From Chlorokybus atmophyticus (Eukaryota > Plantae > Mesostigma and Chlorokybus algae), in the NCBI GenBank assembly GCA_009103225.1, contig RHPI01002090.1, forward strand, positions 706,414 through 770,413: a stretch of 64,000 bases of DNA, read 5' to 3'. Each line of letters begins with the position of its first letter. Within the stretch, counting starts at the first letter, position 1. The notes below the pieces were generated by a model. It was not told the origin of the DNA and did no database searches. It saw only the letters and a list, made by a program, of their open reading frames with translations. Below are positions 1 to 64,000 of this stretch, in pieces. The position numbers and the translations under genes are program-made.

Positions 1-1795
1 AAGGTCGAATCGAAGGTTGTGCGCAACCAATAATGGAGTCGTCCCGGGCTCAACCCTCTCAGCCACCCATCTCTGTACACTCAACCACACCTGACAGCGA
101 GCCATGTTCAGCCGCGCGCATAACGAGCAAAATCAAATTCTCTGCAAGGTTGCGCCAACCTGGTTGAAGTCTGGCTGCGCTTGAACCATCTCGTCGGTAA
201 TGCCATGGACCTTCCAGTTTCTGATGGCTTTACCAGGATCAATCAGCCAACTCGTGCTGTCCGTGATATCCGCTGTGCTTGCCGCAGGGAGACTGAGTTT
301 GCATATTCCAAACTCAACCACCCTGTGTGAACAGCAAGGCACATCATGGATCCAACATGGCATACCCCACCAAAGACAGGCATGCCATACCTGTCAAACT
401 TGCTTCGACCTGTTGTTTCAGTGTCAAATGCGAAGATTGCCAACTGCTCTGCCTGGCTCGGGTTCAGCACGCCAGTTGCACTGGACGCGAGTGAAATGGA
501 CTCGCTAAAGTACATGCGTTTGCTGCTTTGTGCATCCTTTACGTAACTGCCTGTACTAATACTGCCACTAGATGAAGGGCTATCGTTGCCCAGGCCAGTG
601 TCGGCATCGGGATCAACAGGGTACATGGGCAACATGTCCTGGCGCAAGAGGGCTTTGAATTCGTTGAAGCCAACCTTCTCCACAGCCTTTGCTAGCAATG
701 CATTGACAGAGTTGACATCTGCCACGCCAAGCTCTCCAAGTGGCAAACTGAGTTGCACGCATAATGCCGACAGCTTGAAATCTCCATTACCAGGCCAGAC
801 CTGCATGCACAGAAGTCATCTGAATCTCTCCCATCAACTGTACACAAGCAGCACAAGCGCAACTGGCGTCACTTCAAGTGGCAAGGGCTGTGCGTGCATT
901 TCCCACAACACTCAACTGTAAGCGAGGTGAGTCAATAAACAATAGTTGCATGCAAGCGGTCATAGGAAAGCAGCACGCTGCCTGTGTGACCTGCAAGCCA
1001 GTGCATACATGATCACTACCTTGTAAGACAGATTGCGGGAGCACGCGAATCGCCAGCTATCCGGGGGAGATTTTGCCCCGCAACGCTCTATCATCCGGCG
1101 AAGGATGGGCACATGAAAGGTGTGCGCAGTGTGAGCAACAATCAAAGGCGTAGAGCCAGCCTCCACTCTGGCTTGGACCCATGCTACAACCTGCTCCCAA
1201 ACCTGCCACATAAGATGGTTTGTTTGCAAACGTGCGCCATGTCGGTATCTTCCATGTTTGCAACAGCATGCACGCAAACCAGCAAGCAAGGTGACCAGGA
1301 GGAGCTGATCTAGAAAGCAGATTTGGTGTGCTAGCATTGTTAGAACACGCAAGCAGCCTTGCGCATACGTGCAACGAGACCAGCTGCCATGCATGTCCAG
1401 CTACAATCATGTCGCATTGAGCAAAGCACCGCTTCTTGCAGTCATGCAGACTGTTTGGGCTGAGCACCAACCTTGTCGAAGGCGGGTTGACCACGCAACA
1501 TATCGGCGGTGATGCCGTGGAACTCCACGTTCTGCGGCTGGTCCTCCGGCTGGCCTCCAACAAACCAGTGGCGCTGGTCGCCCTCGCCAGGCTTGCCAGC
1601 CCTCCTGAGGGAAATCTTCAGCACGCGGTCCTCCTCGGGATCCACCCCCGTCGTCTCCACCTTCAGCACGAACAAGCTCAAGCGAGGAGTGCTGCTGTTG
1701 CTGTTGCTGCTTGATGCTGGTGACGAGGGGGAGGAAGCCTCACCTCTCCTCCCCTCCCCTCCCGCCCTTGACCTCGCCGCCCCCGCCGGTGCCAT
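1..1795 (-). CDS. Tandem DEDDh (DnaQ-like) 3'-5' exonuclease, spliced, 3' end outside window
   Basis: Exons 1795-1472, 1202-1020, 800-391, 322-160 and 90-<1 join in frame through GT-AG introns. Domain 1: FVLKVETTG..FHGITADMLRGQPAFDK|VWEQ..AHTAHTFH. Domain 2: FAFDTETTG..VHGITDEMVQAQPDFNQ|VWLS..AHNLRFDL. The ATG at 1795 is the most plausible start but is not certain. Confidence 0.8.
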
Positions 1796-1885
1796 CCCTA
1801 CTGCAGCGCAAAGCAGCAAGCCAGGCTTCCAAGCTGACAGATTCAGCTGTGGCAGCTTACTTCAAGTGGTTTGCTGCGGTTGTGG

Positions 1886-4839
1886 ATGGCGCCGGCGACG
1901 GCGGAGGCGGCGGAGACTACGGGAGAGGGCGGCAGGGAGCGCAGGGAGAGCGACTGGTCAGGTGCCGTGCCGCCTCTGCCTCCTTCGGGCGTTGACGTGG
2001 TGGTGGCAGGGCGGCCGCCTGCAGCCCCGCAGCCTGCGGCGCTGCCCTTGTCTCCGGTGCGTCAACTGTGATTCGATTGCGCAGCTGCAGCATACACGCA
2101 TTGGGACATACTGCCTACCACCGTCAATCAGGGATTTGTCATGTCTTGTTGGTGCAAATGCCGAGTACATGTTTGGTCGTTGTTGGCTTGAGGTGTTCTG
2201 TCTTTGGCTGCACTGGCAGCTTCATTGGCGTGCTTGAGTGTAGCAGAGTCGTTGCAATCTACAGTTGTAAGGGGAATTAGTGGATGTCAGCCCGCACCAG
2301 CACGTCGTTGCATTGTCTCACATTAGGTGTCACTGCAAGACATGCTCGCAGCATTGGTCGCAGACTTACCGGTTGAGGCATAAGAATATACATCGGTTGC
2401 ATGCACATACCATGTCAATTGTGAGTGATTGGTCAACACGCTCGCTTCAGCATTGCAAATGACATGGAGGCATAGAGCGCTTGTTCAATCAGCAGCACGT
2501 GTGCGCTCAACTCAGCGTATGCAAACCCGCAGAAAAGTCCGGCAAACTCCCCGCGCCATCATCATCATCATCACCACAGCCGAAGCCACAACCGTGCGCA
2601 CCATAGCACTGAAGAGCACGGCAGCCGCAGCCACAGCCACAACCATCACCACAGCCGCAGCCCCGATCCGCACAACCATGGTCACGACCGCAGCCGCAGC
2701 CCCAAAGCGGTGCACGGGGGTCATCATCGCCGTCTGACCAGCGGAGAACACAGGCACACTCAGGAGCACGACGCGCAGAGACCACAGCATCACAGCCCCC
2801 GCGAGCACGGGCACCACCGCCGCCAAGCCAGTGGCGGTGAGCACAAGCCCAGTCTGGAGCACAGCGTCCATGGCAGACCGCCGCAGCACAGCCTTGGCCA
2901 TAGGCATAGCCCCAAAGACTCTCCGAGACACAGCCAGGACTACGACAGGCAGGGTCAGCAGGACGCAGCCAGCGCGCAAGAGTTTGTCGACGATGTCCAG
3001 CACAAGGAAAGCGACGATGATGGCACCAATCTCAGGCACAGATTGATGGATGCTGTTGCGGTGGCCGCGACATCCCTTGACATGGGGGCTGAGACTTTGC
3101 ATGACAATGGTTACTCCAGCAGAGAGACAAGTGGCGCCGAACAGGTGCCATTCAGGAAGCATACAAGCAAAGCCACCAACTCACTCAATGGGCAAGATGC
3201 GGTCACTAAAAAGGTGGGGTATGCGGGGTGGAGCATGGCCATGTTGGGTACTTTGGAGCAGTTTTGGCCATCTTTAAGGTAAAAGTGTAAGCTTGCGTTG
3301 AAACTTGCTTGGTCAGGTAGGTTGGCGCTGGTGGAATGGGCGCAGAGGTTTACGAGGGCGAAATTCAAGGCGGCTTCTGTACTTGATATCAACAAACTTC
3401 TTTTACTTCTGCTGTGAACTGGCGTACGGACTGATCTCAGGACGAATAGGTGCTGCCTGCTTGCTTGCTGTTGCTTCAAGTGATGGAGATTTCATCAAAG
3501 CACCCACGTAAAGTCTTATGCAGCTTTGGTGTCCGATGCTTTCCATCTCTGTTTTGGCTGTTGCGTACTGGCGGGGAGTCTATGGGCAATGCAGCTTGCA
3601 AAGTTACCTGCCGATGACACCTATTCTTATGGGTAGGCTTTCATGTCTGCTGTCTTGAGCTGCCTCGCTCAGGTTATAGAGCAAAACCTCATTATGTTGG
3701 CTGTCTGCAGTTATGATCGCATGGAGGTGCTTGCTGCATTTACGAACACGGTAAGAGGTTAACCACACGCATGCTTCACCTTGCTGAGCAATTGAGGCTT
3801 GTGTTGTACGCGTGTGATCATTGTGTACTCCATTTCCAGCACGTGCATGGTGTTATTGTATGTGTCTGAGTTGGTAACTGCATTGGAAACTAGCAATCTC
3901 CGCTGATGTCAAGTTTATTGTGCAGCTTTTCTTGTTGTTCCTTGCATTCTCAGTGTGCGTGGAGGCTTTGCACTCCATCATTGAGCCTGAGAGCGAACAC
4001 AAGCATTACCTGATAGTCTCTGCAGTGTCGAACCTACTCGTCAACCTGCTAGGAGTTGCATTCTTTAGGCGCTATGCACGCATCCGAATGGGTAAGCCTT
4101 TCTGTGGCCATGGTGCAACACTCTCTTGCGCACACCCTTGCTTGCGAACAACAATTCTGACAAGGTGCTATGTCATGGCAGTTTACCGTTGCTCTGCTGA
4201 CATGAACCTCCATGCGGTTTACCTTCATGTTTTCAGCGATTCGATCCGAAGTGGAGGTGTCATCCTGGCTAACTGGCTCTTGACGCTGAGGTGAGGTTGC
4301 AGATGGTTCAGCCTGCTGCTTGCATGCTACTGCAAGTCTTGTTGCTGAAGTTCGGGCTGTGCGCAGGGTGCCGGGTGCTGAGGCCATCGTGAATGTGCTG
4401 GTTGCCGCTGTCATACTGGCTGTTGTGTGGCCATTATTTCGCGCTTCGGCGAAACTGCTGCTGCAGACCGCACCTGCAGACATTCCTGTGGGTGTCATTT
4501 CCAAGTGCCTGCGTGAGGTAACAGCGTGGTCTCTCAATTCTGAGCAAGATGTGCGTGTTCGTCTGCTCCTCTGCCTACACTTGCTCCTCTGCCAATACAA
4601 GTGGAGTAAACCGTCGGATTGGCCTTTGGCAGGTTTCTTCGCATCATGGTGTGCTTCGGGTTTCGAATTTTCGGTTTTGGGCAGCGTCACCTGGGTCGGT
4701 TGTAGGCACGTTATTGGTTACTGTCAAACCACAAACGGATCAGCAGCACATACTGCGCCAGGTGCATCGCGCTTTCATGAGCAACCTTGGCGTCATTAAC
4801 CTCACTGTGCAGATCGAGATTAAAGATGGAAGCGAGTAG
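1886..4839 (+). CDS. MTP5: Cation diffusion facilitator, MTP5 type, with long His-rich N-terminal region
   Basis: Exon peptides SRRLLYLISTNFFYFCCELAYGLISGRIG, VEALHSIIEPESEHKHYLIVSAVSNLLVNLLGVAFFRRYAR, DMNLHAVYLHVFSDSIRSGGVILANWLL and FWAASPGSVVGTL..NLGVINLTVQ match plant MTP5. Stop at 4839. The His-rich exon (~2495-3213) joins in phase 0 to the exon at 3317. The first exon (1886-2056) is tentative. Confidence 0.85.
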
Positions 4840-5422
4840 CTTCATATTCGCTGCCAGCGCTTGTACATAGCTGATATAGTCAAAACCAGCATAAATCAGT
4901 TGATGAACTCAGCACTCTCATTGTTATGCTTAATGTGTCTTGTCTGCATGCGAAATAACAGTGCAGCCATTCCACGCCACAATTCAAGCTAGGTAAAACT
5001 ACTGCGGTGACAGCCACATTAGACTCTGACAATGAGTTACAGCTGGCATTCTCCGCGGGCATAGATGTTGTCTGACGCCCATGGTTGGGGTTGAGGAGGC
5101 GTGTGCGCAGGGTCCATACATGCACTAGACAACCTAAGCATGCACAAGTGTTTAGGAGTGCATTTGTACTCAGTCAGCAAGCTCCACTCACGCAATTGCT
5201 GCTGGGGTATTCACCACACTTGAGGCGTGTAGCTATTGGAACTGCACGTCATTTAGAGTGTGCGCAGTCTGCGAACATATACACACAAGTGGACGTCCAC
5301 ACGCGTAACACATACCACCCCTCCCAGTGTTCAACATGTACAAGCTAGGTGTGCATACCCAAAAAATAGTCGCCGAGCTGGTTGTCAAGCGTATCTAAGA
5401 ATTCCTGTTGTTGTCACCCCCA

Positions 5423-8282
5423 CTACAGCCCAGCTCCATGCTCTGACAACTCGTAAGTCTGCATGAAGAAATATGGACCGTTCCCTGGGTAGATAGCTGC
5501 TGCCTCGTGCAAAGAATAAGCCAGCGCAGTACGTGAAAACCCACTCCCCCTCTTCATGACGAAGTAGTCGCATTTTGAGAATAGCCACCACTCCCCAAGA
5601 GCACCTATCAAGTTCTTCTCTGGCGTGTTGTATTTGGCAGTGGCGTAAACTTCTTTATCAATGTGTGCTGGTGCCACATCAGTCGTCATCACCTACGGGA
5701 GAAGCAACCAAAGTAAGCCATGCTGTCTATACCACAGCTCAGACTGGTGTTCATGTTGTTGATAACTAGGGCATAATCGCACATTAATGGTATGACAATC
5801 ATGTGGCAGATTGGTGCCAGGAAGGGGGGAAAGACGGCAAGGAGTTTACCTTGTTCCCGTAACGCATCCGGATATCACCCTTGAGCGTCTCAGAGTCTGT
5901 CATGAGGAACCACACAACCTTCTTCCCCAGACCCTTAACAGCTTGCAGGTCCTGCGATTCAACGGTCAGTGCCAACAAAGCAGGTGGCAGAGAGCTTGGC
6001 AATGTGACATTACAAACCAAGCAAGTATGCAAAGCAAGCATGTTGGCATGGCAATGCTGACCTCAGCGGAGCGCATGTAGTCGTAGAACTGTGTTCCATG
6101 CCCATCAAAGTCCGCGCAAGTAATCTTTTTGTCAGCAGAGAAGGAACTGTCTCCGGTACGAATGTGGATACCCACTGCGAACGAATCGGGATCTTCAAGG
6201 ACAGCAGCATGTTGAGCGAATTGTGTCCGCAGCAGTTTAGTAGGCCTGAACACGCAGTAATTGGTCAATGCAGCCACATGACAGACTTCAGGCACATACG
6301 CATATGCACACATACGCGCGCAGAGAAAGGCACAACAGCAAGACTATATATGAAGCAATGTTACAAGTGGAGGATACGCGCAAATATGGGTTTACATCTT
6401 TCCTGTGACCACAGATGCAATTGCATACGGGGTGAAACCAATACCTGACAAGCATGTGCAGAAGGCAGCCGAAGGCGAACTGCGGTTTCATGCCCAAGTC
6501 TTTGAGCCTCCGCGCGACCTCATTCTGCTCTCGGTATGCCATGCTGACCACCCCGCGATTAAATCCGACAACAATAACTCGCTGGGGGAATGCCGTTGTC
6601 AAATTGCCGAGCTTGCCCCCGAAGGCGCCCCCACAGTTCCAGGTCCTTCGCCGAACTTCGCAATCGTGCCAGTTGAAGAGACCAATCTCGCCGTCCTTGG
6701 TTGTGACATTGTTACCCCACTGTGGACTGATGCTTACAGACGGCATCGGTGGCAACTCAGCGTCTGCCTCCGGACCGCCAACTATAGCGTCTGTGTACGT
6801 CCAGTTAATGTACGGTGACCTGAAAGCCACCTCTGCACCCCTCCAGTCCATCAAAAAGATGCGATCCGTAAGCAAGGCGAACAGAAAGGTGGAAATCAAA
6901 CCAGCAAACCTGTCTGCTAGCCCTCCACACTGCACATGACAAAAACCATGTCAGCGTGAGCTGATGCAGCTTCTTGTTGTGCACTGCTTACACTAAGCAA
7001 ACTGCATATGCTGCCCTATACGCAGCCAGCTGCAAACGTGATGAGACACTATGGTTATTTTAGGAGGTTGATGGGTACATAGCTTATAGCAAGGGACATG
7101 AATGCATGCGTGCAACCTGCACACTATGATTGCAATGGCAAATTGTACTCTTCGGCTCACACCTGATCATCATATTTGCCGTACTGTCGACAGCGGAAAA
7201 CCACAAACTTCAACTTCTTCTTCTCAGCCTCAGAAGCATTCGGGTCGTTGATGATGGCCATGGCCTTCCTGTGCATCTCAGCATAGGCTAGCATCCAGCT
7301 GCCGCATATCGCAGGATCCCTGGCCCTAAGTTCGGGTTTCCCTTTGACAATCGCCGCATCCCAAGGCACCAAGCGAGCTGAGGTCTTCATGTGTATTGAC
7401 CGCTTCGCCCGTGCAGTTTGAATGACGGATCTCCTGGGTTGGCTGTTGAGGCGCTGCTGCACGCCATAGCTTCGCCAATCTTGTGCCGTGGCAAGCTGCA
7501 CAGTGAAAGCACTGAGTCAGCCCTGTGCTTTACATGCACTCCTCAACTAGCAGGCCATTCAACTGAACAACAACAACAACAACGACAGCAGCAGCAGGGA
7601 CGCTGATCATATCGCTACACTGCAGTAGTATGCTGACAGCCTCAGCCATGTGAGGGCTGCAGCACACAGTTTTTTGATCGTCAGTGCTAAATTTTGCACA
7701 AGAGTACAATATCTAGCAGACCATAAGACCAACGAAACACATCACACTCGCAGGCACCGAATTCGCCCGTGAGTGTGACAGCATGCACTGTCTTGACGCA
7801 TACGCAAGCATGTGTTGCTCTGTGTGCACACTTATTGTGTCAACCGAGACTACACTCGCAGAGCCAAGCATGGTACTGGCCATGTGCACATGCAACTAGG
7901 CCCAACAGCGACAGGCATGCAGGCAAATGTTCATCACTGCATGTTACACTACATGTACCTGCTGCGAGTATGGGCACTTGACAGACCCTTCCAAGCAGAT
8001 GAAAGCTCCGGCATTCAGCCTCAGGACGTATGCCAGCACCGACGCTGTGGCCACAATCAAGGCCAGCAGGATGACCTTCATCTGTGTGGGTTTCTGGGCG
8101 GCGATGAGCAGGCGTGCTACATTGCTGCTGCTAGGCGACCGGTACAGGCCACCGCTGCTGGGTGTGCGCAGGAGCCTGTTGGGCGTACTGGCCGCCGAGC
8201 TGCTGGGTGTGAGCGGCATGCTATCATCGTCTCCCCGCCATTCGGTAGGCACCAGAGGCGCTTCATGCCCTTCAAACACCAT
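5423..8282 (-). CDS. Type II membrane fucosyltransferase (GT37/GT23-like, GT-B fold), spliced
   Basis: N-terminal TM segment KVILLALIVATASVLAYVL. Motifs CGGLADRFAGLISTFLFALLTDR, VGIHIRTGD, FLMTDS and LGEWWLFSKCDYFVMKRGSGFSRTA occur in order across the ORF-track fragments from 7944-8384 down to 5423-5692. Confidence 0.8.
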
Positions 8283-9922
8283 GCTCAAAACAAACTCGCC
8301 AGCCGGCCTAACTGATCTACCCAAGTGACACACTGCGTGATGAAGCGGCAGATATGACAGCAGCACAGGTTCACGACGTGTCAAGTCAAGGCAGTGTTCA
8401 CGTAAGCTCCCGCGACCACAGCGATACGTACTTCCACAAAGCGGTCAATCACCGCGACACCACCGCCGCCGCCAGTGGTGTGGTTGGTCAGCAGTCGAGC
8501 AAGCTGCTGGTCAAATGCACTGGCCACGGTGAACGCGGCGGCGTCATGGTCAGCGCATTGCCACTTGCTACGGCGCCTAAATTCTTGCTAACCCACACCG
8601 CGCAAGCCCTTGGTGTCACGAACACCACCAGCACCACTACCGCCGCCACCGTCGCCGCCGCCGGAGTGGGCCTGGCAAGCCAGCTGCTGCACAAGGGGAA
8701 GCTCTCACACAAAATGTGCACTAGTTTCCTGTCCCCTGCGTGCTCTGCTCCATTGCCAGCTGCCACGCGCGGCCAAGCACGCCCACGCTCTCTCGGACCG
8801 GCGCTCCGAGCCAACCCGAAGACGCCAACTCGGCACCCTCCTTTTCCCTGCCGCGAAAGCAGCAGCATGACATGTACCATCCCCGCCATGCCGTTTGGGT
8901 TCGGTACAGTCAAGACCAGCCAAAAGCGCGGGGAGCAACGTACGTGTACGCGGCCCGCCTACGCCTACAGGCGGCCTGCCTACGCCTAGAGTACGATGCG
9001 TCGCTCGCGTGCGTGCGTGTGCGGGCAATTGGCCGCTTATTCCACAAGACACGGACCGGCATGGTGAGATTGTTACAATACACTCTATTCATCTGGGACT
9101 GTAAACCAACCAGTATGTAAGGCATGCAACCGGTATGAGGCTGGTCAAACAACCTCATGACCAAAGAACTGTTGCAGGCTTCCTTGCGTCTTGCAGCATG
9201 CCGTTCCAACGGCCTCTACTCAGTACTGATTAGTTACAGAGGGATTGGCAAAAAGGTCGCCGCAATGTCGACCCCAGGTGGCCATTGGTCAGCAAATTTC
9301 TGGAAAAGTTTGCACACCAAACGCGGTTGCTCCCTCGTGCGTGCTTCGGAGAATCTGAGGAATCCCACATGTCATAAATGCCGCATGACTCATGTGGCAG
9401 TGATGACCTGTGCAACATTCTGGAATCCGCACAGCGGTGTCTACAAATTGTATTCCTGTATGGTGATGGTCCATCACTGATGGATATCACGAACGTTAAG
9501 TGCTCTCATTCACGACGTCGGATGCGGGATTCACTTGCGCACATGCATTTCCGTGACTCGGTGCATGACTAGAGTGTCATGTATGTTTCGACGAAGTCAG
9601 CCAGCTGCCTACCAGCGCTGTGTCGCTGGTAGGCAGGCCTTCGGTTCGGCTGATTGCCGGCCGTCCCAACGAAATCAGTTATAATAATAAATCGCATTGT
9701 AACGAACAGAATGTGAGTGCAGTTGATATGATGGGGGTTAAATTATTATTCTTTGGGGTATGGGGTGCCCAACCTCGTATCACTGGAAAGGCGCTTTTTA
9801 GAACAAGTCACACGATTTACTGTCGCGCTGTGCCGAAACCCGCGCGGCAAGAGAGGTGTCGTTTCTCGTTCGCCGTCGCCCTGGCGGTAAAAATGCTTTT
9901 GGATATCAAATTATTTACCTCA

Positions 9923-10076
9923 TACTTGGTAACGGCGTTTTGAACGATGTCACCCCCTAGTTTACGCCGCATCTCAATTGACGCACTGCAACGGTGCTCG
10001 TACTTGGTAACGGCGTTTTGAACGATGTCACCGCCTAGTTTACGCCGCATCTCAATTGACGCACTGCAACGGCGCT
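9923..10076. repeat. Two-copy 78-bp tandem duplication
   Basis: TACTTGGTAACGGCGTTTTGAACGATGTCACC(C/G)CCTAGTTTACGCCGCATCTCAATTGACGCACTGCAACGG starts at 9923 and again at 10001, nearly identical. Confidence 0.95.
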
Positions 10077-10397
10077 GCTACTTTTTGTGTATGGTAATGG
10101 ATCAATAGATCAATATTGAAGCATATTGGTTGCTATATTGAGCCAAAAAGGTGTCCATTAATGTGCTTATTTTAATACGGTTTTGTGTACAGACTGCAGC
10201 GATTATACGGAAAGTAGTTATGACTGATTATGATAAAGGTAGGATCGGACCGTGACGATAAGTTGTACACGCATCATCCGATTGCATTTATTCAACCGAG
10301 GATAATCAATCTAAGTGAAACTATCTCCTCATGTGCATGCACATGCGGCAAAAATGTGCCAACATACCGCCACATGAGCATACAACTTATTGTTATA

Positions 10398-10412
10398 GGG
10401 TCAAGTCCCCTA
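10398..10412. repeat. Left terminal inverted repeat of pogo-like element
   Basis: GGGTCAAGTCCCCTA, followed by imperfect similarity (TTTTAGGGA vs ATTTGGGAA) to the right end. Confidence 0.92.
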
Positions 10413-10975
10413 TTTTAGGGATAATTTGAGGTTTTAAGCATATTGTGCTTGACTGATAGGGTTAATGGCGGTCATGTGTATAGTTGCTGGATAGCTGAAA
10501 TTATAGGCTACACAGTGATATTTTTTTCACATTTCTCGCGCGGTGTCGTGTTAGATACTCCGCGCCAAAGTAGGGGGTGCAGAGGGTCTGACCTCAAGGG
10601 TGCGCGTGCCCTAATTTGGTGACTCGAGAAAGGCTGATGGGCGCTGTCAGCCATTCCTGAGTGCCATCAACCTGCTGGCCGCAGCCATTGTGAAGTGGCG
10701 GCTGCCAGCTAGTAGGCTGGGGGGCAGGCTGTGATGGGTGTGATGTGCAGGCTATTGCTTGCAGGCGGTTTGTTCCCGCCAAGCTGTGCCGCCTTGGCGG
10801 GAAACCTTGTGTCAGTTGCAAGGTTGCAAGCAAGCGGGCGGCGGCGTTATCGGTGTGGGTATGGGTGGCATCAGGCGCACAGCAGAGCACAAAAGTCTTG
10901 CATGCATGCATGTGTATGTACAGGGTGTGTAAGTCAAGGCAAACTAGGTCTACAAAGTTGTCTAAGTCTAGGACT

Positions 10976-13134
10976 CTAATGGGGTGGTCTCTTGTGTATG
11001 TGTCGCTCCCTTGGCCGCTGTCTCCTGCGGAGGCCCGCCTCCTTGGCCTGTGCATGGGGGGCAGGGTCTGGGCGGAGATGGCGCTCGGCGAAGCCCTCAG
11101 CGTAGTCCCACAGGGGGTCTCCCAATTGGTTGTTACAATGCATGGGATCCCACTCGTAGCGCATCCACAGCTCGGTTGCCTCCTTTGCAATTCTCTCTCG
11201 CTGCTGTTGTTCTGCTTGCTCTGCTTGCTGTGCTTGTTGCCTTTGCTGTGCTTGCTGCTGCTGTCTCTCCTTCTCTGCGTCCTCCTTGGCTTTAGTCTTG
11301 GCAGCTTTCTCTCTCTCAACCAGCATCTTCTTTAAGGCAGCCTGTTTGTTCTTTGTTTGCACCCTCTCTGCCTTTGCTGCTGCTGCATGCACAGCTTCTT
11401 CCGTTTTTTGCTTGGCAGCCTCCTTGCGTGCTTGCACTGCTGCTGCCTTGTCAACCTTGGCTTGGTCATGTATCTCAATCTCTGCTGCTATCTCGTTGCT
11501 GGTCAGCAGGTGTGCAGTTTTGATGCCACGCTTTTGTTTAGCTAGCGCTTCAGTGTTGGGGCTGCAATCCTCTGTGTTGTTGTTGTTGTCATCCTCCTCA
11601 TCGCCCTTGTCGATCGCCTCCAACAGAGCAGACAGACCAGGAGGTGGTGGTGCCAGCTGCTTGTCTGTGAAGTACTTGTCCAGTGCATGTGTGTTGAGGG
11701 GCCAGAGTCCACATGCCCGGAAGCCCGCGATAATGTTTGCAGGGGACAACCCAGCGTAGTAAGGCTTCACCAGCAGCTTCAGGAACTCCTTCCTACTGAG
11801 GTCAAAGTTGTATCTTGTCTCCTGGCGCAGGCGATACTCCTTCCTATAGGCTTCCTTGAAGACGTGTTGTGTGGGGTGGCAGCACGAGGATGTGAAGGCC
11901 CTTGTCTTATGCATAGCGGATCATGCTGCAGTTGTATCTGCTCACACGTCCGTCCACCACTAACAGTGCAGGGTTGGAAGGGCTAACTCCTCCGGGATAC
12001 CACTTCACCAACTCCCTGATCCACAACTCGAAGATCTCCGTTGTCATCCATGCGTTCTCCTGTGCTGCAAATCTTGCTCCAGGTACATCAAAGTCCTTGG
12101 CATCCACTGTGAGGCGTTGGCCCTTGACAATGACAAGGGGAGGGGCAGCGAGACCAGCTCCGGTGACTGCACACATAAGGGTGATGTGCTCCCTGCTGCC
12201 TGTAGTTGCAGCTTGTGCCCACTTTGCCCCGCTGTGCAAAACATGTAGATTAGTAATGTTGTGTTTGAACGCATGTGTGTGTGCGTGTGTGCGTGTAACC
12301 AATGCATGACCAACTTGTTTACCTTTCGCAGATGATGCGCTGGTTCATGGCCGTATCTGGTTCGATGCCAACTTCATCAGCGCTGATAATCCTATCCAGA
12401 CCAACCCCCAGCTGCTGCACAGTCTCAGCCAGCAGCTGGAAGTAGTGGTACACGACAGGTTTGTTGAGGGAGACTCTTCTGGACTTGTCAAGGGGCGCTG
12501 CCTTCCTGGTGCCCAAACGCTTCCTCCGCTTGAAGCCAGCGAACCACCTCTTCCCAGGTACCCCGCCCTTTAGCAGTTTCGCTCTGTCATCTCCTACTAG
12601 CCTCTTGCCTGCTTCTATACCAATCTTTATCCACGTCATGCCACGACCCCACCCATTACGAGCCTTGACAAACTCTGCTAGGTTAGTCTCCTCAACATCA
12701 TCTAAAGATGGTGGGAGCGCCAGCAAACCTGTATACACATGTCACTAACTAACTTGTCCTGACTTGCTGAACCAGCACAGCAGCACCTACAGCCTCAACT
12801 CACTTGTACTCGAGGATGGTGTGTGGTTGTGCAACGAAGCGACGCATGGTGGTGTCCGGGATGCCAAGGTCCTTGACAGCATCAGCAACATGCATACAGC
12901 CCTGGTTGATGGAGGCTACAGCACGCTGGATGTCCTCCAGCATGCCGCTGTAGTTGTTGTGGCTCCTCTTTCTCTTCTTAGCCAGAGGTGTCTTGGCCTT
13001 GACACGTTTACCCTGAGAGTTGCAGTATCAACAGCATGATGCAACAGGGTGGTCTGAGTGGCCTTGTGCCACAGTGATGACAAAGTTGCTGACAAATGCA
13101 ACACACCCACCCTTTGCGTGCTGCTTTGTACCAT
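10976..13134 (-). pseudogene. Intron-containing pogo-type DDE_1 transposase, disabled
   Basis: MVQSSTQR|GKRVKAK..DIQRAVASINQG..VADAVKDLGIPDTTMRRFV (psq HTH); PGKRWFAGFKRR; IISADEVG; REHITLMCAVTGAG..PPLVIVKG; ENAWMTTEIF; LLVVDG. Premature TAA at 11907-11909. After LPPHTT the QPLD motif is missing and the frame shifts at ~11863. Confidence 0.9.
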
Positions 13135-13808
13135 AGGGTAGGACTTGAGCTGACTAGCTGACCTTGTAGCAGTGTATACAACTTCTTTGCAACACAGCTA
13201 ACGCGTGTACATCTCTCTGACTGCTTTTGTCTCCTCTGCACCAGCACACCTCACTCACACTATCTCACCCCCTCACACCTTAACCTACAGCTAGCAAACA
13301 AATTAAATGCCACCAACACTCAACTAGTGAGTGCTTGAGGCATTGCAAACTGCAACACCTCAAACACAAACACGGAGCCCCAACCAGTTCTAACACTCAC
13401 AAAGGCAACAATCACCAACTTCACTTTTGGGTTGTGTCGTTGCGTTACACCCCAAAAGTGTGAACTTTGTAGCTAGTGCATTTTCGCGTGGAATAGCATG
13501 AAACTTAAGAAATAAGGTCCTATAGCTTATACAAACCCAACAAAAACAATCATCCAATTTGCATATCACATGCCAGAGTTATTAAGTTGCAAACTTCATG
13601 GTGTTACTACACCGTTTGAACCACAAAATTTACCAACTTTAAAAATTTAAAACTCCCACCCCGCTGATCCGTTTGCCATTGTTAAAGGCTCGTTAGACGC
13701 GTATCAATCATACCTGCCTAAACCTATAGTATGGCCGGCAAATACCCCATAGGCCGGTAGATATCAGCTAAAAACGGCTAATCCCCAAATAAGGGGCCGT
13801 TCCCAAAT

Positions 13809-13823
13809 TAGGGGACTTGACCC
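13809..13823. repeat. Right terminal inverted repeat of pogo-like element
   Basis: TAGGGGACTTGACCC, the reverse complement of the left TIR. A subterminal copy of the inner motif (CCCCAAATAAGGGG) lies at ~13784-13797. Confidence 0.92.
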
Positions 13824-13886
13824 TATGAGTGAGTTTACATATACCATTTGTTTGCATATATTTGAGCAACTGCATGACGTGGGGAT

Positions 13887-14820
13887 GTACTTTAACGGGT
13901 GCAAACAGTCGGACCGCCGGAGGGGTTTCATCTTGCAAAAACGGTCGTGTCGATATCGTGCGAAAGGGCGTGGGTCCGAGGGGTTCCCTCTGAGTCGCAG
14001 TGTTTGGGCTTGTCATGCCGTGTGGATTGGCCGGTCCACCGGCGGCGCTAAATGCGCAATTCCGCTAAGACGTGACGCGACCGGACTTGGCGTGTCGGCG
14101 GATGTCGAAGCGGTCCTTGCGAAATGGTGCGGAATTTGGCTCGGTGAAATTGAGTGTGAATGCACTTTATTACAAATATCCGATGGTAACCACGCGATTT
14201 ATCGGCGCTGCTAGCCCAGCCGGTTCGTGGGGTGTCCACGCGGATCTGCTCGGAGGCGCTGGGCCACCGCCTGCTCATGCTGGGCGTCATTGGGTGTTGC
14301 AGGGAGTGGCGGCGGCAACGTTAAAATAAGTTGATTAGCGTATATGGGCGGCGCTGGAGCTGACCAGCCAGTCAGCGCCGGCTCTGGTGGCGCCGTTTGG
14401 GAGAACTAGCTACCAGGCCGTCAGGCCGCCAGGCGCCCTGGCCTGGTCTGGCAAAAGGGTCCAACAGGGTCCGTGTGGACTTGCCGCGATATAATCGTAG
14501 AACAGATATTATCGTGATAAATGCCGCGCTGCCGACTTCCGTCGGCAGCATGCGGACTTTCGAGGAACATCACCGACATTGCAAGACTCGCGACCGAGCC
14601 CGCGACTTAGCAGGCCGGTTGGGTCAGCAAACAATTCGGCGACTCACCTCACTGCCTTGCACGACAAAACGAGAACCACTCGGACTTGACAGGCCACAAT
14701 TCTGGTGGACTCCTCGCGGACTCAACACGACACAACGGGGTCCGCCTCGTCCGCGTTCGCGCAGGACTTGCAAGATGGTTAGCAGTGAAAACCCCCTCGG
14801 GCGGTCCGACTGCAAAGTAC
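13887..14820. mobile_element. Decayed element bounded by degenerate inverted repeats (possible non-autonomous TIR element)
   Basis: CAGTCGGACCGCCGGAGGGGTTTCATCTTGCAA (13906-13938) has an imperfect reverse complement at 14768-14812, and GTACTTT (13887) pairs with AAAGTAC (14814-14820). No TSD or ORF recognised. Confidence 0.45.
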
Positions 14821-16959
14821 TTGATATACATCTACTCACTGCCCAGCCAATAGGAGGCAGGCCGCGCATACTGCCGCGCAGCCGGGCAGTCGCGAGTGGT
14901 GTCAGTCGCGGGTGCCACTCATGGCCCATCACATGGCCCGTGCGTAGGACCTTAAGATGCCGGCCGGCAGGCCGGCCCGACCAAACAGCCGCACCACTAG
15001 TTCCTCAACGGCGAACTGTCGTGTAAGGCCTGTAATGCGCTTTTCATCAAATTCAGTCCGTACCTCCAGTCCCTTGCTACCAAGGACACCCGATTGTGTA
15101 TTTGCATCCACTCAACGATACAAGTTTCAACCGGACTTTGTACATATTGATTTGCATCATGTTACAGCGCATGTAATTGCGTAATAGAAAGTGATTATCC
15201 CTATGTATGACTGATACATGATACACTTATGACAATGGGAGCGTGCGCTTCCACATGTTGATATAAAAATATACACAAATGTCGTAACAGATTGGTGGCT
15301 TGATTGTTATTTTTAACGGCGAACTTGACAATATACGCATGAGCACATATGCCTCATGTATATTATCGTATTTGCATAAAAAATACAGTTCAATGGCTTC
15401 AACTGAGAATCACAAAATGCACATGTACTTGCCGTCGAGCATCCACATCTTGAAGCAAACGTCTTTGCAAAAAAAACTAATTAACCGCATGAGTACTACA
15501 TGTTGCAATTGATAAGTGTGCACGCTCTTCACAAATGCATTAAATATGATTCATATGCAAGAGAAAGATTACAACAACGTTTATGTAAAACTGAATTGAC
15601 GCCTATGATCATCATAAACATGTAACTTTTCTTGCAACATGCTATTAGTGCAGATAAGTCTAAACTGAAGGTTTAAGGGAAACACGCAAGGCCGACGGAT
15701 AAGGTGGATAATGTCGTGTTATTAAAAACCAAAATGATGCTCATGTGCATATCATGCATAAAATCCAGCATTTATCACACAACTCACATCAAGAGTGACT
15801 ATACGGGTCAATTGAGAGCCACAGTAGCGCGCACACATCACACAAAAGGGTTTAATCATCAAAGTAATTTGTTAACAACAAAAACAAACTTATGGGGCTG
15901 GAGCAAACCATATTATGGATGCGTGAAGCCGTTCAGATATTAAGAATCGTACATACTTTAATCAGATTCATGATTTGCATGCACATTATTACGGTTGATG
16001 CTAATCACTTGATTGAATTATCATTGTAGTATAAGTTACAGTATGTGTGTAAATGCATAGCTTATGAAAGCATATTATGTTATCCAACAAGGCATGTGTG
16101 CGTGCGTGTTATCGTACATGTGCCACACGTACGCGGCGTGTGTGCGTGTGTGTGCCTGTGTAAATGCATACGTGAGCTGAGACCAATCCCATTGCATTGC
16201 ACACTACTAACATTGGCCCCAACATCCCTTTATGTGTGTATATGGGGTAGAAAACGGAGGCCCCTAATTTACGCAGATACAAGGCCCTTCCATGTATTTG
16301 TTTCATTCTCGGCAAGAATGACAAAGACAAATTAATGACCACACATTAATCGCTTACGTAGTACATGTTCACAAGTTTCATAAGTAATGCGCTTGCTATG
16401 AGTGCATGATTTGAGGTGCACATAGCGATAATGAAAAAATTCGACAAGTGCACCCACGTCCTAGGCCTGCTCCACACGTACACGTTTACGTTGCAAATGT
16501 TACACGGTGACTGACGAGAGACTGAGGGACTGTTGGATGCCTGACCCTATCTGAACCTAACGAACTTAACGACTTGGGCCATAAAGGGACTGAATAAACT
16601 GCCGGTGCGTATTGTGGACAATAATCAATTGCTGACCGCCGATCGTACAGTACAGTGAACTGTTGCCTACCGGTGATGACGTGACATCAACATATTTTGA
16701 CGGCCGACCGCCGGTCATGCTGCTTCTGTAACGGCGATCTACCTGTAATGGCAATTAAGTGTATATTCAGGCCCCTAATGGCGGCGGTCGATATCGGTGA
16801 GTCGGAGTTGACCCGCGGCAGGCCGGCGGCCGTACATAAGCCGCGGCGGCGACTAACCAACATTGGCAAGCAAGTGACCACACAATCTCAACTAAGTCTC
16901 CTAAGAGGGACGAGCAATGGCGGCGAGTTTCTGTTAGTCCGGTTAGTTATACTCGGCAC

Positions 16960-18090
16960 ACTTAATGGAACAATTGTACCATTGCGATGATACAACAGTC
17001 CCATTAAAGTACCCTATACGGTACTTATCATTCAATGATTCAACGGTGCTGTCGTACCAATTTAGTGGTACGACAGTACTATTGAACTTGAAGGACGTTG
17101 AGCGTTTGAAACGCAGCAGCGTTTCAAACACTGAACGGCTTCATTTATAAAGACAGTTGTGCGGCGGCGGTGGCGGCAGCGACGGCGGCGGCACGGTTGG
17201 TGAGTTTGTGTATATATGTGTACACAGAGTAGTTGAGTTGCATGTGAATGATGGCGTTATGTTAAGTGCAACAGCGCAAACCGCCCTTCTTACAGGCAAG
17301 GTCAGGCGGCGGTGGCGGCGGCATGGTAGGTGAGTTTCTTTGTATGTGTGTGTATGATGCCGTTGTGTTGACGCCCTTGCCGACCAGGCCAAGCGGAGGA
17401 GGAGCGGCGAGGGCGGCGGTGGAGCGGCGGCGCAGGCGCGGAGGAGTGGAGAGTGAAGGAGCGGCGGCTGAGTATAAGGGTAGAGTATATATGGTAGTAT
17501 CAATAGCTCAATGTTGTAGTAGTAGTAGTAGTAGTAGTAGCTCAATGTAGTTTACTTTGTAGCGTAGCAACATGTTACAATGTTTATTGTTATTATATTA
17601 TATATTATATTACATTATATATTTGTTTTTCAGTCAAGTTATTATATTATATATTTGTGACTCGCCGTCTCTCACAGTTGACGACGATCACATGCAGTAC
17701 CTGCTCGTGACTGAATGGTACGGATAGGTATTGGAGACAGTGACGTCAGGTATTTTAAAGGTACCATATGGTACCCCAAAGGTACCTGATAAATGGGTAC
17801 CTTTGAGGTACAGTCGCCGGTACCTAACTGTTGGGTACCGGTTAGTGAGGTCAAGTCCCCTTTGCTTGAGTGATGGGTATTTAACAGGTACCTGTTAGTC
17901 AAGGTCAGTCCCTTTATGAAAACGGCCGCCGACTGATGGTGACGGCCGTTATACTCAGGTCTCTGTATCGAGATTATAGGTGGACTGAGGTACAGTCTAA
18001 ATGAGTAATTTAAGGTGCACGGCCGTTGCCAATATTTCATCGGCCGGCAGGGGAAACAATTTGCGACGTACGGTACGAAGTTACTGTACA
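16960..18090. repeat. GTAC/GGTAC-dense, palindrome-rich non-coding blocks
   Basis: About 11 GGTAC in 17715-18080, including the perfect palindrome GGTACCATATGGTACC (17760-17775) and TGAGGTACAGTC twice. Six GTAC plus an 11-bp hairpin CTGTCGTACCA/TGGTACGACAG in ~16975-17085. Confidence 0.6.
17516..17540. repeat. (GTA)n microsatellite
   Basis: Eight GTA units read directly. Confidence 0.9.
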
Positions 18091-18631
18091 TGTAACAATT
18101 GGGGCCCGACCACTAGGCTATGGTAGTAAAAGACACTACCATGAGTGAGGTCTGTCATAATTTATTCCAATTCGTAACAGTATATTAGTTGTTGTAAGCC
18201 ATGTACAGTTTACCCCTGCAAAGACACTTCGCTCTTAAAGCATAACCCCGCAAACATGATGCATTATAAGAAAGCCAAACGAAATATAGGCAAACATTGG
18301 TGCGTAAAAGTGCTTGAGTGCGAAGAGCATCTCTTTATTTGATGTAATTCTCGCAAGTTTCAGTGCACGATATCAAGGGTCAGGGGACGCGTGATGGGTA
18401 TAACATAAGGCGTGATCGACAACATCAGGGGGGGTAGACTGTACCCGTAAAACTTCATGCAAACACAAGTGTCGCAGCCAGTTCAGCCTGCGACTCGCAA
18501 CTGCACGGCCAGTTGTGCTGGCCGCAAGGATCACCAGTGCCGGTCTGCCACTTGGACGGGTCGTTAGGGTTTGTGACCGAATAGACCATACTGGCCTGTT
18601 GCTCCGGAGCGCTTGCAGCGGCGGCGGCGCC

Positions 18632-19732
18632 ATGGCGGACAGCGACGGTGGCATACAGGCGCTGCTAGCCGCAGAACAGGAGGCGCAGTCCATTGTTGCG
18701 GCCGCGCGCGCAGGTGAGCACTTCTCGTCTCGGTTATGGGTTGATAACCTTGACAATGCACCATTTGTACAATGGCAAAGTACAACCTATGTGATGAGTA
18801 GAAGCACTCACTGAAGGCTCGCCAAGCGGAGTTTGACGGATGTCGCATTACTCACAAAACTAAGCCTACAGCGTGCTTGTCGTCTTGCGGACATCGCTAT
18901 TTGGCGGTGCTGTTTGCCAGAGAGAAAGTTGCTATTCTGCGTGATAGGGATCGATTGACGTTTTACGCACAACTAGAGACTTGCCTTTATTTGGGGCGTT
19001 CACTAGGCCGAAAGTAACGTATTGAGTGCTTGTGTTTCGAAGATGCAGTGAGACGCTTTGAGCGGGACGATGTTTCTTTCTTGGGAATTACGTGCAGCAA
19101 TGTGTAGCAGGGTTCACAATGTCCGTGTATCATTTGTGCTGTGTTGCACAAATGACACACGGACGTCGACACATGTAAGGCCTGTAGTATAGTTTTGATG
19201 TGAGGGGAAACTATGTTCGTCGCACCCAATCATAAAAACCTTTTACTCCTGGTACCAGCCAAGGCATCGCGGTTGAAGCAAGCTCGGGAAGAAGCCGAGG
19301 CGGAGATCGCCGCGTACAGGCAGCAACGTGAGGAGTCTTTCAAGAAGGCCCTTACCGCGGTAATTTAGATTCTGCGAAGTGCTTGTACATGTCTGTTGAG
19401 ATGAGCCTGTCGTGGCGAGAGCTGAAGTTTTGGACAACTTTTAACAACCAACATTCCGTTAACATGTAGCAAACAATGTGTGTGTGTGTGTGCAGTCGTC
19501 TGGTGATGCTGGAAGCACCTTCCAGCGGCTCGAAGTTGAGACCAAGCAGCAGATTGCTGGCATTGATGAGGCCACCAGGAAACTTGCCCCGGAGGTGTGT
19601 CGTTTATATTCAATTGCCTGCATGCAGCCTCGGCCTTTGCATGCAATCCTGCTGCACTTAATGCTAAAATGCCCTCACTGTGGTGTGCAGGTGTCCAACA
19701 TGTTGCTAAAGATGGTGACGACTGTGCAATGA
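18632..19732 (+). CDS. VHA-G: V-type proton ATPase subunit G
   Basis: Exons 18632-18713, 19259-19359, 19496-19594 and 19691-19732 give [68 protein letters not shown], the subunit G signature. All introns are GT-AG. Confidence 0.96.
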
Positions 19733-20557
19733 GTGTGCCTCTATGTACATCAGTAGTGTTGCAGTCACTATTACACGGAAATGTTGGCTTGCCACCATAA
19801 TGCCTGGGGAGCAGCCACTGAATGGGTCCGTGCAGTCTGAGTCCGTGCAGTGTGCATCTTGACTGGCAGATGTGTGCACATGCTTTTTTGGTTGGTATGT
19901 CACGCTCAGGACTGCGAACCGAGTCGACGTCACAAGAGTACAGGATATATGACGTGCTGTTGTGCACACACCACAGTGTTTGCATTCATTGCTTGTCTGT
20001 GTTGTGCAATGCGAACACATGCTGGTCAGAGACGAACTGTTCCACTAAGTTGGGTTAAACTTGCCGGACTGAGAGACAATGTCAGTTGCAGTGGGTGCTG
20101 TGCACTTGCTTTGAGCATTGATGTTGTCAACATGTGACCATCATATAACTCTGGACTACAGTAACCTTTGATGGTTGCCGATTGTTGACTTGTGATCACC
20201 ATCTCAAAGCGGACTACTTTGCAATTTTTGGCATGGCATGGCATGCATATCTGAGCTGCACATGTGCTTGCTATGACTAATGGCCCCTCTATTCTACAGT
20301 TTGTGAGACCACAGTTGTCAACGAATGGTTTGGATGGATATAGCTACCATCTGACTGACACGGACGCATCCGCATGCTAGCATACGCATTCTACGCTGCC
20401 ACAAAACCACAAATATCACACATCCATGCATTCAGGCTATTGCCTAAAACATTGCGCTCGTTTTTTTGGCTAGGTGCAAGCAACGTGCTGACAAACAAAC
20501 AACAATGCGGCAGCTTTCAACACGCAAATTCCGACAGCATGAGTCATGTGCACATTG

Positions 20558-23233
20558 TCACGTTCGCCCATAGTCTTCTACAAGAGTGTTGAGTAGTGAC
20601 ATGCCACTGACCAGCTTGGTCGTGGCAACCACAAAGTCGTGTGACACTGACTCTTGCATACTCCACCAGCGCAGCGCAGACACCTCCGCATATGTGACAC
20701 CACCTACGAACACTACCAACACTCGAGAACGGCGCGAGCTCGCAGCGGGCTGTTGTTGCGAGGCCAATGAGGTGGACGCAGCGTGATCATCCTCGCCAAC
20801 CATCGCATCAAAGTGCGGACCTGGCAGGTTTTTCAAAACATCCTCAATCGGCTTCCACCCTCCAGTGATGGCCTGTTGCACCAATCGTATGCTGAGAGGT
20901 GCGTATCCTGAGTATGTGAAGGCAATGTCAGTTGCCGCTGAATCGTCGTGATCGTCAACCACCAGCTTCATGGCGCGCTTGATCAACGCATACGCGCCTT
21001 TGCCGTCCTGTTTGCGAAGAAGGCCAGCCTTCTCAAGGTTTGTGACGGTGAACAACTTATCAAACCCGTACGCGTGCAGCAGCTCCCGCCGGAAGGCGTC
21101 AAAATGCTTGCGCGGGAGCCCGTTGGAGGTGAGAGAGAGCAGGCATAGCAACCGCAGCACCGCCAGCAAGGGCTCCTGTTTGCACACCATCTCTTCCACG
21201 TACTCGCTGTTGGCGTCAAAATTACGGCCCTCAACCATGGCCTGCTCCATGTTTATCCTAGACAGGAATGCGGGAGCCCGCGTCGCGACCGTTAACTGCT
21301 CGGCAATGCCGATATGTCGCTCAATCTCCGGTAGCGCGTTCAACTTCTTGACAAACTGCTTAATCTCGGCCACCTCCGGTGACAGCCCCTTGTAATCGGA
21401 CCTTATTGTGGTGGCTCTTTCACGCAAGACCGCTCCGACTACGCTGAAATTTTTGTCACGGATTTCCCGGAACAGTTTGTCCGATGAGTTGAGCGGGATT
21501 TTGACCTTCTTCGTGGTGGAGCTTGACGCGGCGCCAGCGGGGTCCTGAACCTTCTGTTCCATCTCTACAGTCCCGTTGTTGATGCGCAGGATCTCGTCGA
21601 TCAGCCCCTCGTACGTGAGTTGCGTGCACATTGGCGTCAACATGTCCACTTCGCGGTCGATGAGCACCATCGTGTCGAACTCGGGTGGCGCGGTCCGGCC
21701 CTTTGTGGATTCCAGCAGCACCTCTCGGCGCATCCTCGCCATGATGTCCGCCACGGCATTCGCGCCTGCTCCCTTTCCCATCACGCGAGGGATGATGCCC
21801 CACGATGCCTGTACACAATGACAGCACTCAGCAGTTCAAAATCACATCATTGTGTTAACTGCTGGTGCTTAACAGCACAGCAGTGCTGCTGGAGTGAAAT
21901 GATGGCTGCTTGCCTGTAGCTTTGTTAGCGCGCGTGCAAGGTAAAACAGCGAGCTGCGGTCCCCATCAACCGCGCACTCTTTGAAGGACATATCCATCTC
22001 CAAGGAAAGCACGTCTTCGTCAAAAGGTATAAACTCCAGCTCGTACTCGCCGATGGTGACGTCCCCCAGCACGCCTCTCTCTTCGAGGATCTTGTACATG
22101 CACACACCGCTGTGTTGTGTGTGTGGGACAAACAGATCCATCCAGCATACAGCATGCACATCGAGTACCTTCTCGCAGACCATTGTTCGGCGCGGCACAA
22201 AGTACAGCGCCGAGTGCTTCGCTGCGTCTGTCTGTGCGTTGTGCTGAAGGTGCTGCGCTATCATGTCCATGTACTGCAGTCTCGGCCGAACCAGGTACAG
22301 TATGTTCTTCACGTCGGTGATGATGGGCTCTGATGACAAGTGGTGCAACTGCACAACTCCATGCTCCTGAGCAGCACAATCAGGGACAACATGAACCTAA
22401 TCATCCTGCGGCAGTGGACAGGTGCATGGGCGTCTAATCTGGGCATACAGGTCACAAACATCGCTTGGTCACCTTGAGCATGGAAGGCTGCGCTATCAAG
22501 GCCAAAGGGCCGCTAAGGTTGGGGTCCAGCACCAACACCTTCTTGCCTCGCATCTCCGGCTGGAGGAGCACATGCATGCAAACGGTGTCAGGCCCAACTA
22601 GATTTCCAACCGACGTCATTTGTGGATACGTAAGAGTACGCTTGCTGTCGCACATTAGCACAATGCATTTGTCATGCAGCGCTTTCGTCCTGCTCTGTTT
22701 TGCAAGTTTGCAAGCTTGTAAGTTGCCAGCACACTGCAATGCGCTGGTATGCAATTTGAGCTCGCCATAACGGCACAATGACTGCTACCACGTGACCAAA
22801 GTTAGTCAAGGCTCTACAGTATGTGCGTTGTTGACGTGCATTATGCTTGTCGCTCAATGACCCTGAGAGTAACGCATTCATGATTGTGCAAGCAGCAACA
22901 GTCGGAACAGCTGTGCGCAGTTGGAGCAACATTGTCGGTGGCAGCAGCATGACTGCCACTACAAGTGTACGCTGTATGACCAGTGTACATTATTATTACT
23001 TCGGCGTTCAAGCAATCTGCTTGGTCGTTTCGACTATACGCAACACAATTGCGTGTCAGCAACAGCCAATCAACCACGTTTGACAGCTGCAGGGCACTAA
23101 CAACTAATGGAACCACCAACACCACTAGTGGTAACAACAACAGAGCGAGATCCCACGCCCAACTCACCGAATCCAGCACGTCTATGAGCTCTTTGCGAGC
23201 CTGCTCGCCGCATGCCTGCGCCAGCGCCATCAT
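20558..23233 (-). CDS. VPS33: Sec1/Munc18-family vacuolar protein sorting protein 33
   Basis: QARKELIDVLDS|MRGKKVLVLDPNLSGPLALIA; LYFVPRRTMVCEK; IPFDEDVLSLE; VLIDREVDMLTPMCTQLTYEGLIDE; YSGYAPLSIRLVQ; LVVFVGGVTYAEVSALR. Stop at 20558. Confidence 0.95.
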
Positions 23234-23435
23234 CGCCGCCCCTCTGTCAGCCCCGCACGCCCGCCCGCCGGCCGCAGCCTGGCCTGGGCGGCACTACAGG
23301 CCAGGCTGCATTGCTCACGTAAGTAAAGGTTGTTGCTCAGCAACTCATAGCTGCGGCGGCGGCGGCGGCGGCGGTGGTTGTTGATAGTACTTTGGTGACT
23401 GCTGTGGACGCAGTTACGCGCAAAGGTTGCTCGCC
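23234..23435. promoter_or_regulatory. 202-bp divergent (likely bidirectional) promoter containing a perfect 13-bp hairpin
   Basis: Lies between the VPS33 ATG (23233, -) and the BOB1 ATG (23436, +). GCAGCCTGGCCTG (23274-23286) and CAGGCCAGGCTGC (23297-23309) are exact reverse complements. Confidence 0.6.
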
Positions 23436-25511
23436 ATGGTGAGCTTGGAGGAGATGGAGGACGACTCCGTCGTTGCTGCCCCGCCTGCTCAACCCGAGCA
23501 CGACCAGGAGCTGGAGAAGCTGCTGTCCGCCCACGGGGCGCAGCCGCATGCGCTGCTCAGGACCGTCTTCGACTTCCTGCGCCGCCGCTCAGCCTTCTTC
23601 TCTGAGGATGCCGCAGAGGTGTGTTTGTGGGAGCATCGGGCAGGTTGATGTGTTGGGCTCCTTGTGCGTCTCCGTCAGCAGTCGGTTGAGAGTGGCGTGC
23701 TCATGTGACCCTACCAAACTACTGTCGCATTGCATGCAGCATGCAGCGGTTGATGATCAGCGCTGTGTGTGACATGCATTGGGGTCCTGGATGGTCATTC
23801 TGCCGGCTAGCAAACAAGCTCGCACGGCCGGGTCGTTTGCAGCCTTCCAGATTGGCTGTGGGGTCAGCATGCCAGCAGTAAATGCAATTTGTACATTGAA
23901 ATTCAGAGAATGTGCTTGATTGAGCAATGTCGTTGTCGTTGTGCATGGCGCAAGGTTGATGCTTACACCTTGTTTCCAGCCTTGAGGTGCACGATGGTCA
24001 ACTTGCGTGCATCCCAGAACTGTGAGCTTGATGCAGGCCAAAGTGACAGAACTTGCAAGGGAGATGAAGCGTGCCCGCAGTGCAGACGATGAGGAGCTGA
24101 AGCGTAAGCAAGCGGATGCTAAGAAGCCAAAGGCCGCAAGTAGTGCCACTGTTGGTGTGTCGTCTCGAAGCACAACCAACACCAATGCAGCAGAAGGCTC
24201 TTTGACTCCAAGCGAAGATTTTGACCGTGCAGCTGTCATGCAGGTTACTTGTTTATGTCTGTGCCACCCTCCCGCTGCATGGGTCCACTTGCTTGCATAG
24301 ACTGATAGATATGTGTTTACTTGCAACTTGCCAAGTAATGCTGATGTTGCAGGAAGTCGAGGAGATCAATCAGATCAAGGCGGGAAAGGGGCCAGCTGCG
24401 ACAGCGGATGATGCAGATGCACAGAAGGCTGACACAGCGGAAGATGAGAAGGAGGAGGAGAAAGGCATAAGTAAGTTGATCTAGTAACGGCAGCATGTGT
24501 TTCAAGTGAAACACATGCTGCCGCTTCCTCCTTTTGAACACAACTAGTCTGTTGGCAGCAGCTGCGTGCTCATTTCCATTCTGCAGAGCCAAACAGCGGA
24601 AACGGAGGAGACCTTGAGCAGTATTCCTGGACGCAAACACTACAGGACGTCAATGTCACGATGCCCATTCCTGCGGGCACCAAGGCGCGCTTTGTGGACT
24701 GCGTTATCAAGAAAGACTACATCAAGGCGGGTCTGAAGGGACAGCCGCCTGTCCTTGACGTGAGTGCCCTGTAGTCAAGTTTGATGAATATGCAAGTACG
24801 ATGCATAAAACAGAACGTGCGTGCATGCTAACATGAGCACAATGTGATGAGTTACATCTTGTTGGTTGTGCAGGGCGCTCTTCACAAGCCAGTGCTCCCT
24901 GATGACTGTTTCTGGAGCATTGGTGGGCATTCGCATGTGCCGGATCAGCAGTACCAACATGTTGATTTCTTGCAGACTGTCACTCACTCCGCTGTTGTGC
25001 AGAGGATGGCAATACGCTCAACATCTTCCTGTCCAAGGTCAACCAGATGGAGTGGTGGAATTGTATCCAGCAAGGTCATCCGGAGATCAATACGCAGAAG
25101 GTCGAGCCCGAGAACTCCAAACTATCTGATCTTGATGGAGAAACGCGTGCAACGGTTGAGAAGATGATGGTAAGGGACATAACTCCTTGCGACAGCGTGC
25201 TGTCTGCCAAGCAGCGCCTTTGAGATGTGCTGTGCGTCCACATTCTAAGTTCTCCACCCTGCAACTGCAGTACGATCAGCGACAGAAGTCGCTGGGCCTG
25301 CCCACAAGCGATGAACAATCCAAGCAGGACATCCTCAAGAAGTTCATGGCTCAGGTGATTTTTACAGATTGCACTTCAGGTTGGATGCGCTTTTGGCTGT
25401 GCTCATTGCCAATCACAACCACGTTTTGGATTGATGGCATTGCATTCTGACAATTGTGTTGTTGGTTTGCAGCACCCGGAGATGGATTTTTCAAAGGCAA
25501 AGATTAGCTAG
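23436..25511 (+). CDS. BOB1: NudC-family co-chaperone (BOBBER1-like)
   Basis: [15 protein letters not shown]; [36 protein letters not shown]; [16 protein letters not shown]; [40 protein letters not shown]|[28 protein letters not shown]|[12 protein letters not shown]. Confidence 0.95.
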
Positions 25512-25843
25512 GTTGTGCATGTAAGGCTCATCACAAAGATTGTGCCTGCATAGTTTGTTCTCTTCCCGACGTTGAGTGTTTTTGTTCTCTTCCCAACGGC
25601 TTGTTGGAGATTAAATGTTGCGTTGTAGACTGAGCACACTTCTTCAGTGTTCTTTCGCCCACCTCTGTGTTGTTTGCGGTTGCACACACAGAGCCTTGCA
25701 ATGCATATGTACTGGTCCTCACTACCCCAAGTAAACTCACGCTGTCCAGCATGACGTCACAGGTCTCTCTTCAACCCAGTAAGTTGGTTGATGCCGGCGT
25801 CTTTTACAGCTATCTAGCGTGCATGCATCACAAGGAGGCTGCA

Positions 25844-26080
25844 TTATGCACGATAGCGGCCGGCATCTGGGTCAGGTCCCAAATCCTTCGAGCCGCTGTT
25901 CATGAACTGTCCTCTGATGGCGACATTGGGGGGCTGCGGCTTGTTCGGGTCTACTCGTATGGGCTGCATGTCCCCCAGCGAGCGCAAGTAAACGGGTATG
26001 GACACCGCGGCCCCGCCCAACGCCACGGCTCCAATCCCCAGCGCCAGGTTCCCGAGCTGCCGACTGCTCTGTGGCGGCAT
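25844..26080 (-). CDS. 78-aa single-pass membrane microprotein of unknown function
   Basis: Intronless ATG-started ORF with a hydrophobic stretch LALGIGAVALGGAAVSIPVYL, followed by VDPNKPQPPNVAIRGQFMNSGSKDLGPDP, a motif I recall from small uncharacterised eukaryotic proteins. Confidence 0.75.
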   Translation of the reverse strand: MPPQSSRQLGNLALGIGAVALGGAAVSIPVYLRSLGDMQPIRVDPNKPQPPNVAIRGQFMNSGSKDLGPDPDAGRYRA

Positions 26081-27924
26081 GCCTCACTGCAACTGCAGGG
26101 AAGAGCTCCAGTGGCAGCCTGGCTCATGGACAGCCTGCCAGACACTGAAGATCAGCGCAGTGCAACTGTGCGGCAACCAATGTGGCAAATGTATGGTGTG
26201 TGCAGCACCACATCTGCGTGCTGGAGATCTGACGTGGAATGAAAGCAAGACGCTAAAGGAATACATACTAACACATGTAATGGCATGCAATACTGGCAAA
26301 TTGCATGCCAGCGTTGGCGAACGCAGCGCATTATCGAAACAATAGTGTCGGAGATTTCTGTACAATGCTCAGGCTGATCGCTCGAGCAGTGGTGCATGAC
26401 CCCAGCACTTGACTATACAAGGCATTCCATCCAATGCCGCACCATGGAGGCCTAATGGAGAGCAGTAAACTAGAAATGCGCATTGCTTGACCTGCAATGA
26501 CACAATAGCAACATCTTCAATCTCACTCATGCACTCATATATTCTGCAATCGACAGCCAGGGTGGCTCCACCGGAACATAGCTATGGTGCCTCTTTTTCA
26601 ATGAAACAATAGCCATCAGATGCAACGCAAAACCGCCCCGCCGTGTGAACCTATGGACTTGAACGAGCGGCAAACAAGTATGGAAGCCATGCAAGCTTCG
26701 CCGGCACATCACATCAGCCGGTATGGCAAACCAAGCCCGGATGAAGGGCCAGCGGCCGCAAAAGCTCTCCTGTGATCATGTATCTCTATCCAGTGTACTC
26801 GTATCCACACACACAAACTCAACAAGATGATAGTATAACGATCTGCGCACCATGCACTGCTGTCGTCCAGGGTTCCTCCTCGTCTCCGTCCCCGTCCTGC
26901 TCCTGCAGCTCCGCCGCCGCCGCAACCAGGCGATTTCAGTCCAAACTACGCAGAGCTCCCCCCTACCAGGGCTTGCTGATCATGAGTGGTAGCAGAAGAC
27001 TGACAGCGGTAGTGGTTGTTGACAAACTGATTGCGTGAGTGCTACAAGGTTGGTGTGATAGTACAAAAACGCTGCAGGTGGCCTTGATGATGCTTGCCAT
27101 GCACACAGGAAATAAGTTTGTCTTGGATGTGAGCCTGCTGCTATGTTTCAGCGTGTGGAGCATGCAATGATAGCAGGGGTTCATGCATGCCAAGAGGAAC
27201 GAACACAATGTCAAGAGCACCAAACAAAGACACATCTGTGCAGAGGACCAAGCGGATGTATACCTTTGGGGGCCAGCCACATTGAGGAGGACAACTGCAC
27301 ATGCTCACAAGTAGTAGTCATACGCACACACACTGCGTGCGTGCCACGTGTGTTAACATACGTATTGTGCATACCAATGCAATCTCAACTACTCTGCGAA
27401 CACTAACATGGCAAAAGCTATCCAATCACGCGGACACAACGAATGCTGCTGCTTTGCTGCATATGCACAGAACTGGACATGTCAGGTCCTTATGGCACAG
27501 ACACGGTCTCCGAGGACATACTGCGCACATGTGCGGAACGGATTTTGCAATTTGCAAGCATATGATTTGGTGTGCACTTGGTGCACGTGTGTGAGTGTGC
27601 GAGCATGAATCAGGTGAGCACTACTGCCATGTCGATGGAGTTGGTGGTTTTTCACCACTGCTAATCTCTGCTTGCCGACAAGCAGACCAGCAAGGCAACG
27701 CATTGCTACCACGTCTTGCAACATCAGCAACAACAGCGCCGAGCATACATAGGCGTGTACGAGCTGCAGCTACCACCTAAACATAAAGCTTATACTGCTC
27801 CGAATTACCTGTCTCTGTAAAGCAGCGAGTGGCGCGTGTCACTCAAGCCGCATGTATATTTGTGTCTGTACTATTCCACTATCACTGTAGCTACCTACCT
27901 CCTAATGGCTCCATCTGCGAGCGT

Positions 27925-28794
27925 CTAACATGCAGCGCCGGGCGCTCCATTGCTACCTCGTGTACACGTCCTCTTCGGGTACTTTCGATCCACTGCGGGG
28001 TCTGACGCTGCTTGCCGCTTGAGCTTGATGCTCTGTTCACAAAGACACACGCATGAGCACGCACACGCGGTAAGTAAACGCATGTGGCATGGGTCATGCC
28101 AAACATTCGCATAGGTAGCACACCTTTTGTTCTGCGAGCTGACAAAAATGCCGTAGGAGAATGTTGTTCGCTTCGGTTCGAATCACTGCGGACGCACGGC
28201 GTAAATTGGGCCAGTTGATTCCCATTGTTTTAGCAACAGCGCTCTTACCTTGATCTGGCGGGGGCGCTGTAGTGTGCGTTGCAAGATAAGTAAAAGGTGC
28301 TGCTTGCTGCAAGCAAAACGCACACAGTTAAAAGTGCCGCACGCACGCGAACACAAACCAACAAGAAAACATGATGATTGGCGGGACTGTTACAGACGGC
28401 TTGTAGCAGGTTGCAGTTGCACACACACAAATGCCCGTTCCATCTTGTATACAATGTGTTGGGTGTCCGACGAGTGTCTTATCACGTAGGGCAAACTGCT
28501 CACAGCATGCGACACAAGAAATCACCGTCACAACGTAGACCTGTCATTTTGATATTCACTGTGTCTGAGGTTAAAGTACACCGACAACTGCTTTACACTG
28601 TGTGTGTGAGTTTAACACCAGTACACTTGAGGACACTAAAGCAGATTCGACATCTCAACTGTGAACACAGCAGACAGGAACACGCTTGCAGACGCCTGGA
28701 GACTCACCGACGGCTGGCTATGTAGGTCAGCGGCGTGCTTCAGCTGCGAGAAATTACTGGGGTTGTACGACGGCAAGTCGGCCAGCCAGGGCAT
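27925..28794 (-). CDS. DDA1: DET1- and DDB1-associated protein 1 (CRL4 component)
   Basis: Exons 28794-28708, 28306-28249, 28185-28124 and 28032-27925 give 104 aa: [54 protein letters not shown].., matching the DDA1 LPS.NP.NFS and PPDQVI.TE..NILLR motifs. It is not visible as a single ORF in the track. Confidence 0.92.
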
Positions 28795-29399
28795 CGCACC
28801 TAACCGCACCGCACCGTAGCGCAAGCCCGTTTCAGCCGAAAGCAGCTCAAGCAGGCCCTGCAGCTTGAGCTCACCCACTCACTCACCCACCCACCCACCC
28901 ACCCGATCAAGTAAACCCTAGCTTGCTTCTGTTCGCTAACAAACACCTATTTGCTTGCCTGCCGGCTTGCCCCAAAGCTGACCCGCACGCAGAACGTTGC
29001 GTCCAACGAAGCCAACACACTCCAGGCACCCGCAGCTGGCAGCAGCTGGTGGCGAGAGACCCACAGACCCACAGCAAACTGTATTGCAAGCCCTACTACC
29101 CGTTCGCTGCCACAGACGCCGCTGCGCCGTCAACCGCCACCTTCGCAGAGACAAGCGTGGCCAGGTGGGGCGGCCACCTGCCCTAACAGGATGCCACGTG
29201 GGTGCACGAGCGCGAGAAACCACTGCAATATCCAGGCGCGGCTTGGGTGACATGACTCGACTCGAGTCATGTCATGTATGTCGTCTCCCGCCGAATCGGC
29301 GCTGCTGCAGTAGGGCCTAGGTCACCCTCCTGCCCTACAGGCCAATCCATCTGCGAATGTTGCATGTTGCATTACCAAGTAGCAAATGTGAAACAAAAC

Positions 29400-32200
29400 C
29401 AACAGTAACGGAAGTGGACATGTTCCAACCTATGCCTTGTACATCCGCTTGCATCTGACTATGACTTGTATGTGAGCCACATTCATATTATGTATACAAT
29501 GATGCTATATGTTGATACGCTGAAACATGGTAATGCATGACGCTAACGTCTTTCAAGTTTGCGGAGAGGCCAAATACACAAGCAAGATTTAGCATATCAA
29601 GCAGCAGCTGCAAGTAGTAAGGAAAAGTTGATGTTGTATCATTTTCAATGAGATAATCTCATCCGCAATGAAATCATGTATCACATTTTACAGTAAAATA
29701 TAAATTTTGCGCAATTGCATTATACAGGTAATGCCAAATGTATGATGTAGTGGTTATAATTTTTGCTTTTCATTCTGTCCCCTACAATTGTGGGTTTTGA
29801 TTACGACGGGTCAATAAAGAACATGTTGCGCCGCAAGTCGTAAATATTCTATCCACCGCAAAGCATGCATATGTAAAAAGATATGTAAGAACGGCAAAGC
29901 ACACTTTGTACGGATGTTATGATGCATATGTAATTTAAGAAGTAGTTGAGCTGGCTTTGTCGATGTAACTGAGAAAGAATGATATAGTCTCATGTTTGGC
30001 AACCATGGGCGCATTCAAACAATGTTAAAGCAAGCGTCGTTAGCCTTCAAACGACATTTGCACATCAAGTCGCTCCAATCTTGTTTGCAATTCTTGCTGC
30101 TGTAAGTTTTGCAACTGCTTTCATGCGTGATGCGCTTGAGACTTGCAACCGCCACACAATTCAATCAATCACAGCTGGTGTAGAAAATATATATTGTTTT
30201 ATAACAAATCTCTTCAATAAGGCACGCGCCAAATGCAACCTCCACATGCGATGACATTGAAATTATGCCCACATGTGAATACAAGTTTTGAATCATTGAT
30301 ATTAACAAAGCGGTGGCAATGCAGAATGGATTGCGACAATGAGACGCGTATCGGTTGTGCAATATCCAGCTTCCACACTTAGCATAGGTGTAGAGCTAAG
30401 CTGCAGCACGCGCATTTGCAAAATAAAAGCTTATTTGGCTACCGTGGAGCGTCTGTAGCACGAAACAGAGGGGCATTGGATTGGGTTGCAGGACGATAAT
30501 AAACAATTCAACTATTGAATTAATATATAAATTAATATAAAAATTAAATCCGACCTCGTCATTAAGCGCAGAGCGCAGCTTATTTGATGTGAAAAACTTG
30601 GGTTATCTAATTAATGACAACTGGGTACTTCTTATACTACCCACCTGTGGGGGATTTTCGTACGGGCGGTAAAGGCGTCATATGCCTTCACTCGTTGGTA
30701 AAGGTTGTCATATGCCTTTACCACCCGTAGTACAGTGTTCCAACTGCCTACAATGTGCCTTATGTCTCTTGCTCCAGATCATGTGTTTTACATCGTTTAA
30801 AACAAGTGATGTACATGGGATTCCAACATAACAACCCACGAAAATCCGAGCACGCAACACTGCACCTCTTATACCCAGGTGCGAGGTGCTAAGCCTAACG
30901 GAGGTGGAATAAAAAAGCCATTGTCAACTGGCTTAGATTTTACTACTCAAGCGCTGCTAAGCGCATACGTGCAGCTATAGCTTCAACTGCTTGCAAAAGG
31001 AGAGATTATGCATTCGGAGGGATCGGTTGACTCGTGCAAAACACTACTTAAGTTTTAAGAAGTTATGTCGATACTAAATCACCGAAGCTGCTCAAGTTAA
31101 GTAGCGCAAATGGCAAGGCCACGATACTACAAGGTTGCCCATATGAGATGGAAGCCAGAAGTTGCGGGATGAGCTCGCATGTTGAACAGATTGTAAGTCA
31201 ACTGTTCATTGATGCTTTTGTTTAATATGTTTGATCTCGCACTTGTGGTTGTAACTCACTCGTGTTTTTCATTCGGCACTTCTTTTAAGTCTTGCATATC
31301 ACGAGTCAAGGCTATCTAATGCAAAGTATTTGCAACGCCTGCTGCATTGAGGTATGACAATTTAGCATCCTGTGAAAATGCTCGATTCGCCCCGCAAGTA
31401 CTGTGCAAGGCTTAACAGGCGATGTAAGTCACTTGTGTTTTTCATTTAGCACACACTGTTTGAAGTCTCGGGTATTGCGAGTCAAAGCTAGCCATTTCAA
31501 AGCCTTTGCAACGTCTGCTGCTTTGAATAAGGCAAGTTAATACTTGTGCGAAAGTGCTCGATACGCTCCTCAAATGCTGCAAGGCTTGGCATGTCATGTT
31601 TAGATGTAAGAAACTACTTGCGTTATGGTGGTTGCTGCAGAATGCGTGCTCAGCAATCACTTATGTAAAGTATGACAATATGGTCGTATTGAGACAAGTT
31701 GGCCTTCAGTCATTAACGTTGTCATACAGACGGTCCATAACCGCATGCCAACACCGTCACATTGGCACACGCAATGTGTCAACTACAAGAACAACTCTAC
31801 ATCAGAGGCAAGTCGCGGTGTAGTGTAAGGTGCACACATGTGTAGTAATTACGTCATTGTAATAAGATGTAAGTGCGCGATAATTACGTTGCGCAGTACC
31901 TACATAACTACCTTAACTCTTGATAACACACCTTTGTGTTTGTGATGATATATATCATGTGCTTGATGCAAACAACTCTTGACACACACATTTTGCGTTG
32001 ACCATCTAAAATATAAAAAAGTTATAATGTTTTTATGTCAATTGCTCACAGCAAAGTTGCTCAATACATGCTTGCAGATCCGCGCACCAACTCACGCACA
32101 AACCGAACCAAGTATCTGTTGCGAGTTTTGCAAATGCAAATCTAATGCGCACTGCCACTGCTTGAGATTGAGAAACGTGTCGTTAGCTAAGTGGATTGTG
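29400..32200. other. AT-rich gene-free block, probably decayed transposon-derived sequence
   Basis: Sharp drop in GC relative to the flanking genes, stop-riddled frames and an internal diverged ~176-bp repeat. Only weak hints of Helitron Rep-like peptides on the minus strand. Confidence 0.35.
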
Positions 32201-33428
32201 ACGCCCCTCTAGCCTCTACTTCACAGCGCCTAACCGGCGCTGCGAGTCCTCGCGAAACAGGCTCTTGAGCTCAGTTATGGACGGCTCCATGCGCACCTCC
32301 ATCGTCGTTAAGTTGTCGCGGACGAGGGCGTTATGAAATGCCACGCGCGGTTCGAGCTTTGTCTAATCGCCGTGACTATTGCCGTTGCCGTTGTGAAGAT
32401 CGAAGCCCGTGAAGATGAGGGTTAGGGTTATGGTTAGGACTCTCCCTCCCCAGAATTGTAATATAGCTTACGTGTAGGCGGCCGTAACAGTGAAACTGCC
32501 GTTGAAGCCATTGAAGCGGTGACGTTGCCATCGTTCATGGTGATGGCGGCGGGGACGGCGGTGGCGGACGCCAGCCACAATGCCAACATGCCGCCTAGTA
32601 GCCCAAGTTTTAACCCAAACCCCCACCCGCAATGTTAAACAATTCTTTAACACCTACTGCAGCGGTTTGCGTTTTTACCGCGCCTGGTTGCAACTCTCGC
32701 AAAGGGGTGCTTTTAAAGCTATCAAAGTGACGAACTTCATCACTTTGATAAAGTCTACAGTTTACCTAAAGTAATGTGTAGACTTTATACGCACATGCAC
32801 ATCCATATATATGAGTATGTATTCATATATATGCTTGTATGCAAGTAAATAAATCTGATTGTAATGCTACCAATGCTAACACATTGCTATTGTATTTGTA
32901 GGATACAATAATAGCAACCGTTGTGACATCAATATTAATAATTGGTCCTACTAATGGCAGCATGATGCTACCAATGCAAACACATTGCAATTGTACTTTT
33001 ACCTGTATATTGTACCTTTGTTTGTGGATTGCTGTTGTATCTTTATAAATTTACTATTGTGCATAAGTGTCATGTGTGTATAATTGCAGATACTTTTACC
33101 CGCCTTTCTACCTCGATAGGATGCACAAGGCTAGTGCATGCCCCGGCTGAAATGTAAAATTGTGCCCTGTTTCTTACTCTATATATGTCTTGCCTCAAGC
33201 TATTTGCATTGTTAGCTATTGTTCCGCGTATGCAGGTCACCTATATATAATGTTTGGATCAACGATGAGGTTGTAAACATATTATGTGGTTTATGCTTAT
33301 GTTAATATATATATTACATATCTGTGTATGTATATGCACATGGCCTACTTCATACATATGCACATGCACTCAATTACATCATATCTATTAACTTGAAGTC
33401 CCTCATCAAAGCCCCTCCCCCCCCCCCC

Positions 33429-33499
33429 NNNNNNNNNNNNNNNNNNNNNNNNNNNNNNNNNNNNNNNNNNNNNNNNNNNNNNNNNNNNNNNNNNNNNNN
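33429..33499. other. Assembly gap (71 N) within a poly-C tract
   Basis: N run flanked on both sides by ATCAAAGCCCC plus poly-C. Confidence 0.95.
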
Positions 33500-33801
33500 A
33501 TCAAAGCCCCCCCCCCCCCCCCCCTCCCCTCCCTCTTCGGTATCATAAAATGCTTATGCAGTGCGGTGGAAGCGCGATGGACGTGCAACGGCGGCGACTA
33601 GTGAAAGTGGTTTGGATCTTCTCATTGTCAGCCCGAACACACCTGTGCTTATTGCGTAGTCCCCTAGGCGTACTTTCTGCACAATGCTATGTACACTAGG
33701 CGACTAACATAGGTCTATCCACACGACTGCAACTGCCGCGGAGCAGTCCATGGCTGGAGCAGTCACGTGCGGACCACTGATCTTTGCGCATGTCACCTAC
33801 A

Positions 33802-52778
<18,977 letters not shown>

Positions 52779-53672
52779 CGTCAAGACGCCACAACCGCTT
52801 CTAGAAAACCACGCTGAGGGCGAGGTATTAAAATAAAATATCATTCATATCGCTAAGATCTTGTTCATTGCAACCACGCTGACGTCCGCGCAGTCGAACT
52901 TTTGCATGGTGATGTTCCCAATAGGCACCACACGCACAGAGCTTGTCAAGTTCCAAGTGACAGATTATTGCACTGAATCATAATTGTTGCTGAGAGCGTC
53001 ACTTTAACTGCAACACTCGTCCAGTCCCCGCCGTGTGTGGTACTTGTTACATGCTGCGGATTTGTCCAGCGCAACGCCGGCACTGGTCCATCCATTGGGA
53101 GGACTCAAGTGCTAGTCCCGTTGGTTCTCGTTCATTGCCAGAGCTTCTTGCTGCGTGGCTGTGCAGGAGTACTACAGTTGACGTCGTGAAAGTTTGTACA
53201 TGTCTGCAAGTAGATGCGTGCAAGGCGGGCATGTGCCCTGGTTGAGATTGCATCGCGCACCAGTGGTTGACAGTCCACAACAATAGGGGAGTCAGTACTA
53301 CTAGGTTGTGAGTGCGAAAAGTTACAAAACGTAGCATGTCTAACTCTGTGGTCGCTGGCATAACGGCTTGTTAGGACAACCTGGATGTGTACAAGTGTAC
53401 AGGCACACATCCCATGTACACATGCATGCAGCTACATGGGACACGTAGCGTGGCCTTGGCCTGTCAGTTGTCACTGGCATATCAACCTATTCTTGTAAGG
53501 GACACTCGAGTACATGCATATACATATGACCACATGCGCTCATGCATGCCTGCATAGATGCTTGCGTGCAGCAACACATCAAGTCAGTCAGTAGTTCTTG
53601 TTGTTTGTTTCACTGTTAATCTCTCGACTAGAGTAATCTTTGCTGTCGGTGGCAAAAAGGGCCGCGTGTACA

Positions 53673-55573
53673 ATGGCGTTGCAGAATGCAAGCAGGTCAG
53701 CGCTATCTCACGCTATCTCGCGCTATCTCGCGCTATTGCAGGCAGGACACACTGCAGCGGAAGAAGAAGAAGAAGGCGATCAAGACACAACGCACCGTAC
53801 GCGCAGAGGTTGGCAGGCGGCCCGCTCCAGCGTCATGCGGCTGGCCACGACTGTTATCCAAATGCTCTTTGGGCTTTTGCATACTGTGTACACAGCCGTT
53901 CACCACACCCTTCACGCCTTGGTTCGTGCGCCTGTGGTGGCAACCTCTTGCGTGATGCGCCATCTGCTTCGAGGCACCCGAGTGATTGCGTCAGTTGTCA
54001 TGAGCGGGTTGCATTCCCTATGGCATGTGGTGGCAATGATACTCCATGCTGTTGCATCGTTCCTGCATGCCAATCAGCTACTGCTCGGGTTGACCCTCGC
54101 CTCCATTGCGGTTCTGTTGGCCGTGCTCAACGGTCGTGCAGCGCAAAGAAGCCCGGTGAGTTGTAGGCGCAGCAAGGATTTTTCAAAATTGGAGGGGCTC
54201 GTTTTGTGAACTCTCAGATGTTGCTGGTGTTGAAGTCAGAGGTTCAGTTGCTTAGCGCGTGTTGTTGTGGTACCGAGCTGGTGAATGATGTTTTTTGCTT
54301 GCAGGTGGCCTTGCTATCGAAAGAGGGCGCAGAGCTACCCGATGCTCTGAAGGCGCTGTACGATTATGTTGAGGCCTTGGAGTCCAAGTTTGGTGCGCAG
54401 ACAGCCGACTTGCAAACGAAGCTGGCTGAAGTCGCTGCGCAGCGCAAGGCTAGTGAGTACGCCATCATGAATCGCTTCGCTTCCGTGGAAAGCGGCATCG
54501 ATGTAAGGTTGGGCAAAGAAAGCGTTAAGATGCAGCAAAGGTTTGAAGAAATAATGGCGCGCCTCGGTGGTATGGAGCACGCGCTGAAGCAGAGCCTCAC
54601 GGACGGTGCGTTGCATGGTGAAGTGGGCAGAGCAAATCCTGCCCTGAACGCCCTGAGTGATGTTGTGGACTCTGTATCCGAGGAACTCACACGCCGTGCG
54701 GGCACCGATGGAAGCTCTCTGCTGACAAAGTAAGTCTGTTGGGGCAGCATCCAGATATGACTCCACTGAATGAGTGTTCATGTGGTTGCAAGTGGTCAAT
54801 GCAAGTTGTGTTGCGGGTGTCAGTACCTTCGTGCGCTGCATATCATGTAGCTGAAGCTGTATACTGTATGTTGCAGGGAGGCTGCTCTGGAATTGATATC
54901 TGCAGAGTTAGACAAGTTTGCTGCTGATGGAACAGGGCGCGCAGATTTTGCACTATATAGTGGTGGTGGGCGGGTAATTGCGCACTCTGCGCTGCATCCG
55001 TCTTTTATGAAAGACGACTCCCTTGTAACCTTGATAAAGAGTGTTCCAGGCTATCTCTTTAAGGCCAGCTCCGTCCATGTGCATCCTGAGGCCGACAAGC
55101 GGCTGCTGCTTCCTGGTGCTGAGCTCCCAGGCGACTGCTTACCACTCAATGGCAGCAATGGCTACGTCGATGTTTCCCTTAGGGAGCATATCATACCAGA
55201 TGCTGTAACCATTCAACACATACCTCAGGTAACAACACGTACAATTCATGGGCAAGCGTGAATCTGCTTCTGTCACTTGTGTGCTTATGTTTCATGACCC
55301 CAGGAAATTGCCTATGACGTTCGAAGTGCACCAAGGAGTGTAGCAATCTACGCCTGGAGTAGTAAAGACCCAACGGAAATGCACCACTTCTGTGGTGATT
55401 TCCAGTATAGCGTGGCAGGCAGACCAGCCCAGCTATTCTCCTTGCAGAAGCCGCCGCAAGCATGCAATCGCGTACGGTTTCACATCTTGTCAAATCACGG
55501 GCATCCAAACTATACGTGCTTATACAGAATCCGCGTGCATGGCGAGCCGCTCCCACCTACAGAGCCATTCTAG
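53673..55573 (+). CDS. SUN: C-terminal SUN-domain inner nuclear membrane protein (SUN1/2 type)
   Basis: TM segment LLLGLTLASIAVLLAVL, a coiled-coil exon (54305-54730), then ELDKFAADGTGRADFALYSGGGRVIAHS, PGDCLPLNGSNGYVDVSLREHIIPDAVTIQHIP and VRFHILSNHGHPNYTCLYRIRVHG. Start uncertain. Confidence 0.92.
53701..53740. repeat. 10-bp tandem repeat (CGCTATCTCR) x4, last copy degenerate
   Basis: cgctatctca cgctatctcg cgctatctcg cgctattgca read directly. Confidence 0.9.
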
Positions 55574-55691
55574 GTGGTGCTGTTTGCTGCAGTAGTTAGA
55601 CAAAAGTTGTATTTATAAGACTTCTGTGTTAGCCTTGACAAGTGTACAGCAGCGTTTTACTTGGAACGTGTTTCGGTTGGTAGGCACCCAG

Positions 55692-58191
55692 CTACAGTTG
55701 CCAGCCTGCACTGAAGAAAGGATGATTCGTGCATGATTCAGCGGTTGGTCTGGCTTTGTAGTCCTTATTGAGCATGGCCTGTGCAGCACAGAGGTAGGTA
55801 AAAATACATGTTGCATACTATCCACTGCGCAAACATGCACACGGGCTACATTGTACCTGCAAGAGGTCCCAGCCAGCCTGATTGCCTGCGTCCAAAAACT
55901 CCACAGCATCTGCCCAGCGATCATCGGCAGCACAGTAGTCCCTCGCTGCAGCAACATCTAGCCGGAACGTGCTTTCAAGCAACCGCTGGGTTGACGGGCC
56001 ATCAATAGAACCAGGTTGACAAAAGGGCACAAAACACATGTACGCAACAAGTAGCCCAGCTGCATACCTGTGTACAGCACCGTATGATTAGTAATGAGCG
56101 TAGATTCCAGTAGTGTACGTCAAGTTGCATGACAGAAGACCACCCAGTGCTAGACTGCTTGCAAACTCACGCCATGTCCAGTGCGAACAGAATGTTACAG
56201 CACTTGTAGATTTGCACTCACATGTCATCGGCAACTCCAAATGTGCGCCTTGCAAAGCCCGCCTTCGCACCAGCCAGCGCAGCACGCCGCCACAAGTCCT
56301 CTGCCAAGCTGTTGCCTACACCGCATACAGTATGTTTACAGAAAGACTTGGCACCTAGCAGACATGGTGACAACCCAACAAGACAGCCATGCAGTGAGTA
56401 GCACAAACCTGGGCCAGCTTCAATGGGCTGTGAAGCTGCAGCTGTGCTTCTATCCCACAACTCTCCTAGTGTTGGTCCACCAAAGAGCGCTGTTTCCCTA
56501 ATATGCTCTTTTAGTAAGACACATGTCTGACACCAAAACAGCACGTGTATAGTCTCACCTAACGTCAACAGAAAATGCGAGATCTTTCAGTCGTGCGGTA
56601 AGCGTCGCCACGTCCATCTCCTGTGTCGTGCTCAGCACCACAGAAGCAGGCCCTAAACTCTGCAGCGACAGACAGCATCAGTTAGTGGCCGCACACCTAT
56701 AGCAAAGGTGTGCAAAGCATGCTGGACACTGCCCATGCCAAACACAGAACGAGTTGAACACCTGATGCAGGAAGCCGTTTGCATGCATGAACGCTAAGCC
56801 TTGGAAGACTTGCGCAAGTAACTTCAGCACAAAGCGCCTTCTCCTACGAAGCATGCGCTGTCGATCCCATCTGTCAAAGAAATCCCCCTGTGCACACAAT
56901 CACAAAGCATTGCATCAGTAACTATGCTGAAGAGACAGGCGTTCAGCTTTACACACACAACTTATAAATGTAGCCTACCACGCCTGACAGGACTAGTGCG
57001 TACCTGTCCAACAGCCACCCCTCTAGCACCTGCCTCGCTTGCAGCAGCTGCATACTCTGCAGCCGTTACAGTGCCCTCATTCCTAAAGACAAGCCACTGC
57101 TCACCGGCGCTTGTCTGAAAGCCTCCCAGCAGAAAACAGAGGTGCTGCGACATCTTGTCCTCGGGTATGACGGGTGGCTGAAGAGCGGCATGCGCTGCCA
57201 GCTCATTGGCCGCCATCGCGTCCGCGTCAAGGCTTTCTTTGCGAGACGGATATGCTTTCAGAAGCACGCGAGCATTACTCCGAGGACCGCGCACCACGCG
57301 TCCAGTGTACAACTTAGCCTGCGCGCAACGAATCGTGAGCAATGGTCACTGGGCAATCATGCATGAAAGCGAAACAGTAAAACTCTGCTCACTGCTACTG
57401 TTGTTAGAAGCAATAGCAGCAGTGGACACTGCTGCTGCTATGCCACTGCTGCTGCTCCATCAGTAGTGACAATGCTCTACGCATAACCATCACTGCTCAC
57501 CATGTTTCAGGTCAAGCAGCATACGGGGACCATGCACGTCATACCTGTACGCCTCCAGCTTGCAACTCCTGTCTGCCCAAGTTTCCAAGTCCGCGTGTGT
57601 CGACTCCAAGTGAGCCAAAACTGCCAAGGCTCCCTGATGGGTTGTCATCGTCATCGTCGTCTTCCCTGCTTGTGCCGGGAGCGTAACTCGAGACGCTCAT
57701 GTAGCCCACTGTGCCCAAAGTGCGCTCCACTACAAAATCCTATGGCCAAAACAGTACAGTCTGCGACGTGCTGATGGTGCTTGGAATGCTGTTGCTGTCT
57801 TAAGCTGCTATGTACATGCCACGAGTGGAACCAACGCGGATGACTTGCACTTGTCACACGGGAAAGCACTTCATGCCAAGTGACTACCTCGCTTCATATA
57901 AAGTTTGCAATCTTACATACCAAGGTCTGTGCGCAATGGTGGGAAAAGGCAACTTGTGGCTGAGATTTTGTGTATCCATATGCAGTCCGCAGCTGCATGC
58001 ACGTTTAAAATACGCACCCTTGCGTCAAAAAGCGTGATGCTGGCAACCGTCGGCTGGCGCCGTGCGCTTGCCCTGAGCCGGGTTCTCCTCCTCCTCCTGG
58101 AAGATGAGACGCCGCTCGGCAGCAGCGGAGCTGTCCTCAAAATTGTCCATGCGGACGTCATACCCAACCCCGCCGCCGACGCTGCCGCCAT
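55692..58191 (-). CDS. Protein-kinase-fold protein with non-canonical catalytic loop (probable pseudokinase), putative plastid transit peptide
   Basis: Ser/Ala/Arg-rich N-terminus; VLLKAYPS, DAMAANEL, GEQWLVFRNEG, GLAFMHANGFLHQ|SLGPASVVL, LKDLAFSVD, AGWDLLQ|AMLNKDYKARPTAESCTNHPFF. Stop at 55692. Confidence 0.8.
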
Positions 58192-58361
58192 ACTGCCTTC
58201 CCGCCTGCACCTACTGCGACCAAAGTTGCATGGGCGCCACTGTGTGCATGCTTGTGCTCAGCATGCTGGGTGTAAGCAGGCGGCGGCGACGATGGGGTTG
58301 GGGTAGGCAGGGGCGGCGGTGACGCCTCGGTCGTTGACAGCCTCCAGCCTCAACTGCAGGG

Positions 58362-61300
58362 ATGGAAGCCTCAGCGCCTGGAAAGGTGAGGCGGAGACAG
58401 GCTTGATGTATGTTTTGCGGTTCAGCAGCAGCTGATGCTGATGGTGCTTGGAGTGCTTGCTGCCCAGACAGCTGTTGTTGCTGGTGCGTTCAGGTAATCT
58501 TGTTTGGGGAGCATGCTGTGGTGCACGGCAAGGCGGCGGTGGCCGCCAGCATCGGCTTGCGCACCACCGCGAGGTGCGTGCCGCTGCCGCAGGACAAGCA
58601 GGTGCTTGAGCTGCACCTGGCCGAGTTCGACTTGGTCTGCACTTGGAGCGCCGCTCAAGTGGCCAGCGTGGCGGTTGATACGGTTACTGAAGCAGCTGGT
58701 GCGTGCTTGCACGGTTGCTCATGAAATGCAACAGAAATGTACACAACATGCAGCGCAAAGGCTGGCTTGGGCTTTGTAACAATTGTATGGGGTGATCGAT
58801 CGATCAGCCTGTGATATGGCTCCACCCATTGAGCCATGCTTAAGGTGTTTCAGCTGTGCTTGTTTGAGAATGCACGCATGCAGATGGTGTGGTGTGCCGT
58901 GCCACTGACTGTCCGATCAATGTATGTGTCGTGCAAGAGTTGCTCGTCGAAACACCAGTCGCATGCACACAGCAGCTAGTCATGGAGGTAGAGACGCCTT
59001 TCTTACTTCCTTTGGGCAGACTCTCGTGGCGTGAAGCAGGCAACACCGGAGATGGTGGCAGCGTTGATGCCGCTTGTCGATCAGCAGCTGCAGCAGACCG
59101 CTGCCGATGAAGCTCTCTCCAGCCGCCTGTCCGCAGCACTCCTGGCATTCCTGTTCTTGTACACCGGCATGCTAAGGTGAGCCCTACTATGTCATAACGG
59201 CCTTCTACACATCTGCCGCTTGTTAATGGTAGAGAGGTGGGTTACACATGCATGGCATCCCACCTTTCCCAAACATGTAGTTATTCCCGCCTCCTTTGCA
59301 TATGCGCATGCGTGTGACTGGTGTTCGTGGCCATGCCATTTATTGGCATGCCACCTCTTCCCAAACTTGTTACCCCACACCCACCCACCCACCCCCCTCT
59401 CCACCCACCCACACCATTGCCCCTCCCACATCACAAATTTGTGCATGCGCGGTTGGTGTGTCTGTGGCCAGCTGCCAGGTTTACTATCGTCATTCTTACC
59501 TCCACACACCTGGGGCGCAGAGGCTGTTCGGTGCAGGTGGTTGTCACGTCGCAGCTACCTGTCGGAGCTGGTCTGGGTTCATCCGCAGCTTATTGCGTCT
59601 CGCTAGCGGCTGTTCTTCTTTCATGCGCTCAGTCGTTCAGCACAGATGGCGAAGGGAATGCAATGAAAGGGTTAACAGAGATGGGCAGTACGCAGGACAA
59701 GAAGGCTACCACAAAGCGCATGCGCCTGACACCAAGAAACTTGGAGTTGATCAACGCCTGGGCATTCCAGGCTGAAAGGCTACTACATGGCAACCCATCA
59801 GGAGTTGACAACACCGTTAGCACTTTTGGTATGTTTTCTGGGCGCTTCCTCTTGTTGCTGGGATAGCCAGCTTTTGGTAACCCGGCATGCATTGCAGGAG
59901 GATACATCAAGTTTCGGCTTACTATCGAGGGTCCAGAATCCGCACCCGTTCCAGAGTACGTACTTTCTTACAGCCTTGCGATGCATTCGACCACGTGCTC
60001 TGCTTGCTGTCAATGCATGGGTCATTGACGGGCATGCAGTGTGCCAGGTTTGCGTATTCTGCTAACTGACACCAAAGTGCCTCGCAACACCAAGGCAATT
60101 GTCGCGGGGGTGGCAGCCAGAGCAGCGCAGAAGCCTGCACTGTATTCAAACCTTTTCAACACGGTCTGTTGAGCACGTGCAGTGCATGCCTGGACATTCG
60201 CATAGCCTGGTGTGATACTTCTATTGCATTGCAGATAGATAGCGTATCAGAAGCATGCATGCAAGCGTTTGCTGACTACCAAGCCGATGTGGCAAGCGGT
60301 GAGTCCCGATGGTGTGATTGGTTACGTCACACAGGCGTTTCGCTTGCTTGATCTGTTCATTCCTGCCACATGTGTTGTTTGACACATGTGGTTGAGTCTT
60401 ATGTATGAGCAGTGTCTGCCATTCCCAAGATGGCAATTGGCGATCGCGTTGTGCATCGCCACAGCTACGCGAGAGGGGTTATCAAGTCGCTGCATCCGAC
60501 ACACCTGAAGTATGTTGTTCAGTGGGATGCTGATGAAGACTCTTTTGCGCCCGCCATACGCCATCGATACACCAATCATGAGTTTCTTCACCCTCAATTC
60601 CAGGGTGAGCGTTGCACTAGATTGTCCTTGCAGATGTGTCGGCCAACCTGTCACGCAAAAGACTGGTGGCTTAATGGCCAGAACTGTATGTTTTCCTTGG
60701 CAGGTGTACAGGAGAAACCTATGCAGAAAGGTCAAAGAGTTCGGGTGATCCTTGGCAAGCACTATGGCAAGGAAGGCGGCATTGATGTGTTCAGTCCAAA
60801 GCGATCCACAATAGTGTCTGATCATGATGGTGTACGATTGCGCCTGTATAACACGGACCTGCATGTGATTGATACTCCACCCGCCGCAGGTAGAACTCTC
60901 GTTACTGAACGCAACATGTTTGCAAGATGTTCTCTTGTTGTAGAACGCATGCTGTCTGTTGTGCTGCTCATTCCCATGCGGTTGTGTGGAGTATGTGGTA
61001 TGTTGTACTCGAATGCCAATCGCTGGCGTACTTGACACGTTACAGATGCTGAACCTAAGCTCTTGACCGCTTGACAGTTCAGTCATCCCTGCAGGTGGCA
61101 CCTGTGCAGGAGCCGGTGTACACAACTTTTTGGACATCATGCAGGTTAGTCAAAACCGACCGTTTGATAGATGATAGTTCACTGCCAGCTTTTAGGTCGT
61201 AGCTGGCAGCGTAACATGCTGCTTGTTGCAGGACCTGATGCGAATCAATCAGCATCTGTTGGGTTGCATTGGGGTGTCACACCCAGCCATAGACACAACA

Positions 61301-61633
61301 TGTCGCATCACTTCCGAGTACGGATTGCAGTCAAAGCTTACAGGAGCTGGTGGTGGAGGCTGTGTGGTCACCATTCTTCCGTCAGGTAGCTTTGTAACGC
61401 CTCAGGCGTACTACTTGTGCTGTTGTGTGAGTAGCAATGGTATCTAGATGCCAACGCCGTTACATGCGGTGGTGATTGCAGGCATAGTTGCGGCTTCGGT
61501 GACTGAGCTCCAGCAGCGCCTCCAGGCAAACAACTACAGGTGCTTTGAAGTGGAGGCTGGGGGTGACGGAGTGCAGCTTCAAGTTTTAAGGGACGGCAAG
61601 GCAGGCGGCAAGGCCCAGGAGGCCGCATCGTAG
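58362..61633 (+). CDS. MVK: Mevalonate kinase (GHMP family)
   Basis: MEASAPGK|[17 protein letters not shown]; [15 protein letters not shown]; [20 protein letters not shown]; [15 protein letters not shown]; [16 protein letters not shown]; [12 protein letters not shown]. Stop at 61633. Confidence 0.95.
60413..60889 (+). CDS. Two symmetric phase-1 exons encoding SH3/KOW-like barrels inside the MVK gene (cassette exons or nested gene)
   Basis: AG|60413-60604|GTGAG (192 nt, [33 protein letters not shown]) and CAG|60704-60889|GTAG (186 nt, [26 protein letters not shown]-like). Both are in frame with the flanking MVK exons that end at 60298 and start at 61095. Confidence 0.65.
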
Positions 61634-62968
61634 GGCTGCCGCCAGTGCCAAATGGTTGCTTTCTGGCCATTCCTCAAGCATAGCCGCGTTCAGGCAAGCA
61701 CCTGTGCGATAAACGAGTTGCAGCCACCAGCATGTCTCACTGATTCAGCAGAGGTCTACTGATGGGATGGCCTTGCAGATTGGCACCATTCATCCATGGC
61801 CCAATATTGACAGTTGCCAACCAGTGCAGTCAACTACATGGATCACAGGCTGCCAAAGCAGGGCATGCACGTACTGAGGTGGTCTGGCTCCCAGATTTGT
61901 TATCAGTTAGACGCTCAGAACATGCTGGGCATCAACGTGCTTTGCTTTAATCTCATGATGCAGCTGGAAGCGACAGAGGTTCGGGAACTGGCATGCAGTC
62001 TGCTTTGTGACAAGACACATGCTGGTATGGCATGTGTGCCCAGTCAAGTGGCAGCATGAGCAGGACAGGAGGATTGGCAGGGCAAAACTTCTTCTTTGCT
62101 GCGTGGGTTGATGGCGGTGTATGATGCCAACAACACTCCTCCTTCCACGTGATGCGGAAATGGAGGATGCAGAATGCGCTTTACAGATGTATACACGCAA
62201 ACTGTTAATAATGGTGCATATTATTTACTCTTCGCCACAACTTGGTAACAACAAGTGTTGGTTACCGTACTCTTATTGTTTGTTTCTCCTCCCCTCAACA
62301 AGTTCTTAGCGTTTCGGCCTTTGATATCAGAGGGGCGGGTCATGAAGCATCCTTCATGTTGCAGTATTGAGGCTGCTATCTTAACATGCAAGTAGTGGTC
62401 ATCCAGCGTCAAGTGCCACTGATGCTTGGAGCTTTATGCTAATGTTTGTTGACCTTTCCATATTCCATTGGTTAGCACTCAGTTTTAAATTAGGTAACGA
62501 GACACATTGCAGTGGCAGTAGACGGCGGGCGCAGGGAATTTGCACTCATGTGATGGTCTGTAGAAAGGCAACATGATGGCAATTATATGCACGATAGGAG
62601 AATGGGTTGTAGAAGCACACAACACCAGAGCAGCACAGTGTAGCACAGCACAATGGTCATCAAGAGCAACAGCATCAATAACAACAGCATGGGCTGGCCC
62701 AGGCCCCTACTATCTGAACAGTAAACAATAGCACGCAAGCAAACGCAAAGGCGAGGCGGCAGACAGCGTCGTTGGCGAGGTGGCACGCACAAGCAGCGGT
62801 GACGATGACTGGCATGCTGACGCACCTGGTACACAAGCGCCACACCGTGTGGCGCTTGTGTACCAGGTGGCCCACACGTTAGCAACTGCCAGTGTGGGGC
62901 AGTGCTAACTGTGGCGGCGGTTGGTTTCGTGTGGCCTTTGCAATCGGCTGCACCCAATCACAACTGCA

Positions 62969-64000
62969 CTAAAATGGCTGCAACGGTCTCAAGATAGTTA
63001 GGCATTGGCAAATGCAAACATGACCCAAAAAAGCGGTTATGGGACTCATGCTTCCCGCAATGTGCCCACCTTTCGTGCTATCATGTGATACAAATGCTTT
63101 GCTGTCAGCCCATACAACCCGTGGCAATCTGATCATGCGTCCACGCAGCTTTGCAAGCAAACGACAACTGTAACCTTGCATGCACATGTCCATAATCAAC
63201 TCCAACATGCTTGCCACAAAGTCCGACTTGAATGAGCATAAACGTGCAAAGCAGACATACTGGCTTGTAATGACACCATACTTGCAGTTTTATGCAGATC
63301 TGAATGCGGATGTGGAGCATGAGTGAGTAGGATGGCATGAAACTGTGGTTGCTTCTTTTTGCTATAGATGGCCGTGCACAAACCCACTGTTCGCTGCTGA
63401 AAGACATGCATGTCAAGGAATGGTACTGCTCCACCAGGTGCAAACTCATTCAACTATAACATGCTTTCAAAACAAATGCCACCGTGTAATGCAATTGGTG
63501 ACTGGTACATTACATCCTTAAAATCTGAAATGTCGTGCACGAACAAATCATCCACATAACGCACGCTAAATGCATGTTTCTCTACGAGGGCTTAGTCCCC
63601 GAGAGCAATAAAACGGTGCATGAACTCCAACTCACACATGAAAAATAAGAAGTCCGCAAGAAAAACCTGCGTTGTTACCCATCGTGATGCCGATGACTTG
63701 TTGATACACTGCATCTGCTGCGTCTTGAACATACAATTGATCAATCACAAAGTTGAAATGTGCGATTAAAGTTCTGGCAGTGTACACTCTTTGAGATCAT
63801 GTGAGACGCTATGCCATGACACGGTACCATTCAGGTGCGTCTTCACCGTCCTTGCAATCTATTAGCAATGAATGGTGTGCATGTGTGGCTTGAAATTCAA
63901 ACACGCATTGCACAAACTTGGCCTTACGTTCACGCAACTGTGCATGCTCAAGACATCTAGCGTCATGAGGTGCTTGTTTGCTGTTTACTTGGCTTGTTGA
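62969..64000 (-). mobile_element. Decayed Penelope-like retroelement reverse transcriptase (RT core and thumb), 5' part outside window
   Basis: Minus-strand peptides HFNFVIDQLYV..VYQQVIGITMG, RYVDDLF (63547-63561), VPFLDM..TAIYSKK and KYGVITSQY.CFARLC occur in RT order, broken by stops and frameshifts. Confidence 0.8.

Follow-up and report, generated by a model that had tools for sequence, protein, structure and literature searches.

The mevalonate kinase gene and its two additional exons

The 64-kb window, that is, the whole stretch of Chlorokybus atmophyticus DNA analysed here, carries on its forward strand a gene for mevalonate kinase (MVK). The public 557-aa protein of this gene (EukProt EP00898 / JGI Chlat1 Chrsp26S04200), hereafter P0001, maps exactly onto the window as 12 spliced exons, and every intron of this mapping is GT-AG. 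Between MVK exons 7 and 10 lie two exons, X1 and X2, which the original prediction had read as in-frame exons with clean AG/GT ends and symmetric phases. The spliced mapping of P0001 returns the same borders and phases, and the peptides that had been quoted for both exons are present in the sequence. The features are as follows.

58362-61633, forward strand: MVK gene (CDS span), 12 exons, 557 codons and a stop; equals Chrsp26S04200 (P0001)
60235-60298, forward strand: MVK exon 7, ends in phase 1, its last base (G) being the first base of the split codon; encodes the end of the helix that precedes the variable loop
60299-60412, forward strand: intron of 114 bp (GTGAGT...GCAG), contains in-frame stops
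60413-60604, forward strand: inserted exon X1 (exon 8), 192 nt, phase 1-1, P0001 residues 314-377; first half-module
60605-60703, forward strand: intron between X1 and X2, 99 bp (GTGAGC...GGCAG), open in frame, of non-coding composition
60704-60889, forward strand: inserted exon X2 (exon 9), 186 nt, phase 1-1, P0001 residues 378-439; second half-module
60890-61094, forward strand: intron of 205 bp (GTAGAA...TGCAG), includes a hypothetical alternative acceptor
61095-61144, forward strand: MVK exon 10, starts in phase 1 and resumes the MVK C-terminal domain; encodes the helix before the conserved N-Q-x-L-L motif

The three introns around X1 and X2 (114, 99 and 205 bp) are within the range of the other introns of the gene (69-344 bp), and the acceptors of the MVK gene all share the local form (T/G)GCAG. 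The donor at 60890 (GTAGAA) is weak; the last MVK intron likewise begins with GTAG. Since the length of the 99-bp intron is divisible by three and its frame is free of stops, its retention would also keep the MVK frame, and because X1 and X2 are symmetric as well, several in-frame isoforms are predicted to be possible. On the reverse strand, an open reading frame of 272 codons (60322-61140) shares its codon boundaries exactly with the X1/X2 frame. It was rejected as a gene, since neither Pfam nor PDB gave a match and since about 0.7 frames of this length are expected per window at the low local frequency of stop triplets (0.033).

The host gene encodes a recognizable MVK. When the 207-codon open frame at 60412-61035 was used as a HMMER query against 1.84 billion representative proteins, P0001 was retrieved at E 1.4e-72. 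P0001 exceeds the Pfam gathering scores of both GHMP domains (GHMP_kinases_N, PF00288, 37.2 bits for a cut-off of 22.3; GHMP_kinases_C, PF08544, 38.9 bits for a cut-off of 21), its best solved relatives are human MVK (2R3V, E 1.2e-68) and rat MVK (1KVK), and it shares 39-44% identity with land-plant MVKs in the best local alignments, the values over the core being 40-44%. In an alignment of 76 sequences, the invariant columns K8, E14, H15, S149/S150, E214, D225, T268 and G494-G499 are all kept. The AlphaFold model built from this alignment has a pLDDT above 90 across the MVK core, and the predicted fold matches 2R3V with a TM of 0.83 (Foldseek). Judged by its sequence and model, the Chlorokybus protein is thus a normal mevalonate kinase with an intact catalytic core. 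It resembles the canonical enzymes 2R3V and 1KVK in both GHMP domains, in all invariant motif residues and in predicted fold, but differs from them by 126 extra residues, which form a repeat-built module with homologues elsewhere. No second Chlorokybus MVK was present among the 120 best matches listed, no transcript-derived Chlorokybus MVK was found in the protein collections, and the 90% cluster of P0001 has a single member. In MVK exon 4 (59521-59828; P0001 residues ~165-195), the GHMP N motif is followed by another, smaller stretch that is lineage-specific and rich in Gly, Lys and Thr; it is modelled at low confidence (pLDDT ~56).

The extra residues sit between positions equivalent to human MVK residues ~280 and ~293, and in the model they separate two long, confident helices (P0001 residues 283-315 and 446-468). 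This loop is the longest and most length-variable of MVK and tolerates length change. Indeed, the linker measured from the conserved I-D to the N-Q positions in 120 MVKs has 20-39 residues in 111 of them, 49-79 residues in bryophytes and a lycophyte, 145 residues in the protein P0011, and 165 residues in the Chlorokybus MVK with its cassette. Without the cassette the Chlorokybus linker would have 39 residues, which is the modal length; the expectation that skipping both exons would give a normal-looking kinase is thereby supported. The module is absent from all 119 other MVKs examined, and no other MVK carrier was found among the 1.84 billion representative proteins, in agreement with the claim that canonical MVKs have no such domains. 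P0011, a 541-aa MVK from a transcript-like Logan contig of about 2 kb, falls outside the land-plant clade and carries a low-complexity insert of about 124 aa in the same loop. It shares a short R-H-R-x-x-N-H-E stretch, similarly placed, with X1, but this match is marginal (shuffle p ~0.03). As a homologue of the module the P0011 insert is unproven, with a local score of 36 (shuffle p ~0.03) and no similarity to the related copies described below.

Coding status, relatives and putative fold of the module

Together X1 and X2 encode a 121-aa module that aligns end to end (BLASTP) with two tandem copies in another Chlorokybus protein, P0002 (Chrsp33S05149, 748 aa), the only other clear match among the 1.84 billion representative proteins. 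Identity is 35% over 124 columns with copy B (P0002 residues 225-347, E 9e-20) and 26% with copy A (residues 63-178, E 2e-8). Both alignments pass straight over the X1/X2 junction, with L-H-P-Q-F-Q-G-V-Q-E-K-P of the MVK insert facing L-H-P-L-F-E-G-V-R-E-P-P of P0002, and leave no room for the 33 intronic codons. At the protein level, X1 and X2 are therefore coding and spliced to each other, 60604>60704 being the junction that matters. Since the homology starts a few codons past the 60413 acceptor and stops at the 60889 donor, the borders of the module are also exon borders. Base composition agrees with this coding status: GC1 (0.63-0.64) and GC2 (0.38) of X1 and X2 resemble those of the MVK exons, whereas the in-frame intron at 60605-60703 has a GC1 of 0.38 and a GC2 of 0.53. 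The earlier claim of real in-frame coding exons inside the MVK gene is hence sustained. In a substitution-only neutral simulation, in which the exons were joined and the gain of stop codons was scored, 3-10% of the replicates drifting to 35-60% identity remained stop-free. The simulation lends moderate support to selection for an open frame; the argument would fail if a much closer, unannotated donor copy were present elsewhere in the genome.

P0002 contains the same two-half module twice in tandem, and shares with the MVK insert the positions V-x-H, W-D, L-x-P, G-x-x-E/V-x-P, Q-x-V, G-x-x-x-G and L-H-x-x-D. Of the opening M-x-x-G-[DQ]-RV that had been noted in both exons, the G-x-RV part is conserved in P0002, but the two Met positions are Leu and Thr in copy B; the Mets of X1 and X2 are therefore not conserved start codons. 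Unlike MVK, P0002 is not a kinase; it has no Pfam domain above threshold and a long C-terminal part. A Cys/His-rich stretch of this part (C-x-C ... H-x-x-H, residues ~460-520) has no Pfam match; a resemblance to zinc fingers of the WRKY/FAR1 type is possible. P0002 may, by its sequence features, be a DNA-binding or transposase-derived protein.

Outside Chlorokybus, the nearest kin of X1 are weakly matching repeats (E ~1e-3) in two metagenome proteins, P0003 (234 aa) and P0004 (283 aa; JGI/IMG). These are variants of one protein with three to five X1-like repeats of about 55 aa, of the pattern G-D-R-V ... K-G-V-I ... V-Q-W-D; X1 itself reads G-D-R-V-x-H ... G-V-I ... V-x-W-D ... L-H-P. P0003 matches phrog_1690, a phage protein family of unassigned function, at E 3e-7, and both proteins otherwise give weak matches only, to SH3-like families (MSSS, YccV-like, Spt5 KOW2). 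No locus for P0003 or P0004 turned up among viral and metagenome contigs, a search of these contigs with the P0001-P0002 alignment gave no result, and when the insert of P0001 and the module-bearing part of P0002 were used in word-based protein searches, nothing but the queries came back.

The two halves of the module are related to each other. The alignment of X1 with X2 by hhalign scored 26.9 (E 4e-5), whereas 60 controls with shuffled columns reached 9.3±2.0 (maximum 16.8). The cassette thus consists of a unit of about 60 aa that has been duplicated in tandem, and the predicted tandem pair of small domains is confirmed in this sense. The domain names that had been given to the halves fared less well. 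The KOW label of the second half has some basis in the motif G-Q-R-V-R-V-x-x-G-x-x-x-G-x-x-G and in weak resemblances, namely to Pfam KOW (PF00467; 17.7 bits, below the cut-off of 22.3, E 0.003, over positions 1-17 of 32 only), to the N-terminus of uL24 (E 0.04-0.06 among PDB sequences; TIGR01079, E 0.01) and to the NusG-like UpxY family. Moreover, the half of P0002 that is equivalent to X2 gives an independent weak match to uL24. The label does not hold as a family assignment, the match being under the Pfam threshold and limited to half of the motif. For the first half, the Tudor/CarD label was not upheld: X1 has no Pfam match, nor any to Tudor or CarD, and no Tudor-clan family matched X1, X2 or the 207-aa frame at E values up to 10, while P0002 matched Tudor_3 at E 0.063, below the cut-off.

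Structure prediction (AF2) gave a pLDDT of 45 when X1 was modelled by itself and of 30-46 for the insert within the full protein; at such low confidence, the model of the insert is not usable for judging an SH3/Tudor fold or an aromatic cage. The ESM Atlas had no usable match to either the MVK module or P0002 copy B, and a profile search of PDB sequences with alignment A1 returned nothing meaningful. Compared with the KOW/SH3-like barrels of uL24 and NusG/Spt5, X2 and the matching half of P0002 fit the KOW profile over its first 17 positions, and glycines alternate with hydrophobic residues as in KOW; in contrast to these barrels, the module lies below all curated thresholds, has half of the motif and occurs outside a ribosomal or NusG context. 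Tandem readers of the Tudor/Agenet type (53BP1, SGF29, UHRF1) are about 120 aa in size and have two related beta-rich halves of about 60 aa with conserved aromatics. The module is like them in size, in its two related beta-rich halves and in its conserved aromatic positions, but it differs in that the insert has no profile match. Taken together, these hints make small SH3-like barrels of the KOW/Tudor kind the most likely fold of the halves. The module may thus be described as putatively tandem SH3-like, with a KOW-type motif in its second half and without membership of either the KOW or the Tudor family.

Proposed origin of the cassette and its probable inclusion in the mRNA

Exon shuffling of symmetric phase 1-1 modules follows Patthy's rule and is best known from animal extracellular proteins. 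X1 and X2 have the features of this process: each half-module is a single 1-1 exon, these phases equal the phase of the host intron, the module borders are exon borders, and an unrelated gene, that of P0002, carries the same module. Since each exon is one half-module in phase 1-1, the cassette reads through in frame, and the symmetric exons, the retained internal intron, the matching host phase and the second, unrelated carrier make classical exon shuffling a fitting explanation. The case differs from the classical ones in that the host is a metabolic enzyme of the cytosol, in a streptophyte alga of early divergence, and in that the module is lineage-restricted. We propose that a gene of the P0002 type was the source of the two-exon cassette of about 121 residues, which would have been duplicated as DNA together with its internal intron and would have landed in a phase-1 intron of the Chlorokybus MVK gene. 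The module would so have been placed in the variable loop between two helices of the C-terminal part, with the catalytic core untouched. We consider it probable that the cassette was indeed shuffled into this intron, that it is retained in the mRNA and that it forms a putative binding module.

A transposable-element origin was considered and is not supported, as there is no extra copy of X1 or X2 within the 64-kb window and no terminal repeat, the repeats flanking the insert being short and at chance level. The suspicion that the exons might recur as fragments of transposable elements was thus not confirmed, the exons being single-copy within this window. Rfam had no match between 58000 and 62500.

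Inclusion of X1 and X2 in the mature MVK mRNA, either constant or as a skippable cassette, is probable in view of the gene model and the sequence. The public model Chrsp26S04200 already contains both exons. The Chlorokybus annotation was made with MAKER, which combined ab initio, homology and assembled-transcript evidence, and 9,066 of the 9,300 Chlorokybus CDS were reported to be transcript-supported (PMC7027972). Because this transcript-informed model includes both exons, an MVK isoform carrying the insert is favoured among the options of the original prediction. A gene predictor would include open, phase-matched exons such as X1 and X2 even if they were rarely spliced in; the transcript-informed annotation raises the prior for inclusion of these exons, short of proof.

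The main alternative is that the cassette is a silent intronic relic, skipped in nearly all transcripts, so that the true enzyme would have about 431 aa and the 557-aa model would be an over-inclusion. The typical linker that skipping would leave is compatible with this, as are the weak 60890 donor and the GC3 of X1 and X2 (0.51), below the MVK exon mean (0.62). Nevertheless, the 126 codons are open despite only 35% identity to the nearest known relative, as in few of the neutral replicates; all four splice sites of X1 and X2 match the consensus of the MVK gene itself, structural positions are conserved with respect to P0002, and the annotation pipeline drew on transcript evidence. We therefore regard a silent relic as rather unlikely. 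Much less credit is given to a same-strand nested gene, in which an internal promoter would drive a protein of about 130 aa starting from the Met at 60431 and ending by read-through at 61033-61035 or via the 61046 acceptor. The region of homology does begin right at an ATG, the frame is open to 61035 (stop at 61033-61035), and an alternative AG with a short tail is available. But this Met is conserved in neither copy of P0002, a protein that carries the module internally; similarity stops precisely at the 60889 donor, and the next 47 codons are non-coding in composition. Both outer phases moreover fit the host intron, which would be needless for an independent gene, and no small stand-alone protein of this kind was found among the representative proteins or in word searches of longer proteins. 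The nested gene that had been put forward is thus very unlikely.

The acceptor at 61046 had also been linked to a truncating isoform, an MVK without its C-terminal GHMP domain that would be a regulatory or decay-targeted product. The predicted acceptor is present in the sequence, an AG at 61044-61045 within the 60890-61094 intron being followed by nine codons and TGA at 61072-61074, and it shows no sign of use. In favour of such an isoform there is only this AG, preceded by a pyrimidine-poor tract, and the in-frame stop nine codons on; against it, the AG is indistinguishable from many other AGs of the intron, the tail has neither conservation nor homology, the similarity to P0002 having already ended at the 60889 donor, and the product would miss the invariant glycine-rich motif of the MVK C-terminus. 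We give scarcely any weight to this explanation. A cassette shuffled into the MVK gene and probably retained in its mRNA is hence the reading that we prefer.

Possible role and significance

If retained, the cassette would most likely serve as a binding module carried on a loop, with catalysis unaffected. Its partner may be a protein, a nucleic acid or a modified peptide, and the module would tether or regulate MVK rather than alter catalysis directly. It could equally be a passenger that the MVK loop tolerates. In a more specific version, which we find unlikely, MVK would be a true chimaeric enzyme whose tandem KOW/Tudor-like loop module recognizes one specific partner, be it RNA, DNA or a modified protein tail. 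Through this partner the enzyme, which is the first committed kinase on the cytosolic route to isoprenoids, would be linked with chromatin, the translation machinery or the surface of an organelle, and alternative splicing of the two symmetric exons could switch the link. The original prediction saw here a new regulatory handle on the mevalonate pathway; this is speculation, and there is no reason yet to suppose that the pathway is regulated differently in Chlorokybus.

The feature itself is real and present in the public gene model, and we found no paper describing the MVK insert. Our literature search likewise found no paper linking Chlorokybus with MVK or with exon shuffling, and, among papers naming both mevalonate kinase and Tudor, those listed appear irrelevant by title or abstract. 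The Chlorokybus MVK would accordingly be a known enzyme varied by exon shuffling, with an insert of putative fold and role. In practical terms, it offers a test case of domain insertion and an occasion to correct or confirm a public gene model.

To conclude, the module represents an undescribed family of repeats of about 60 aa, known so far from two Chlorokybus genes, with remote resemblances among phage-like metagenome proteins. Provided that it is expressed, the cassette would offer a clean and datable instance of exon shuffling in which an essential pathway enzyme received a lineage-specific module in a permissive loop, and this in an early-diverging relative of land plants.
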